Shown: in pieces, positions 1 through 64,000 of the stretch
Position numbering within the stretch: position 1 is the first letter of the stretch
How the letters are laid out: every line of letters starts with the position of its first letter
Origin: Candidatus Entotheonellaceae bacterium
GTDB lineage: Bacteria > Tectomicrobia > Entotheonellia > Entotheonellales > Entotheonellaceae
Assembly (NCBI GenBank): GCA_965238075.1
Contig: OZ250173.1
Location: forward strand, 1,952,001-2,016,000
Direction: 5' to 3'
DNA length: 64,000 nt
The notes under the pieces: model-generated
Told to the model about the DNA's origin: nothing
The model's database searches: none
Seen by the model: the letters and a program-made list of their open reading frames with translations, nothing else
Translations under genes and position numbers: made by a program

Positions 1-1083
1 GTCACGATAGAGCGTCTGGCCTTCCAGCGTGCTGGCCACCAATGCACGGGCAAATCGGGGGCTTACGCGGGCCAGGGTGGTACGGTAAAAATCGCCGCCG
101 CGGTCGCCACTTCGCGTAAGCGCCTTCGCCTTCAACAGTTCAGATTCCTGCGTCCATGCCGAGTCGAAGGAAGGGCGATCCAGCCGGTTCGCATCGAGAA
201 GGCGCCGCAGGATGACCAAGGTGCTCACTTTGAAAGCCCGTGCCAAGCGCGGTACCGAGGCAAACGGTTCTTCATCGCGCAGTTCGGTGCGCAGGTCGGC
301 AAGAGGCACCAGCAGCTCAGCCGCAACGGCGTTGCACCAGACTTCTTCCGGCCGAAAACCTTGCCAGGACTCTGCCCCCATGTTCGACAACGCCGACTCT
401 CCGAGCCAAAGATGCGCGAGTTCATGCGCGAGCGTGAACATCTGCGCCGCCTTTGTGTCCGACCCATTGATGAAGATTAACGGCGCGAGGGGGTCGGAGA
501 GGGCAAAGCCGCGAAACTCGATGGGATCGAGGCGTCGGCTCGTATTGCTCATCACAATCCCGCTGGTCATGACGAGTACGCCGGCCTCGTCCGCTTGCCG
601 GATGAACAGTCTCAGCGCATCGGTCCATGTTGGGCACTCTCGTCGGGCGTCGAAATCGAAGCCGAGGGCTTCCCGCATGCGGGCTGCAACGCCCGCTGGC
701 TGCATGTCAATCGTAGCGCTGCCGACGAAGTCGAGTTCCGGTTCCTGCGCAACGCGAAGGAAATCGCGGTACCAGCTCTGCCGTTCCTGGCAGACGTAGA
801 TCATGTCCAGGAGGTCCGGGCTCGGGCGTGTCACGGTTTGCCCGGCCAAAGTGCGGAAATCGGGGATAGGAACCGACTCCTCCGGGGGCTTCGTGAGGAA
901 CAGGTAGCCGACTGGTACGTGGACGGTACGGGCGAAGGCTTCCACCTGCTTCAAAGTAGGCTGGATGTCCCCGTTTTCCCACTCAGCCAGTTTCCTGAAC
1001 TTGTGGATCAAGGAATCCTGCGTCAGCCCGGCACGCTTTCGCGCCCAACTCAAAAGTTCGCTGTGGACGGGAACACGAGTCAT
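1..1083 (-). CDS. XRE-HTH + ImmA/IrrE family metallo-endopeptidase (partial, runs off left edge)
   Basis: Not in the ORF track. Manual translation from ATG 1083 gives MTRVPVHSELLSWARKRAGL...EWENGDIQPTLKQ (HTH) ...FRGFALSDPLAPLIFINGSDTKAAQMFTLAHELAHLWLG (HExxH) ...EVWCNAVAAELLVP. Frame is open to position 1. Confidence 0.9.
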   Translation of the reverse strand, partial: MTRVPVHSELLSWARKRAGLTQDSLIHKFRKLAEWENGDIQPTLKQVEAFARTVHVPVGYLFLTKPPEESVPIPDFRTLAGQTVTRPSPDLLDMIYVCQERQSWYRDFLRVAQEPELDFVGSATIDMQPAGVAARMREALGFDFDARRECPTWTDALRLFIRQADEAGVLVMTSGIVMSNTSRRLDPIEFRGFALSDPLAPLIFINGSDTKAAQMFTLAHELAHLWLGESALSNMGAESWQGFRPEEVWCNAVAAELLVPLADLRTELRDEEPFASVPRLARAFKVSTLVILRRLLDANRLDRPSFDSAWTQESELLKAKALTRSGDRGGDFYRTTLARVSPRFARALVASTLEGQTLYRD

Positions 1084-1160
1084 ACGACGGTCTCCACTTC
1101 ATGCGTCGCATTTGGACGTCGGGCGATACTAATCGCGCGCACTAACTCGCCGGACACGCC

Positions 1161-1571
1161 TCACACCGCCTTGACGAACAGCACCAGCCCCAGGATGGCG
1201 ACGGCGACGTAGGCCGTCAGAACCGCGGCGCCGGGGTAGTCCTTGGCGAGCCGCTGGCCGAAGAACAGGCAGAGCAGCGCCAGCAGCGCCAGCTCAAGCC
1301 CGGCGATGGCGAGCCCGCTGCCCGCGCCGGTCAGCAGAAGGATGAACCCGACGGCGCAGCAAAGGCCGGTGACGGTTTCCAGGACGGCGATGACCCAGAA
1401 CATCAGCGGCACCATGTTGCCTAGCGGGCTGGCGGCAAAATGGCCGCCGAGGAAATCCAGATTGCCCTGGCTGTCAAGGAGCTTGTCGACCGCCGATTGC
1501 AGGAACGCAATCGCAAAAAATGCCATTACCGCCAATTGCCCGAACCACAAAGGTTCTATAAACCGATCCAC
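1161..1571 (-). CDS. DoxX family membrane protein
   Basis: About 4 hydrophobic segments; FLQSAVDKLLD and LFFGQRLAKDY motifs. Confidence 0.75.
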   Translation of the reverse strand: MDRFIEPLWFGQLAVMAFFAIAFLQSAVDKLLDSQGNLDFLGGHFAASPLGNMVPLMFWVIAVLETVTGLCCAVGFILLLTGAGSGLAIAGLELALLALLCLFFGQRLAKDYPGAAVLTAYVAVAILGLVLFVKAV

Positions 1572-1612
1572 GTTTGTCCCCTTCCCATTGGCAGACTCGC
1601 CTCGCCGTTACC

Positions 1613-2557
1613 TTACACCGACACGCCGGGCCGTACGTCGCTGGCAAAACGGTCCATGACACGCTGCATTTCGGCAATGTCCGACGTCATGATGTCGAAC
1701 ACCATATGGCTGACGCCGCAATCGGCATACCGCGCGATGTCGTCTTGGATGGCGGCGGGGCTGCCGGTGAGCGGCCGGCGGTCGGTCCCGGTGTCGTCGG
1801 CAAAGACGATGGGGCCGCGGAACGAGATGGTCACGTCCTGCGGGTTGCGGCCTGCTCGGCCGGCTTCATCGCGCAGCCGCGCCACCGCGGTCTTCATTTC
1901 GTCGGGCGTCAGGTTGGCGGGCGGGCGCAGGCCGATGGGATGCCAGCCGTCGCCCAAGCGGGCGGCGCGGCGGATGGCCGGGCCGGTGTGGCCGCCGATC
2001 CAGATAGGCGGGTGCGGGCGGCGCACCGGGCGCGGCGCGAAGCCGATGTTGTCGAAGCGCACGTGCTCGCCGTTGAAGCTGGGGGCGTCGTCGGTCCACA
2101 GGGTGCGGAAGACGCGGATGTATTCATCGCTGACGGCGCCGCGCTGCCGGAAGGTGTCCAGGCCGAGCGCCACGAACTCCTCCTCCATCCAGCCGACGCC
2201 GACGCCGAGGATGACCCGCCCGCCCGACAGGGTGTCGAGGGTGGAGACGATCTTGGCGGTCAGCAGCGCGTTGCGGTAGGGCAGAATGAGTACGCTGGTG
2301 CCGAGCTGTACGCGCGTCGTGCACGCCGCCAGCCAGGTCAGGGTGGTTAACGGCTCGTAGTAATCCTGCTCCGGCGCGGCGGGAAAGGCGCCGTTCGGGT
2401 CGTACGGGTAGAACGACTCGATCTGCTGCGGCACGATGATGTGATCGCTCACCCAGATCGAGTCCAAACCTACCGTCTCGGCATGCTGCGCGAGCAGCCG
2501 CAAGTTGTCCGTCGTGGTCATCGCTCCCCGGCTGGGAAGGCTTACCCCAAACTCCAT
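1613..2557 (-). CDS. LLM class (probably F420-dependent) oxidoreductase
   Basis: MEFGVSLP start after GAGGGAG RBS; DSIWVSDHII, LGTSVLILPYR, GVGVGWMEEEF and PPIWIGG motifs. Confidence 0.9.
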   Translation of the reverse strand: MEFGVSLPSRGAMTTTDNLRLLAQHAETVGLDSIWVSDHIIVPQQIESFYPYDPNGAFPAAPEQDYYEPLTTLTWLAACTTRVQLGTSVLILPYRNALLTAKIVSTLDTLSGGRVILGVGVGWMEEEFVALGLDTFRQRGAVSDEYIRVFRTLWTDDAPSFNGEHVRFDNIGFAPRPVRRPHPPIWIGGHTGPAIRRAARLGDGWHPIGLRPPANLTPDEMKTAVARLRDEAGRAGRNPQDVTISFRGPIVFADDTGTDRRPLTGSPAAIQDDIARYADCGVSHMVFDIMTSDIAEMQRVMDRFASDVRPGVSV

Positions 2558-2725
2558 TTGTGAATCTCCCTCGTGTTCGGTTGCATGCGGCGTGCGGCCC
2601 GCCCGCGGCTGGCGTCGCCGGGCCGCTTTGTAGCACGACATGCCGCCTTGGGGCAACATGACCGCCGTCTTGTTGCCCCCCATAAACTCCGCTACACTGC
2701 CCGCCACCCCATATCGGCAAGCAAC

Positions 2726-2755
2726 GTAGGTCGGATTAGCGCAGCGTAATCCGAC
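2726..2755 (+). repeat. GTAG-type REP palindrome
   Basis: GTAG-GTCGGATTAGCGCAGCGTAATCCGAC; near-identical copies at 49134 and 55145. Confidence 0.8.
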
Positions 2756-2789
2756 TTCCTCGGCGCCCCTTTCGAGAGGAACCAAACCC

Positions 2790-4199
2790 ATGGACATCAA
2801 CACCGCCATTGCGGATCTGGAAGCCATCGTCGGCCCGCAGCACGTCCTCGCGTCGCGCGCCGAACGCGCCGTGTACGGCTACGACGCCTCGGTGTTTCGC
2901 GGCACCGAGCTGCTGGCGGTGGTGCTGCCGACGACGGCCGAGCAGATCTCGCGCCTGGTCGTGTGGTGCCGGGATCACGGCGTGCCGTACGTGGCGCGCG
3001 GCGCCGGCACCGGCATCAGCGGCGGGGCCATCCCCACCCACGGCGGTGTGGTCATCGAATTGGCCCTCATGAACCAGGTGCTGGAGGTCGATCTGGCCAA
3101 CCGTCTGGCCGTCGTGCAGCCCGGTGTGGTCAACCAGGACCTCAAGCAACGCGTGCGCGAGCACGGCTACGCCTACACCTACGTGCCCGACCCCGGCAGC
3201 CAGGTGGTCTCGACCATCGGCGGCAACGTGGCCACCAACGCCGGCGGCATGCACTGCCTGAAGTACGGCATCACCGGCAACCACATCCTCGGGCTGGAGA
3301 TGGTGCTGCCCGACGGCGACATCGTGACCGTGGGCGGCAAGGCGGTGGATCAGCCGGGCGCCGACCTCACCGGGCTGTTGGTCGGTTCGGAGGGCACCCT
3401 CGGGATCGTCACCAAGATCATCGTGCGCCTGTTGCAAATGCCCGAGGCGGTCACCACCCACCTGGCGCTGTTCAAAACCGTGGACGACGCGGCCAACACG
3501 GTCTCCGGCATCATCAGTTCCGGGCTGCTGCCGGCTGCCATGGAGCTGCTGGACAAGTCGATCATGCAGGCGGTGGACAAGGCGGTGCACATCGGCTTCC
3601 CGGCGCAGGCCGGTGCGGCCCTGATTATCGAGCTGGACGGCTTCAGCGAGGATATGGCCCGCAACGCCGACCGGGTGGCAGAAATCTGCAAGATGCACGA
3701 CGTCATTTCCATTGAGACCGAGGAGGGTATCGAGGCAGGCCAGCGGCTGTGGCTGTGCCGCCGGGCGGCCTTCGGCGCCATGGCGCGGCTCGATACGGAC
3801 GTCTACATCGTCGACGGCTGCGTGCCGCGCACCCAATTGCCCGAGGCGCTGCGGCGCGTGACGGCCATCGCCGAGCGCTACGATCTGCTGATCGTCAACG
3901 TGGCGCACGCCGGCGACGGCAACCTGCACCCGTCGATTCCCTTCAGCAAGCGCCGCGCCGGCGACATCGAACGGGTGCTAAAGGCCGGGCGCGAAATCCT
4001 GGAAGCGTGCGTCGAGCTCGGCGGCAGCATCACCGGTGAGCACGGCGTCGGCATGGAAAAGCAGAACGAAATGACCCTGATGTTCACCCCCGCCGAGCTG
4101 CAGGTCATGCGGCGCATCAAGCTCGCCCACGACCCCGACGACCTGTGCAATCCCAAGAAAATCTTCCCGCTCAGCATGCTGGCCGAGGCCGCCTCATGA
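2790..4199 (+). CDS. glcD: FAD-linked oxidase, glycolate oxidase subunit GlcD-like
   Basis: ARGAGTGISGG, PDPGSQVVSTIGGNVATNAGG, HAGDGNLHP and GSITGEHGVG motifs. Confidence 0.85.
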   Translation: MDINTAIADLEAIVGPQHVLASRAERAVYGYDASVFRGTELLAVVLPTTAEQISRLVVWCRDHGVPYVARGAGTGISGGAIPTHGGVVIELALMNQVLEVDLANRLAVVQPGVVNQDLKQRVREHGYAYTYVPDPGSQVVSTIGGNVATNAGGMHCLKYGITGNHILGLEMVLPDGDIVTVGGKAVDQPGADLTGLLVGSEGTLGIVTKIIVRLLQMPEAVTTHLALFKTVDDAANTVSGIISSGLLPAAMELLDKSIMQAVDKAVHIGFPAQAGAALIIELDGFSEDMARNADRVAEICKMHDVISIETEEGIEAGQRLWLCRRAAFGAMARLDTDVYIVDGCVPRTQLPEALRRVTAIAERYDLLIVNVAHAGDGNLHPSIPFSKRRAGDIERVLKAGREILEACVELGGSITGEHGVGMEKQNEMTLMFTPAELQVMRRIKLAHDPDDLCNPKKIFPLSMLAEAAS

Positions 4200-5545
4200 C
4201 GTCCTCCCCGACGGCCCTGCACAATCGTTTGACGGCCCTGCTTGGTGCTGAGAACGCCTGGATGGACGAGCCGGCAACCGCCGGCTACGCCGTGGCGTTG
4301 CGGCGTCCGGCGGTCGTGGCGGCACCGTGTACGGCCGAGCAGGTCGCCGCGGTTCTGGAACTCGCATCGCGCGAAAAGCTGGGCGTGGTGCCGTGGGGAC
4401 GCGGCACGCAGATGCACCTGGGACCGCCGCCGGCTGAATACGACGTGGCGCTGTCGCTGCAGCACCTGGCCCGCGTGCTGGAGTACGACAGCGCCAATCT
4501 GACGCTGATCGCCGAGGCCGGGTTGGCGCTGCGTGAGGTGTATCGGCTGACCCTCCCGGGGCGTCAATTCCTGCCGCTGGGCTATCCGGGCAGCGAGGCC
4601 AGCCTGGGCGGCCTGCTGGCGACCAACACCAGCGGCGTCAAGCGGTTGCGCTACGGCGGTATGCGAGACCTGTTGCTGGGCATCCGGGTGGCGCTGCCGG
4701 AAGGCGAATTGCTGCGCTACGGCGGGCGGGTGGTGAAAAATGTCGCCGGCTACGACATGTGCAAGCTGTACATTGGCTCGCTGGGCGCATTCGGCGTGGT
4801 GACGGAAGTGACGTTTCGCCTGGCGATGCTGCCGGAGGACGAACGCCTGCTGGTTGCCGCGTTTCCGACCCTGGCGCAGGGCATGGCCGCGGCAACCGCG
4901 GTGCGCAGCGCGGCGCTGTTGCCGTCCACCGTCGCGCTGGTTTCGTCGGCGGGGTGGGCGGATTCCTTGCCGATTGGTTTGCAACCGGGGCAGGCGGCGT
5001 TGCTGGTTCACGTGGACGGCTCGCACGAATCGGTGCAGCGCCAGATTGCCGAGGGCGAGGCAATTTGTACGTCGCATGGAGCCGTGGAAGCCGTCACACT
5101 GAGTGGCGAGGCGCTGATGACGATGTGGGAGTGGCAGGAGGTGTGGCGGACGTCTTCGCCCGATCCGTCGTTGTTGCAGGTGCGCGTTGGGGTGCCGCCG
5201 TCCAGCGTGGAAACGGCGCTCGACCTGCTGGACAAGGTGCCGAGGTTCTGCCGAGGGCCTGTCATGTGGCTGGCGGACGCCGGTATCGGCTCGGTGACCG
5301 CCCGGCTGCCGCTCGATGAGCCGGCGGACGACTTGACAGCGCAGGTGCAAGCGTGGCTGGGTGGGATTCGATCGCGGCTCGATGACCAACAGGGGTTTGC
5401 CGTGGTGGAGTCGGCGCCGGAAGCCTTGATCGCCCAACTCGATGTTTGGGGCACCTCGCCGGGCGTGGGCCTTCTGAAGCGGTACAAGAGCCGATTCGAT
5501 CCCCAGGGCGTGTTGAATCGCGGGCGCTACGTGGGCGGGCTGTGA
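4196..5545 (+). CDS. glcE: FAD-binding oxidoreductase, GlcE-like
   Basis: ATGA overlap with glcD; GGRVVKNVAGYDMCKLYIGSLG and FDPQGVLNRGR motifs. Confidence 0.8.
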   Translation: MTSSPTALHNRLTALLGAENAWMDEPATAGYAVALRRPAVVAAPCTAEQVAAVLELASREKLGVVPWGRGTQMHLGPPPAEYDVALSLQHLARVLEYDSANLTLIAEAGLALREVYRLTLPGRQFLPLGYPGSEASLGGLLATNTSGVKRLRYGGMRDLLLGIRVALPEGELLRYGGRVVKNVAGYDMCKLYIGSLGAFGVVTEVTFRLAMLPEDERLLVAAFPTLAQGMAAATAVRSAALLPSTVALVSSAGWADSLPIGLQPGQAALLVHVDGSHESVQRQIAEGEAICTSHGAVEAVTLSGEALMTMWEWQEVWRTSSPDPSLLQVRVGVPPSSVETALDLLDKVPRFCRGPVMWLADAGIGSVTARLPLDEPADDLTAQVQAWLGGIRSRLDDQQGFAVVESAPEALIAQLDVWGTSPGVGLLKRYKSRFDPQGVLNRGRYVGGL

Positions 5546-5555
5546 GGTGCCGTCG

Positions 5556-6713
5556 TTACCAGAGGCGGTCGGACGCCAGCTTGGCGCCCTCGCTGAGGGT
5601 GCGGAGCTTGGCCCACACGACCAGGGGCGCGACGTTCTCCGAACCGGCAAACGTTCCGAAGCCGCAATCGGTCGAGGCGATCACCCGGCTGCGATCCCCC
5701 ACCACCTCTACGGCCTGCACGATGCGGTTGGCCACCACTTCCGGATGCTCCACGTAATTCACCGTTGAATCAATGACGCCCGGCAGCAGCAGCATGCCGT
5801 CCGGCAGCGGGTGCTGCCTGAAGACGCGGCTTTCGTGCTGGTGCCGCGGGTTGGCGAGCTCGATGGACAAGGCGCCGACGCGCGCGCCGTACAGAAGCGG
5901 CAGGATATCTTCCAGCGCCACGTCGTGGACGTGCGGTCCGTCGTAGTTGCCCCAGCAGACGTGCAGGCGGATGCGCTCGGGCGGGATGTTGCGTATCGCT
6001 TGGTTGATGGCTTCGACGTGCAACTCGACCATTTCCTGGAAGCGCCGTAGGGATTCGTTCTGGAAAAAGTACGTCCGCTCCATGGCCAGATCGAGGCAGT
6101 CGATCTGCAGGATCAGCCCCTTAGCGTGGATCAGCTCGTACTCCTTGCGCATCTGCTCGGCGAGGGCGAGGACATAGCGCTCGTGCGACTCGTAGTGGGC
6201 GTTCAGCAGCGTGGTGGCGATGATGCCGGGCGAGGCCGCGGTCATGAAGTGCTCGGTGAATGAACGCGGCGCCTGCGCGGCGCTGCGCAGAAAGACGGCG
6301 CACTCGTTTTCCGCGGCGCTCAGATCAGTGTAGTGCACCTCGGCAAGCGCCTGCGGGGCGTTGAAAATCTTGGCGGCGCTGCGGCGGCGGGCCTTGATGA
6401 TGGCCGCGTAGTCCGGGAAGTCCTGCCAATCCTGCGGCTGCGGCCGGGCGCTCTCGCCGCCGAAGCCCTGCATGCGTTGCGCCACATAGGTCTGAAAGCC
6501 CACGCGTGGCTGCTCGCCGTCGTTGCCGATGTCGATGCCCGCTTCCAACTGCCCGCGCACCACCTCATCGACTGCCGCTTCGACCTGCCGTTGCAAGTCC
6601 GCCTCGTCGATGGCCTCGCCGCGTTCCTGCCTGATGAGCAGGTCGGCCAGCGGCCGGGGCCGCGGCAGGCTGCCGACGTGGGTTGTCAGAATCCGTTGTT
6701 CGCTGGTTTGCAT
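5556..6713 (-). CDS. Cobalamin-independent methionine synthase II family (single-domain MetE-like)
   Basis: TTHVGSLPRP start; Zn ligands in HVCWGN, E and TDCGF. Confidence 0.88.
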   Translation of the reverse strand: MQTSEQRILTTHVGSLPRPRPLADLLIRQERGEAIDEADLQRQVEAAVDEVVRGQLEAGIDIGNDGEQPRVGFQTYVAQRMQGFGGESARPQPQDWQDFPDYAAIIKARRRSAAKIFNAPQALAEVHYTDLSAAENECAVFLRSAAQAPRSFTEHFMTAASPGIIATTLLNAHYESHERYVLALAEQMRKEYELIHAKGLILQIDCLDLAMERTYFFQNESLRRFQEMVELHVEAINQAIRNIPPERIRLHVCWGNYDGPHVHDVALEDILPLLYGARVGALSIELANPRHQHESRVFRQHPLPDGMLLLPGVIDSTVNYVEHPEVVANRIVQAVEVVGDRSRVIASTDCGFGTFAGSENVAPLVVWAKLRTLSEGAKLASDRLW

Positions 6714-6728
6714 GGTTCCCTCTGGTTG

Positions 6729-7145
6729 TCAGGGTGAGGGCACATCGGCGGTTTGCAACTGTTCCATGATGGCGTCGATCCGTCCTTCGTTTCGGGAGAC
6801 GCGCTCGCTGAGCGTGCGTAGTTCCGAGACGTCCTTGGCGAGGTCTTCGATGCGCCTGTCCTGGGCGTCAAAGCGCTGATCGACTGCATCGAAGCGTTGG
6901 TTGATGTACTTGTCCTGAGCGTCGAAGCGCTTGTCCTGAGCATCGAAGCGGGCGTTCATCTCTGCTTTGAGGTCGTCGATGCGCTTACCTTGAGCATCGA
7001 TGTGCTGGTTGATCTCTCGTCTCAACGCTTCGAAGTTCTGGTTTGATTGATTGCGGAGGGGGGTGACGACAAAGAATTGCAGGAAGGTGAGGAGTGCTCC
7101 GATAGCAATGAATCCGCCGCCGTTGACTTTCAGCCAAGTCCACAT
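6729..7145 (-). CDS. Membrane-anchored coiled-coil protein with RFDAQDK heptad repeats
   Basis: N-terminal TM segment (GGGFIAIGALLTFLQFFVV), then repeated RFDAQDK/RFDAVDQ; GGAGG RBS before ATG 7145. Confidence 0.7.
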   Translation of the reverse strand: MWTWLKVNGGGFIAIGALLTFLQFFVVTPLRNQSNQNFEALRREINQHIDAQGKRIDDLKAEMNARFDAQDKRFDAQDKYINQRFDAVDQRFDAQDRRIEDLAKDVSELRTLSERVSRNEGRIDAIMEQLQTADVPSP

Positions 7146-7354
7146 GATGTTCGACCTCCAGGGTCGTGGAGTTTGAAAAATTGTACCACAGGTTGAGAGC
7201 ATGGCGGTTTGGTTGGCACGCGGCATGGCGGCCTTTGGTGGAAGACCGTGTGCGACGGAATTTTTTGTGCAAAGCTATCAATGTCATCCCACAGTCACCT
7301 GGCTAATTCCATCATCTATCGTTCAACGATATCGTTGGCACGGAGGATCCCGGC

Positions 7355-8116
7355 ATGAAGAAAATTCTCATCACCGGCATGAGCGGGCTGATCGGCGGCC
7401 TGCTCAGGCGGCATCTAGAGGCGCGCGGCGGCTATGACCTCAGCGCCCTGAACCGGAAGCCGGTCGACGGGGTGCGCTGTTTTCAGGCCGACATCGCCGA
7501 TGCGGAGGCCATCAAACCCGCTTTTGCCGGGCAAGACGTGGTGGTGCACTTGGCGGCGTATCTCGGCAGCGACGATTGGGAGGGGCAGTTGGCGGGCAAC
7601 GTCATCGGCACCTACAACGTGTTCGAGGCGGCGCGGCTGGCTGGTGTGAAGCGGGTGGTGTTTGCCAGCAGCGGCAACGCGGTGCGCGGCTTCGAGCAGG
7701 TGGCGCCGTATGCGGCGATTGCCGCCGGGCGGTACGACGAGGTGCCGGAGGGGTTCGCGCGCGTGACGCACGAGATGGCGTGGCCCAGCGGCATTTACGG
7801 AGCGGCCAAGATATGGGGTGAGGTGCTGGGCCGCCATTTTGCCGACGCCTACGGCCTATCGGTGCTGTGCGTGCGCATCGGCATGGTGCGCAAGGCGAAT
7901 CGCCCGCAGCAGCCGCGCGATTATTCCATCTATCTCAGCCACCGCGACGTGGTGCAAATCCTGACGCAGTGCATCGAGGCGCCGGACGACTTGCGATACG
8001 ACGTGTTTCTGGCCACCTCGAACAACAAGTGGGGATACCGGGATCTTGAGCACCCGCGGCAGGTGCTCGGCTACGTGCCGCAGGATTCCGCCGACACGTT
8101 CGGGGAAGAGTCATAA
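7355..8116 (+). CDS. NAD-dependent epimerase/dehydratase (uronate dehydrogenase-like SDR)
   Basis: ITGMSGLIG Rossmann motif, VFASS, YGAAK. Confidence 0.85.
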   Translation: MKKILITGMSGLIGGLLRRHLEARGGYDLSALNRKPVDGVRCFQADIADAEAIKPAFAGQDVVVHLAAYLGSDDWEGQLAGNVIGTYNVFEAARLAGVKRVVFASSGNAVRGFEQVAPYAAIAAGRYDEVPEGFARVTHEMAWPSGIYGAAKIWGEVLGRHFADAYGLSVLCVRIGMVRKANRPQQPRDYSIYLSHRDVVQILTQCIEAPDDLRYDVFLATSNNKWGYRDLEHPRQVLGYVPQDSADTFGEES

Positions 8117-8118
8117 AA

Positions 8119-9567
8119 TCAGCGTTTCCAGAAGTCCGGCACGAACAGAACCAGCAGGGTGAAGATCTCCAGCCGCCCCAGCAACATGGCGACGCACATC
8201 GCCCACTTCGACACGGTGCCGATGCCGTCGTAGTGGCTCCCCACCTCCCAGAAACCGTGCCCCAGATTGTTCAGGCATGCCGCCACCGCGGCAAAGGCCG
8301 ACAGCAGGTCCAGACCGTCGACCGTCAGCACCAGCATCATCAGCGCAAAGCAGGCCGCGTAAATGGCGAAGAAGCCCCACATCGCCTCGAGGACTTTGTC
8401 CGGCAGGGCCGACTTGCCGACCCGAATGACGAAAATGCCGTTGGGGTGAATGAGCCGCTGGATTTCCCGCAGGGCATGTTTGACCAGCAGGATGATGCGA
8501 ATGACCTTCACGCCGCCGGCCGTCGACCCCGTGCAACCGCCGATGAAGCTCGCGAACAGCAGAATCAGGACCAGTGCTGACGGCCACTGTTCGTAAGCCG
8601 TGGCGCTGAAGCCTGCCGTGATGCCGATGGATACCGCATGGAACACCGCGTAATGCCAAGCCTCGCCGACGTCATAGGCGCCGACGTAAACCAGGCCGAC
8701 GAAGCTGTAAACGGCCACCACGCCGAGGATGATCAGGTACACTTTCCATTCCGGATCTTCCGTGTATGGCGACCCATGACGGCGGTGCAGGGCCAGGTAG
8801 TGCAGCGAAAATTTCGTGCCCGAAATCAGCATGAAGACGACGCAGATCAGTTCAATGGTGGCGCTGTTGAAGTGGCCGATGCTGTCGTCGTGGGTCGAGA
8901 AGCCGCCGAGGGCGACGGTCGAGAAGCTGTGGCCGATGGCGTCGAACAGGCTCATGCCGGCCAGCCAGTAGGCGGCGGCGCAGGCGAAGGTCAGGCCGAA
9001 ATAGATGTACCATAGTGTCTTGGCCGTTTCGGCGATGCGCGGCGTCAGCTTGGCGTCCTTGACCGGGCCGGGGATTTCGGCGCGGTAGAGCTGCATGCCG
9101 CCGACGCCGAGCATGGGCAGCACGGCCACCGCCAACACGATGATGCCCATGCCGCCCAGCCACTGCAGGAGTTGGCGGTAGAACAGCAGGGCGTGCGGCA
9201 TGGTGTCGAGGCCGCTCAGCACCGTGGCACCGGTGGTGGTGAGGCCGGAAAAGGACTCGAACACTGCGTTGGTAAACGAAATGCCCAGCCCCGGCATGGC
9301 ATAGAACGGCAGGGCGCCGAAGAGGCTGAGCACCGTCCAGAACAGCACTACGATGAGGAAGCCGTCGCGCACCCGCAATTCCTGGCGGTGCGGGCGATAT
9401 ATCTGCCACAGCAGCAGGCCGGTGATGAGTGTGATGGCGAAGGACAGGACGAACGATCCGGCGCCGCCGTCCCGGTAGATGAGAGCGACGATCACCGGCG
9501 GTATCATCGTGAGGCTGAACACGGCCAGCAGGATGCCGACGACGCGGAGGATGGTTTTACCTTGCAT
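8119..9567 (-). CDS. trkH: Trk system potassium uptake protein TrkH
   Basis: [37 protein letters not shown] and MLLGRLEI motifs. Confidence 0.93.
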
Positions 9568-9600
9568 GCTCAGCACTCATGGGCGTCTGGGGTATTGCTG

Positions 9601-9661
9601 CTCCCTCTTCGCCTGGTGGGAGAGGGCTGGGGTGAGGGGAAATTCTAACGTGAGACACGAC
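9601..9661 (+). repeat. Intergenic palindromic repeat (CCCTCT..AGAGGG..GGGGTGAGGG type)
   Basis: ctccctcttcgcctggtgggagagggctggggtgaggggaaatt..gtgagacac matches the element at about 44460-44524. Confidence 0.6.
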
Positions 9662-9752
9662 GTAGTTTTGTCAACGATGCGGGAATTGTAGTCGCAGGGC
9701 TTGCAGGGGGTCAAATGCAGCGGGCGCTGGCCCGGCGTTCTGTCAGAACGGC

Positions 9753-9781
9753 TTGCGCCTCACTCTGTAAACCACTATAAA
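9753..9781 (+). promoter_or_regulatory. Putative sigma70 promoter of the Ldh_2 gene
   Basis: TTGCGC-17 nt-TATAAA upstream of an AAGGAGG RBS. Confidence 0.45.
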
Positions 9782-9842
9782 AGTTGGCCAGTTTCAAACA
9801 TACCCTGCCGTCCAAACACCACCTGAGCTAAAGGAGGCCCTC

Positions 9843-10901
9843 GTGCCAACATTCGCTGCGCCGGACCTGCAACGTCTGACCGAAGAAGTCTTTCACGCCG
9901 TCGGATTTCCGCGCGAGGAGGCCGCGACGATCGCCGACATCATGGTACAGGCCAATCTGGCGGGGCACGATTCACACGGCGTCATTCACATCCCGGGCTA
10001 CGTCGGGCGCATTCGCAGCGGCGATGTGCGGCCGGGAGCGGCGGTGGAAACCGTGCACGAGACGTCGACGACGGCCGTGCTGGACGGCCATTTCACCATG
10101 GGGCACGTGGCGGCTAGCAAGGCGATGCAGTTGGCCATCAACAAGGCGCGGGAGCACGCCATCGCGGCCGTCGGGGTGCACAACCTCAACCACATTGGCC
10201 GCCTCGGCGCCTACCCGTTGATGGCCGCCGAGGCCGGCATGGGCGCCATCGTCACGGCGTCCGCCGGTGGCGCCGGCAAGCTGGTCACGCCGTTCCTGGG
10301 CATGCAGCCCCGGCTGGCCACCAACCCTATCGCCATGGCCTTCCCCAACCCGGCTGGCGCGCCGCTGCTGCTCGACATGGCCACGTCGGCTGCGGCGGCC
10401 GGCAAAATTCGCCTGATGCTGAACCGCGGGCACGAGACCGGCACGGGCTGGATCATCAACAAAGACGGCCAGCCGACCCGCGATCCGGCGGACTTCTACG
10501 CCGGCGGCATGGCGCTGCCCCTGGGCGGCGACCAGGGCCACAAGGGCTACGGCCTGGCGGTCATGGTGGAAGTGCTCTCCGGCATCCTGGCGCGCACCGG
10601 AACCGCGGCCAAGGACCGGCAGGACCTCAACAACGGCACCTTCATGATCGTCATCGATATCGCCGCCTTTCTGCCCCTGGAGCAGTTTCACGCCGAAATG
10701 GCCGAGTTGGTCGATTATCTGCACGACACGCTGCCGGCGCCCGGACAGGAGGGCGTTCTGGTGCCGGGCGAATACGAAGCGCGCAACGAGGCCGCCCGCC
10801 GCCGCGACGGCATCCCCGTCGAGGACGAGACGTGGCGTCAGATTTGCGACAGCGTGGAAGAGCTTGGAATCGCCTCTGCCCTGCCCACCGCGCTTGCCTG
10901 A
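9843..10901 (+). CDS. Ldh_2 family (malate/L-lactate/ureidoglycolate) oxidoreductase
   Basis: GHDSHGV, HIGRLG, TNPIA, LDMATS and GHKGYGL motifs. Confidence 0.9.
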   Translation: MPTFAAPDLQRLTEEVFHAVGFPREEAATIADIMVQANLAGHDSHGVIHIPGYVGRIRSGDVRPGAAVETVHETSTTAVLDGHFTMGHVAASKAMQLAINKAREHAIAAVGVHNLNHIGRLGAYPLMAAEAGMGAIVTASAGGAGKLVTPFLGMQPRLATNPIAMAFPNPAGAPLLLDMATSAAAAGKIRLMLNRGHETGTGWIINKDGQPTRDPADFYAGGMALPLGGDQGHKGYGLAVMVEVLSGILARTGTAAKDRQDLNNGTFMIVIDIAAFLPLEQFHAEMAELVDYLHDTLPAPGQEGVLVPGEYEARNEAARRRDGIPVEDETWRQICDSVEELGIASALPTALA

Positions 10902-11026
10902 CGGCGCACCGCCGTTTTTGCGTTGCGGTGCGTTCGTATGCGAGAATACGCGGCACGCAGCGCGCCTTGTCTGGACGTTACGGGATGGGCGCGTGATCCG
11001 GTTTCAGCAAGTAATGGGAGGTGATT

Positions 11027-11779
11027 ATGTCCGGTCATTCAAAATGGTCGAGTATCAAGCACAAAAAGGCCATGGTGGATGCACGCCGTGGCAAGATGTT
11101 CACCAAACTGATCCGCGAGCTGGTGTCAGCCGCCCGCGCCGCAGGGGGCGATCCGAACACCAACCCGCGGCTGCGTACCGCGGTGGCCTCGGCCAAGGGC
11201 GCCAACATGCCGGCCGATACCATTCAGCGCGCCATCCAGAAGGGCACCGGCGACACCGCGGGCGAGACGTACGAGGAAGTGACCTATGAGGGCTACGGCG
11301 CCGGCGGCGTGGCGGTTTTGGTCGACACGCTGACCGACAACAAGAACCGCACGGTCGCCGAAATTCGCCACCTGTTCGCCAAGCACGGCGGCGGCATGGG
11401 CGAGAACGGCTGCGTCGCGTGGATGTTCCAGCGGCAGGGTTTTTTGACGCTCGACGCCGGCAGCATTGACGAAGACGCCCTCCTTGAGATCGTCCTGGAG
11501 GCCGGCGGAGACGACGTCAGAACGGAAAACGACCTGTACGAAATCCTGACCGCACCGGAGGTCTTCGAGGATGTGCGCAGCTCGCTTGAGGCGCAGGGCC
11601 TGACGCCCGAGGTGGCGGAGGTCACCATGCTGCCGCAGTCGACCGTGACGATCGAGGGCAAGCAGGCCGAGCAGGTCATCCGCCTGATGGAGGCGCTGGA
11701 CGACCAGGACGACGTGCGGCGCGCCTACGCCAACTTCGACATTCCCGACGAGGTCATGGCCGCGTTGGCGGCCTCGTAA
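11027..11779 (+). CDS. yebC: YebC/PmpR family protein
   Basis: MSGHSKWSSIKHKK, YEGYG and TDNKNRT motifs; lies upstream of ruvC. Confidence 0.95.
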   Translation: MSGHSKWSSIKHKKAMVDARRGKMFTKLIRELVSAARAAGGDPNTNPRLRTAVASAKGANMPADTIQRAIQKGTGDTAGETYEEVTYEGYGAGGVAVLVDTLTDNKNRTVAEIRHLFAKHGGGMGENGCVAWMFQRQGFLTLDAGSIDEDALLEIVLEAGGDDVRTENDLYEILTAPEVFEDVRSSLEAQGLTPEVAEVTMLPQSTVTIEGKQAEQVIRLMEALDDQDDVRRAYANFDIPDEVMAALAAS

Positions 11780-11818
11780 CCCACGCCTCACGAATGGGCC
11801 GCAGCGACGGGGGACAGC

Positions 11819-12310
11819 GTGCGTGTGGTAGGCATTGACCCAGGATCGTTGGTTACCGGCTTCGGCGTCGTCGAGCACGACGCCACTGGCATGCGGGCGC
11901 TTACCTGGGGTGCTGTGCGCACACCGGCCCGGCGGCCGCTGGAAGTGCGGCTCAAACATATTTACGAGGGGTTGTCGGAGGTCATCCAGGTTTGGCAGCC
12001 CGAGGCCGCCGTGGTGGAAAAGGTCTTCTTCGCCAAGAACGCCAAGGCCGCCCTGACGCTGGGCCAGGCGCGCGGCGTGGCCCTGCTGACCGTTGCCAAT
12101 GCCGCGGTGCCGCTGGTGGAGTATTCGGCCCTGGAGATCAAGCAGGCCGTCGTTGGCTACGGCCGTGCGGCCAAGGAACAAGTCCAGCACATGGTTCGTG
12201 TGCTTCTGAACCTCCCGACCGTCCCCCGACCCGCTGACGCGGCCGACGCCCTGGCCGCTGCCATTTGCTACCTGCACAGCCACGAATGGCAGAGAAAACT
12301 GGCGCCATGA
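11819..12310 (+). CDS. ruvC: Holliday junction resolvase RuvC
   Basis: GIDPG, LGQARG, GYGRAAKEQV and DAADALA motifs. Confidence 0.95.
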   Translation: MRVVGIDPGSLVTGFGVVEHDATGMRALTWGAVRTPARRPLEVRLKHIYEGLSEVIQVWQPEAAVVEKVFFAKNAKAALTLGQARGVALLTVANAAVPLVEYSALEIKQAVVGYGRAAKEQVQHMVRVLLNLPTVPRPADAADALAAAICYLHSHEWQRKLAP

Positions 12311-12912
12311 TCGTGCTTCTGCAAGGCCTCCTGATGGACAAAACGGTTGAGCACGCGGTGATCGACGTGCATGGCGTCGGCTATCAGGCGGATATTCCCT
12401 TGTCCACCTACTACGTGCTGCCGGGTGTGGGTGAGAGCGTTACGCTGCGCACCACCATGTACGTGCGCGAAGACGCCATGCGGCTGTACGGCTTTGCCAC
12501 CGAGGCAGAGCGCAGCCTCTTCGAGATACTCATCACGGTGTCGTCGATCGGCCCGCGCCTGGCGCTCAATATGCTGTCCAGCATTCCCGCGGGCGACCTG
12601 CAGGCGTGCATCGCCCAGGCGGAGGTGTCCAGGCTGCAAACCATTCCCGGCATCGGCCGCAAAACCGCTGAACGCGTCGTCCTCGAATTGCAGGAAAAGA
12701 TCGTCAAGCTCGACATGGCGCCGTCCGGGCTGCCGCGCGGGTCGGTCCCGGCGGATGAGCAAGTGGTGGGCGACGTGGTGTCGGCTTTGCTCAATCTGGG
12801 ATACAAGCGCAACGAGGCGCAGCGTGCCGTGCAGGCCGTGCGCAGGGAGCGGGATGGGCGGCCGGTGCTGGAAACCCTCCTGAAGGATACGCTGCAACGG
12901 CTGGCAACTTAG
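12307..12912 (+). CDS. ruvA: Holliday junction branch migration protein RuvA
   Basis: GVGY, VREDAMRLYGF, PGIGRKTAER and ALLNLGY motifs. Confidence 0.95.
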   Translation: MIVLLQGLLMDKTVEHAVIDVHGVGYQADIPLSTYYVLPGVGESVTLRTTMYVREDAMRLYGFATEAERSLFEILITVSSIGPRLALNMLSSIPAGDLQACIAQAEVSRLQTIPGIGRKTAERVVLELQEKIVKLDMAPSGLPRGSVPADEQVVGDVVSALLNLGYKRNEAQRAVQAVRRERDGRPVLETLLKDTLQRLAT

Positions 12913-12926
12913 CTTAGGGGTGCAGG

Positions 12927-13946
12927 GTGATAGAGCGCATTGTGGATCGAACCCAGGATTCCGAGGAAAACCTCCTCGAAGTCAGTCTGCGTCCGATTGC
13001 GCTTGAGGACTACGTCGGGCAGGCGCAAAGCAAGGAAAATCTCCGCATTCTGATCGAGGCCGCCCGGCAGCGGGACGATGCGATTGACCATATTCTCTTC
13101 TGCGGGCCGCCCGGTCTCGGCAAGACCACCCTGGCGCACATCATCGCCAACGAGATGCAGGTCAACGTCAAGACCACCTCGGGGCCGATTCTGGAACGGC
13201 CCGGCGACCTGGCTGCTATCCTCACCAATCTGCAGCATGGCGACGTGTTTTTCATCGACGAGATGCACCGCTTGTCGCACGTCATCGAGGAAGTGCTGTA
13301 TCCCGCCATGGAAGACTTTCAGCTCGACATCATCATCGGGCAGGGACCAAGCGCCCGGACGATCAAGCTGAGCCTGCCGCGCTTCACCCTCGTCGGCGCC
13401 ACCACGCGGGCGGGGCTGTTGACCTCGCCGTTGCGCGACCGGTTCGGCGTGGTGATGCGGCTGGATTTTTATACGCAGGAGGAGTTGCAGGTAATTCTGC
13501 GCCGCTCCGCCGACCTGTTGCGGGTGGGCATCGACCAGGAGGGCACCGTCGAGATCGCCCGCCGCTCGCGCGGCACGCCGCGGGTGGCGAACCGCTTGCT
13601 CAAGCGGGTGCGTGATTACGCGCAGGTGCGGGCGGATGGGTTCATTACCTGCGAGGTGGCTGCCCAGGCCCTGAAACTTCTCGACGTCGACGCTCTGGGA
13701 CTGGACAAAATGGACCGGCAGCTTCTGGAAGCGATTATCGACAAGTTTGGCGGTGGCCCGGTGGGTCTGGAAACGCTTTCCGCCGTCCTCAACGAGGAGA
13801 AGGACACCATCGAGGACGTGTATGAGCCGTTCCTGATTCAGGAGGGCTACCTCAAACGCACCCCGCGCGGGCGTACTGCGACCCCTCTGGCTTATCGTCA
13901 CTTGCGGCGCCAGCTCGCAACCGATGGTCAGACCCGCTTGCTGTAA
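12927..13946 (+). CDS. ruvB: Holliday junction helicase RuvB
   Basis: [23 protein letters not shown] and RTPRGR motifs. Confidence 0.97.
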
Positions 13947-13956
13947 TACGCCTGCC

Positions 13957-14997
13957 ATGCACCTGCGCGACTTCGATTTCACCCTGCCAGCCGAATTGAT
14001 CGCCCAAGCGCCCGCCGCCAAGCGGGACGGCTCGCGCCTGATGGTCGTCGACCGGCAGCAGCGCAGTATCCGGCACGACGGTTTTGCCAACGTCGGCAAC
14101 TACCTGAGCGCCGGGGACGTGCTGGTGGTGAATGACACCAAGGTGATTCCGGCGCGCTTGCGAGGCCGTAAGGTCGGCACCGGCGGCAGTGTAGAGGTAC
14201 TGCTGCTTCACGAGGTCAGCCCCGGGGCATGGGAAGTGCTGCTGAAGCCCGCCGCCAAGGCGCCGACCGGCACGGCGGTGGAATTCGGCGATGGGACGTT
14301 GCGGGGACGTGTTGGGGAGCGGACGGAGAATGGGGCGGCTATCCTGCACTTTACGCCGCCCGACGTGTTGCCGGTGCTTGCCGAGTTCGGGGAAGTGCCG
14401 CTGCCGCCCTATATCAAACGGCAGCAGCCGACGGAGAGCCGGGAATTCGATCTGGAACGCTACCAGACGGTGTATGCCTGCCATCCCGGCGCGGTGGCGG
14501 CGCCGACCGCCGGCCTGCATTTCACGCCGGAGTTGCTGGCCGATCTGGAGCGGCAGGGGGTCCAGCGGGCGACGCTCACGCTTCACGTGGGGTGGGGGAC
14601 GTTCCAGCCGCTGCGCAGCGACGCCATTGAACAGCATCGCATGGGCGCGGAACGCTACCAACTGGCGGCGTCCGAGGCCGAACGCATTGAGCGTGCCCGC
14701 GAATTGGGTCACCGGGTGGTGGCGGTGGGAACCACGACGACACGGACGCTGGAAACTATTGGACAAGAAATAGGGGGGGTACACGCCGCTAGCGGATGGT
14801 CGGAACTCTTTATCAAGCCCGGGCATCGTTTTCGCGTCATCGATGCCCTGATCACCAATTTTCACCTGCCGCGCTCAACGCTCTTTATGCTGGTGTGTGC
14901 GTTTGCCGGCCGCAATCTCATGCTCGAAGCCTACCAGAAAGCCATTGCCAACCAATATCGCTTCTACAGCTACGGCGATGCCATGCTCGTCATTTGA
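13957..14997 (+). CDS. queA: tRNA preQ1 SAM ribosyltransferase-isomerase QueA
   Basis: NDTKVIPARL, PLPPYI, AAPTAGLHF, TNFHLPRSTL and YSYGDAML motifs. Confidence 0.97.
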   Translation: MHLRDFDFTLPAELIAQAPAAKRDGSRLMVVDRQQRSIRHDGFANVGNYLSAGDVLVVNDTKVIPARLRGRKVGTGGSVEVLLLHEVSPGAWEVLLKPAAKAPTGTAVEFGDGTLRGRVGERTENGAAILHFTPPDVLPVLAEFGEVPLPPYIKRQQPTESREFDLERYQTVYACHPGAVAAPTAGLHFTPELLADLERQGVQRATLTLHVGWGTFQPLRSDAIEQHRMGAERYQLAASEAERIERARELGHRVVAVGTTTTRTLETIGQEIGGVHAASGWSELFIKPGHRFRVIDALITNFHLPRSTLFMLVCAFAGRNLMLEAYQKAIANQYRFYSYGDAMLVI

Positions 14998-15012
14998 GCC
15001 TGCCCGACTTTG

Positions 15013-15294
15013 TTAGTCGTCGCCGTTGACGACGTCCTTGAAAAACTTGCCTGACTTGAACCGCACCACCCGCCGGGCCGGTATTTCGGCTTCCTTACCC
15101 GTTTTGGGATTCCGCCCGAGACGCGCGTGCTTTTCGCGCACCTGAAAGGTGCCGAAACGCCGCAGAACGACCGACTCACCCCGACACAGGCTCTCCTTCA
15201 ACTCGTCGAGGATCGCGTCCACGGCCTCTTCGGCTTTTACCTTTGTAATGTCGGTTTCATCGGCGATACGATTGACAATTTCGACTTTCCTCAT
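15013..15294 (-). CDS. HU/IHF family DNA-binding protein
   Basis: FGTF...GRNPKTG...VVRFK motif. Confidence 0.92.
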   Translation of the reverse strand: MRKVEIVNRIADETDITKVKAEEAVDAILDELKESLCRGESVVLRRFGTFQVREKHARLGRNPKTGKEAEIPARRVVRFKSGKFFKDVVNGDD

Positions 15295-15439
15295 AGGCTG
15301 GCGCTCCCGGATTCGGGTGTGAGGGGCGGTGAGACAACGCGCGGTTCTGCTGTCTGCGGGCAGGTGGAAGTCGTTGAATATCAGATTCTGCCGCCTGAAT
15401 CAAGAACGCCGGAACCGTTTGGCCAGGTACTGATCGTGC

Positions 15440-16630
15440 TCAGGGCCTGGGCGGCGCCTGCCCCAGCCGCTGCACCGGCGTTGCCACGGACAGGGTGAGC
15501 GCCCGCCAGAGCCGCGCCACGGCGCGGGCGATGCGGGTAAACAGCGAGGTGCGCTGCGTCACGCTGGCCGTTTCGCCGCTCAGGGAGGCAAACTCGCGCA
15601 GGAGCTCCTCTTGGCGCTCGGTGAGACGGGTGGGGGTGCGCACCACGACGTGCGCGATCTGATCGCCGCGTCCGCCACCGCGCACGTGCGGCACGCCGCA
15701 GCCGCGCAGGGTCAGGGTGCCGCGGGTCTGGGTGCCGCGTGGGATGGTGAGGGTCTTGGGCCCAAACAGCGACGGGACTTCCACGTCCGCGCCCAGGGCG
15801 GCTTGGGAGAACGAGATCGTCACCTCGCAATGTACGTTGACACCATCACGCTCGAAGATGTCGTGCGGCGCCACGTGCACCACCACGTACAGGTCGCCCG
15901 GCGGCCCGCCGTTGGTGCCCTCCTCGCCCTCGCCGGTGAGACGCAGGCGGGAGTTTTCGTCCATGCCGGGCGGAATCTTCACCGACAGCTTCTTGGGCGT
16001 TTGCACCAGCCCCAGCCCCCGGCACTCGGGGCACGGGTCGGTAATCACCACGCCTTGGCCGCGGCAGTGCGGACACGTGGTGCGCATGGCGAAAAAGCCC
16101 TGCCGCCGTTCCACCTGTCCCATGCCGCCGCAGGTTCCGCACGTGGTGGGCTGCGTGCCCGGTGCGGTGCGCTTGCCCAGGCACTGGATGCAGGTCTCGG
16201 TCTTGTCGAATTCCAGCATCTTCTCGGTACCGGAAACGACTTCTTCCAGGGTGGTCTGAACGTCGTAGCGCAGGTCCGCGCCGGCGCGGGCCGCCGGGCG
16301 TCCGCCTCGGCGTCCGCTGCCGCCAAAGCCGAACAGTTCTTCGAAAATGCTGCCGAAGCTGGAGAAGACGTCCTCGGCGCCGCCAAAGCCCTGAAAGCCC
16401 GCGCCCTGCAGGCCGTCGTGACCGTAGCGGTCATACAGGCTGCGCTTTTCGGGGTCGTTCAGCACGTCGTAGGCTTCCGCCGCTTCTTTGAATTTCTCCT
16501 CAGCCTTGGGGTCGTCCGGGTTGCGGTCCGGGTGGTATTTCAAAGCCAGTCTGCGATAGTTTTTTTTCAATTCATCCTCGCTCGCATCGCGCGACACGTC
16601 GAGGATTTCGTAATAATCCCGTTTGACCAT
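15440..16630 (-). CDS. dnaJ: Chaperone DnaJ (class A, Zn finger)
   Basis: J-domain HPD, G/F region, four CxxCxGxG repeats. Confidence 0.95.
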
Positions 16631-16641
16631 GGCGTTGTACC

Positions 16642-16959
16642 TTATGTCGAAGCCGGATTGCGTGAGTTGCCCGGCGCCTCGCGCATGGCCAGCAGGGCGC
16701 GCGTTTCTTCCTGCGCGGCGCGGAGCTTGCGCAGCAGGTCCATGATGATCGTCACGCCCGCCAGATTGACCCCCATCTCGCGCGTCAGGTTCAGAATCGT
16801 ACTGAGGTGGTCAATGTCCCGGCGCGTGTAAAGCCGCGTGTTGCCCGCCGAGCGTTCTGGGTGCAGCAGCCCTTCGCGTTCGTACAGGCGCAGGGTCTGC
16901 GGGTGCACGTTGAACATGTTGGCGACGGCGCTGATGGTGAAGTATTCCTTGCCGGGCAT
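16642..16959 (-). CDS. hspR: MerR-family heat-shock repressor HspR-like
   Basis: [23 protein letters not shown]...RLY...[12 protein letters not shown]; located between two dnaJ genes. Confidence 0.85.
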
Positions 16960-16962
16960 GGC

Positions 16963-17868
16963 CTACCACCTCTTGGCGCGCGGTTGCATGGGATTGTGGG
17001 CGCTGAACTCTTCCAATAGCTCCCGCGAGCGGTCGTCCAGCGTCTCCGGCAGCACGACGTGCACGCGCACATACTGGTTGCCGCGCTCATTGCCTTGCCG
17101 GTTCGGCGCCCCTTTGCCGCGCAAGCGGAAGCGACGGCCATTCTGCGTGCCGGGCGGCAGCGTCATGGAAGTGGGGCCGTCGATGGTGGGCACCTCGATT
17201 TTGGCGCCCAGGATGGCCTCGGCGAGCGTCACCGGCACCTCGCACTCGATGTCATTGCCGCGGCGCTCGAAGTAGGCGTGCGGCTTGACCCGTATGACGA
17301 CGTATAGATCGCCCGGCGGCGCGCCCGCGGTTCCGGCGCCGCCTTTGCCAGCGATGCGTATCTTGGAGCCGGTGTCGACGCCCGGCGGGATTTTGACCTG
17401 CCGCCGCTCGACGCTGCCATCCCGGTGGGTCAGCTTGATGCGGGTCGTGGTACCGCGCAGGGCGTCCTCGAAGGGGATTTCCAGGGTCTGCTCAACGTCC
17501 TGCCCGCGCTGAGGCATCGGCCCGGCACGTCCCCCGCCGCCAGCGAACAAGTCGTCAAAAATGGCGCCGAACCCCTCGGCGAAGCCCCCGCCTGAGCCAA
17601 AGATGTCGCGGATGTTGCCGGTATGAAAGCCGCCGCCGCCCATGTCAAACGCTTGGTGCCCGAAACGGTCGTATTTCGTGCGGCTCTCGGCGTTGCCCAA
17701 CACCTCGTAAGCCTCGGATATCTCCTTGAATTTCTGCTCGGCAGCAGCGTCTCCCGGGTTGACGTCCGGGTGATATTGGCGAGCCAGACGGCGGTAGGCC
17801 TGCTTGATCTCTTTTTCGGAGGCGTCCCGTTTGACATTGAGGGTCTGGTAGTAGTCCTGCTTGGCCAT
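16963..17868 (-). CDS. Class B DnaJ / CbpA-like co-chaperone (no Zn finger)
   Basis: MAKQDYY, HPD, G/F region and DnaJ_C domain; no CxxC repeats. Confidence 0.9.
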   Translation of the reverse strand: MAKQDYYQTLNVKRDASEKEIKQAYRRLARQYHPDVNPGDAAAEQKFKEISEAYEVLGNAESRTKYDRFGHQAFDMGGGGFHTGNIRDIFGSGGGFAEGFGAIFDDLFAGGGGRAGPMPQRGQDVEQTLEIPFEDALRGTTTRIKLTHRDGSVERRQVKIPPGVDTGSKIRIAGKGGAGTAGAPPGDLYVVIRVKPHAYFERRGNDIECEVPVTLAEAILGAKIEVPTIDGPTSMTLPPGTQNGRRFRLRGKGAPNRQGNERGNQYVRVHVVLPETLDDRSRELLEEFSAHNPMQPRAKRW

Positions 17869-17941
17869 GGGCCACGTTCCTTCCAGGCTTGGCGCGGGTG
17901 ATGAGGATGAGGGGTGGAAGCTAAGAGCTGAGCGGAGAGTG

Positions 17942-17971
17942 ACTATAATATGTGAGTCTAAACATGTCAAC
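17942..17971 (-). promoter_or_regulatory. Sigma70 promoter with overlapping HAIR-like operator for dnaJ2-hspR-dnaJ
   Basis: Minus strand TTGACA-17 nt-TATAGT; GTTGACA-N7-ACTCACA resembles HAIR (CTTGAGT-N7-ACTCAAG). Confidence 0.6.
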
Positions 17972-18003
17972 CTTGCAATGCTTCGCGCAGCAAGGCCGGG
18001 TGG

Positions 18004-18897
18004 TCAGTTTGCCAGGGGCGATACTGTCAGGCGGGACGGCTTTTCGATTTCCATGAAGATGGCGCCGCCTTTGAAGATGCGCACGTCGCCGGTGGATTCG
18101 GAGATGACGATGGCGACGGCCTCGGTGACGGAGGTGATGCCGGCGGCGGCGACGTGGCGGGAACCCAAGCCCTGGGGCAGATCGACGGTGGATTCCAGGG
18201 CGGCGTTGAGGTGGCGGCCGGCGGAGGTCACCTCGCCGTCTTCGCGGATGACGAAGGCGCCGTCGAGGGCGGAGAACTCCTTCAGGGTTTCACGCAGTTG
18301 CGGGTTGAGTACGTTGCGCTCCTCGGCGGGATAGCCCTGGAACGGGTTGAAGATGGTTTGACGCGAGAACTGCATCACCTTGTCGTGGTCGCCCACCACG
18401 AAGGTGGCGCCCACCGGCTTGCCCTCACGCCCCTGGCTGGCCAGTTCCACCGCGAGATTCAACAGCGCCTCGAAAACCGCGGAGGGGATGTGACCCGCGA
18501 TGTCCGACACGTTCGTGGAGATGAGCAACTCCCGTTCCTTGCCGATGTCGAGCACGACGATGCAGTCGAGGAAGCCGAAAAGCGACGATCCGGTCAGGCA
18601 GACGATCTTGTCGCCTTCGGTGACGTGGCCCTCGGACAGCGCCATGACCACGGCGAGCTTGATCTGTCCCATGCGGGTGAGTGGAAAGGGCGGCAGGCGC
18701 AGGGTGGCGGAGACCTCCGCGCTGGGCTCGGTGCGGCTTGCCGAGTGGGTGATCAGGATGATGTCGGTGGCGTCCAGCATGCCGCTGGGGATAGGGTAGT
18801 CCTGAATGGCGTCCGCGTAGACAAACAGGGCTTTGGCGCCGATTTCGTTGGCGATGACGCAGGCTGATTCGACGATAACGTTATTGAGGGAACGCAT
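18004..18897 (-). CDS. Diadenylate cyclase, DacZ-like (N-terminal extension + DisA_N/DAC domain)
   Basis: GREGKPVG, LDGAF (DGA), GLGSRHVAAA (RH motif) and ISESTG. Confidence 0.85.
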   Translation of the reverse strand: MRSLNNVIVESACVIANEIGAKALFVYADAIQDYPIPSGMLDATDIILITHSASRTEPSAEVSATLRLPPFPLTRMGQIKLAVVMALSEGHVTEGDKIVCLTGSSLFGFLDCIVVLDIGKERELLISTNVSDIAGHIPSAVFEALLNLAVELASQGREGKPVGATFVVGDHDKVMQFSRQTIFNPFQGYPAEERNVLNPQLRETLKEFSALDGAFVIREDGEVTSAGRHLNAALESTVDLPQGLGSRHVAAAGITSVTEAVAIVISESTGDVRIFKGGAIFMEIEKPSRLTVSPLAN

Positions 18898-19073
18898 ATC
18901 CGCCTCACAGGACAACAAGCCGATGCTTGGGACGACATACATTTTTGTTGGGACAGTGTAGCCAAATCGGCGACTGCCTGTCAAAAGACGATTGCCCCGC
19001 CTGTGCTATAGTGCTAACGCTTGTTTCAACGGGGTGTCATCAAACAATCCACCATGTCGCAGAGAAACCGCCT

Positions 19074-21119
19074 ATGACGACGCAGCACGCCTCCGCTTCC
19101 CTCCGCCGCCGGCGCAACATCGGCATTATTTCGCATATCGACGCCGGCAAGACGACCGTGACGGAACGCATCCTCTATTACACGGGCCTGACGCACAAGC
19201 TCGGCGAGGTGCATGACGGGCAGGCGGTGATGGATTGGATGCAACAGGAGCGCGAACGCGGCATCACGATCAGCGCGGCGGCGACGACGTGCGACTGGCG
19301 GCGGCACCAGATCACCATCATCGACACGCCCGGGCACGTCGATTTCACCATCGAGGTGGAGCGTTCGCTGCGTGTTCTGGATGGGGCGGTGGCGATCTTC
19401 GCGGCGGTGGAAGGGGTGCAGCCGCAATCCGAATCGGTGTGGTATCAGGCGGACCGTTATCGGGTGCCGCGTTTGGCGTTCATCAACAAAATGGACCGGC
19501 TGGGAGCGGATTACGAGCGCGTGCTGCAGGATATCCGGGATACTCTGGGCGCCTCGCCGCTGCTGCTGCAACTGCCCCTGGGAACGGAAGAGCACTTTCA
19601 GGGGATCATCGACCTGGTTGACATGCAATGCGTGACCTGGCATGCCGACGATGCCGGAATGACGCCGGAGACGGGCGCCATTCCGCCGCAATTTGAGGCG
19701 GCGGCACAGGCGCAGCGGACCGCCTTGCTGGAAACGGTGGCCGAGCACGATGACGACTTGCTGGAACGGTACCTGGCCGGTGAGCCGCTGGACGCCGAAG
19801 CGATTCGCAACGCGGTGCGGAGGAGCACCCTATCCGGTGCCCTCGTGCCGGTGCTCTTGGGCTCCGGGCTGCACAACAAGGGCATCCAGCCGCTTCTGGA
19901 CGCCATCGTGTGGTATTTGCCGTCGCCTGTTGACGTGCCGTCGATTGCCGGCGTCGAGCCGGCGTCGGAAACCACCGTCGAACGCCATAACGACCCGAAC
20001 GAACCGCTGGCGGCGCTTGCCTTCAAGGTCTCGCTGGACCAGGGCCGCCGACTCACTTATCTGCGGCTCTACGCCGGCTGCCTCGAGGCCGGCACGCAGA
20101 TCTACAATCCCAGAACCGGCACAAACGAGCGGGTGGCGCGTCTGCTGCGCATGCATGCGAACAAACGCCAGCGCCTGGACCGAGCGCAGGCCGGGGACAT
20201 CGTGGCCGCCACCGGGTTGAAGGACGCGACGACCGGCGACACCCTGTGCGACCCCGCGCATCCTATCCGCTTCGAGGCCATCGTCTGCCCGGAACCGGTG
20301 ATCAATCTGGCCGTGGAACCGATGACCAACGCTGAGCAGGACAAGTTGCAGTTCGCCCTTGAGAAGCTTGTTGCTGAGGACCCGACCCTGCAGGTGCAGT
20401 TCGATGAGGAGCGGGGACACACTATTTTGTCGGGCATGGGTGAGTTGCACCTGGAGGTGCTCATCCGCCGTCTGTCAGATGAATTTCAGTTGAACGTCAG
20501 TGTGGGGAAACCGCAGGTCGTCTATCGCGAGACCATTCAGGGCGAGGCGGAATGTTCGGAGGCCTTCGACAGGGAAATTGCCGGCAAGCGCCAGTTTGCC
20601 GAGGTTACGCTGGCCGTCGCGCCCGCTGCTTCCGGTGCCGGCCTTGAATTTGCCGGTACGTTGTCGGAAGACGCCGACGCGCCCGCGGAGATGATTGGCG
20701 CCGTGCGGCAGGGCGTTCTTGACGCCGCGTCGTCAGGGGTGATGCAAGGCTATCCGGTGGTCGACGTGCGCGTTGAACCGCGCCGCCTGGTCTGCCGGGT
20801 CGACAGCACCCCGCTGGCCTTTCAGGTCGCCGCCGGACAAGCCTTTCACCGTGCTTTGGAAGCGGCGCAACCCGTCCTGCTCGAGCCGGTGATGAGCCTC
20901 GAAATTCTGATTCCCGAGGCGTTTGTCGGCAGCGTCATCAGCGGTCTGCAGAGCCGCCGCGGCGTTGTCGAAGGCATCGAAAGCCAGGGTCTTCAGCACG
21001 TGCTGCGCGCCCTCGTTCCGCTTGCCGAAACCTTCGGCTACACGACGGATCTGCGTTCCGCCAGCCAAGGCCGCGGCACCTTCAGCATGCAGTTTGCGCA
21101 CTACGCGCCGGCGCCGTAA
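19074..21119 (+). CDS. fusA: Elongation factor G paralogue (stand-alone, EF-G2-like)
   Basis: HIDAGKTT, ERERGITI, DTPGHVDF, NKMD and GMGELHL motifs; not in an str operon. Confidence 0.92.
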   Translation: MTTQHASASLRRRRNIGIISHIDAGKTTVTERILYYTGLTHKLGEVHDGQAVMDWMQQERERGITISAAATTCDWRRHQITIIDTPGHVDFTIEVERSLRVLDGAVAIFAAVEGVQPQSESVWYQADRYRVPRLAFINKMDRLGADYERVLQDIRDTLGASPLLLQLPLGTEEHFQGIIDLVDMQCVTWHADDAGMTPETGAIPPQFEAAAQAQRTALLETVAEHDDDLLERYLAGEPLDAEAIRNAVRRSTLSGALVPVLLGSGLHNKGIQPLLDAIVWYLPSPVDVPSIAGVEPASETTVERHNDPNEPLAALAFKVSLDQGRRLTYLRLYAGCLEAGTQIYNPRTGTNERVARLLRMHANKRQRLDRAQAGDIVAATGLKDATTGDTLCDPAHPIRFEAIVCPEPVINLAVEPMTNAEQDKLQFALEKLVAEDPTLQVQFDEERGHTILSGMGELHLEVLIRRLSDEFQLNVSVGKPQVVYRETIQGEAECSEAFDREIAGKRQFAEVTLAVAPAASGAGLEFAGTLSEDADAPAEMIGAVRQGVLDAASSGVMQGYPVVDVRVEPRRLVCRVDSTPLAFQVAAGQAFHRALEAAQPVLLEPVMSLEILIPEAFVGSVISGLQSRRGVVEGIESQGLQHVLRALVPLAETFGYTTDLRSASQGRGTFSMQFAHYAPAP

Positions 21120-21706
21120 CCCGTCGACCGCAGCAGGGCCATCGTCCGCTCCAACGGCAGGCCCACGACATTGTTGTAGCACCCTTCCAAAGCCGCCACG
21201 AATTGTCCGCCGATACCTTGAACGGCGTAGGCGCCAGCCTTGTCGAACGGCTCCCCCGTGGCGATATACGCTTCAATATCCGCGGCGTGCAAGGTGTGAA
21301 AACGTACCCGCGTGCTCACGACGTCGTACTGCGTCATGCCTCGGTTATGGTGCACGACGGCGATGCCGGTCATCACCGTGTGCTCACGCCCGCTGAGGCG
21401 GCTCAGCATGTCGCGCGCCGCGGCGGCGTCGGCCGGCTTGCCGAGGATGTGCTGGTCGAGGACGACAACGGTATCCGCGCCCAGCACCCAGGCAGAGGGG
21501 AATTGCTCAGCCAGTTGTTCGGCCTTCGTCCGGGCCAGACGTACGACATAGGCTTCGGGCGGCTCCGCGGCGTGGTGTCGTTCGTCGATATGTGCCGGCA
21601 TGACGCTGAACGGCAGCTCAAGCGCTGTCAGGAGTTCACGTCGTCGTGGGGAAGCCGAGGCGAGGATCAGGGTGGGGCAAGGGCTGACGTCCGTATCCGA
21701 GGCCAT
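21101..21706 (-). CDS. maf: Maf family nucleoside triphosphate pyrophosphatase
   Basis: LILASASPRRRELL, GADTVV, DKAGAY and NVVGLP motifs. Confidence 0.95.
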   Translation of the reverse strand: MASDTDVSPCPTLILASASPRRRELLTALELPFSVMPAHIDERHHAAEPPEAYVVRLARTKAEQLAEQFPSAWVLGADTVVVLDQHILGKPADAAAARDMLSRLSGREHTVMTGIAVVHHNRGMTQYDVVSTRVRFHTLHAADIEAYIATGEPFDKAGAYAVQGIGGQFVAALEGCYNNVVGLPLERTMALLRSTGYGAGA

Positions 21707-21723
21707 GGTCGTCCGGTCTGCCG

Positions 21724-22683
21724 TTATACGTCGCGGGTGGTGACGTAATCCGCGATGGCGTACAGCGTGTCCATGGCTGTGCAGGGTGCGAAGGATTCGA
21801 TCTGTTGCTTGGCCTGATCGACGTGTTCCTGCGCCTTGGCAAGGGTGGATTTCAGGGTGTCGTACTTGTGCAGGAGGGCGGTTACCTGCCGCGGGACTGC
21901 CTCGTCGTCGGACCCATTATTTACGTAATCGGTAACGAACTGAGACTCCTCGGGGCTGGCTTGTTGCAGCAACGAAATGATCGGCAGGGTGATCTTGCCC
22001 TCTTTGAGGTCGTTGTGCACCGGCTTGCCGAGCTTGTCGGCGGGGGCGACGAAATCCAGCGTGTCGTCGGTCATTTGGAAAGCCATCCCCAGGTGGTGCC
22101 CGAACGCCTCGACTTTGGCGCGTCGCTGCGGTGAGATGCCGCCGATGATCGCCCCGATTTTGCAACTTGCCGCAAACAGCGAGGCCGTTTTGAGAGCGAT
22201 AATGCGGTAATACTCCGCCTCGCTGATGCCCAGGTCGCGCTGCTTCAGTGTTTCGATCACTTGCCCCTTGGCCATCTCGACGGTCACGTCGGACACTGTT
22301 TCCATAACCAGATGGTCCTTGTCGGCCAGGGCCAGCGACATCGCCTTGGCGTAGAGGTAATCGCCGATCAGGATGGAGATTTCGTTGCCCCAAAGCGAGT
22401 GCACCGTGGGATTGCCGCGCCGCAACTCGGCGTGGTCCATGACGTCGTCGTGCAACAGGGTGGCGGTGTGGATGAACTCAATGACGGTGCTGAGGTCATA
22501 CATGCGCGGACCGGCGTAACTGCACAGGCGAGCCGACAGGATGAGCAGTGCCGGGCGGATGCGCTTGCCGCCGCTGGACAGGACGTATTGCGCGGTCTCT
22601 GAGATGAAGGGAACGTCGGAATCCAGATGCTTGGCGATGGCCGTTTCAACCCGCTGCAAGTCGGCTTCGACGAAGCGCCGCAT
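21724..22683 (-). CDS. Polyprenyl diphosphate synthase (IspB/HepT-like)
   Basis: GGKRIRP, LLHDDVMD (DDxxD) and FQMTDDTLD motifs. Confidence 0.92.
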   Translation of the reverse strand: MRRFVEADLQRVETAIAKHLDSDVPFISETAQYVLSSGGKRIRPALLILSARLCSYAGPRMYDLSTVIEFIHTATLLHDDVMDHAELRRGNPTVHSLWGNEISILIGDYLYAKAMSLALADKDHLVMETVSDVTVEMAKGQVIETLKQRDLGISEAEYYRIIALKTASLFAASCKIGAIIGGISPQRRAKVEAFGHHLGMAFQMTDDTLDFVAPADKLGKPVHNDLKEGKITLPIISLLQQASPEESQFVTDYVNNGSDDEAVPRQVTALLHKYDTLKSTLAKAQEHVDQAKQQIESFAPCTAMDTLYAIADYVTTRDV

Positions 22684-22910
22684 TTCCTTATATAGCATGA
22701 TATAGCACGAGCTCCACACTTTTCAGCACGGGGATGGGGGGATTTGCAGAGGGGCCAACTCTAGAAGTATCTGCCCTTGGTGTCAAGCCGCCGGCCCGCC
22801 TCAGGATCACGGTGGGTATGGTATACTGGCCACCCTCAATTCAATTGCCAAAACAGCCCGCGGCGGCCCCCCGTGGCGGGCTGAAAACAACACACGCTGG
22901 TGGACAAGTC

Positions 22911-24443
22911 ATGGTGTTGGCCAAGGTGCTCAGCAGCACCCTGTTGGGCGTTGACGCCCATCGCGTTGAGGTGGAGGTCGACCTGGCCAACGGCCTGCCG
23001 ATGTTTACCACGGTGGGGCTGCCCGACGCCTCGGTGCGCGAGAGCCGCGACCGCGTTAAGGCGGCCATGGCCAACTGCGGCTTTCCCTTCCCGCTGCGGC
23101 GCATCACCGTGAATCTGGCCCCGGCGCATCTGCGCAAGGCGGGCACGGCCTTTGACCTGCCGATTGCCCTGGGTGTGCTGCAGGCGGCAGGGTACATCCA
23201 GTCCGGGATGCTCTCTCGCTATCAGGTTGTCGGCGAGTTGTCGCTTGATGGTCGCGTCAAGGCCATCGCTGGCGCCCTGCCGATGGCGGTCGGGGCGCTG
23301 GAATCGGGTGTGGACGGCATGGTGGTGCCGCTTGAGAACGCCGCCGAGGCGGCGGTGGTCGAAGCCGTGCCGGTGTTCGGGGTCGAGACTCTGGCGCAGG
23401 CGATCGGTTTCTTCAACGGTACCGAGTCCCTGTCCCGCACGGTCAGCGACGTCAACGCTTTGTTCGAGGACAAGGCGGTTTATGCGGAGGACTTGGCCGA
23501 CGTCAAAGGCCAGCAGCACGTCAAGCGCGCCCTGGAAGTCGCCGCTGCCGGTGCCCACAACATGCTGTTGATCGGCCCGCCCGGCTCCGGCAAATCGTTG
23601 ATGGCGCGCCGCCTGCCCTCCATCCTGCCCGACATGGAACTGACGGAGGCGATCGAAACGTCGAAGATCCACAGCATCGCCGGCCTGCTGCGCCGCGACC
23701 AGGCCCTCGTCGCCACGCGTCCCTTCCGTTCCCCCCACCACTCGACATCCGATGCGGGGCTGATCGGCGGCGGCACGATTCCGGGGCCGGGAGAGGTCAG
23801 CCTCGCGCACAACGGCGTGCTGTTCCTTGATGAGCTGCCCGAATTTCGCCGCAGCGTGCTGGAGGTGTTGCGGCAGCCGCTGGAAGACGCGCAGGTGACC
23901 ATCGCCCGCGCCTCCATGTCCCTGACGTTCCCGGCCCGCTTCATGCTGGCGGCGGCGATGAATCCTTGCCCATGCGGCTACAGCACCGACCCGCAGCGTG
24001 CCTGCCACTGCTCGGCGCAGCAGCTGCAACGTTACACCAGCCGAATTTCCGGCCCCCTCCTGGACCGGATTGACATCCATATCGAGGTGCCGCCCGTGCG
24101 CTATGCCGACCTGGCTTCTTCCGCCGCCGCCGAACCTTCGGCCGCCGTGCGAGCGCGGGTGAACACCGCCCGGCAGCGTCAGCGGGCTCGGTTCGCCGGC
24201 ACTGACATTCCTCACAACGCCGCGATGGGCGTCCGCAACATCCGGCAATACTGCAAGCTCGACGCGGCCGGCGAACGCCTGCTCGAACAGGCGATGCACC
24301 GCTTCGGCCTCAGCGCCAGGGCCCACGACCGCATCCGCAAAGTGGCTCGCACCATCGCCGACCTCGCCGGTGCCGATGCCATCGGCATCGAGCATCTCTC
24401 GGAAGCCGTCCAGTACCGCACCCTTGACCGCCAATCGGGCTGA
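22911..24443 (+). CDS. comM: YifB/ComM family Mg-chelatase-like AAA ATPase
   Basis: VGLPDASVRESRDRV, GPPGSGKS, RPFRSPHH, LFLDELPEF and MNPCPCG motifs. Confidence 0.93.
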   Translation: MVLAKVLSSTLLGVDAHRVEVEVDLANGLPMFTTVGLPDASVRESRDRVKAAMANCGFPFPLRRITVNLAPAHLRKAGTAFDLPIALGVLQAAGYIQSGMLSRYQVVGELSLDGRVKAIAGALPMAVGALESGVDGMVVPLENAAEAAVVEAVPVFGVETLAQAIGFFNGTESLSRTVSDVNALFEDKAVYAEDLADVKGQQHVKRALEVAAAGAHNMLLIGPPGSGKSLMARRLPSILPDMELTEAIETSKIHSIAGLLRRDQALVATRPFRSPHHSTSDAGLIGGGTIPGPGEVSLAHNGVLFLDELPEFRRSVLEVLRQPLEDAQVTIARASMSLTFPARFMLAAAMNPCPCGYSTDPQRACHCSAQQLQRYTSRISGPLLDRIDIHIEVPPVRYADLASSAAAEPSAAVRARVNTARQRQRARFAGTDIPHNAAMGVRNIRQYCKLDAAGERLLEQAMHRFGLSARAHDRIRKVARTIADLAGADAIGIEHLSEAVQYRTLDRQSG

Positions 24444-24595
24444 TCGTGCCCCGATTCAGCCTTCCTTTGCCAGTCGCCCCGATGCCTCCGGCCCGAGGAG
24501 AAACGCCCATGCAGTTCTGCTATACTGTCGCCTCGCCGCACGCCTGAGAGGTATGCGGCATCTTCTCTACCTTTCTCTGAAGATTTGAGGTGCCT

Positions 24596-24886
24596 ATGTT
24601 TGGCATTGGGTTGCCGGAGCTTATTCTGATTTTGGTCTTGGCGCTGCTGGTTTTGGGACCCCAACGTCTGCCAGAGGCCGCCCGCATGCTGGGGCGTGGC
24701 TATGCCTATCTGCGGCAGGCTAGTGAGGAGTTCCAGAACACCATCAAGCAGGACGTTGCGGCCATGGACCGCCAGGAAGACGCGCAGCAGAACAAGGCAG
24801 TCGCTCAAGAAATACGGGAACGCTTTGCCACCGTCCCGGAGGCGCAGACAACCATCAGCCTGACGGAGCAGCCCCAGGATGGTTGA
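24596..24886 (+). CDS. tatB: Twin-arginine translocase TatB/TatA subunit
   Basis: MFGIGLPELILILVLALLVLGPQRLP; lies upstream of tatC. Confidence 0.88.
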   Translation: MFGIGLPELILILVLALLVLGPQRLPEAARMLGRGYAYLRQASEEFQNTIKQDVAAMDRQEDAQQNKAVAQEIRERFATVPEAQTTISLTEQPQDG

Positions 24887-25634
24887 TACCCCCATGCCGT
24901 TGACGGCACACCTTACGGAGTTGCGGACGCGGCTCTTCTGGAGTGTGGCCGCCCTTACCGTTGGTTTTCTGATCTGTTACGGATTCTCCGATTTTATTGT
25001 CGCGGCAGTGCAGTTCCCTTGGATGCCGATTGGCGAGGGCCTGCACGTGCCGCTGCAGATCATCGCCCCCGCCGAAGCCTTTCTCACGTACCTTAAAGTC
25101 GCCTTCTTCGCCGGGCTGTTCATCGTTTTGCCCGTCATCCTGCACCAGTTGTGGAAATTCGTGGCGCCGGGACTCCTGGAGCACGAGCGCAAGTACACGA
25201 TCCCCTTTCTGGTTGGCTCGACGACGCTGTTCTATGCGGGCGGCGCGTTGTTCTATCTCCTCCTGCCGTTTGTGGTGACCTTCCTCCTCAGCTTCGCCAG
25301 CGACGACATCACCGCGCACCTGTCGGTCGGCTATTACGTCTCCTTCTGCCTGCGGCTGATGATCGCCTTCGGGCTTGTCTTTCAACTGCCCGTCGTGGTG
25401 GTGTTTCTCACCCAGCTCGGTCTGGTCACTTCACGCGGCCTGATCCGGCATTTCCGTTACGCGGTGGTGCTGGCCTTTGTCCTCGCCGCGATTCTGACCC
25501 CGCCGGACCCGATTTCACAGAGCTTCATGGCGCTGCCGACGCTGTTGCTCTATAGCGCCAGCATCCTGGTCGCCAAGCGCATCGAGTCGCGCCGGGCGCG
25601 CGAAGCTGACGATGATGATGACGAGGAGGATTAG
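24879..25634 (+). CDS. tatC: Twin-arginine translocase TatC
   Basis: MPLTAHLTELRTRL, WKFVAPGL and AAILTPPD motifs. Confidence 0.95.
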   Translation: MVDTPMPLTAHLTELRTRLFWSVAALTVGFLICYGFSDFIVAAVQFPWMPIGEGLHVPLQIIAPAEAFLTYLKVAFFAGLFIVLPVILHQLWKFVAPGLLEHERKYTIPFLVGSTTLFYAGGALFYLLLPFVVTFLLSFASDDITAHLSVGYYVSFCLRLMIAFGLVFQLPVVVVFLTQLGLVTSRGLIRHFRYAVVLAFVLAAILTPPDPISQSFMALPTLLLYSASILVAKRIESRRAREADDDDDEED

Positions 25635-25646
25635 GGAGAACCGATC

Positions 25647-26324
25647 ATGGTGGAATCCATGCGCAATATAGACCTGGCAAGTATGAGCAATATCTTCAAG
25701 GAGCGATTTGACAGCCTAATTGAAGGACGCCTCTTCTTCACGATTGAGGAGCCTTTTGAGGACCTGTTGCGCCGCACCGAGGCGCTGCTGGAAGGGCACT
25801 TCGTCCTCACCTCCGGCCTGCACAGTTCGCGCTATATCCAATGCGCCCGCACGCTGCAACATCCGAAGTATGCCGAAGGGTTGGGGGGTTGTCTGGCGGA
25901 CACGTTCCAAGATCAGGCGGTGGATGCGGTCATCTCGCTGGCCGTGGGCGGCCTCATCATCGGGCACGAAACGGCGCGGGCGCTCGGCGTGCGGGCGCTC
26001 TTTGGCGAACGCGAGAACGGTGTGATGACCTTGCGACGGGGATTCGACCTGCAGCCGGCGGAGCGGGTGGTGATCGTCGAGGACGTCATCACCACCGGCG
26101 GTTCGGTGCGCGAGCTGATACGTCTGGTGCAGGAGTTGGAGGGGATTGTGCTGGGCGTCGGAGCCATTCTGGATCGCAGCGGCGGTCAGGTCGACCTGGG
26201 CGTACCGCTGAACGCCTTACTCACCCTGCAGGTACCTACCTATACGCCCGAGGCATGTCCCCTGTGCCAGCAGGGCAGCGCGCCGGTGAAGCCGGGGAGC
26301 CGGCAGCAGGGAGCGGGGGGCTAG
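25647..26324 (+). CDS. pyrE: Orotate phosphoribosyltransferase
   Basis: GHFVLTSGLHS, VEDVITTGGS PRPP motif, CPLC..KPGSR tail; start codon uncertain. Confidence 0.92.
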   Translation: MVESMRNIDLASMSNIFKERFDSLIEGRLFFTIEEPFEDLLRRTEALLEGHFVLTSGLHSSRYIQCARTLQHPKYAEGLGGCLADTFQDQAVDAVISLAVGGLIIGHETARALGVRALFGERENGVMTLRRGFDLQPAERVVIVEDVITTGGSVRELIRLVQELEGIVLGVGAILDRSGGQVDLGVPLNALLTLQVPTYTPEACPLCQQGSAPVKPGSRQQGAGG

Positions 26325-26436
26325 GGTTTCTGTGGACCTATAAACGGGTTTTGGTTTTTCGTTGAGCCACGCCGCCGGGGCCAAGCGCACTCCCATGTAC
26401 CAGTTGCCGTTGGTCTGCTGGTAAGGGACCTTCCGG

Positions 26437-27387
26437 CTATCGCGCTTCCCGCAAATGTACGTCGGCGGGATCCAAGCCGCAGTGTTCCAACAGCCGTTTG
26501 GTGTTTTGTCTGAGCTGGCGAGCGTTCAGATTCACGTTCACAAACAGCGGCGTCCCCTCGATGCTTTTGGATATTCCAAATGCCTTGCCGGTCGGGTGGG
26601 TCGGCTCAGTGTGTACGCTGTACACTTGCTTGGTCCATCCTATCGGTAGAGTTTCGACGGTGAGCTTCCTCTCTGTATAAAGCTTCTCGACAACACGGGT
26701 AAGTACCTCGTTCCAATAGGTCAATGTCCGTTCGCTTCCATCCCAGAATCGAATGGCCACTGGGTGCCGCTGGCCTGCTGGCGGATTGTATTCGGATAGC
26801 GCAACCCAATTGGACGACGCCGGTGGCGGCGTGGAGGTCTGCTCAACCTGAGCCGGTGTCGGCGCCAGCTGATGATCCTCAACCACTGGTGTGTTAGCCG
26901 CCACGGGTTGGCCAGACGCCAGGTTAGGTCGCCAGAGCAGTAGGAGGTTCAAGGCGCTTTCGTGGGCTGGAGCGTCGGCGATGGAGGCATCCAGGATCCG
27001 TCGCTCCTCCAAGGTTCCCCGCTTGAAAACGTCGTACAGTTCCCAATGGTTTCCATCGGTGATCCCAGCATATTCAATGCCGGACGCATTTGCGTAGTTG
27101 AGCATCTGCATCCAGTGAGAACCCAGCGGCTCGCCCAGCCTCTTGGCTTCCAGGGTGGCGGCCGGCATACCATCAGATCGCAATAGCGCGTAGTCCGCCG
27201 ATTTGTTCCCTACCTTGTACTCTGGCATCACCATCGCCGGGTCGGAAACGTCCCAGCCCAGGGCGCGCAGCAATGGGTCGATCAGCGCCACGCGCGTGCG
27301 TATTTCATTTTCTGCTAGATCAGTGCGATACGACTGCATACGTTCTTTCAGCACTTCAATGCAGCCCACCAAGTCATCAAGCCCCAT
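26437..27387 (-). CDS. HsdR_N-like PD-(D/E)XK nuclease with SeqA-like C-terminal domain
   Basis: NEIRTRVALIDPLLRALGWD, SADYAL...LEAK, QMLNY and ITDG motifs; Pro-rich linker; C-terminal SKSIEGTPLFVNVNLN. Confidence 0.75.
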   Translation of the reverse strand: MGLDDLVGCIEVLKERMQSYRTDLAENEIRTRVALIDPLLRALGWDVSDPAMVMPEYKVGNKSADYALLRSDGMPAATLEAKRLGEPLGSHWMQMLNYANASGIEYAGITDGNHWELYDVFKRGTLEERRILDASIADAPAHESALNLLLLWRPNLASGQPVAANTPVVEDHQLAPTPAQVEQTSTPPPASSNWVALSEYNPPAGQRHPVAIRFWDGSERTLTYWNEVLTRVVEKLYTERKLTVETLPIGWTKQVYSVHTEPTHPTGKAFGISKSIEGTPLFVNVNLNARQLRQNTKRLLEHCGLDPADVHLREAR

Positions 27388-27410
27388 TGCCTCCTCCCGT
27401 GGCGTGGCAC

Positions 27411-27824
27411 CTAAGCGTGACGTTGGACAACCGCAATTCCCATTGCCTCCGCCGCCTTGCGCAACCGATGGTCGAGTGTCGCCAAGGGCAGGCTGCGACG
27501 AAAGGCTACTTCCAAATACGCTGCGTCGTAGACGGTCAACTCAAACCGGCGCGCGAGGTCGAGGAGCAGCGATTCGTCGTGTTCGTCGTCAATTGAAAGG
27601 CCTAGGGCGAGACTGTCCGTCAGCGTGTCCGACACCTGTTGCGGAGAAATCCGGCCGCGGCGCTCGTTCATCAGCAGAGCGTTGCGTAACTCGTACCACC
27701 AGATGCGTGGCGTGACCCCACCCTCTTCGGCCACGTGCCGCATGGCGCTGATCGCCGTGGGTTCCTCTGCGTCCCCCATGCACCAGGCAAGGAAAACGGA
27801 ATTGTCGATGACGATGGGCGTCAA
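27411..27824 (-). CDS. vapC: Type II TA VapC (PIN) toxin
   Basis: IVIDNSV, WYELRNAL, LTVYDAAYL and LATLD motifs. Confidence 0.9.
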   Translation of the reverse strand: MTPIVIDNSVFLAWCMGDAEEPTAISAMRHVAEEGGVTPRIWWYELRNALLMNERRGRISPQQVSDTLTDSLALGLSIDDEHDESLLLDLARRFELTVYDAAYLEVAFRRSLPLATLDHRLRKAAEAMGIAVVQRHA

Positions 27825-28063
27825 TAGCGGTGCCCCTCGTGAATTGTGGCCATCAATTCCGCCAACGGCGCTTGCTTGAGGTAGCGCCGTCGCTCGACAA
27901 TGCGCGCGGCCGCTTGCTGCGCCCGTTCGCGATCGGCGGTCACGGGAATCAACTGGGCTACGGGTTTGCCGTGCCGCGTAATGGTCAGATGCTCGCCCCG
28001 CGCTACGCGTTCGAGTAGCTGGGACAGATGCGTCTTGGCTTCATAGGCCCCGATCATTTCCAT
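27821..28063 (-). CDS. Phd/YefM antitoxin
   Basis: IGAYEAKTHLSQLLERVARGEHLTITRHGKPVA; 4-nt overlap with vapC. Confidence 0.92.
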   Translation of the reverse strand: MEMIGAYEAKTHLSQLLERVARGEHLTITRHGKPVAQLIPVTADRERAQQAAARIVERRRYLKQAPLAELMATIHEGHRY

Positions 28064-28327
28064 TCTGCATCTCCAGATTCCAAATTAGACCAGATATTAC
28101 GACCAGTTTATATGAACAGAACAAACATTTCCATGGCGAACACGCATGAATTATTCCTGAAATAGGGCTCGATGTTTCCGCCAAAACACGGCGTTGCTTG
28201 GCTAGGGTAACGTTAAAGGCAGGACGGAATCTGGAGGAAGGTTCGGAAGGAGAGAGTTCCGCTTCAAGAGAGTTGTAATTCTTCCCTCCATTTGTGATGA
28301 GGCGGGCGGCACAGGATCAACAACCTC

Positions 28328-28717
28328 ATGGATTCGGCCCAAAATACCCACGTCGAATTTGAGCGCGTTTGCAAGAGCTACGACGGACGAGTCCAAGTCG
28401 TGCGTACCTGGACTTGACCGTGCGAGACGGGGAGTTTCTGACCTTGCTTGGTGCCTCCGGCTCGGGCAAGACGACCTGCCTGATGATGCTGGCCGGCTTT
28501 GAGGCGCCCACCTCGGGCACCATCCGCATCCGCGGCCGCTCGGTGCACGACCTGCCGCCGCGCCAGCGGGGTATCGGCGTGGTCTTCCAGAACTACGCGC
28601 TGTTTCCGTGAGCAGATCAGCCCGGCGATTCTGGCCGTGGCGATCTTGTTGATCGCTTTTTCTCTGCTGTTCATGCTGAGTGCGGAATGGCCGCGTCGAC
28701 GGGTGAGGGCGGATTAA
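28328..28717 (+). pseudogene. Decayed polyamine ABC transporter remnant (PotA-like N-terminus joined to PotC-like C-terminus)
   Basis: Frameshifted [13 protein letters not shown] / [23 protein letters not shown]...VFQNYALFP joins directly to [19 protein letters not shown]. Confidence 0.8.
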
Positions 28718-28916
28718 GGGGGTCTGTAAAGCGGGGTTTTCAACGTTCTTCGGTGGTTAGTTGCTAAGCTGGACCCTTCTTAAGGACAACAGCGGAGGCA
28801 GTCATAGTAACAGTAGGCATACCCGCACGTGCTGAAATCCGGACACGAACAGGCGTCTCTTCACCTTGTACCTCCCCATGACTCAGCCCCGTGAACCGGG
28901 ACCGCGGTGACGCAAC

Positions 28917-31685
28917 TTACGAACACCCGCTGGTGGCGCCACAATTGGGGCACTTGTAGCACGCGCCGCTGCGGGTCATCAGGGCGCCGCAGTCGGCGCA
29001 TGACGGGGCATCTTCCTGCAACCGGAAGTAATAGGGCTCCTCGGTGGTCCCCAAGGGCGTGTGATGGCCGTTCTTTGCTTCCTTGGGCGTAACCGGTTCG
29101 GCAGCCTGCTCCAGGCCGTCCCGGTCGAGAACACCGATTTGGGCGCGTTCGTCCTGATCGAGGAATTTGGATGCGAGCCAGCGGAAGATGTAATCCATCA
29201 CCGACTTGGCGATGGGAATCTCGGTGTTTTGGGTGAACCCGGCTGGCTCGAAGCGCATATGGCTGAACTTGTCGATCAACGCCCGCAGCGGCACGCCGTA
29301 CTGAAATGCCAGTGAAATCGACGTGGCGAAGGCATCCATCAGCCCGGAAATGGTGCTGCCCTCCTTGGCCATGACCAGGAAAATTTCGCCGGGTGTCCCG
29401 TCCTCGAACATGCCGACCGTAATATAGCCTTCATGTCCCGCGATTGAGAACTTGTGGGTGATTGCCGGGCGCTCATCCGGCAGCCGCCGCCGCATGGGTT
29501 TGCTCGGTGCCGCCGCAGTTTTCGGCTCGGCCGCCTTGGTGTTGAGCGGTTGGGTGCGCTTGCAGCCGTCGCGATAGATGGCGACGCACTTGATGCCGAG
29601 GCCCCAGGCGTCGATGTACGCCTGCTCGATGTCGGCGACCGTGGCCTGGTTGGGCACGTTGATTGTCTTCGACACCGACCCCGACAGGAACGGCTGCACC
29701 GCCGCTACCATGCGCAGGTGCCCGCTGTAATGGATCGAGCGGCCCCCGGGCATGGCGGGAAAGGCGCAGTCAAAGACCAGCAGATGGTCTTCCCGGAGGT
29801 CGGGCGCGCCTTCCATGGTGCCGTGCTCGTCAATGTATTGCACGAGGTTGTCGATCTGCTGCGGCGTGTAGCCGAGGCAGGTCAGGGCGCGCGGGACCGT
29901 GTTGTTGACGATCTTCAGCTCGCCGCCGCCGACGAGCTTCTTGTATTTCACCAGCGCCAGGTCGGGCTCGATGCCGGTGGTGTCGCAGTCCATCATGAAC
30001 GCGATGGTGCCGGTGGGTGCCAACAGGGTTACCTGTGCGTTGCGGTAGCCGTGTTGCTTGCCGTGAGCGTAGCACTCGCTCCACACCTGCTGGGCGGCTT
30101 CCTGTAGCGACTGCGGGAGGGATTCGTGCTGCGTGCCGCGGCAACTTTCCTGATGCCTTTTAATCACCTTCAGCATGGGCTTGCGATTGTCCGCGTAACC
30201 GGCGAAGGGTCCTTGCGCAGCGGCGATTTGCGAACTGGTCAGATACGCCTGCCCGGTCATCAGGGCGGTGATGGTGCCCGCATAGGCGCGGCCCGCGTCC
30301 GAGTCGTAGGGCAAGCCGCGGGCCATGAGCAGCGCCCCGAGGTTGGCGTATCCGAGGCCCAGGGTGCGGTAATCATGGCTGTTGCGCTCAATGGCCGGGG
30401 TGGGATAGCTGGCGTGGCCGACGAGGATTTCCTGCGCCAGGATCATCACGTGCACGGTGTGGCGGAAGGCTTCGATGTCGAACGTCCCGTCATCATCGAG
30501 GAATTGCATCAGGTTGAGCGAGGAGAGGTTGCAGGCGCTGTCGTTGATCCAGCAATACTCCGCACACGGGTTCGTGGCCTCCTGGCGTCCGGCGGCGGGG
30601 CACGTGTGCCAGCTATTGATCGTGTCGTCGAACTGAATGCCAGGGTCGCCGCAGGCCCATGTTGCCTCGGCGATCTGTCGCAGCAGGTCGCGGGCTTGGT
30701 AGGTCTTGGCGGGCTCGCCGGAAATGCGGTGGCGGGTCTGCCACTCGTTGTCTTTAGCCACCGCGCGCATGAACGCATCGGACACCCGCACCGAGTTGTT
30801 GGCGTTTTGGAAGCTGACGGTACCGTAGGCGTCGCCGTCGAGGGAGGCGTCGTACCCGGCGTCGATGAGCGCGTGCGCCTTTCGCTCCTCAACGGCCTTG
30901 CAGCGGATGAAGGCTTCGATGTCGGGATGGTCGGCATTGAGGAGCACCATTTTGGCGCTGCGCCGCGTCGTGCCGCCCGACTTGATAGCGCCGGCGGAGG
31001 CGTCTGCGGCCCGCATGAAGGAAAGCGGGCCGGAGGCCGTGCCACCGCCCGAAAGGGATTCGCCGGTGGCCCGCAGGCGAGAGAGATTGACGCCCGACCC
31101 CGATCCGCCCTTGAAGATAATGCCTTCCTGCCGGTACCAATCCAGGATGGCGTGCATGTCGTCGTGCACGGAAATGATGAAGCAGGCACTCGCCTGCGGC
31201 GGTGTGCCCTCCACCCCGATGTTGAACCACACCGGAGAGTTGAACGACGCCTTCTGGTGCAGCAGAACGTGGGTCAACTCATGCGAAAAAATTTCCGCAT
31301 CCTGCTTGCTGGCAAAGTACCCGTCGTCGTCGCCCCAAGTGGTGATGGTGTGCACGACCCGGTCGAGCACCTGGCGCACCGAGCCTTCGCGCCGGGGGGA
31401 ATCGAGCGGTCCGCGGAAATATTTCGAGGCCACCACGTTGGTTGCCAACTGCGACCACGTTTCGGGGAATTCCACGTCACGCTGTTCGAACACCGCACGC
31501 CCATTTTCACCGGTGATCACGGCGTGGCGATTTTCCCACGCCACGGCGTCGTAAGGATGCACGTCGGGACTGGTGAAATAGCGCTGCATCGACAGGCCGG
31601 GAGAGGCGTTCGCAGGCGTCGAGCTCCCGGTAGAAGTTGGATCCGTGGCGGGGAGGGTTGCGGAGGGAGGAGCTGCGCTGGTCAC
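28917..31685 (-). CDS. nrdJ: Vitamin B12-dependent (class II) ribonucleotide reductase with C-terminal TSCPD/Zn-ribbon domain
   Basis: FNSPVWFN, SACF, TNPCAEY, APTGTI, YRDGCK, RRRLPDER and C-terminal CxxC..CxxC..SGCS motifs. Confidence 0.95.
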   Translation of the reverse strand: MTSAAPPSATLPATDPTSTGSSTPANASPGLSMQRYFTSPDVHPYDAVAWENRHAVITGENGRAVFEQRDVEFPETWSQLATNVVASKYFRGPLDSPRREGSVRQVLDRVVHTITTWGDDDGYFASKQDAEIFSHELTHVLLHQKASFNSPVWFNIGVEGTPPQASACFIISVHDDMHAILDWYRQEGIIFKGGSGSGVNLSRLRATGESLSGGGTASGPLSFMRAADASAGAIKSGGTTRRSAKMVLLNADHPDIEAFIRCKAVEERKAHALIDAGYDASLDGDAYGTVSFQNANNSVRVSDAFMRAVAKDNEWQTRHRISGEPAKTYQARDLLRQIAEATWACGDPGIQFDDTINSWHTCPAAGRQEATNPCAEYCWINDSACNLSSLNLMQFLDDDGTFDIEAFRHTVHVMILAQEILVGHASYPTPAIERNSHDYRTLGLGYANLGALLMARGLPYDSDAGRAYAGTITALMTGQAYLTSSQIAAAQGPFAGYADNRKPMLKVIKRHQESCRGTQHESLPQSLQEAAQQVWSECYAHGKQHGYRNAQVTLLAPTGTIAFMMDCDTTGIEPDLALVKYKKLVGGGELKIVNNTVPRALTCLGYTPQQIDNLVQYIDEHGTMEGAPDLREDHLLVFDCAFPAMPGGRSIHYSGHLRMVAAVQPFLSGSVSKTINVPNQATVADIEQAYIDAWGLGIKCVAIYRDGCKRTQPLNTKAAEPKTAAAPSKPMRRRLPDERPAITHKFSIAGHEGYITVGMFEDGTPGEIFLVMAKEGSTISGLMDAFATSISLAFQYGVPLRALIDKFSHMRFEPAGFTQNTEIPIAKSVMDYIFRWLASKFLDQDERAQIGVLDRDGLEQAAEPVTPKEAKNGHHTPLGTTEEPYYFRLQEDAPSCADCGALMTRSGACYKCPNCGATSGCS

Positions 31686-31825
31686 TGAATTATCCCTTTA
31701 TAAGTCAATAAGTTGCGAACTGTCGGAGGGTGCGGTATGGCCTTGCCGATGCAGGCTTGCTGCATAGAATATGCGTAACAAAACTATCGTGCAAGCTAAA
31801 TTTGCAAATTGCAATAAACGCCTGA

Positions 31826-33034
31826 TCAGTCCATCGTGAGGGGCTGGATTCGTGCCCTTGAACCGGCCCGCAGAAGCCGCCGATGCGGCGGCATGACCAG
31901 TAATCCAAGGGGCTGCGAATCGGCTCGTGACAGGTCGAGCAGATTGTTGAGAAGCGTGGCTTGCCAGCCTTCGGGATCAGGATGCAGGCGGCAGGGAAAA
32001 AAGTGCGTTGTGCCGGGTCGCACCTTCACCGAGGTCCTGACGGTGGCTGTGAGCTCGCGGGGGATAGCGGGTTGGCCCAACAGCGTTCGGATGGCGGGCC
32101 GTACGAAGGTTTCAAAACCGACAAAGGAACCCCAAGGCGAGCCGGGAAGGCCCATAATCAGTGTCTGCCGGTGGCGCGCAACGGTGACGCCGCGGCCCGG
32201 ATTGGCGGCGACGCCGCGAAACAGGATGTCGGCCCCCGCTGCAGTCATGGCGTGCGCGGCAAAATCGTGCTGGCCGCGCCCCGAGGCGCCGAGAATGACG
32301 ATGATGTCGTTATCCAGTCCGCGCCGTAACGCCTCCGTCAGACTGTCGAGGGCGTCTGGCACGATACCGAGATTGACGCTGGCGCAACCCAGCTCCTGAG
32401 CTCGCAGTTCCAGGGCGTATAGGTTACTGCACCACTTCTTGGCCGGTTGCAACGCCGCTCCGGGCGGCAACAGCTCGTCGCCGGGTGCCACCAGGGCCAA
32501 GCGCGGGCGCCGCGCGACATCGGCGCTGGCGAGACCGAGGGCTAACGCCGTACCGATTCGCTGCGGCGTCAGGCGCTCTCCGCGAGGTAGCACAACCGTG
32601 CGGCGCCGAATCTCGTCGCCACGCCGCTGGACGTTCACCCACCTGCCAAGAGGCTGCCGGACGAACAAATCGCCACCCTCGACCTCACTCTCTTCCATTT
32701 TCAAGACGGCGTCGGCGCCGGGCGGTATCGGCGCCCCGGTCATGATGGGCACCGCCTGGCGCGGCTTCAGCGGCTGCTCCAAATACTCTCCCGCAGTGAG
32801 CGTTGCGCCCAGCGTCAGGCGCACGGGCCGCGCGGGGGTGGCCGCGCGGGCATCGCGGCTCCGCAGCGCGTAGCCATCCATCAGGGATTGATCAAACGGC
32901 GGCATGTCGTGCGCCGCGGTCAGGGCGTGGCTTAACACGCGCTGATGGGTCGCCGTCAACGCCAATCGCTCTTCCTGCAGCGGTTGCGGCAGGTTGCGGA
33001 TAATAGTCTGCACGGCCTGCGTATAGCTGATCAT
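31826..33034 (-). CDS. moeA: Molybdopterin molybdotransferase MoeA (divergent)
   Basis: PPFDQSLMDGYA, IMTGAPIPPGADAV, GDEL and GLPG motifs. Confidence 0.85.
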   Translation of the reverse strand: MISYTQAVQTIIRNLPQPLQEERLALTATHQRVLSHALTAAHDMPPFDQSLMDGYALRSRDARAATPARPVRLTLGATLTAGEYLEQPLKPRQAVPIMTGAPIPPGADAVLKMEESEVEGGDLFVRQPLGRWVNVQRRGDEIRRRTVVLPRGERLTPQRIGTALALGLASADVARRPRLALVAPGDELLPPGAALQPAKKWCSNLYALELRAQELGCASVNLGIVPDALDSLTEALRRGLDNDIIVILGASGRGQHDFAAHAMTAAGADILFRGVAANPGRGVTVARHRQTLIMGLPGSPWGSFVGFETFVRPAIRTLLGQPAIPRELTATVRTSVKVRPGTTHFFPCRLHPDPEGWQATLLNNLLDLSRADSQPLGLLVMPPHRRLLRAGSRARIQPLTMD

Positions 33035-33248
33035 GGATGCTCACCTGCGAGGGTCATTGCCCGGGTTGGAACAAGGGATCTCACTATATCCAAGCGCCGC
33101 CGAGCCGGGCAAGCCGTCCGGTCTGGAATCAAACCCCGCCAAACGTTATAGTGGTACGTTCTTTGCTCACCTAATCGTTAACGGGAAAGACACGTGCCGC
33201 AGGGGCGTTGAGATATAACGCCGATGTTGGATGAAGGAGACGGCAGAT

Positions 33249-34130
33249 ATGGCCGAGACACAGTTTACCTTGAAGACGGGCTTGGCGGAGATGCTCAAAG
33301 GGGGCGTCATCATGGACGTCACCACTGCCGACCAGGCCAAGATTGCTGAAGATGCGGGTGCGGTAGCCGTCATGGCGTTGGAGCGCGTGCCGGCCGATAT
33401 CCGGGCACAGGGCGGTATCGCGCGCATGGCCGATCCGACGAAAATCCGCGAGATCATGGCGGTGGTGTCGATTCCCGTGATGGCCAAGGTGCGCATCGGG
33501 CACTTTGTGGAAGCCCAGATTCTGCAGGCGTTGGGCGTCGACTATGTCGACGAGAGCGAAGTGCTGACGCCGGCGGATGAAGCCCATCACATTGACAAAT
33601 TCGCGTTTCGCGTGCCCTTCGTCTGCGGGGCGCGCAATCTGGGTGAGGCGCTGCGCCGCATCGCCGAGGGCGCGGCCATGATCCGAACCAAGGGGGAGGC
33701 GGGCTCCGGCAACGTCGTCGAGGCCGTGCGCCACATGCGCGCCGTGCAGGGCGTCATGCGCAAACTGACGATCCTGGGCGATGAGGAACTGATGGCGGCC
33801 GCCAAGGAGCTCGAGGCCCCCTACGAGCTCGTCAAGATGGTGGCGCAGACCGGCAAGCTGCCGGTGCCGAACTTTGCCGCCGGTGGGGTGGCGACGCCCG
33901 CCGACGCCTCGCTCATGATGCAACTCGGCGCCGAGTCGGTCTTCGTGGGCTCGGGTATCTTCAAGTCCGGCGACCCGCCGCGCCGCGCCGACGCCATCGT
34001 GCAGGCGACCACGCACTACCTCGACGCTGACCTGCTGGCGCGCGTGTCCGAAGACCTCGGCGAGGCCATGGTGGGGATCGACATCAGCCGCTTGGACGAC
34101 AGCGAGTTGTTGCAGACGCGGGGCTGGTGA
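33249..34130 (+). CDS. pdxS: PLP synthase lyase subunit PdxS
   Basis: [27 protein letters not shown] and [12 protein letters not shown] motifs. Confidence 0.97.
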
Positions 34131-34714
34131 TCGACATGGCGTGTGTCGGCCTTCTGGCCCTGCAAGGCGATTTCGCCGCACACGAAAAGATTCTTGCGGA
34201 ACTGGGGGTCGAGTCGAAACTCGTCAAGAAGCCCGCCGACCTCGCCGGCGTGCAAGGGCTCATCATTCCGGGCGGGGAAAGCACGACGCTGCTGAAACTC
34301 ATGACTCCGGTGGCGATGCGCCCTGCTCTTGAGCAATTCCATGCCCAAGGCCGACCCATCTTCGGAACCTGCGCGGGCCTCATCCTGCTGGCGCAGGAGA
34401 CCCTGCCGCCTCAAGAGAGTCTGGGATTCATTGATATTGTGGCGAGACGGAACGCCTACGGCAGGCAGATTGACAGCTTTGTGGCGCTGGGAACGCCGCT
34501 GGCGGACGACCTGAGCGCCGAACCCCTGGAGATGGTGTTCATTCGCGCTCCGAAGGTCGCCCGAGTCAGTCCCGGGGTGACGCCCTTGGCCGAGTGCCAA
34601 GGCGAGGTCGTCTTGGCTCGACAGGGTAGTGTCCTCGTATCGTCCTTCCACCCCGAGCTCACGCAAGACCGCCGCGTGCATCAATACTTCTTGCAGATGC
34701 TCGCGGCGGGATAA
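34127..34714 (+). CDS. pdxT: PLP synthase glutaminase subunit PdxT
   Basis: LALQGDF, PGGESTT, GTCAG and FHPEL motifs. Confidence 0.97.
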
Positions 34715-34761
34715 AAGCGTAGCCGCCGACCTCGAAAGATGCCGGCGGGCCCACAGTGGAT

Positions 34762-36420
34762 TTAGTACATGCCACCCATGCCGCCCATGCCACCCATGCC
34801 GTCCATACCACCACCCGGCAGGGCGGGCGCTTTTTCTTTCTCGGGCAACTCGGTGATCAAGGCTTCCGTGGTCATCAACAGACCGGAAATACTGGCCGCA
34901 TTCTGCAAGGCCGTACGGGTCACTTTGGTCGGGTCGATGATGCCCTTGTCCAGCATGTCGCCATACGTATCGTTGCCGGCGTCGTAACCCTCGTTGTCCT
35001 TGAGGTCGCGGACCTTCTGCACGACAATCGAGCCTTCGGCGCCGGCGTTGGCAGCGATGTGCCGCAGCGGCTCTTCCAGGGCTCGCCGCACGATGCGGGC
35101 ACCCAGCCGTAGATCGCCTTCGAGCCCATCGGCAAGCGAATCGAGGGCCGGGATGGCGCGCAAGTAAACGACACCGCCGCCGGGCACAACGCCTTCCTCG
35201 ACCGCCGCGCGGGTGGCGTTCAGGGCGTCCTCGACGCGGGCCTTCTTCTCTTTCATTTCCGCTTCGGTAGCGGCGCCGACATTAATCACCGCCACGCCGC
35301 CGACCAGCTTCGCCAAGCGCTCCTGCAGTTTCTCGCGGTCGTAATCGGACGTGGTTTCCTCGATCTGGGTGCGAATCTGATTCACCCGACCCTCGATTTC
35401 GGAACCCGCACCGGAACCCTCGATGATAGTCGTGTTTTCCTTGTCAATAGTGATGCGCTTCGCCTGGCCGAGATCATTCAGGGTGATATTTTCCAGCTTG
35501 ATGCCCAGGTCTTCGGAAATCACGTTGCCGCCGGTGAGGACGGCGATGTCCTTGAGCATTTCCTTGCGCCGGTCGCCAAAGCCGGGGGCCTTGACCGCCG
35601 CGCCCTGCAGCGTACCGCGCAGCCGGTTCACCACCAGGGTGGCGAGGGCCTCGCCCTCAACGTCCTCGGCGATGACCAGGAAAGGACGGCTCATCTTGGC
35701 GATCTGCTCCAGGATGGGCAGGAGCTCGCGCATGTTGCTGATCTTCTTTTCGTGCAACAGGATATACGCGTTTTCGAGGTTCGTTTCCATGCGCTCGGCA
35801 TCGGTCACGAAATAGGGGGAGAGATAGCCGCGGTCAAACTGCATGCCCTCGACGATGTCCAGCGAGGTTTCCATGCTCTTGGCTTCTTCGACCGTGATGA
35901 CGCCGTCCTTGCCGACCTTCTCCATGGCCTCGGCAATCAGGTCGCCGATGGTCGGGTCGTTATTGGCCGAGATGGTGCCGATCTGCGCGATTTCTTTTTT
36001 GTCCTTGGTGGGGCGGCTGAGCTTCTTGATCTCTTCCACGACGGTCTCAACGCCGCGTTCGATGCCACGTTTCAGCTCCATCGGACTGGCGCCCGCGGTG
36101 ACGTTTTTGACGCCTTCGCGGAAGATCGCCTGAGCCAGTACCGTCGCGGTCGTGGTGCCATCGCCAGCCACGTCGCTGGTCTTGCTGGCCACCTCGCGCA
36201 GCATCTGTGCGCCCATGTTTTCAAAGGGATCTTGCAGCTCAATTTCCTTGGCAACCGTAACACCGTCCTTAGTGGACATCGGGGAACCGAATTTTTTGTC
36301 GATGACGACGTTGCGGCCTTTCGGCCCCAGCGTCGCCCTTACCGCTTCAGCCAACTGATCGACACCGCGCAGCACGGCGCTGCGCGCATCAGAACTGTAC
36401 AGAATCTGCTTGGCAGGCAT
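34762..36420 (-). CDS. groL: Chaperonin GroEL
   Basis: [18 protein letters not shown] and GGM tail. Confidence 0.98.
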
Positions 36421-36451
36421 AGAATCGAACCTCCTTGTTGGGTATCAGCAC

Positions 36452-36739
36452 CTATTCCAAAACGCCTAAGACATCGTCTTCACGAATGATCAAATACTCT
36501 TCACCGTCGAGTTTCACTTCCGTGCCGGCGTACTTGCCGAAGATGACCTTGTCACCCTCTTTGACATCCATGTCCTGCACCTTGCCATCGTCGGAGACGC
36601 GACCGGGACCCGCGGCCAGAACCTTGGCCTGCTGCGGTTTCTCCTTCGCGGTGTCCGGGATGATAATGCCGCCCTGGACCTCTTCTTCTTCGTCCAACCG
36701 CTGAACCAAAATGCGGTCGTGCAAGGGACGTAAGCTCAT
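36452..36739 (-). CDS. groS: Co-chaperonin GroES
   Basis: LRPLHDRILV and GGIIIPDTAKEKP motifs. Confidence 0.98.
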   Translation of the reverse strand: MSLRPLHDRILVQRLDEEEEVQGGIIIPDTAKEKPQQAKVLAAGPGRVSDDGKVQDMDVKEGDKVIFGKYAGTEVKLDGEEYLIIREDDVLGVLE

Positions 36740-36807
36740 AGCCCTCTCCTTCCGTCTGATTGTCGTGATTACGTACGTGTCGCGCCTAGGCTAGGCGCTC
36801 CAGTGTA

Positions 36808-36834
36808 TTAGCACTCACATGTATTGAGTGCTAA
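36808..36834. promoter_or_regulatory. CIRCE element (HrcA operator) upstream of groES
   Basis: Perfect TTAGCACTC-N9-GAGTGCTAA, preceded on the minus strand by TTGCAA-17-TAGCTT. Confidence 0.95.
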
Positions 36835-36936
36835 TAAGCTATTAAATTCCTTTTGAGTTTGCAAGAGGGCGAGCATTTTTTGTGGTTCGACCCCATCCGG
36901 CTCGTGCTATGGTTGGGTGGTAAACCGTATCCGCGC

Positions 36937-37533
36937 ATGGCTGAGAACGCAGAACGTGTCATGAACCAGTTGGAAGGCAAGAAGACGGTTCTCGCGGTCA
37001 GCGGAGGCATCGCTGCCTTCAAGGCATTGGGGGTGTTGCGCCTGTTGAAGCAGCAGGGGGCTGACGTGTACGTCGTCATGACCGATCACGCCGCCGAGTT
37101 CATGAAGCCGGCCGGCTTCGCCATGCACTCCGGCCATCCGGTCAGCCTGGACCAGTTTGCGCCGGCGCACGGCTGGCAGATGGAGCATCTGGCCCTCGCG
37201 CAGGGCACGGACTTGGCCCTGGTGGCGCCGGCAACGGCCAACGCCATCGCCAAGCTCGCCACCGGCATCGCGGACGATTTGTTCAGCACGCTGTTCGTGG
37301 CCCTGGCGCAACGGGTTCCCACCTTCCTGGCGCCGGCGATGAATCCCCTTATGTACGGCAATGCCGTCGTGCAGGCGCACCTCGACACCCTGCGCCGGCG
37401 GGGCGTTCAGATCATCGCGCCGCGATATGGTCAACTGGCGAGTACAAAGGAAGGGGAGGGGGTCGGAAGGCTGGCAGAGCCCGAGGAGATCGTCGCCGAG
37501 ATGCTGGCTTATTTGCAGCGAGTCGATGCCTGA
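36937..37533 (+). CDS. coaC: HFCD flavoprotein, phosphopantothenoylcysteine decarboxylase (CoaC-like, no CoaB domain)
   Basis: VSGGIAAFK, EHLAL, APATANAIAK, APAMN and GRLAEPEEI motifs; ends before the CoaB domain. Confidence 0.8.
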   Translation: MAENAERVMNQLEGKKTVLAVSGGIAAFKALGVLRLLKQQGADVYVVMTDHAAEFMKPAGFAMHSGHPVSLDQFAPAHGWQMEHLALAQGTDLALVAPATANAIAKLATGIADDLFSTLFVALAQRVPTFLAPAMNPLMYGNAVVQAHLDTLRRRGVQIIAPRYGQLASTKEGEGVGRLAEPEEIVAEMLAYLQRVDA

Positions 37534-37555
37534 ACGGCGGTGGCGGCCTTGAGGG

Positions 37556-37834
37556 TTAAACTTCCTCGTCCAGCAACACTTCAACGTCGGCGCCTGAAAT
37601 CATCGTAATGGTGTCCCAGGGGCACTCTTTGGCGCAAATGGTACATCCCGTGCACACGTCCCAATCGACGATGACGACCTCGTGGGTGCCGTCGCCGGCG
37701 TAGGAGGGATCGGCAATTTTATCAATGCAATCGACCGGACAAAAATCAACGCACCACTCACAACCGGTGCAGCCATCGACATCAATCCAGGCTTTGGGCC
37801 GCGGTTTGCGCGCCCGCCTCGCTCGCTCCGCCAC
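37556..37834 (-). CDS. 2x[4Fe-4S] dicluster ferredoxin
   Basis: CTGCEWCVDFCP and CTGCTICAKECP; GGAG RBS before GTG 37834. Confidence 0.88.
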   Translation of the reverse strand: MAERARRARKPRPKAWIDVDGCTGCEWCVDFCPVDCIDKIADPSYAGDGTHEVVIVDWDVCTGCTICAKECPWDTITMISGADVEVLLDEEV

Positions 37835-37975
37835 TACGTTTCTCCATGTATTGGGTCGGCTCTTGACGTTTACTGCTGAATCAAGCCATTCTAGCGGCCT
37901 CGCCGGGCCATTGCAACAGGCGCGGGAGGCGTTGGCAGCACGAGCGCGGCGCCCGCCGGAGCGGAGGGCGGCGTG

Positions 37976-38425
37976 ATGCGGGCTGTGGTGCAACGGGTCT
38001 CGAAGGCCCGGGTCGACGTGGATGGCGAAACGGTGGGTGCCGTCGAGCAGGGCCTGCTGGTGCTCCTGGGCGTGCAAACGCCGGATACGGAACGGGACGC
38101 CGATTATCTGGCGGCGAAGGTCGTCACGCTGCGGATATTCAACGACGCGCAGGGCAAGATGAACCGCGACGTGCAGGACGTTCAGGGCGGCGTGCTGATC
38201 GTGTCGCAGTTCACCTTGTACGGCGACGCTCGCAAAGGCCGTCGCCCGTCGTTCGTTCAGGCGGCGCCCCCGGAACAGGCCGAGCATCTCTACGAATACT
38301 TCCTCGAAGCCACTGCCCGGCACGGCGTGCCCGTCGCGCACGGCGTTTTCGGCACGCACATGCAGGTGCACTTGGTCAACGACGGGCCGGTGACGCTACT
38401 CCTCGACAGCCCTGGTAGCGGCTGA
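37976..38425 (+). CDS. dtd: D-aminoacyl-tRNA deacylase
   Basis: [20 protein letters not shown] and NDGPVT motifs. Confidence 0.97.
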
Positions 38426-38468
38426 GCCAATGGCAGAACGCATCGCACAAGGAAACGGGAGGGACCCC

Positions 38469-40250
38469 ATGGACGCCAGTAGCATCCCACAGGTGTTTTT
38501 CGACCGTGCCGCCCAGCGCGGCGGTAAAACGGCCCACATGGTTAAGCGGGACGGGGCCTGGCAGGAGATTTCCTGGCAGGCGTTGCGGGACATCGTGCGC
38601 CACGTCGCCAGGGGCCTACTGACGCTCGACCTGCAGGCGGGCGACCGCGTCGCCATCCTGTCTGACAGCCGAGCGGAATGGGTGCAGTGCGACCTTGGCA
38701 TCATGGCCGCGGCGGGCATTACGGTGCCGATCTACGCCTCCTCAACGCCCGATCAGGCGGCCTATATTCTGCAAAACTCCGGTGCGACCGCGATGTTCGT
38801 CGACACGTCCGCGCAACTCGACAAGATAATAGCCGTGCGCGATCAGGTTCCGACCCTGAAAAACATCGTCATGACAACGGATGGCCCGTCGGGCGCCGAC
38901 GATTCCATCCTGACGCTTGCCGACCTGATTCAAAGAGGCCGTGACGCCGCCGACCAGGAAGCCGTTCTCGAGCAGCGCCTGCAAGGCCTGACGCCGGAGC
39001 ACGAGGCCACCTACGTATACACCTCGGGTACCACGGGGCCGCCCAAGGGGGTCGTGCAAACCCACGGCAACCACCTGTTCATGATGGAAAGTTGCGGCGC
39101 GATCACCGACCTGGGCGAGGGCGAGGTCAATCTGCTTTTCCTTCCCTTGGCGCATTCGTTCGCGCGCCTCGAATCCTTCCTCGGTTTCTACAAGGGCTGG
39201 ACCACCGCCTTCGCGGAAAGCATCGACGCGCTGTCGCAGAACATGCGTGAAGTCCGGCCCATGCTGGTGATGAGCGTGCCGCGGGTCTACGAAAAGGTCT
39301 ACGCCAGCGTGCAGGCCGGCGCTGCCGGGTCGGCCGTCAAGCGAGCCATTTTCAACTGGTGCGTGGGCGTCGGGCGGCAGGCCAGCCGTCTGCAGCAACA
39401 GGGCCAGCCGCTGCCGCTGGGCCTCAGCCTGAAAAGACACCTGGCGCACCGGCTGGTGTTCGGGAAACTCCACGAAGCGCTCGGGGGACGGTTGCGGTAC
39501 TTTGTGTCCGGCGGGGCGCCGCTGGCGCGGGAGATCGCCGAGTTCTTTCACGCCGCCGGCCTGCTCATCCTGGAAGGCTACGGGCTCACGGAGACCTGCC
39601 CGGCACTGACCGCCAATCGACACGACAACTACAAATTCGGCACCGTCGGCCTGCCGGTGCCGGGGGTGGAACTGCGCCTCAGCGACGACGGCGAGATCCT
39701 GGCGCGCGGACCGAACATTGCCAAGGGCTACTACCAACGGCCGGAAGCAACGGCGGAGGTGTTTCTTGATGATGGCTGGTTTGCTACCGGGGACATCGGC
39801 GAGATCGATGCGGAGGGGTTTCTGCGCATCACCGATCGCAAGAAGGACCTCCTGGTTACGGCTGGCGGCAAGAACGTGGCGCCGCAAAACATCGAGAATC
39901 TGCTCAAGGGCGATCCGCTCATCAGCCAGGCGATGGTCTATGGTGACCGCCGCCCCTTTCTGACCGCCGTGCTCACCCTCGACCCGGAGGCCGCGACGGC
40001 CTATGCCCGGGAGTTGGGCATCAGCGGCGACACGGTTGCCGAGTTGGCCGAAAACCCGCAAATCCGCACCCTGCTGGAGGGCCGTGTGGAACGGGTCAAC
40101 CGGCGCTTGGCGCCGTATGAGTCGATCAAGAAGTTTGTGATTGCGCGGGAGGATTTTACCGAGGCAAGCAACGAATTGACGCCGACGCTGAAGGTCAAAC
40201 GGCAGGTGGTGGCGCAGAAATACCAGGCTGAGCTCGATCAGCTCTACTGA
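38469..40250 (+). CDS. Long-chain fatty acid-CoA ligase
   Basis: YTSGTTGPPKG, EGYGLTE, TGDIG, DRKKD and LTPTLKVKR motifs. Confidence 0.92.
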   Translation: MDASSIPQVFFDRAAQRGGKTAHMVKRDGAWQEISWQALRDIVRHVARGLLTLDLQAGDRVAILSDSRAEWVQCDLGIMAAAGITVPIYASSTPDQAAYILQNSGATAMFVDTSAQLDKIIAVRDQVPTLKNIVMTTDGPSGADDSILTLADLIQRGRDAADQEAVLEQRLQGLTPEHEATYVYTSGTTGPPKGVVQTHGNHLFMMESCGAITDLGEGEVNLLFLPLAHSFARLESFLGFYKGWTTAFAESIDALSQNMREVRPMLVMSVPRVYEKVYASVQAGAAGSAVKRAIFNWCVGVGRQASRLQQQGQPLPLGLSLKRHLAHRLVFGKLHEALGGRLRYFVSGGAPLAREIAEFFHAAGLLILEGYGLTETCPALTANRHDNYKFGTVGLPVPGVELRLSDDGEILARGPNIAKGYYQRPEATAEVFLDDGWFATGDIGEIDAEGFLRITDRKKDLLVTAGGKNVAPQNIENLLKGDPLISQAMVYGDRRPFLTAVLTLDPEAATAYARELGISGDTVAELAENPQIRTLLEGRVERVNRRLAPYESIKKFVIAREDFTEASNELTPTLKVKRQVVAQKYQAELDQLY

Positions 40251-40274
40251 TTTCGGGGAGGTGTACGGAAAAAT

Positions 40275-40544
40275 CTAATGCTTGTCCAGTTCCAGCTCGT
40301 AGAGCTTCTGATACATCACGTCCCATTCCCGGCTGCCTTCCATGATCCTGCGCGTATAGGATGCCAGAGTCTGCCGGACGGCGAAGTCGACTTCCTCTTC
40401 GAGCCGGAGCGCTTCCTGTATGGCACCCACGATCTGCAGCCGCACGGTGTTGGAGGGCATGCGGAGCGTCACCTCCGGCATTTCCTCCAACCTCCGCACG
40501 ACAAGCTGCGAAAGATGATTGACTTTTTCCCTTGAGAGGCTCAT
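40275..40544 (-). CDS. DUF507 family protein
   Basis: MSLSREKVNHLS...EGSREWDVMYQKLYE; second gene of a tandem pair. Confidence 0.8.
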   Translation of the reverse strand: MSLSREKVNHLSQLVVRRLEEMPEVTLRMPSNTVRLQIVGAIQEALRLEEEVDFAVRQTLASYTRRIMEGSREWDVMYQKLYELELDKH

Positions 40545-40575
40545 CGGTCTTCTTCCCCCGCTTTGAGCGGCCCGC

Positions 40576-40857
40576 CTACAAAATCAGCCCGCGGTCCCGC
40601 ACAAGTTGGCGTTTGACCATGGAAAACATGCGCGAGTAGTCGATGTTGCCGCGGTCCATCTCGTTGATGTGGTCCTCCAGGATGTCTCTTACCTCGTCGT
40701 TGAGGCGATCCTCAACCATAAGGTCGTTGACAATCAGCCGGCTCACTGCCTCGGTTACGGCACGCGGGTCCACCTCGAGCTCCAGCATGTCTTTCCGGGT
40801 CAACACGTCCGTGATGATCTTGGCGACGTGGTCGATCATTTTCCTGCCCAGTCGCAT
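40576..40857 (-). CDS. DUF507 family protein
   Basis: MRLGRKMIDHVA...EDRLNDEVRDIL...MFSMVKRQL; AGGAGG RBS. Confidence 0.8.
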   Translation of the reverse strand: MRLGRKMIDHVAKIITDVLTRKDMLELEVDPRAVTEAVSRLIVNDLMVEDRLNDEVRDILEDHINEMDRGNIDYSRMFSMVKRQLVRDRGLIL

Positions 40858-41079
40858 ACCCGGCCTCCTTCGCATATCCAGCAGATTCCAGGGAATGATA
40901 TGTTGCGGACAACGCAAGTTCAAGCGCGCACGCGGCGCCCCGCGGCTGCTTGCAAACCCTTTATGGATTGCCTACTATGCGGCCCAGTTCCGATTGGCGG
41001 CGTTTACGACGGGAGAGCACATGCTGGAGGTAAGCGATAAATCCGCCCTGAGACCACGGGCCCTGCCGCGGCGAGGTCA

Positions 41080-41427
41080 TTGACGATGACAATCGACGAT
41101 ACGGTCAACAGAATGGTCATGGTGATGATTTTTCGTCACGAGGGGCTGGAGGCGGCAGGCATCAAGGAGCGTAAGTTCTATGCCAAAGTGGTGGGGCGCG
41201 ACTCCATCGGTCTGTGGATCGAAAACCCCAAGCTGGAGACCACGCGCGTGCGCTACGACAACGGCCTTCTCATCCCGCCGGACCAACGCCAGCACGAGGA
41301 GCACCTCGCCTACGTGCTGATTCCCTGGGGCAACATCCGCTCCGTCGCCCACTTCCCGGCCCGCGAAGGCTTTGACAACACCGAGGACGAGGAAGCCAGC
41401 GCGCTGGGCAGCGGCATGTACCTGTAA
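41080..41427 (+). CDS. Hypothetical protein (possible Sm/LSm-like beta fold)
   Basis: Host-like codon usage; beta-rich FYAKVVGRDSIGLWIE...YVLIPWGNIRSV. Confidence 0.65.
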   Translation: MTMTIDDTVNRMVMVMIFRHEGLEAAGIKERKFYAKVVGRDSIGLWIENPKLETTRVRYDNGLLIPPDQRQHEEHLAYVLIPWGNIRSVAHFPAREGFDNTEDEEASALGSGMYL

Positions 41428-41540
41428 GTTCCGTCGCCGGCTGGCGTCCTGACAATGCCGGGGCGGTGTGCTACCATCGGCGCCTCTCATTCACACCATG
41501 CAAGGGCCGCACGGCCCGCAACGCAGCAAGGAGAACCTTC

Positions 41541-42206
41541 ATGAGCCAAGGCTACCACTTCACCATCTGGAGTTGTTACGTTTGACCATACGCCTGGCGA
41601 GCCGCGGAGTGGCTCGATCGCGTGAAAGACAAATTGGGCGAAAACCTGAAAATTACCTGGAAGTCGTTTCTGCTCGAGCAAGTCAACAGTCGCCGCGGAA
41701 TGGAATGGAAAGCCTGGGACGACCCCCGTTTCACCAGCCGCGACATCCCGCCGCATGAGGCCGTCAAGAGCATCCTGGCCGAGCAGGGCGAGGACGCTTT
41801 CAACCGTTTCCATATCGCCGTGTTCCGTGCGCACCACCAGCAGAAGCGGGACATTGCCAATCCCCTCGAACTGATGCAGTTGGCCCGCGAGGTCGATGTC
41901 GACCCCACCGTGTTGGCCGAGGACCTGCGCACCCGCAAGTACCGTGCTGCCGTCGGCGCCGACCATCAGGAATCGGACGAGCACGACATTTTCGGCGTGC
42001 CGACTATCCTCTTCGACGGTCACCAGCCCACCTTCATCAAACTCGATTCCGGGGCTTGGGAAGGACCGGACGACGTGGAGCTCTTCCACGCGCTGTACAA
42101 CATCGCCGCCCCGCGTCCGTACGTCATGGAAATCAAGAAACCCGCCTCGGCGACGGTCGCTGCCGCTTCGGAGGCGCGCCGCCGCGAGGACATGGGACGC
42201 GGCTAG
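41541..42206 (+). CDS. DsbA/FrnE-like thioredoxin-fold protein, putative selenoprotein (UGA15 = Sec)
   Basis: AAGGAG RBS, ATG 41541: MSQGYHFTIWSCYV-TGA-PYAWRAAEWL, in frame with track ORF 41622; cis-Pro loop IFGVPTILF. Confidence 0.8.
41598..41616 (+). promoter_or_regulatory. Putative bacterial SECIS hairpin
   Basis: CGAGCCGC-GGA-GTGGCTCG 8-bp stem with G-containing apical loop, starting 13 nt after the in-frame TGA (41583-41585). Confidence 0.6.
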
Positions 42207-42625
42207 AGCCGGGTTAACACTGTCGGACTGTATCGTGTTCCAGTCCCGGGATGGAAATCGCCGACTCTCAGTACCAACGCATAGCGCCCTGTTTGCTGGT
42301 GCAACGTGGCAACGTCAACCTGTCGAATCTGCCAAGTGCTCGGCGCCAGCCTGTACGTCGTCGAGCATGGCTGCATGTGGCGGGGGTTGCCGGAGTGATC
42401 TGGCAATTGGCATGCCCATTTACACCTAGATGAGCCGCTGGTCGAAGAACGGGGCGCTGGATCGGGTCTTCGAGCACCTCCCAGCGAGAGAGAATCGCGC
42501 GCATCAAATTCGAGGCGGTTTCGATGGACAGCACCATCGTCAAGGTCCGTCCCGATAATACGGGCGCGCTAAAAAGCCCGCAGCCCATCGGAAAATCCCG
42601 GGGCGGTTGGACCACTAGAGTGAAT
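42204..42625 (+). mobile_element. Degenerate IS5-family (IS427-group-like) transposase pseudogene
   Basis: Multi-frame translation MEIADSQYQRIAPCL..QRGNV..LYVVEHGCMWRGLP*..GNWH..MSRWSKNG.LDRVF..SMDSTIVKV..GALK..IGKSRGGWTT; contains stops and frameshifts and is 3'-truncated. Confidence 0.85.
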
Positions 42626-42724
42626 TCACTTTGATACCAAGAGCCTTGGCAGAAGCGGTCATGGCAAAATGCCCTCGCAGGAACTCCAACTCCGAAAAAC
42701 TCGTTATCTCAAACGGGACGCACA

Positions 42725-42828
42725 TTAGAACAGTTCAAGATTGCGCAGCGGCATACCCAGAAGTCCTGAAAAGCGAGTGCATTTGTCTGGTTTGAATCGA
42801 GATTCCTTTCAATCTTGAACTGCTCTAA
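42725..42828. mobile_element. MITE-like element with 19-bp terminal inverted repeats
   Basis: TTAGAACAGTTCAAGATTG ... CAATCTTGAACTGCTCTAA (1 mismatch) around a 66-bp non-coding core. Confidence 0.65.
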
Positions 42829-42848
42829 GTTCAGAGGTAAGGACCCTC

Positions 42849-43439
42849 ATGTCGCACGATTTGCGCATTAAAAATAGAACTGTAGTCAATGGGGGGGATG
42901 AGCGCGATCAGACCGACGAGTTGGTCCGCAAGCTCTGGAGCCGCCTGTCGATGGAGGCGCCGGCGATCCATGTCGCATCCCCTGAGCAAGTTCCCGGCAC
43001 TTACCACAAGCTCCTGGTCCACGACACTGGTATGACGGCCACTCTCGAGGCCCACTGGAGCGAACCGCTGGCTGTAGACCTGGTGGCGGATGACCTGATT
43101 GTCGAAGATCGCTCGCTCTACCGCTTCATCGCGCTGTACACCAAAGGCACCCGCCAAGTGGTGGAACTGGCCACCATCCGTATCGTGCTGGATGTTTTCC
43201 CGGCGCCGTTACGTCCGGAGTTTATCGAGGGCGTTCGCCCCTTCGGCGGCATCCTGACTGGCGCGGGCATCACTTTCCGCGCTAGGCCATCAGGTTTCTT
43301 CTGGATCAAAGCCGACGAATTCATCGCCCGGAAAGCCGGTATAGACGTCGGCATAACGCTCTACGGTCGGATGAACGAACTGCACGGCGAAGACGATGTC
43401 CTGCTGTGCGAGACCGTCGAGATGCTGCCGCGCGTCTGA
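42849..43439 (+). CDS. Chorismate lyase (UbiC/DUF98)-like hypothetical protein
   Basis: LLVHDTGMTATLE, RPFGGIL, LYGR and ETVEMLP pattern. Confidence 0.55.
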   Translation: MSHDLRIKNRTVVNGGDERDQTDELVRKLWSRLSMEAPAIHVASPEQVPGTYHKLLVHDTGMTATLEAHWSEPLAVDLVADDLIVEDRSLYRFIALYTKGTRQVVELATIRIVLDVFPAPLRPEFIEGVRPFGGILTGAGITFRARPSGFFWIKADEFIARKAGIDVGITLYGRMNELHGEDDVLLCETVEMLPRV

Positions 43440-43590
43440 ACGCCCGCGAAAGTGCCCGTCAGCGCATCTCGAATGCTTATTCCGCTTTACGACTGCGGCG
43501 GTCAACCAGGGTGGTCTGGCCGAGGCGACGGCACCGTTCACTTCTAACCAGTGAGTGATACCGAGAGCAAGACGAGCAGAAAGGTCGATT

Positions 43591-43929
43591 GTGGCCGAAT
43601 CGCTGGAATCGTATTACCCCGTGGAAATTCAGCGCAACGACGGCGGCGCCCTGCGCATCCTGTGGAACGACGGGCGCGTCTGCTTCTATGGATACAGCAA
43701 TCTGCGCAAGGTCTGCCCCTGCGCCACCTGCGGCGAACTGCGCACCCAACAGCAGGAAGCCGCCAAAAACCCCTTCCAGACCGTGACCACCGTCACCACC
43801 CGCGACGTGCAGCCGGTGCACCTGAACACCGTGGGCCATTACGCCCTCGGCATCGAATGGGACGACGGCCACCGCACCGGCATCTACCCCTGGGCCATGC
43901 TGCGGGCACTCTGCGAGGACGACGATTAA
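43591..43929 (+). CDS. DUF971 (GBBH-like N-terminal) Zn-binding protein
   Basis: LRKVCPCATC, VGHYALGIEWDDGH and GIYPW motifs. Confidence 0.9.
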   Translation: MAESLESYYPVEIQRNDGGALRILWNDGRVCFYGYSNLRKVCPCATCGELRTQQQEAAKNPFQTVTTVTTRDVQPVHLNTVGHYALGIEWDDGHRTGIYPWAMLRALCEDDD

Positions 43930-43950
43930 ACCACCCCGTCCGTCCGGACC

Positions 43951-44403
43951 TCACAACGGCTTCTTACGCATCAAGCCCGCCCGGCGAATTCGCGCCACCA
44001 GCTCCTCGCGCTGGTTGGTCGCGCGGTGCTCGAAAAACACCACCCCGGCGTCCGGGCGCGACCGCGACTCCCGCTTGTCCATGATCTCCGTCTCGATGTA
44101 TAGCGTATCGCCGTGGAACACGGGCTTCGGGAATTCGATCTTATCGAACCCCAGATTGGCCACCGTCGTTCCCAGCGTCGTATCCCCCACCGAGAGCCCC
44201 ACGGCAATCCCCAGCGTCAATAGGCTGTTGACCAGCCGCTGCCCGAATTCCGTCTGACTGGCAAACGCCGCGTCCAGGTGCAGCGGCTGCGGGTTCATCG
44301 TCATGGTGGTGAACAGCACGTTGTCCGCTTCCGTAACCGTGCGCCCGGGCTGGTGCTTGAATATCTGGCCAACGGTAAATTCCTCGAAATACAATCCAGC
44401 CAT
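43951..44403 (-). CDS. MaoC family dehydratase
   Basis: [24 protein letters not shown] and PVFHGDT motifs. Confidence 0.92.
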
Positions 44404-44429
44404 CGCCAAGGGCCTCCTTCCGTCTGCTG

Positions 44430-44524
44430 GGTAGTGCCTCAGTGTTTGACATTACCGGCTCCTCCTTCCTCTCCCCAAGGCGGAAGAGGGTTGGGGTGAG
44501 GGGGAAATCCAGTGAGACACTACC
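44430..44524. repeat. MITE-like element: 12-bp terminal inverted repeats around a CCTCT..AGAGG..GGGGTGAGGG palindrome
   Basis: GGTAGTGCCTCA ... TGAGACACTACC (1 mismatch); right half shared with 9601-9661. Confidence 0.55.
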
Positions 44525-44608
44525 GCCTGATGGGTGTTATTACTGAACGAAAGCATGGTATCGGAACCCGATCCTGGATACCATTCATGGCGGAAGGGGG
44601 ATGATCTT

Positions 44609-47600
44609 GTGAATCGGAAAGCCATCTTTACCAGCTATTTCAAGAACCTTGCCGCCGTCGCGCGACAAGGCGACGCGCGTGAGGAGAGCTTCTACCCGGC
44701 CCTGGCGACGATGCTCAAAGGAGTCGCTGACGACAGCGGTCGGCAGCACGTGCACGTCACCACCCTGCCCAAGCCGACCGAGGGCGGCAATCCGGATTTC
44801 CGGCTGTGGAACGGCGCGGACCGTATCATCGGCTACATCGAGGCCAAGAGGCCGACCGAAGAGCGGCTGGACGACATCGAGAATTCCGAGCAGCTGAAAC
44901 GCTACCGATCGACCTTCCCGAATTTGCTGCTCACCAACTTTCTGGAATTTCGCCTGTACCGCAACGGGGTGCGGGAGCAGACGGTTCTGGCCGCCCGGCC
45001 GCTGGTGCTCAACCAACTGCGCACGGTGCCTCCGGTTGAACGGCCGGAAGAATTCTCAGTCCTCCTTGCGCGCTTCCTCGATTTTGCCCTGCCCAAGACG
45101 TTCACCGCCGAGTCCCTCGCCGTCGAGCTGGCCAAACGCACGCGCCTGCTCCGGGATGTCGTCCGAGACCAGTACAACGACGAAGCGGATGACCCCGGCA
45201 TGCTGCGCGGCTTCTTTGACGCCTTCCGGGAATACCTCATCGGCTCGCTGACGCCGGAGGCGTTCGCCGACCTGTTCGCGCAGACCATCACCTACGGTCT
45301 TTTCGCGGCTCGCATCCGCGCCGGGGACGGCTTCAATCGCCGCGCCGCTTTCGACAACATTCCCCACACTATCGGCGTCCTGCGTGACATGTTTCGCTTC
45401 ATTTCGCTGGGCGATCTGCCGGAATCGCTCGCCTGGTGCGTGGACGATCTCGCCGAGGTCCTGGCCGTGGCCGACGGCCCCGGCATCCTCGGTCGCTACT
45501 ACCGGGAGGGCAAGGGCAGCGACCCGATCGTGCATTTCTACGAGACATTTCTGGCGCAATACGACCCCGACGAGCGCGAGCGGCGCGGCGTCTACTACAC
45601 CCCCGAACCAGTCGTCGGCTACATTGTTCGCTCCCTGCACGGCATGCTCAAGACCACCTTCGGTCTGCGCGACGGCCTCGCCTCGGAGGGCGTGACGTTG
45701 CTCGATCCCGCAGCGGGCACCATGACCTTCGTGGCCCAGGCCGCCCAAGAGGCGGTTGCCGAGTTTGAAGCCAAGTACGGCAGCGGCGGCAAGGAAGACT
45801 TCATTCGCCAGCACATTCTCAAGAACTTCTACGCCTTGGAACTGATGATGGCCCCCTACGCGGTCGGCCACCTCAAGATGAGCTTCTTCCTGGAAGAACT
45901 CGGCCATCGCCTGGGCGACGATGAACGCATGCCGTTTTACCTCACCAACACCTTGGACTGGAAGGAGCTGGAGGAAAGCCGCTTGCCGGGCATTTCGGCC
46001 CTGGCCACCGAATCCCGCCTGGCGGGTGCGGTCAAGAAGGAGAAACCGATCCTGCTCATCCTCGGCAACCCGCCCTATTCAGGGCACTCCAGCAACAAGG
46101 GAGACTGGATACGCGGCCTGATTGACGATTACAAGCAGGTGGACGGCAAGCCCCTGGGCGAGAAAAACCCGAAGTGGCTGCAGGATGACTACGTCAAGTT
46201 CCTGCGCTACGCCCAGTGGAAAATCGAGCAGGCCGGACGCGGCGTTGTCGGCATGATCACCAACCACAGCTATCTCGATAACCCTACCTTCCGCGGCATG
46301 CGTCAAAGCCTGCTGCGTACCTTCGACGACCTCTACGTTCTCGACCTGCACGGCAGCGCGTTGAAGAAGGAAACCGGCCCAGACGGGAGCCCGGACCAGA
46401 ACGTCTTCGATATTCGTCAGGGGGTGGCCATTGCCTTCTTTGTAAAGCGGGGCGATTCAACGATGGACGGGCAGGACGGCCGGGACGCTAACGCCGTGGT
46501 TCATTACGCCGAGCGATTCGGAACCCGTGAGAGCAAATACGACTGGCTGCGCGCGCACGAGCGAGACAGCACCGATTGGCAGGCGCTGAATCCGGCGTCG
46601 CCGTACTACCTGTTCGTGCCGCGCGACGAGGCGCTCGAAGCCGCATACAGCCGGTTCATGCCGGTGCCCGAGGTATTCCCCGTGCACAGCGTCGGGATTG
46701 TGACGGCGCGCGACAGCCTGACGATTCGCTGGTCGGCGGATGAGGTGTGGAACACCGTGATCGTTTTTTCGCGGATGGAGCCGGAGTTGGCCCGGCAAGG
46801 GTATGAGCTTGGCAATGATGCGCGGGATTGGAAGGTGACGTTGGCGCAGCAGGATTTACGCGATTCGGGTCCTGTCCGCGAACGGGTGATGCCGATCCTG
46901 TACCGGCCCTTTGACGTGCGCCACACTTATTACACCGAGCGGTCGCGGGGGTTCATCTGCATGCCCCGTCCCGAGGTCGTGCGCCACATGCTGGCCGGGG
47001 AGAATCGGGCGCTGCATGTCTGTCGGCAAACGGTCAGCGAGACGTGGCAGCACTGCTTGGTTACGCGTGGCATTACGGATGATTGTTACGTGTCCAACAA
47101 GACTCGAGAGCGCGGATATACCCTACCTTTGTATCTCTATCCTACTGCCGACCGCGGTGACCTCTTTGCAAGACTTGAATCGTCCGCACGGCAGCCCAAT
47201 CTGAGTCCCAAACTGGTCGCGGTCCTGACGGCAGCGCATGGCCGAGCGCCCGCGCCCGAGGATATCTTCCACTACATCTACGCCATCCTGTATGCCCCAA
47301 CCTATCGCGCCACGTACGCCGAGTTCCTGCGCACCGACTTCCCGCGCATTCCGTTCACGACGGATCAAGACGTGTTCGCCCAACTCGCCGCCTTGGGTGC
47401 GCGACTGACCGCTCTTCACCTCCTTGACTCCCCCGAACTCGACACGCCGACCTGCCGCTTCGAGGGCGACGGCGATGCCGTGGTGGCCCGAACGAAGACG
47501 GGGGGCTTTCGCTATGATCCGGACGCCCAGCGCCTGCACATCAACAAAACCCAGTATTTCGGCCCCGTTCCGCCAGAGGCTCATGCTTACCGGATTGGTG

Positions 47601-47773
47601 GCTACCAGGTCTGTGACAAATGGCTGAAGGATCGTAAGGGCCGCCGCCTTGACCTCGATGACATCCGTACCTACTGTCGGATGGTGACGGCCATCGGGAT
47701 GACGCTCAGCATCCAGGAAGAGATTGATAGGTTGTATCCTGAGGCTGAGAAGGATATCGTGGCGATCTCATGA
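44609..47773 (+). CDS. Single-chain Type IIG-like restriction-modification enzyme (N6-adenine MTase; Type ISP-like C-terminal specificity domain)
   Basis: N-terminal NPDF...IEAK nuclease; GVYYTPEPVV; motif I LDPAAGT; motif IV GNPPY; C-terminal YIYAILY..YR..LRTDFPRIP and IGGYQVCDKWLKDRK. Confidence 0.88.
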   Translation: MNRKAIFTSYFKNLAAVARQGDAREESFYPALATMLKGVADDSGRQHVHVTTLPKPTEGGNPDFRLWNGADRIIGYIEAKRPTEERLDDIENSEQLKRYRSTFPNLLLTNFLEFRLYRNGVREQTVLAARPLVLNQLRTVPPVERPEEFSVLLARFLDFALPKTFTAESLAVELAKRTRLLRDVVRDQYNDEADDPGMLRGFFDAFREYLIGSLTPEAFADLFAQTITYGLFAARIRAGDGFNRRAAFDNIPHTIGVLRDMFRFISLGDLPESLAWCVDDLAEVLAVADGPGILGRYYREGKGSDPIVHFYETFLAQYDPDERERRGVYYTPEPVVGYIVRSLHGMLKTTFGLRDGLASEGVTLLDPAAGTMTFVAQAAQEAVAEFEAKYGSGGKEDFIRQHILKNFYALELMMAPYAVGHLKMSFFLEELGHRLGDDERMPFYLTNTLDWKELEESRLPGISALATESRLAGAVKKEKPILLILGNPPYSGHSSNKGDWIRGLIDDYKQVDGKPLGEKNPKWLQDDYVKFLRYAQWKIEQAGRGVVGMITNHSYLDNPTFRGMRQSLLRTFDDLYVLDLHGSALKKETGPDGSPDQNVFDIRQGVAIAFFVKRGDSTMDGQDGRDANAVVHYAERFGTRESKYDWLRAHERDSTDWQALNPASPYYLFVPRDEALEAAYSRFMPVPEVFPVHSVGIVTARDSLTIRWSADEVWNTVIVFSRMEPELARQGYELGNDARDWKVTLAQQDLRDSGPVRERVMPILYRPFDVRHTYYTERSRGFICMPRPEVVRHMLAGENRALHVCRQTVSETWQHCLVTRGITDDCYVSNKTRERGYTLPLYLYPTADRGDLFARLESSARQPNLSPKLVAVLTAAHGRAPAPEDIFHYIYAILYAPTYRATYAEFLRTDFPRIPFTTDQDVFAQLAALGARLTALHLLDSPELDTPTCRFEGDGDAVVARTKTGGFRYDPDAQRLHINKTQYFGPVPPEAHAYRIGGYQVCDKWLKDRKGRRLDLDDIRTYCRMVTAIGMTLSIQEEIDRLYPEAEKDIVAIS

Positions 47774-47902
47774 GGGAAACCGGACACCAGTAGTCCGATC
47801 TGCTCCCGACTTTTGTGCACCTGTCGAATTGTTCTACAATGTATATATTTCAATGGCGCTGTTCGCCGAACGGTTTCAAATGTCCTGAAGGGAGACAGGA
47901 CG

Positions 47903-48568
47903 ATGGCAAGGCAACGTTTTGACATCGTGCTAGCTGCCATGGCAGCCGGTGGCGCAGGAACGCGATACGACCCGGTTCGTGTGCAAAAACTCTTCTTCCT
48001 GATCGATAGAGAAATCCCGGAATTCATTGACGGCCCCTGTTTTCATTTCGAGCCATATCATTACGGCCCTTTCGACAAAGCGGTCTATGAGGACCTCGAC
48101 AGGTTGGCCGAGCAGGGGAAGATAAACATCGACACAACCGGGCGGTATAACAGGTATTCATTGACCGATTCAGGGCATGCGAGAGGGGTAGCGGTTTTAA
48201 GGACACTCCCGGAACCGGCGGCTCGCTATATGGAAGACGCCGCCAAGTGGATACGTTTCGTTCCCTTCAAACATCTGTTATCGGCAATCTATCGCCAATA
48301 TCCTGACATGGCGGTCAACAGCATTATTCCGCAGGCCACGTCTGGCTATTCCCACGCATCCTTTCGCTTCGCCATGCCGTCATTCCTCTCAGGGATGGCG
48401 CGGACGCTCGACTTCATGGGAATCCTCGACGGTTATCAATCGGGCAGGAGTGACGAGCGACTTGACGCGTTGGCGATCTATCACGACTGGAGCGCGGTAG
48501 GGGACGATGTCGGGGCGGCTATGAACGCTCACCTTGTTCAAGGGGCGCCCCGTGAGCCGCAGACGTAA
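47903..48568 (+). CDS. YwgA/Panacea(DUF4065)-like domain fused to an uncharacterised C-terminal module
   Basis: VQKLFFL...FEPYHYGPF...DLDRL...RYSLTDSG, then PSFLSGMARTLD...DALAIYHDWSAVGDD. Confidence 0.65.
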   Translation: MARQRFDIVLAAMAAGGAGTRYDPVRVQKLFFLIDREIPEFIDGPCFHFEPYHYGPFDKAVYEDLDRLAEQGKINIDTTGRYNRYSLTDSGHARGVAVLRTLPEPAARYMEDAAKWIRFVPFKHLLSAIYRQYPDMAVNSIIPQATSGYSHASFRFAMPSFLSGMARTLDFMGILDGYQSGRSDERLDALAIYHDWSAVGDDVGAAMNAHLVQGAPREPQT

Positions 48569-49102
48569 CAGGCGTAGCAATTCACGACAAACGGCAGCTC
48601 CACCATATGATCAACAAGCACTGCGCAGGTCCACCCTACCCTCAGAAATCGACAAAGCCGTCAGACTCCAGGTACAAGAGACGCAGGTAGTCCAGCTAAC
48701 TTTGCGGGTCCGCTTCCCCTTCCAGAGCATCTTTCGGAATACGAGGGGATAGCTCCCGGGGCGGCTGAACGTATTATTCGGATGGCGGAATTACAGGCGA
48801 ATCATCGACGCGCCATGGAATCGAAAGTCTTAAATTCTGAGGTGCGCTTGGAGTCACGAGGCCAAATCTTCGGGTTTGTCATTGGAATGACTGCTCTCGT
48901 GGGCGGTATTGGTCTCATGGTTTTCGATAAATCCATAACGGGGGTGGCAACGAGCCTCTCCGCCCTTGCCACTTTGGTAGGTGTATTCGTCTGGTCGGAA
49001 CGTCAGAAGAGCCGCGAATTGAACGAGAAGGCCAATCGCCTAGCGTTCGGTGCTGAACCAACTACCCCTCCACAGTTGTCCGGCGGTCCCAATCGAGATT
49101 GA
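48552..49102 (+). pseudogene. DUF2335-domain membrane protein, 1-nt frameshift near 48690
   Basis: NFAGPLPLPEHLSEYEGIAPGAAERIIRMAE and RGQIFGF plus two TM segments lie in the frame of ORF 48782. That frame has no start codon upstream of 48782; the N-terminus is in another frame from GTG 48552. Confidence 0.75.
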
Positions 49103-49133
49103 GCGCGGTCGCGCGGTTTCGATTAAGCCCGAT

Positions 49134-49224
49134 GTAGGTCGGATCAGCGTAGCGTGATCCGACATTCCGCCGTGGCAAGCAGATGCGCTGCTGTCGGATT
49201 ACGCCTGCGGCTAATCCGCCCTAC
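49134..49224. repeat. Inverted GTAG-REP doublet (REPIN/BIME-like)
   Basis: GTAGGTCGGATCAGCGTAGCGTGATCCGAC (49134-49163) and inverted GTCGGATTACGCCTGCGGCTAATCCGCCCTAC (49193-49224). Confidence 0.8.
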
Positions 49225-49241
49225 GGTCAATTCGACGCCAT

Positions 49242-50333
49242 TCAAGCCACCGCCCCCAGCACGTTATCGCTTGCTCGCCGGGCTTTGAGGCTTTCGTCAA
49301 GCGTGGGATCGTCCCCGATGCCCACCAGTGTCTTGCCAAAGTTGCCGCCCTCCAGCATGGCCCTGAACGCCGTGGGGGCTTGCCGCAGCCCCGGCCACAA
49401 ATCCTCTTTGTACTTGATACGCCCGTCCCGAACCCAGGCCGCCATGTCGGCAAGAAATGGATCCTGGTGCGTGGCCACGAAGTTCCCGACAACAAGCTGA
49501 TGCACCTCCACGTTTTGGCGCTGGAACGTAGCCTGCCCCTGGTTGCGCCACGCCGCATGCGGATCGTCAGAGGACGGGTTGCCGTACTGCGAGACCAGGC
49601 CGCAGAGACTGATGCGTGAACGCGGATTGAGCAGCGGCAGGACGGCTTCGAATACCTTGCCGCCAACGTTTTCGAAGTACGCGTCAACGCCGTCAGGGCA
49701 GGCCGCGGCCAGCGCTTCCGGCAAATCCGGACTTTTGTGCGACACACAGGCGTCGAAACCCAGGACCTCGGTAACGAAGGCGCACTTGTTCGGAGCGCCG
49801 GCGATTCCCACCACACGACACCCGCAAAGCTTGGCGATCTGGCCGGCGATCTGCCCGACCCCGCCGGAAGCCGCCGACACCACGACCGTCTCCCCGGCCT
49901 TGGGCGCACACTGGACGTACATGCCTGCGTAGGCCGTTAGGCCGAGCATGCCCAGCACGCCGACGGCTGTGGAGATGGGCGCCAGGGCAGGATCGATCTT
50001 GCGGGGAAGCATGTAGGTAAACACCGAAACACCCTCGCCCGTGAGGCCATAAGCCTGCCAGCCGTTCGTATTGAAGACGAAATCGCCCTCACGGTAGGTC
50101 GGCAGGTTGCTTTCGACCACCTGCGAAACGGTGCGCCCGTGACAGACCTCGCCGACGGCTTCCAGGCCGCTGCGCCGCCTGCCCCATTGATACGGGTCCA
50201 GCGACAGGTAGATCGTGCGCGTCAGCATCTGGTTGGCGCCGGGGCTGGGGATGGGTGTCTCAGTCAGCCTGAAGTCGTTGTCCACCGGCAGCCCGCCGGG
50301 CGGCGTGCGTGCGAGTAACCATTGGGTGTTCAT
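49242..50333 (-). CDS. NADP-dependent oxidoreductase (CurA/YncB, PGDH-like MDR)
   Basis: YLSLDPY, GVLGMLGLTAY, VSAASGGVG, YFENVGG and GGNFGK motifs. Confidence 0.9.
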   Translation of the reverse strand: MNTQWLLARTPPGGLPVDNDFRLTETPIPSPGANQMLTRTIYLSLDPYQWGRRRSGLEAVGEVCHGRTVSQVVESNLPTYREGDFVFNTNGWQAYGLTGEGVSVFTYMLPRKIDPALAPISTAVGVLGMLGLTAYAGMYVQCAPKAGETVVVSAASGGVGQIAGQIAKLCGCRVVGIAGAPNKCAFVTEVLGFDACVSHKSPDLPEALAAACPDGVDAYFENVGGKVFEAVLPLLNPRSRISLCGLVSQYGNPSSDDPHAAWRNQGQATFQRQNVEVHQLVVGNFVATHQDPFLADMAAWVRDGRIKYKEDLWPGLRQAPTAFRAMLEGGNFGKTLVGIGDDPTLDESLKARRASDNVLGAVA

Positions 50334-50441
50334 CGGTGTTTTCCTTGCTCGAGAAGCGGGGGAGAAAATGGCATTGCCAGCAACGGGTGCAGCGGGCAGA
50401 CTGTTGCCGTGACGTTTCCGGGGTGTCGGACTGCCCCTGGC

Positions 50442-50466
50442 GGGCGGGTTGAAACCCCGCCCCTAC
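50442..50466 (-). repeat. Second GTAG-type REP family
   Basis: Reverse strand GTAG-GGGCGGGGTTTCAACCCGCCC hairpin. Confidence 0.55.
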
Positions 50467-50485
50467 CTACAGAGAGGATCGTGAC

Positions 50486-51838
50486 ATGACGGCATCCACG
50501 TCCGTTTACAGCTACGTCGCCGAAGAGGCGGCCTACCGGCAGCGCAACCCGCGCTCGGCGGCGCGGTTTGCCGAGGCGCAGCAGGTTTTGGCCGGGGGCA
50601 ATTCGCGTCTGACGGCCTTCTTCAAGCCGTTTCCCTTCTACGCTGAGCACGGCGAGGGCTGCGTGCTGCGGGACGCGGACGGCAACGAGCGCCTCGACTT
50701 CTACAACAACGCCACCTCGCTGATCCTTGGGCACCGGGATCCGCAGGTCACCGCGGCGCTGACGGCGCAGGCCGAAAAGGGCACCGCCTTCGCCAATCCG
50801 ACCGAGCCAGAGGTGGAGCTGGCCGGCCTGCTGACCGCGGCGCTGCCTTCGCTACAGCGGTTGCGCTTTACGAACAGCGGCACGGAGGGCGTGGCATTGG
50901 CGCTGCGAGCGGCGCGGGCGTTTACCGGCAAGTCGAAAATCGCCAAAACGGAGGGAGCCTATCACGGCACCAGTGACCACGCCAGCGTCAGCGTGACGCT
51001 CCGCGTGTCAGAGGCGGGAAGCGAAGAAGCGCCCCGCGCGGTGCCGAGCTCGCAGGGGCTGACGGCCAAGACGCTGGACGACGTGGTGATCATCCCATTC
51101 AACGATGCCGCGGCGGCCCGGCGCATCATCGAGCAACACGGTGACGACTTGGCCGCGGTGATCGTCGAGCCCGTCATGGCCGGCATCGGCTACGTGCCCG
51201 CCGAGGCGGCGTTCCTGGAAGCGTTGCGCGAGGCGTGCGACGGACAGCGGACCCTGCTCATCTTCGACGAGGTGCAAACGCTGCGCATGGCTCCCGGCGG
51301 CGCCCAGCAGTGGTACGACGTCGTGCCGGACATGAGCTGCCTCGGCAAAATCATCGGCGGCGGTATGCCGGTGGGGGCGTTCGGCGGCAGGACGGACATC
51401 ATGGCGGCCTTCGACGCCACCGAGGGCGCGCCCGCCATCCCGCACGGCGGCACCTTCAACGCCAATCCCATGACCATGCAGGCCGGCCTCGCCACCATGC
51501 GCCAACTCACCCCGGAGGTCTACGAGCAGATCAACGAGCGCGGCGAAACCCTGCGGCACCAGCTTGAGGAAATGGCGCGCAGCGCGGGCGTGCCGATTCG
51601 CATCAGCGGTATCGCGTCGTTCTTCGGCGTGCAATTAACGGACCGCCCCGTGACGACCTATCGCAGCGCCCAAGGCCAGGACGAGGCACTGCGCCAGAAG
51701 CTCTTTTTGCACCTGATGAATGAGGGGATTTACGTGAACAGCCGGCTGGTGGGCAACATCTCGACGCCCATGGGCCGCCATGAACTCGACAGCTTCACGG
51801 CAGCCTGGGAGAGCTTTCTTGCGAAAATCAGTGGGTAG
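50486..51838 (+). CDS. Class III PLP aminotransferase (GSA aminomutase-like)
   Basis: RFTNSGTE, IFDEVQT, LGKIIGGGMPVGAFGG and GTFNANP motifs. Confidence 0.88.
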   Translation: MTASTSVYSYVAEEAAYRQRNPRSAARFAEAQQVLAGGNSRLTAFFKPFPFYAEHGEGCVLRDADGNERLDFYNNATSLILGHRDPQVTAALTAQAEKGTAFANPTEPEVELAGLLTAALPSLQRLRFTNSGTEGVALALRAARAFTGKSKIAKTEGAYHGTSDHASVSVTLRVSEAGSEEAPRAVPSSQGLTAKTLDDVVIIPFNDAAAARRIIEQHGDDLAAVIVEPVMAGIGYVPAEAAFLEALREACDGQRTLLIFDEVQTLRMAPGGAQQWYDVVPDMSCLGKIIGGGMPVGAFGGRTDIMAAFDATEGAPAIPHGGTFNANPMTMQAGLATMRQLTPEVYEQINERGETLRHQLEEMARSAGVPIRISGIASFFGVQLTDRPVTTYRSAQGQDEALRQKLFLHLMNEGIYVNSRLVGNISTPMGRHELDSFTAAWESFLAKISG

Positions 51839-51844
51839 TAGGCA

Positions 51845-52001
51845 GTGGTTAGTGAATAGTGAAAAGCAGAAGGCAATGCGGGCAAGATGCTGGGCTTTCA
51901 GGGTTTGCTAGCGCATGTTCGGTTCTGAGTGAACCACCATAGGCCGTTTGGTTCCGAACATGCTCTGGCTACTGACCCCTGACCCCTGGCCACTAGCCGC
52001 T
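51845..52001. repeat. Intergenic heptamer repeats flanking an imperfect hairpin
   Basis: agtggtt-agtgaat-agtgaaa on the left; ctgaccc-ctgaccc-ctggcca-ctagccg on the right; GCATGTTCGG..CCGAACATGC stem at 51913-51963. Confidence 0.45.
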
Positions 52002-52811
52002 GGGCTTCTCGGCAATGTAAGCCACCTGCCCGAGCCGGCCGGAGGTAGAGAACTGCTGGCTCATCTGCAGGCGGTCGAGCCCTTCGAGATACCGCTCGGT
52101 ACCCCGGATGGCTTCGAACTCTTCGCGGCGCGCGGTGAACCCCTCGACGAGCCGGGTGTAAAAACGCGCGGCGTAGGCGGACGACACGTCCCGGACGGTC
52201 AGGCGGAGGCCCGCCGCCTCGAGCGCCTCGGCATAACTCCGGGGCGTTTCCAGTATGGGAAAATGCCATACCGTAAAGAAATGCTCCCGCCTCTCGGCGG
52301 GCAGCGGGCGCCGCTCCACGTGGTCAAAAATCGCCATGCGCCCGCCGGGTTTCAGGAGGGCGGCGCAGCGCTGGATCAGGGCGGCGCGCTGCGGGATGTG
52401 GCACCAGGTGTCGTAGGTGATCACGACGTCGAACGAGTCGGGCGGCAAGTCAATGGCCTGGATGTCGCCCAAGCGAAACTGCACCCGGTCGTCGAGGCCG
52501 GCTTCCTTCGCCTGCGCCACGGCCCGTTCGTGGCCGACGGCGGAGACGTCCACGCCGAGCACCTGGCAGCCGAGTTGCTCGGCGAAAAAGCACGCCGGGC
52601 CGCCGGTGCCGCTGCCCACGTCCAGAACCGACGTTCCGGCGCCAACCCCGGCGCGCCGCGCGAAGGTGAGCATTTCCCGCGGCAGCAGGGTGCATTCCTG
52701 ACCAATGAAGTCACCCCCGTATCCCAGCGCCGCCGATGACGCCGAGCCGCTGCGCAGCGCGTCGTAGAAACTCGCCGCCGCGGCGCCGGCCTCGCTTTGC
52801 GTCTTGTCCAT
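51993..52811 (-). CDS. Class I SAM-dependent methyltransferase
   Basis: VLDVGSGTGG, GVDVS, FDVV and LKPGG motifs. Confidence 0.88.
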   Translation of the reverse strand: MDKTQSEAGAAAASFYDALRSGSASSAALGYGGDFIGQECTLLPREMLTFARRAGVGAGTSVLDVGSGTGGPACFFAEQLGCQVLGVDVSAVGHERAVAQAKEAGLDDRVQFRLGDIQAIDLPPDSFDVVITYDTWCHIPQRAALIQRCAALLKPGGRMAIFDHVERRPLPAERREHFFTVWHFPILETPRSYAEALEAAGLRLTVRDVSSAYAARFYTRLVEGFTARREEFEAIRGTERYLEGLDRLQMSQQFSTSGRLGQVAYIAEKPSG

Positions 52812-52843
52812 TTGCTGTGTTCCTCCCACCGCCCGTGCCGATC

Positions 52844-53671
52844 TCACGCGAGCCAGCGTTTGCGGCGCCGATAGTGTTTGACGTCGCGGTAGCTGCGGCG
52901 CCCGGCGGTACTCAGTCCCAGATAAAACTCCTTCACGTCCTCATTGGTGCGCAGGGTCTCGGCGTCGCCGTCCAGAACGACTCTGCCGTTTTCAAGCACG
53001 TAGCCGTAATCGGCGACCCGCAGCGCCACCGTGGCGTTCTGCTCGGCGAGAAGAAAGCTGACGCCCTCTTCGCGGTTCAGCCGTGTCACGATGTCGAAAA
53101 TTTCCGCCACCAACTGGGGTGCCAGGCCCATGGACGGCTCGTCCAGCAGGATGAGCTTGGGGCGGGCCATCAGGGCGCGCCCGATAACCATCATCTGCTG
53201 CTCGCCGCCCGACACGTAGCCGGCCTTGGCGTGCCGCCGCTCGGCCAGCCGCGGGAAGTAGGTATACACCATGTCCATGTCCCGCTGCAGCGCCGGGCGC
53301 CCGGCGTGCCGCGTGTAGGCGCCGGCTAGCAGGTTCTCTTCGCAGGTGAGGTGCCCGAACGGGTGGCGCCCCTCCATCACCTGGATGATGCCCTGCCGAA
53401 CCAGGGTCGACGGATTGAGTCGGTCGATCCGCTGGCCCTGGTATTCGATGCTGCCCTTGGTGACTTCACCGCGCTCGACGCGCAACAGGTTGGAGATGGC
53501 TTTCAGCGTCGTCGTCTTGCCCGCCCCGTTGGCCCCGAGCAGGGTGACGATGCGCCCCTCCGGGACCTCCAGGGAGACGCCCTTGAGGACGAGGATGACG
53601 TGGTCGTAGATGACCTCGATGTTGTTGACGTTCAGGAGCGTCTGGCTCGACGCATTCGTGGCGGCAGTCAC
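52844..53671 (-). CDS. Branched-chain-type ABC ATPase (LivF-like)
   Basis: GANGAGKTT, VSGGEQQM, LLDEPSMGLAP and AEQNA motifs. Confidence 0.93.
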   Translation of the reverse strand: MTAATNASSQTLLNVNNIEVIYDHVILVLKGVSLEVPEGRIVTLLGANGAGKTTTLKAISNLLRVERGEVTKGSIEYQGQRIDRLNPSTLVRQGIIQVMEGRHPFGHLTCEENLLAGAYTRHAGRPALQRDMDMVYTYFPRLAERRHAKAGYVSGGEQQMMVIGRALMARPKLILLDEPSMGLAPQLVAEIFDIVTRLNREEGVSFLLAEQNATVALRVADYGYVLENGRVVLDGDAETLRTNEDVKEFYLGLSTAGRRSYRDVKHYRRRKRWLA

Positions 53672-53683
53672 AAGCGCTCCACC

Positions 53684-55012
53684 TTACCCTTCCGCGGCGC
53701 AATCGCGCGGCGTGATGTTGTTTTCCTTGGCGTATTCTGCCGCCGCCTTCTCGATCTGCGGCCGTACCACCTCACGCATCGGGGTAATCCAGTCGCTCAC
53801 CTTGTCCCACGTACGGCCGTTCCATTGCTGGATGTATACGGGTCCATTACCTTCGTGATCCTCACAGGTGACCTTGATGGGTTTAGCAAAACCGGCCAAG
53901 CCGAGCTCGTTCAGGCGTGCTTTGGTCAGATCCAGGTTTTCCAGCCCCCAGCGTACCTGTTCGCCCGTCATCGGCTGGTTGCCAAAACGCCCCATGGCCG
54001 TGCGGATGGCCTCGGTGTCGTATACGGCGTTCATGATGCCGCGGTTGTATAGTACCTCACCGAAGTTTTTGCCGGCGGCTGCCGCCTGGTCGCCGCCGTA
54101 TATCTGCGACAGGATGGCCTCGTGCACCGGAAAGCCCGCTCCGGCGCCGTGGAAGTTGCCGGCCTTGTAGCCGATGGCGCCGTCACCCGCAGGTACGACG
54201 TCCGACTCGGTCCCCGACCACCACACGCCGATGAAGTGGTCCATCGGGTAGCGGATCGATGCGGCTTCCTTGATTGCCACCTGGTTCATGACGCCCCAGC
54301 CCCACATGAAAATCCAGTCCGGACGGTAGCGGCGCACCTGCAGCCAGGTGGATTTCTGTTCCTGACCCGGATGATCGACGGCAAGCAATTTGAGGTCGTA
54401 GCCGTATTTTTCGGCGAGAATCGTCAGCGTCGGGATCGGCTCCTTGCCGTACGGGCTGTTGTGGTACACCAGGGCGATTTTCTTGCCCTGCAGCGCCTCC
54501 ATGCCGCCTTCCTGCTGCCCGACGTATTTGACGAATGTGGATGCCTGGCTCCAGTACGTGGTGGGGAAATTGAAAATCCACTTGAAGATGCGCCCGTCAG
54601 CCGCCGCGGTGCGCCCGTAGCCCATCGAGTGGATGGGCAACTGGTCCACCGACGCCTTGGGGATGAGCTGGTAAGTGATGCCGGTGCTGTAGGGATTGAT
54701 CAGCGAGGCGCCCGTTGCGCCTCTGTTTTTCAGTCTTTCGTAGCACTCGACGCCCAGCTTGGTGTTGTACTTCGTCTCGCACTCTTCCCAGGTGATCTTG
54801 ACGCCGTTGATGCCGCCGTCGCGCGCGTTGAGTAGCTTGATGTAATCGACATAGCCGTTGGCCACCGGGATGCCGTTCGGCGCATAAGGCCCCGTGCGGT
54901 AAACGAAGAGCGGGATGAATTGCTCGTCCTGGCCCCACACCGGAGCCACCAGGAGCAACGCCGCCAATACCGCCGCCCCGGCCAGCACGCCGGGCGTTTT
55001 CGTACGTTTCAT
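53684..55012 (-). CDS. ABC transporter substrate-binding protein (HAAT family)
   Basis: Signal peptide; YRTGPYAPNG, NARDGGINGV, WGWGVMN and TCEDHEG motifs. Confidence 0.9.
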   Translation of the reverse strand: MKRTKTPGVLAGAAVLAALLLVAPVWGQDEQFIPLFVYRTGPYAPNGIPVANGYVDYIKLLNARDGGINGVKITWEECETKYNTKLGVECYERLKNRGATGASLINPYSTGITYQLIPKASVDQLPIHSMGYGRTAAADGRIFKWIFNFPTTYWSQASTFVKYVGQQEGGMEALQGKKIALVYHNSPYGKEPIPTLTILAEKYGYDLKLLAVDHPGQEQKSTWLQVRRYRPDWIFMWGWGVMNQVAIKEAASIRYPMDHFIGVWWSGTESDVVPAGDGAIGYKAGNFHGAGAGFPVHEAILSQIYGGDQAAAAGKNFGEVLYNRGIMNAVYDTEAIRTAMGRFGNQPMTGEQVRWGLENLDLTKARLNELGLAGFAKPIKVTCEDHEGNGPVYIQQWNGRTWDKVSDWITPMREVVRPQIEKAAAEYAKENNITPRDCAAEG

Positions 55013-55144
55013 GACAAGTCTCCATCGAAAGGTTGCAAGTGATTGATTTATCGGCAGAACGCGCCGTTGTCGTCCTGGATAAGGCGGCGTCTATTGTAAA
55101 CGCGCCCGTTGCGCTAACGCAAATCAGCGAGTCGCTAAAAGCCT

Positions 55145-55174
55145 GCAGGTCGGATTAGCGCAGCGTAATCCGAC
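55145..55174 (+). repeat. REP palindrome (same family as 2726)
   Basis: GCAG-GTCGGATTAGCGCAGCGTAATCCGAC. Confidence 0.8.
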
Positions 55175-55257
55175 ATTCCACCCCTGACCACCCCTTTGAG
55201 GCATTGGGCAATCTGATCTATGATGGACTAGATTAAACTTTTCCAGGGAGTGCATCA

Positions 55258-55536
55258 ATGCCTAACACCAAACCCCACCGCGTCTGGACCGTCGCCGAAG
55301 CCAAGGCTCGCTTATCGGAAATTCTCCGGCTTGCGGAAACAGAGGGTCCCCAGTGCATCGGTGCGCGGAAACCCTTCATTGTAGTGCCTGCCCAAGTGTG
55401 GGCTGAGCGTGAGACGCCTCGCACACCGCTTGGCCGATGGCTGGTTGAAAACACGCCGCGTGGAACGAGCCTTGAAATCCCCAGTCGCCACGACCGAGGA
55501 CGCGAGATCCCGTTTATCAATGAAGCGGACGCATGA
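55258..55536 (+). CDS. Phd/YefM-like antitoxin
   Basis: WTVAEAKARLSEILRLAETEGPQ; ATGA overlap with the toxin gene. Confidence 0.85.
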   Translation: MPNTKPHRVWTVAEAKARLSEILRLAETEGPQCIGARKPFIVVPAQVWAERETPRTPLGRWLVENTPRGTSLEIPSRHDRGREIPFINEADA

Positions 55537-55952
55537 GTGGTTATCTCCTGGATACCAACGTGGTTTCGGAGTTATCGAAACAGACCCCGCACCCAGGCAT
55601 TGTGGCGTTTCTGGATGCCGAGGATGACCTTTGGCTATCGGTCATCGTTCTCGAAGAGCTTGAATTGGGTGTGCGACTGCTCCCGGAGAGCCGCCGTCGC
55701 AGCCGATTGAGGGACTGGCTATCCCAACTGACGGTGGACTTTGCCGCACGTGTCTTGCCTATCGGGAGACGGGAAGCTGAGCAGGCCGCTGTGTTCCAGG
55801 CACGCGCGCGCCGGGATGGCAGGGTGCTGCACCTTGCCGACGCACTTATTGCGGGGACGGCCATTACTCACGATTTGGCTGTGGTAACCCGTAACGCCAG
55901 AGATTTTGACGGTTTGGACATTGGCGTGATAAACCCCTGGCAAACGCCATGA
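55533..55952 (+). CDS. vapC: Type II TA VapC (PIN) toxin
   Basis: YLLDTNVVSEL, DALIAGTA, VVTRNARDF and INPW motifs. Confidence 0.93.
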   Translation: MSGYLLDTNVVSELSKQTPHPGIVAFLDAEDDLWLSVIVLEELELGVRLLPESRRRSRLRDWLSQLTVDFAARVLPIGRREAEQAAVFQARARRDGRVLHLADALIAGTAITHDLAVVTRNARDFDGLDIGVINPWQTP

Positions 55953-56002
55953 GCATCTCACCGAATACGACGTTGGGCAGGCCGCACAGGTCTGAGCAGC
56001 GA

Positions 56003-57079
56003 TCAATACGGGAACGGCCAGCGGCGCAGTTTTTCTTTGCCGATTTGCCACAGGCGGGCGAGGCCGCGGGGTTCAAGGATGAGGAAGGCAATGATGAAGC
56101 CGCCGAAGACGATGAACTCGATTTCCTTGGCGAGGTCGACAGGCATATCAAGGCCGACGAGGTGGGGCGCGTTGGTGAGGAAAATGGGCAGCATGGTAAT
56201 GAACGCCGCCCCGATGATGGAGCCGAGGATGCTGCCCAGGCCGCCGATGATGACCATGAAAAGCACCTCGAACGACACGTTGATGTCAAAGGCCAGGGTT
56301 TCGACGCTGCCGAGGTAGACGAATAGCATCAGGGCGCCGGCGATGCCGCAGTAGAACGAGCTGACGGCGAAGGCCGACAGCTTGGTCGTCAGGGGCCGGA
56401 TGCCGATGATCTCCGCCGCCACGTCCATGTCGCGGATGGCCATCCAGGTGCGGCCGATCTCACTACGCACCAGATTCTTGGCGATCAGGGCGAAGACCAC
56501 CACGAAGCTCAGCACCACCAGGTAGCGCACCGCGGCGGTGGCTTCGGGGCCGGTCACCATGATGCCCATAAGGGTTCGCGGCGGCGCGGTGATGGTGCCG
56601 GACGGGTTGTAGTTGTAGAACCAGGCGACGCGGTTGAACAGCCAGGTGAGGAAAAACTGCGCCGCCAGCGTTGTCACCGCCAGATACAGCCCCTTGATGC
56701 GCAGGCTCGGCAGCCCGAACACCAGGCCGACGCCGGCGGCCATGACGCCCGCAAACAGGAAGACGACCACCATATTCAGTTCCGGCATGGCGGTGGTCAA
56801 CTTGTAGGCGGTGTAGGCGCCAACCGCCATGAAGCCGCCGGTGCCGAGGGACAACTGACCGGTGTAGCCGGTGAGCAGATTGAGGCCGATGGCTGCCAAG
56901 GCATAGATCAGGAAGGGAATGAGCACGGCTTGCAGCCAGTACTCATTGGCCAGGGTCGGCACGACCCCGTACGCCGCCACCAGCACCAGCGCGACGCACC
57001 AGCGGTCCTGGGCAATCGGAAAGATGGCCTGATCGCGCCGGTACGACGTTTTGAACTGCCCGGTCTCACGATACAGCAT
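56003..57079 (-). CDS. ABC permease (LivM-like)
   Basis: Starts MLYRETGQFK; GLNLLTGYTGQLSLG, GLYLAVTTLA and IIGGLGS motifs. Confidence 0.92.
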   Translation of the reverse strand: MLYRETGQFKTSYRRDQAIFPIAQDRWCVALVLVAAYGVVPTLANEYWLQAVLIPFLIYALAAIGLNLLTGYTGQLSLGTGGFMAVGAYTAYKLTTAMPELNMVVVFLFAGVMAAGVGLVFGLPSLRIKGLYLAVTTLAAQFFLTWLFNRVAWFYNYNPSGTITAPPRTLMGIMVTGPEATAAVRYLVVLSFVVVFALIAKNLVRSEIGRTWMAIRDMDVAAEIIGIRPLTTKLSAFAVSSFYCGIAGALMLFVYLGSVETLAFDINVSFEVLFMVIIGGLGSILGSIIGAAFITMLPIFLTNAPHLVGLDMPVDLAKEIEFIVFGGFIIAFLILEPRGLARLWQIGKEKLRRWPFPY

Positions 57080-57081
57080 GC

Positions 57082-58017
57082 TTATACCCTTTCGATGATT
57101 TCTTCCCCGAACAGCCCCTGCGGCCTGAAGAACAACACGACCATTGCCAGCACGTAGGCGAACCAGTTCTCGATGGCGCCGCCAAAGGCCGGACCCCAGT
57201 AGACCTCGCCGATTTTCTCCCCAACCCCGATGATGAGCCCGCCGACAATGGCGCCGGGGATGGACGTGATGCCACCCAGAATCAGCACCGGCAGGGCCTT
57301 TAACGCAATGAGCGACAGGCTGAACTGCACGCCGCTCTTCGATCCCCACATAATGCCCGCAACCAGGGCCACCAGACCTGCCACGGACCACACCGTGACC
57401 CAGATCGTCTGCAACGGAATGCCCACCGCGGTCGCCGCCTGATGGTCGTCCGCCACGGCGCGTAAAGCCCGCCCGATGGCGGTCTTCTGGGACAACACGG
57501 CCAGCAGGACCACCAGCACCGCGGCGGTCAACGCGGAAAACAACTCGAACTGGTTGAGCAGCATGCCGGCGAAATCGAAGGAATCGTCCGGGATGCCCAG
57601 GTCCAGGCGCTTGACGTTGCTGCCCCACAGCAGCTCGCCAAAGCCTTCGAGGAAGAACGACAGCCCGATGGTTGCCATCAGCAGCGTCAGCGGGTCCTGA
57701 TTGACCAGCGGCCGCAACACCAGCCGTTCGATGCCGTAGGCCAGCGCCACCATGACCGCGACGGTGACGGGCAGCGCGACCCAGACCGGCACGCCGCGCT
57801 CCATCTGCCCGACGAGCGTCAGGGCGGCGAACAGCACCATGATGCCCTGGGAAAAATTGAATACGCCGGAAGCCTTGAAGATGAGCACGAAGCCGAGCGC
57901 CACCATCGAATACATGACGCCCGTCATGAGCCCGCCGAGCACGACCTCGGCAAAGAAAATCGGAGCCGACAGGATCTCCGTAAATGGCGTCACAAACCAA
58001 ATGTCGAAGAAGCCCAT
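57082..58017 (-). CDS. ABC permease (LivH-like)
   Basis: YSMVALGFVLIFKASGVFNFSQG, GRALRAVADD and RPQGLFG motifs. Confidence 0.92.
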   Translation of the reverse strand: MGFFDIWFVTPFTEILSAPIFFAEVVLGGLMTGVMYSMVALGFVLIFKASGVFNFSQGIMVLFAALTLVGQMERGVPVWVALPVTVAVMVALAYGIERLVLRPLVNQDPLTLLMATIGLSFFLEGFGELLWGSNVKRLDLGIPDDSFDFAGMLLNQFELFSALTAAVLVVLLAVLSQKTAIGRALRAVADDHQAATAVGIPLQTIWVTVWSVAGLVALVAGIMWGSKSGVQFSLSLIALKALPVLILGGITSIPGAIVGGLIIGVGEKIGEVYWGPAFGGAIENWFAYVLAMVVLFFRPQGLFGEEIIERV

Positions 58018-58051
58018 GTGAACGGAACCCTCGGAGAAATTTGCGTTGGCG

Positions 58052-58834
58052 TCAGGTGTGCGCCACACCCAGGTAGGCGTCGATGACGTCCGGGTTGGCG
58101 CGCACCTCGTCCGGCGATCCGTCGGCGATCTTGCGGCCGTAGTCGAGCACCACGACGCGGTCCGAGATGTCCATCACCACGCCCATGTCGTGCTCGATGA
58201 GCACGCAGGTAATGTCAAACTCGTCGCGAATGTCGAGGATGAAGCGGCACATGTCCTCCTTCTCCTCCACGTTCATGCCGGCCATGGGTTCATCGAGCAG
58301 CAGCAGGCGCGGTTCGGCGGCCAGCGCACGGCCCAATTCAACGCGTTTCTGCAAGCCGTATGGCAGGCGCCCGACCGGAGTCTTGCGAATGGCCTCGATC
58401 TCCAGAAAGTTGATTACCCGCTCGACGTACGCCCGCTGCGACTCCTCCTCACGCAGCGCCCGGCCCCAGTACAGCGCCTGGCTCAGCAGGCCGCTGCGCA
58501 TGTGCAGAACGCGGCCGGTCATGAGGTTGTCGAGGGTGCTCATGCCCTTGAACAACGCCACGTTCTGAAAGGTGCGCGCGATGCCCTGGCGGGCGACGTG
58601 ATAGGGACGCAGGTTGCGCGGGCGGGCCTGACCCATGAACACCAGACGGCCCTGCTGGGGGCGATAGACGCCGTTGATGACGTTAAGCAGCGAGGTCTTG
58701 CCGGCGCCGTTGGGACCGATGATGGCCAGGATTTCACCACCGTATACCTCGATGCTGACGTCGATCAGCGCTCGCACGGCATCGAAGGACAGGCTGACGC
58801 CTTCGACGCTTAACAGACTCTCTCGGTTGCCCAT
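58052..58834 (-). CDS. ABC ATPase (LivG-like)
   Basis: GPNGAGKTS, IARTFQN, LPYGLQKR and IEHDM motifs. Confidence 0.93.
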   Translation of the reverse strand: MGNRESLLSVEGVSLSFDAVRALIDVSIEVYGGEILAIIGPNGAGKTSLLNVINGVYRPQQGRLVFMGQARPRNLRPYHVARQGIARTFQNVALFKGMSTLDNLMTGRVLHMRSGLLSQALYWGRALREEESQRAYVERVINFLEIEAIRKTPVGRLPYGLQKRVELGRALAAEPRLLLLDEPMAGMNVEEKEDMCRFILDIRDEFDITCVLIEHDMGVVMDISDRVVVLDYGRKIADGSPDEVRANPDVIDAYLGVAHT

Positions 58835-58837
58835 GTT

Positions 58838-60820
58838 TCAGTCCGCTCCCCCAACCGGCGTCAGGGGAGAGCCGGCCAGCGTTTCCGAGGGCTGTGGGGT
58901 GACGCTGCGGAGCCGCAGGTCCGCCTTCATCAAGCCGGTGCGGCCGTCTTCAAAAACCACCTGCGCCTCAATCGACACGGACTCATTGTCGCTATACAGC
59001 GCTTCGATGAGGTCGCCGTACTTGTCGGCGACGACGCGCCGTCGCACCTTGCGGGTGCGGGTCAGCTCGCCGTCGTCGGGGTCGAGTTCCTTGTGCAGCA
59101 CCAGAAAGCGCCGCATCTGGACGCCGGCCATTTGCGGCTCCTCGGCCAGACTGGCGTTGACGCGCTCGATCTCGCTCTGCACGAGATCGTAGACTTCCGA
59201 ACGCGCCGCCAGATCGGCGTAGCTGGTATAGACCAGGCCGCGGCGCTCGGCCCAGGTGCCGACCGCCTCCAGGTCGATGTTGATGAAGGCGCTGACGTAG
59301 GGCCGTTCCTGGCCGAAGGCGACGGCCTCTTTGATATAGGGGCTGAATTTCAGCTTGTTTTCGAGGTAGCGCGGTGCGAACAGCGTCTCCTGCCCGTCGG
59401 CGAGGTGGCTGACGTCGCGGGCGCGGTCGATGATCTTCAAGTGGCCCGCGTCGTCCAGGTAGCCGGCGTCGCCCGAATGCACCCAGCCGTCCTCCATCGC
59501 CTCAGCAGTGGCGTCGGGGTTCTTGTAATAGCCCATGAACACGCCCGGACTGCGGTACATGACCTCGCCGTCGGCGGCGATCTTGAGTTCCACGTCGGGC
59601 ATGACCGTACCGACGGTATCGGGCTTCACGTCGCCGTCCGGCTGCACGCAGACGAAGACACTGGCTTCCGTCATGCCGTAAAGCTGCTTGATGTTGATGC
59701 CGAGCGAGCGGTAGAAGGTGAAAATCTCGGAGCCGATGGCCTCGCCGGCGGTGTAGGCCAGGCGGATGCGGCTGAAGCCCAGGTTGTCCTTGAGCGGCCC
59801 GTAGACCAGCGCGTGGCCGAGACGGTACAGGAAGGCGTCAAAGGGGTTGACGGCCTCATTGGCGAGCTTGCGGGTGCCGACGCGCTGCGCTACCTGCAGG
59901 AAGAAGTGGCACACCTTGCGCTTGATCCAGGCGGCGTCCTCGAGGCGAATCATCACCGACGTCAGGATGTTTTCCCACATGCGCGGCGGTGCGAAGAAGT
60001 AGGTCGGGCCGATGTCGTGCAGGTCCGTGAGCACCGTGTCGCTGCTCTCCGGGCAATTGAGGGTGAAGCCGCCGCAATAGAACTGGCCGTATGAAAAGAT
60101 GTGGTCGCCGACCCACGCCATCGGCAGGTACGACAGGATTTCCTCGCTCTCCCCCAGCCCCTCGCGCTGCAGCGCGTTGCGGGAGGTGACGGCGATGTTG
60201 TCGTACGACAGCATGACGCCCTTCGGTTGCCCCGTGGTGCCGGAGGTGTAGAGAATGACCGCCAGGTCGCCGCCCTTGCCCAGGGCGACCTGTTCCTCGA
60301 AAAATCCGGGCTGCTGGGCGTCGAACTCGCGGCCCGCCGCCTGGATGGCCTCGAAGGCGAACAGGAACGGCTCGTTGTAGTGGCGCAGCCCGCGCGGGTC
60401 GTCATAAACGATCAGTTCGAGCTGCGGGCAGCGCGGCATGACGAGCAGCAGCTTGTCCACCTGCTCCTGGTCTTCGACGATGGCAAAGCGCGTTTCGGCG
60501 TGCTCCAGAACGAACTGCATCTCGTCGGCCACGGCGTCCTGGTACAGCGGCACCGGCACCCCGCCGACGCATTGCGTCGCCACCATGGCCCAGTATAGCT
60601 GCGGCCGGTTGTCGCCGATGATCGCCACCTTGTCGCCGCGTTGCAGACCCTTGGCGGCCAGCCCGCAAGCCAGTGCCCGCACCTCGTCGCGTATCTGTCC
60701 CCAACTGTATTCCAGCCAGATACCGAGGTCCTTCTCGCGCATGGCGGTACGCTCCGCATGGCGGCCGGCGCGGTCGAGGAGAAACTTGGGAAAGGTGTCG
60801 GGCGCACTGGGCTGTTGCAT
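58838..60820 (-). CDS. Long-chain acyl-CoA synthetase (ABC-operon associated)
   Basis: YTSGTTGQPKG, YGMTE, SGDAG and GELTRTRKVRR motifs. Confidence 0.92.
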   Translation of the reverse strand: MQQPSAPDTFPKFLLDRAGRHAERTAMREKDLGIWLEYSWGQIRDEVRALACGLAAKGLQRGDKVAIIGDNRPQLYWAMVATQCVGGVPVPLYQDAVADEMQFVLEHAETRFAIVEDQEQVDKLLLVMPRCPQLELIVYDDPRGLRHYNEPFLFAFEAIQAAGREFDAQQPGFFEEQVALGKGGDLAVILYTSGTTGQPKGVMLSYDNIAVTSRNALQREGLGESEEILSYLPMAWVGDHIFSYGQFYCGGFTLNCPESSDTVLTDLHDIGPTYFFAPPRMWENILTSVMIRLEDAAWIKRKVCHFFLQVAQRVGTRKLANEAVNPFDAFLYRLGHALVYGPLKDNLGFSRIRLAYTAGEAIGSEIFTFYRSLGINIKQLYGMTEASVFVCVQPDGDVKPDTVGTVMPDVELKIAADGEVMYRSPGVFMGYYKNPDATAEAMEDGWVHSGDAGYLDDAGHLKIIDRARDVSHLADGQETLFAPRYLENKLKFSPYIKEAVAFGQERPYVSAFINIDLEAVGTWAERRGLVYTSYADLAARSEVYDLVQSEIERVNASLAEEPQMAGVQMRRFLVLHKELDPDDGELTRTRKVRRRVVADKYGDLIEALYSDNESVSIEAQVVFEDGRTGLMKADLRLRSVTPQPSETLAGSPLTPVGGAD

Positions 60821-60952
60821 GGGGTTCGTTCTCTATTCAACGGGTGAAGGTTGAGGGTCAAACGGATTCTAGGCCAGCAGGGGGTAAAGGGGAGACAGTC
60901 TGCCGCACGGCGAGTCAAATTGCAAATGGCGCGGTGGCGGGGCCAGCCGAAA

Positions 60953-61825
60953 TCAGGAGACCAGAAAGCGTTTGACGATCATCACCGGGAGGAGGGATTT
61001 GGCCGCCACGGCGTTGGAAATGCTGCCGATCATCAGGCGTTTGAGGCCGGTCATGCCGCGCGATCCCATGACGATGGCGTCGCACTGGCGGCTGCTGGCG
61101 GTTTCCAGAACAGCCTCGGTGACGTTGCCGTAGGCCAGATGGGCCTCGTACGTGACGCCCGCGGTGGCGGCGCGTGCCTCGGCATGGGCGAGGATGCCCT
61201 TGGCGCCGGAGTTGTCGTCGAAGGCGTCCTTGGAGGCGGAAGCGCGGCTGGCGTCAACGCACAGGATACAGACTTCCAGCCCGTTTTCCTGTGCCAGCTT
61301 GAGGGCATGATCCACGGCCATGTCCGACCACGGCGAGCCGCCGGTGGCTATCAAGAGGCGGCGCCACGTGGGCTGCCCGGACTTCACGGTGGGGGGATGC
61401 TTAATGACCAGAATGGGCTGTTCGCAGCGGGCGGTAACGGCATTCAGGGTGCGCCCGATCATGAGGCGTTTCCAGCCGGTGACGACACGCGAGCCGAGGA
61501 CGATGAGGTCGCACTGCTCCTCATGGGCCGTCTGCAGAATGGTTTCCGGCACGCTGCCCCATTTGGCGACCACGCTGTAGGACACCTTGGCGGCATCGGC
61601 TCTTGCCGAGGCCTGGGCAATCAGTTCGTGCCCCTGGCGCTCGATACTCTCCATGAGCAACTCGGAGGACGACATCACGTCGGGCATGGTGTAGGCCACC
61701 GGACTGGCCAGCACGGTGAGAATCGTCAAGTCGGTGCCCGCGGCGGCGACCAGGGAGATGGCGTAGCTCAGAGCGGCGTCCGACCACGGGCTTCCCCCGA
61801 TGGCCACCAGCACTTTTCTGTACAT
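60953..61825 (-). CDS. Tandem-domain universal stress protein
   Basis: Two USP domains: VLVAIGGSPWS..DLIVLGSR and LLIATGGSPWS..AIVMGSRG..LMIGS. Confidence 0.9.
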   Translation of the reverse strand: MYRKVLVAIGGSPWSDAALSYAISLVAAAGTDLTILTVLASPVAYTMPDVMSSSELLMESIERQGHELIAQASARADAAKVSYSVVAKWGSVPETILQTAHEEQCDLIVLGSRVVTGWKRLMIGRTLNAVTARCEQPILVIKHPPTVKSGQPTWRRLLIATGGSPWSDMAVDHALKLAQENGLEVCILCVDASRASASKDAFDDNSGAKGILAHAEARAATAGVTYEAHLAYGNVTEAVLETASSRQCDAIVMGSRGMTGLKRLMIGSISNAVAAKSLLPVMIVKRFLVS

Positions 61826-61875
61826 GACAGCTTCCCTCCTGTCCTTGGCGGGAAATCGGTCAATCCCGATGCGTC

Positions 61876-62670
61876 TCAGCGGCCCTGGAACTGCGGGCGG
61901 CGCTTCTCGGTGAATGCCTGCACGCCTTCCTGGTAATCCTGACTGTTGAAGCAATCGGCGATGAGCGCGTCGAGCGCGGCCAGGTCGCGCTGTTCAGGCG
62001 GCTGCAGCAATTGGTCCACGCTGGCCTTGGCGGATCGCAGGGTGAGCGGAGCGTTGCGGGCCATGGTGAGGGCGTAGTCGCGGGTGAACGATTCCAACTC
62101 ATCCTTGGGGACGACCTGATTGACCAGTCCCATGCGCAGGGCGTCCTGGGCGCTGAAGTTGGTGCGCGCGGTGAAGAAGATTTCCTTGGTGTAGGCCGGC
62201 CCGATGAGCTTCATGAGCCGCTCCATGCCGTTGTAGTGGTAGCCTAGTCCCAGGCGGGCGGCGGGAATGCCGAAGCGGGCGTCGTCCGAGGCGATGCGCA
62301 CGTCGCAGCCGATGGCGATGCTGACGCCGCCGCCGATGCAGTAGCCGTGGATCATGGCCAGCAGCGGCTTGTCGAGCGTTTTCAGGCTTTCCTGGCCGCG
62401 CGCCGAGATACGTCCGTAGGCCGCCTCGTCGTCCATGTTGCGGCGCCGCTCCTTGAACTGCGAAATGTCCGCCCCGGCGACAAACGCCTTCTCACCGGCG
62501 CCGCGCAGGATGACCACCCGGATGGCGTCGTCCTCGGCCAGGTCCTTCACGTAATCCGGCATCAGCGCCCACATTTCCTGGCTCACGGCGTTGCGCTTTT
62601 CCGGCTGGTTGAAAATGATCCAGCCAATCGGCCCGTCCTTTTCCATTAGTAGCTTCTCGGCGTTGCTCAT
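61876..62670 (-). CDS. Enoyl-CoA hydratase/isomerase family protein
   Basis: NQPEKRNA, AFVAGADI, GYCIGGG and EKRRPQFQGR motifs. Confidence 0.93.
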   Translation of the reverse strand: MSNAEKLLMEKDGPIGWIIFNQPEKRNAVSQEMWALMPDYVKDLAEDDAIRVVILRGAGEKAFVAGADISQFKERRRNMDDEAAYGRISARGQESLKTLDKPLLAMIHGYCIGGGVSIAIGCDVRIASDDARFGIPAARLGLGYHYNGMERLMKLIGPAYTKEIFFTARTNFSAQDALRMGLVNQVVPKDELESFTRDYALTMARNAPLTLRSAKASVDQLLQPPEQRDLAALDALIADCFNSQDYQEGVQAFTEKRRPQFQGR

Positions 62671-62719
62671 GCCCGTTTTCTCCTGTTGTTGTGGCGGTTA
62701 AGTGTTTGGAAACGGGATG

Positions 62720-63232
62720 TTAGATGCCTCCCTTAAGCAGGGCCACGCCGATGGCAATGACAAATCCGGCGCACAGTCCGACCAGCCACTGACGTAACTG
62801 GCGCATGTCGGCGTGGGATTCGGTGCGCATTTCAACCAAGGTCTGCCTGATGTCCACCATGGTCCGATTCAAATCGTCAAAGCGTTTGTCCGCGGCCTCA
62901 AAGCGATGATTGATGCTCTCGTGGGTCAGATCGAAACGCTGATCGACTTGCTGCCGCGAGTCGTCAACTTGTTGCTGCATGCCGTCGAAGCGCTGGTTGA
63001 CTTGCTGCCGCATGTCGTCCAGGCGCTGGTCGACTTGTTGCTGCATGCCGTTGAATTGTTGCTGCATGCCGTCGAAACGCTGGTTGACTTGCTGCCGCAT
63101 GTCGTCCAGGCGCTGGTCGACTTGTTGCTGCATACCGTTGAATTGTTGCTGCATGCCGTCGAAACGCTGATCCATACGTATGGTGAACTCGGCAAACTGT
63201 TCGGCGCTGACAACTGCCAATGTTTCGGCCAT
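62720..63232 (-). CDS. Coiled-coil tandem-repeat protein with C-terminal TM anchor (DUF1640-like)
   Basis: VDQRLDDMRQQ/VNQRFDGMQQQ/FNGMQQQ repeats; C-terminal WLVGLCAGFVIAIGVALL. Confidence 0.7.
   Translation of the reverse strand: MAETLAVVSAEQFAEFTIRMDQRFDGMQQQFNGMQQQVDQRLDDMRQQVNQRFDGMQQQFNGMQQQVDQRLDDMRQQVNQRFDGMQQQVDDSRQQVDQRFDLTHESINHRFEAADKRFDDLNRTMVDIRQTLVEMRTESHADMRQLRQWLVGLCAGFVIAIGVALLKGGI
62969..63169. repeat. 87-bp intragenic tandem repeat, about 2.3 copies
   Basis: Near-identical units begin at 62969, 63056 and 63143 (partial). Confidence 0.85.
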
Positions 63233-63627
63233 GCTTCTTCCCTCTGCCGGCTTTCTGGAAGCGGCCGGAATGAACCTCAATCCATCCGAATAGCTTCAGG
63301 CGCACGCCCATTCAGAGTCGTAAAAACGCGGGCGACTATACTACGCAATGTTTGCCGCTTCCAGCCGTAAAGATCACCGCCCAGGGCAAACGCATATGAT
63401 CCATTGTCATACGTCTGGTTCCAGCAGTTCCTCGAATTACCCCTTGGTATTCCGTCGAGGGGAGAAGGTTCGGCTGACGCGGATAACGCCATATGCGCTT
63501 ACCCTGGATCACCGCCCTTTTCCGGGATGAGTGAGAAGCCCTTGATGCGTTATGGTATCCGGCGCCGAAGTAAGGTATCGTTCGGAAATTCCACTATCAC
63601 CATCTTTCCCCAGGAGGACCCCCGCAC

Positions 63628-64000
63628 ATGCAATCCACAAGCCGCCGCCCCGTGACGAACGGCGACCTCGACCACGCTCCCAGGGCCAACGTGCACATCC
63701 TTGATAACGGCCTGCAAGTGGTGCTGCTTGAAGACCACAGCGCACCCGTCGTCGCCCTGCAGACGTGGGTGCGGTTCGGCAGCGCCGACGAGGACCCGGC
63801 CGTGGCAGGCATTGCACACGTCTTCGAGCACATGTTGTTCAAGGGCACGGACCGCTTTCCGAACGGGGAAATCGCCGCCCTCATCGAGGGCGCCGGCGGC
63901 TCGGTGAACGCCTGGACGAATTACGATGAAACGGTCTACCACGTCACCCTGTCCAGCCGTTTCTGGGAAACCGGCTTCGACGTGTTGAGCGACGCCGTTC
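63628..64000 (+). CDS. M16 family (pitrilysin/insulinase) zinc peptidase, partial
   Basis: Not in the ORF track. AGGAGG RBS, ATG 63628; ILDNGLQVV..GIAHVFEHMLFKGT (HxxEH)..NAWTNYDET; runs off the right edge. Confidence 0.9.
   Translation, partial: MQSTSRRPVTNGDLDHAPRANVHILDNGLQVVLLEDHSAPVVALQTWVRFGSADEDPAVAGIAHVFEHMLFKGTDRFPNGEIAALIEGAGGSVNAWTNYDETVYHVTLSSRFWETGFDVLSDAV

Follow-up and report, generated by a model that had tools for sequence, protein, structure and literature searches.

Does the TGA at positions 41583-41585 of the window end a short reading frame, or is it decoded as selenocysteine (Sec) in the active site of a DsbA-like enzyme? The window, i.e., the whole 64,000-nucleotide stretch analyzed here, comes from a Candidatus Entotheonellaceae bacterium. 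A preliminary description of it had read an AAGGAG ribosome-binding site, an ATG at 41541, the TGA, and then PYAWRAAEWL in frame with an open reading frame (ORF) that starts at 41622, and all of these elements hold. When the TGA is read through, a single 221-codon gene followed by a TAG stop spans 41541-42206 of the forward strand, and PYAWRAAEWL lies in the same frame as the GTG-initiated ORF at 41622-42206 (Table 1). The best explanation, and one that we regard as very probable, is that this interval makes up a single gene, whose product is a cytoplasmic selenoprotein of the DsbA fold with Sec15 inserted at the UGA. On the comparative evidence set out below, we consider the gene to be real but mis-annotated, its apparent stop codon being read as Sec at the active site.

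Table 1. Coordinates of the features of the putative selenoprotein gene and its surroundings in the window.
Feature	Position	Strand	Remarks
Shine-Dalgarno sequence AAGGAG	41528..41533	+	7 nt before the true ATG (41541)
Full putative selenoprotein CDS, DsbA-like fold (PF01323)	41541..42206	+	DSBA 56.9 bits; AF2 mean pLDDT 94
14-codon leader omitted by gene callers	41541..41582	+	codes for strand beta1 and Cys12
Cys12 codon TGT, -3 from Sec, proposed resolving residue	41574..41576	+	invariant in the clade
Proposed Sec codon TGA, residue 15	41583..41585	+	conserved TGA; aligns with Cys in homologues
Possible lower stem	41589-41593 with 41620-41624	+	in the MFE fold; weakly supported
Putative bSECIS upper stem-loop	41598..41616	+	5' arm CGAGCCGC (41598-41605), loop GGA (41606-41608), 3' arm GTGGCTCG (41609-41616)
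GTG taken as a false start by gene callers	41622..41624	+	in the middle of helix alpha1 (helix 16-35, AF2)
G-V-P-T loop, residues 152-155, thioredoxin-fold loop facing the active site	41994..42005	+	
GBBH-like_N/DUF971 gene, conserved downstream neighbour	43555..43929	+	PF06155 81.3 bits

The 194-amino-acid ORF that begins at the GTG, described earlier as lacking any redox motif, contains no Cys, and in the read-through protein Cys12 and position 15 are the sole Cys/Sec sites. Database proteins (P0002 and others) start at the GTG corresponding to 41622 and omit the leader (MSQGYHFTIWSCYV). The prediction that gene callers would shorten this protein was likewise confirmed: a collection of 5.8 billion proteins yielded 127 matching proteins, and most of the 120 matches listed start after the TGA. 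Only six of those 120 extend over 97% of the query, each with the sequence WSCYVCPYAWR. In each of the 14 loci listed, a GGAG-type site precedes the ATG at the equivalent position.

The read-through protein matches the Pfam family DSBA (PF01323; cut-off 25.6 bits) across residues 9-185 and, at 28.0 bits against a cut-off of 27, the Rv2466c-like family (PF22234), with the CPWC motif absent. A search of the read-through protein against NCBIfam returned only VdcD (E 0.075), which was taken as a chance match. In the AF2 model, which was built from a 48-sequence alignment, strand beta1 occupies residues 5-11, the loop at residues 12-15 consists of C-Y-V-U, and Pro16 opens helix alpha1, which ends at residue 35. 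Foldseek matched this model to DR2335, Rv2466c, FrnE, kappa-class GST, DsbM, and classical DsbAs; the model and the Foldseek matches together display a thioredoxin fold with an inserted helical domain. Residues G152, P154, and T155 of the G-V-P-T loop, which we take to be the cis-Pro loop, are nearly invariant in the 48-sequence alignment. Since the protein begins directly with beta1, it has no signal peptide. It is a cytoplasmic DsbA-fold enzyme.

The site itself was surveyed in 57 representatives, taken at the 50% identity level, that cover it. Position 0 is Cys in all 57 and position +1 is Pro in 54. The preliminary description had proposed that the TGA is decoded as Sec at the nucleophilic Cys position, and the alignment bears this out: Sec15, the N-cap residue of helix alpha1, falls in the column of the first Cys of CPxC and of Cys24 of DR2335. 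Cys or TGA was indeed found in the codon 15 column, with TGA at 49 loci and TGT/TGC at 10. The Cys noted three residues upstream, in place of the usual Asp, is also a rarity in this survey (Asp in 52 of the 57 representatives, Cys in 3). The canonical C-P-x-C dithiol is absent from the window protein, in which +3 is Ala18; 13 of the 57 representatives carry a Cys there.

A genome search covering 61 genomes, the window's own included, and two further scans revealed 56 orthologous loci that retain both the in-frame TGA and the 14-codon leader, in records of Tectimicrobiota/Entotheonella, Planctomycetia, and Thermodesulfobacteriota. A complete ortholog with one in-frame TGA is present in 12 of the 14 genomes of the family, i.e., all 6 of the genus and 6 more of the family, and the match starts at residue 1-4. 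The other two family genomes hold fragments at contig edges, one of which includes the TGA. The titles of the records from close relatives read Candidatus Entotheonella and Tectimicrobiota. Further away, the distant genome G022 encodes two paralogs with D(Y/F)L-TGA-PFVYR, and its relative G061 encodes one more; these DxxUP loci (L034, L038, and L128) share 30-33% identity with the window protein.

The scan of metagenomes uncovered 52 loci, 47 of which include the site, with TGA in 37 and TGT/TGC in 10, a Sec/Cys ratio (37:10) that is biased since one of the search patterns was Cys-specific. The 10 Cys-form loci read WSCYVCPYAWR at the site. In addition, a scan of species-representative genomes, queried with an 11-sequence alignment, gave 20 loci; the site is covered in 19 of them, and every one has TGA there. 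Eleven of these loci are records already found in the 61-genome search, and by title the 8 new ones belong to Planctomycetia (4), Thermodesulfobacteriota/Deltaproteobacteria (2), Acidobacteriota (1), and an unclassified bacterium (1).

In a rival reading, the TGA is a true stop, the product is the 194-amino-acid protein from GTG 41622, and the codons upstream are a separate small ORF or an untranslated leader, unless the locus is a pseudogene. Public gene calls (P0002, P0042, P0064, and others) treat the locus in this way, and TGA is also the commonest stop codon of this genome. The translations speak otherwise, in that conservation extends over the leader but not beyond the ATG into the upstream sequence. 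For a quantitative comparison, 53 distinct 138-nt segments from the 56 Sec loci were used to compute the mean minor-allele fraction per codon position. Upstream of the ATG, it was 0.34, 0.32, and 0.33 at positions 1, 2, and 3, respectively, whereas the leader gave 0.14, 0.10, and 0.26, and the ten codons after the stem 0.11, 0.14, and 0.40. Every one of the 53 Sec segments has Cys at -3, encoded by TGC in 39 and by TGT in 14, and all 10 Cys-form loci have it as well; the Tyr at -2 alternates between TAC (31) and TAT (22) in the Sec segments. This third-position bias and these synonymous codon swaps point to purifying selection on a peptide that is read in frame across the TGA, and we regard the leader as coding on the strength of this pattern. 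Without the first 27 residues, the product would have no beta1, no active site, only half of helix alpha1, and no Cys at all, and in the Cys-form homologues the frame is contiguous. Nor would a pseudogene retain one nonsense codon, together with a covarying hairpin, across three phylum labels. With the TGA kept at 56 loci besides, termination at this codon appears extremely improbable.

A sequencing or assembly error, with TGC or TGT as the true codon, is a chance so small that we set it aside. The TGA occurs in independent assemblies, and both it and the hairpin are unchanged in contigs from four sequencing runs in four studies. Those contigs differ from the window elsewhere, e.g., by a synonymous C>T at 41594. 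Two of the four are RNA libraries, whose contigs are assembled and show presence rather than transcription, as DNA can occur in such libraries.

An 8-bp hairpin with a GGA loop, said in the preliminary description to begin 13 nt after the TGA, was found at that spot. Its stem includes one G-U pair (RNAfold), and its first base is the 13th nucleotide after the TGA, with 12 unpaired bases between. The bacterial SECIS (bSECIS) model, as given in section 5 and the Fig. 2 legend of a 2026 review (PMC13188914), allows a loop of 3-9 nt, a stem of 4-16 bp, and a UGA-to-loop distance of 16-37 nt, with a G in the first two loop positions and a minimum free energy of -7.5 kcal/mol or lower. The hairpin at the window locus has a 3-nt loop (GGA) with G at loop positions 1 and 2, an 8-bp stem, a UGA-to-loop spacing of 20 nt, and an energy of -12.1 kcal/mol, all of which lie within these bounds.

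Compared with shuffled sequences, the 68-nt segment is not significantly stable (z = -1.39; 20 of 200 shuffles were as stable), and the stability of the hairpin by itself is ordinary for such G+C-rich sequence. An Rfam scan of 41450-41750, at E values up to 10, returned only weak and irrelevant matches (malK-III and H19_2), an outcome that carries no weight for or against a SECIS.

The comparative evidence for the hairpin, however, is strong. The covariation alignment holds 17 distinct sequences, namely the window and 16 of the 19 genome loci; it omits three near-identical genome loci and all metagenome loci. All 136 stem cells (136/136) pair in this alignment, vs 29-40% when the partner is slid, and the covariation score was reached by none of 500 shuffles. 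Five of the eight stem pairs vary, and one of them changes on both sides, from C-G to A-U, in 3 sequences of one lineage, probably as a single event. The residues encoded by the stem differ by lineage (R-A-A-E, R-V-T-L, or R-A-M-E; overall, A/V, A/T/M, and E/L/S at the varying positions) while pairing is kept, which indicates that the constraint acts on the RNA. In addition, third-position variation falls to 0.03 in the six stem-loop codons, vs 0.16 just before and 0.40 just after them, and the codon of Leu+10 is CTC in all 53 distinct segments. As for the possible lower stem, 85.9% of its cells pair, and none of its pairs is changed on both sides.

The Sec and Cys forms differ sharply in this hairpin. 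One and the same hairpin sequence occurs in 48 of 49 Sec loci, and the remaining locus carries two pair-preserving changes, so that all are 8/8 paired. In the 10 Cys loci, the hairpin is broken in every case, with 7 different sequences, 6-7 of the 8 pairs left, and energies of -2.3 to -8.4 kcal/mol. Collectively, the comparative evidence shows that this element is a bSECIS-type hairpin predicted to direct Sec insertion.

Sec decoding also depends on the machinery of the host, and the recommended search for selA, selB, selC, and selD was positive throughout. The tRNA-Sec scored 73.9 bits (cut-off 47) and was called by ARAGORN as tRNA-SeC with anticodon TCA, and selA (606.7 bits), which adjoins selB (357.7 bits), as well as selD (318.8 bits) all exceed their curated cut-offs. 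The alpha subunit of formate dehydrogenase has no in-frame stop in this genome and so could not serve as a Sec control. The genome does encode a second Sec-DsbA (L093), i.e., a membrane-anchored member of the DSBA family with an in-frame TGA in SDYT-U-PHC. Its hairpin has the same geometry as that of the window gene: nucleotides 16-23 form one side of an 8-bp stem, and the loop opens with GGA at nucleotide 24.

Comparative data alone cannot name the inserted residue, and in principle the TGA could be read through as Trp, Cys, or Gly, via near-cognate suppression or a reassigned code. We hold this to be very improbable. TGA is not globally reassigned in this genome, where it is the commonest terminator and ends 1294 of the 2719 stop-to-stop ORFs of at least 300 codons. 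The genome encodes the complete Sec machinery, and the site falls in the catalytic Cys column, where all 57 representatives have Cys. Furthermore, the bSECIS-type hairpin is lost exactly where the codon is TGT or TGC, and a like hairpin geometry accompanies the second active-site TGA of the genome. Insertion of Sec is the reading that we retain.

We inferred a maximum-likelihood tree from 53 distinct rows, 47 of them Sec and 6 Cys. These rows were drawn from the 57 loci in which at least 170 codons follow the site; the Sec/Cys column was masked, and loci below this length, exact duplicates, and the contig-truncated L034 and L038 were omitted. In this tree, which was made by a quick method and rooted at the midpoint with no outgroup, the Cys forms make up two clades nested among the Sec forms (SH-aLRT 98 and 85/99), and the fewest changes required are 2. 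The deepest branches are Sec forms of Thermodesulfobacteriota and Planctomycetia. On this midpoint-rooted tree, the clade likely started from Sec and turned to Cys on at least two occasions, with decay of the hairpin afterwards. This proposal, short of proof, agrees with the Cys forms having hairpins that are partly preserved.

How, then, might the enzyme work? The comparative evidence indicates that, once the ribosome reaches the UGA, SelB carrying Sec-tRNA(Sec) binds the hairpin and Sec is inserted as residue 15. In the chemistry that we propose, Sec15 might then attack a disulfide or another oxidised or electrophilic substrate, Cys12 would resolve the intermediate to give a Cys12-Sec15 selenylsulfide, and the latter could be re-reduced by thioredoxin or a low-molecular-weight thiol. 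We infer the role of Cys12 as the likely resolving residue from its conservation and from its being the sole other Cys of the protein.

If Sec decoding is accepted, Sec15 might also act alone, as a mono-selenol enzyme with a low-molecular-weight thiol cofactor, leaving Cys12 a structural or regulatory part and forming no selenylsulfide. Single-Cys DsbA-like proteins, kappa-class GST, and HCCA isomerase are named as precedents, and the fold neighbours include the glutathione- or mycothiol-dependent Rv2466c, kappa GST, and DsbM. In the subfamily, a second Cys near the site is mostly missing, in that 44 of the 57 representatives lack a Cys at +3 and 52 have Asp at -3, and the DxxUP relatives in G022 and G061 do without a Cys at -3. 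For the closest structure, DR2335, which is DsbA-like and has one conserved Cys, the available text of PMC8945050 gives no experimental function, which makes a mono-selenol mechanism equally conceivable. Set against this, Cys12 is invariant in the 53 Sec segments and the 10 Cys-form loci, across three phylum labels and despite synonymous codon changes, it stands where Asp is otherwise near-universal, and the protein has no other Cys. Catalysis by Sec15 alone is a serious contender that we nevertheless place below even chances, and a role for Cys12 in resolving the Sec15 intermediate is the likelier reading.

DsbA-like selenoproteins as such are not new. In the available text of the original report, the first of them came from the Sargasso Sea in 2005, with 9 sequences of the UxxC type (PMC1088965), and Table 3 of a 2016 survey counts them in 41 organisms (PMC5029168, as far as its accessible portion goes). 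The 2026 review distinguishes, in the sections available, form 1 (UxxC) from form 2 (DxxUP), crediting the latter to Peng et al. 2016 (PMC13188914). By that description, form 2 resembles the window protein in belonging to PF01323, in having Sec followed by Pro at the nucleophile position, and in lacking the +3 Cys (PMC13188914). When the two are compared by form 2's description in the same text, they differ at -3, where the window clade has Cys (CxxUP) and form 2 has Asp. The relatives in G022 and G061 carry exactly D-x-x-U-P. Form 1 likewise shares the DsbA family and Sec at the first CPxC position, and the genome's own copy, L093, shares the SECIS geometry as well; however, form 1 keeps the resolving Cys at +3 and L093 is membrane-anchored, whereas the window protein reads U-P-Y-A, with Ala at +3, and has no signal or anchor.

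The closest structural relative is DR2335 (PDB 7dk9; C24S mutant, 7dka), which was the top sequence match (E 2.6e-7) and the top fold match (TM 0.75). Its DFLCPYAWR stands in register with CYVUPYAWR of the window protein, and it is cytoplasmic and without a +3 Cys, but it has Cys for Sec and Asp for the Cys at -3, and identity is only about 22%. A literature search on 7DK9 found only a modelling benchmark. Rv2466c (a mycothiol-dependent reductase), FrnE, and DsbM share the fold (Foldseek E about 1e-8 to 1e-6) and a cytoplasmic reductive role, but they use CPxC, which the window protein lacks. FrnE members have CP(W/F)C, and many of them also a C-terminal CxxxxC, according to the available text of PMC8945050, and the window protein has neither.

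A Cys-x-x-Sec motif between beta1 and alpha1 is also found in thioredoxin-fold selenoproteins of the SelW-like, AhpD-like, and other types (PMC1088965, in its available text). These are unrelated families, and the CxxU of the window protein is shifted by three residues relative to the CPxC of its own family, so that Sec occupies the position of the first Cys rather than of the second, a register that presumably sets it apart from SelW. A literature search for 'CxxUP' returned nothing relevant, although supplementary tables, e.g., those of Peng et al. 2016, may include such sequences as DsbA-like. In one paper dealing with both Entotheonella and selenocysteine, the sole mention is of SelA/SelB homologues in a RiPP cluster. 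Judged from the sequences compared here, CxxUP appears to be a previously undescribed motif variant of the known DsbA-like selenoprotein family and not a new kind of selenoprotein.

With respect to genomic context, a gene of the GBBH-like_N/DUF971 family lies downstream of the DsbA-like gene in all 13 Tectimicrobiota-type loci (L108-L120). The gap between the two genes is about 60-230 nt in 12 of the 13 loci; in L110 and in the window, about 1.35 kb separates the genes. Within 1.5 kb on either side of the Planctomycetia and Thermodesulfobacteriota loci, no DUF971 gene was seen. Among the neighbours, this gene alone is conserved beyond the genus. The neighbouring upstream 115-amino-acid ORF and the 196-amino-acid ORF matched no Pfam or NCBIfam family. 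A functional link between the DsbA-like gene and the DUF971 gene is speculation on our part. Taken to its furthest extent, our proposal would be that a new redox centre arose in the DsbA fold, i.e., a selenylsulfide couple of Cys(-3) and Sec(0), placed in the loop between beta1 and alpha1 one helical turn off the CPxC position, by a change of the near-universal Asp at -3 to Cys in a mono-selenol ancestor, and that in Tectimicrobiota it cooperates with the downstream DUF971 (GBBH-like_N) protein in an undescribed thiol, metal, or Fe-S pathway. We put this forward tentatively and consider it rather unlikely as a whole.

The shortened public gene calls mean that the active site is cut off in records of Entotheonella and related bacteria, and that the selenoproteomes of these symbionts are under-counted. 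Since 55 of 150 distant representatives start just after the site, our data suggest that many more Sec forms are hidden in the same way. The clade offers a natural experiment, with matched Sec and Cys orthologs in which the SECIS is frozen in the Sec forms and decaying in the Cys forms, and with an active site whose resolving residue would have moved from +3 to -3. More broadly, DR2335-type proteins are a subfamily without known function, and a Sec-containing member marks the catalytic residue of that subfamily unambiguously.

The genome from which the window comes holds, outside the window, a second selenoprotein candidate of the DSBA family (locus L093). This putative protein carries the motif SDYT-U-PHC, i.e., the UxxC form, is membrane-anchored, and comprises 235 codons as far as the following TGA. 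In their spacing from the UGA, the SECIS-like stem and the GGA-starting loop of L093 match the corresponding elements of the DsbA-like selenoprotein gene in the window. The same genome also encodes selA adjoining selB, and a 2025 paper on Entotheonella (PMC12858407) refers to SelA/SelB homologues as part of a RiPP gene cluster.

Features in the window and elsewhere in its genome
Feature	Location	Strand	Remark
Small gene	window 40275-40544	-	Pfam DUF507 match, profile positions 95-179
Small neighbouring gene	window 40576-40923	-	Pfam DUF507 match, profile positions 1-93
Segment separating the DsbA-like gene from the DUF971 gene that usually follows it	window 42207-43554		~1.35 kb
ORF inside this segment	window 42849-43439		196 aa
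GBBH-like_N/DUF971 gene	window 43555-43929		lies downstream of the selenoprotein gene, a conserved arrangement
Second DSBA-family selenoprotein candidate	L093:1273-1980		outside the window; TGA at L093 1522-1524
selA adjoining selB	C1 (same genome):1025501-1028793	-	

Downstream of the selenoprotein gene, the GBBH-like_N/DUF971 gene recurs across the Tectimicrobiota-type relatives (loci L108-L120); the flanks of the Planctomycetia and Thermodesulfobacteriota loci showed no copy of it. Among the loci compared, only the window and L110 have the segment of about 1.35 kb that separates the two genes; it may be an insertion, and the ORF inside it is without a Pfam or NCBIfam family. Elsewhere in the window, the DUF507 profile (182 positions) is split over two genes, an arrangement kept in the close relatives L108-L112.

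In-frame TGA codons also occur in DxxUP-type DsbA-like genes of two genomes (G022 and G061) whose family is unrelated to that of the window. G022 has two such copies (L034 and L038, 90% identical) and G061 has one (L128). The predicted loop, GGUCUG, likewise starts 20 nt past the UGA. On two soil metagenome contigs (L064 and L065), the ortholog with Cys at the Sec codon is adjoined by a second DsbA-like gene, a single-Cys paralog with DFYFDVSCPWAWR.

Among the protein representatives at the 50% identity level, 55 of 150 start at query residues 16-40, often exactly past the U-P-x-x position (e.g., MWLDRV... and MYNAAVWL...). Such starts would be expected if these were truncated calls of additional Sec forms from distant lineages.
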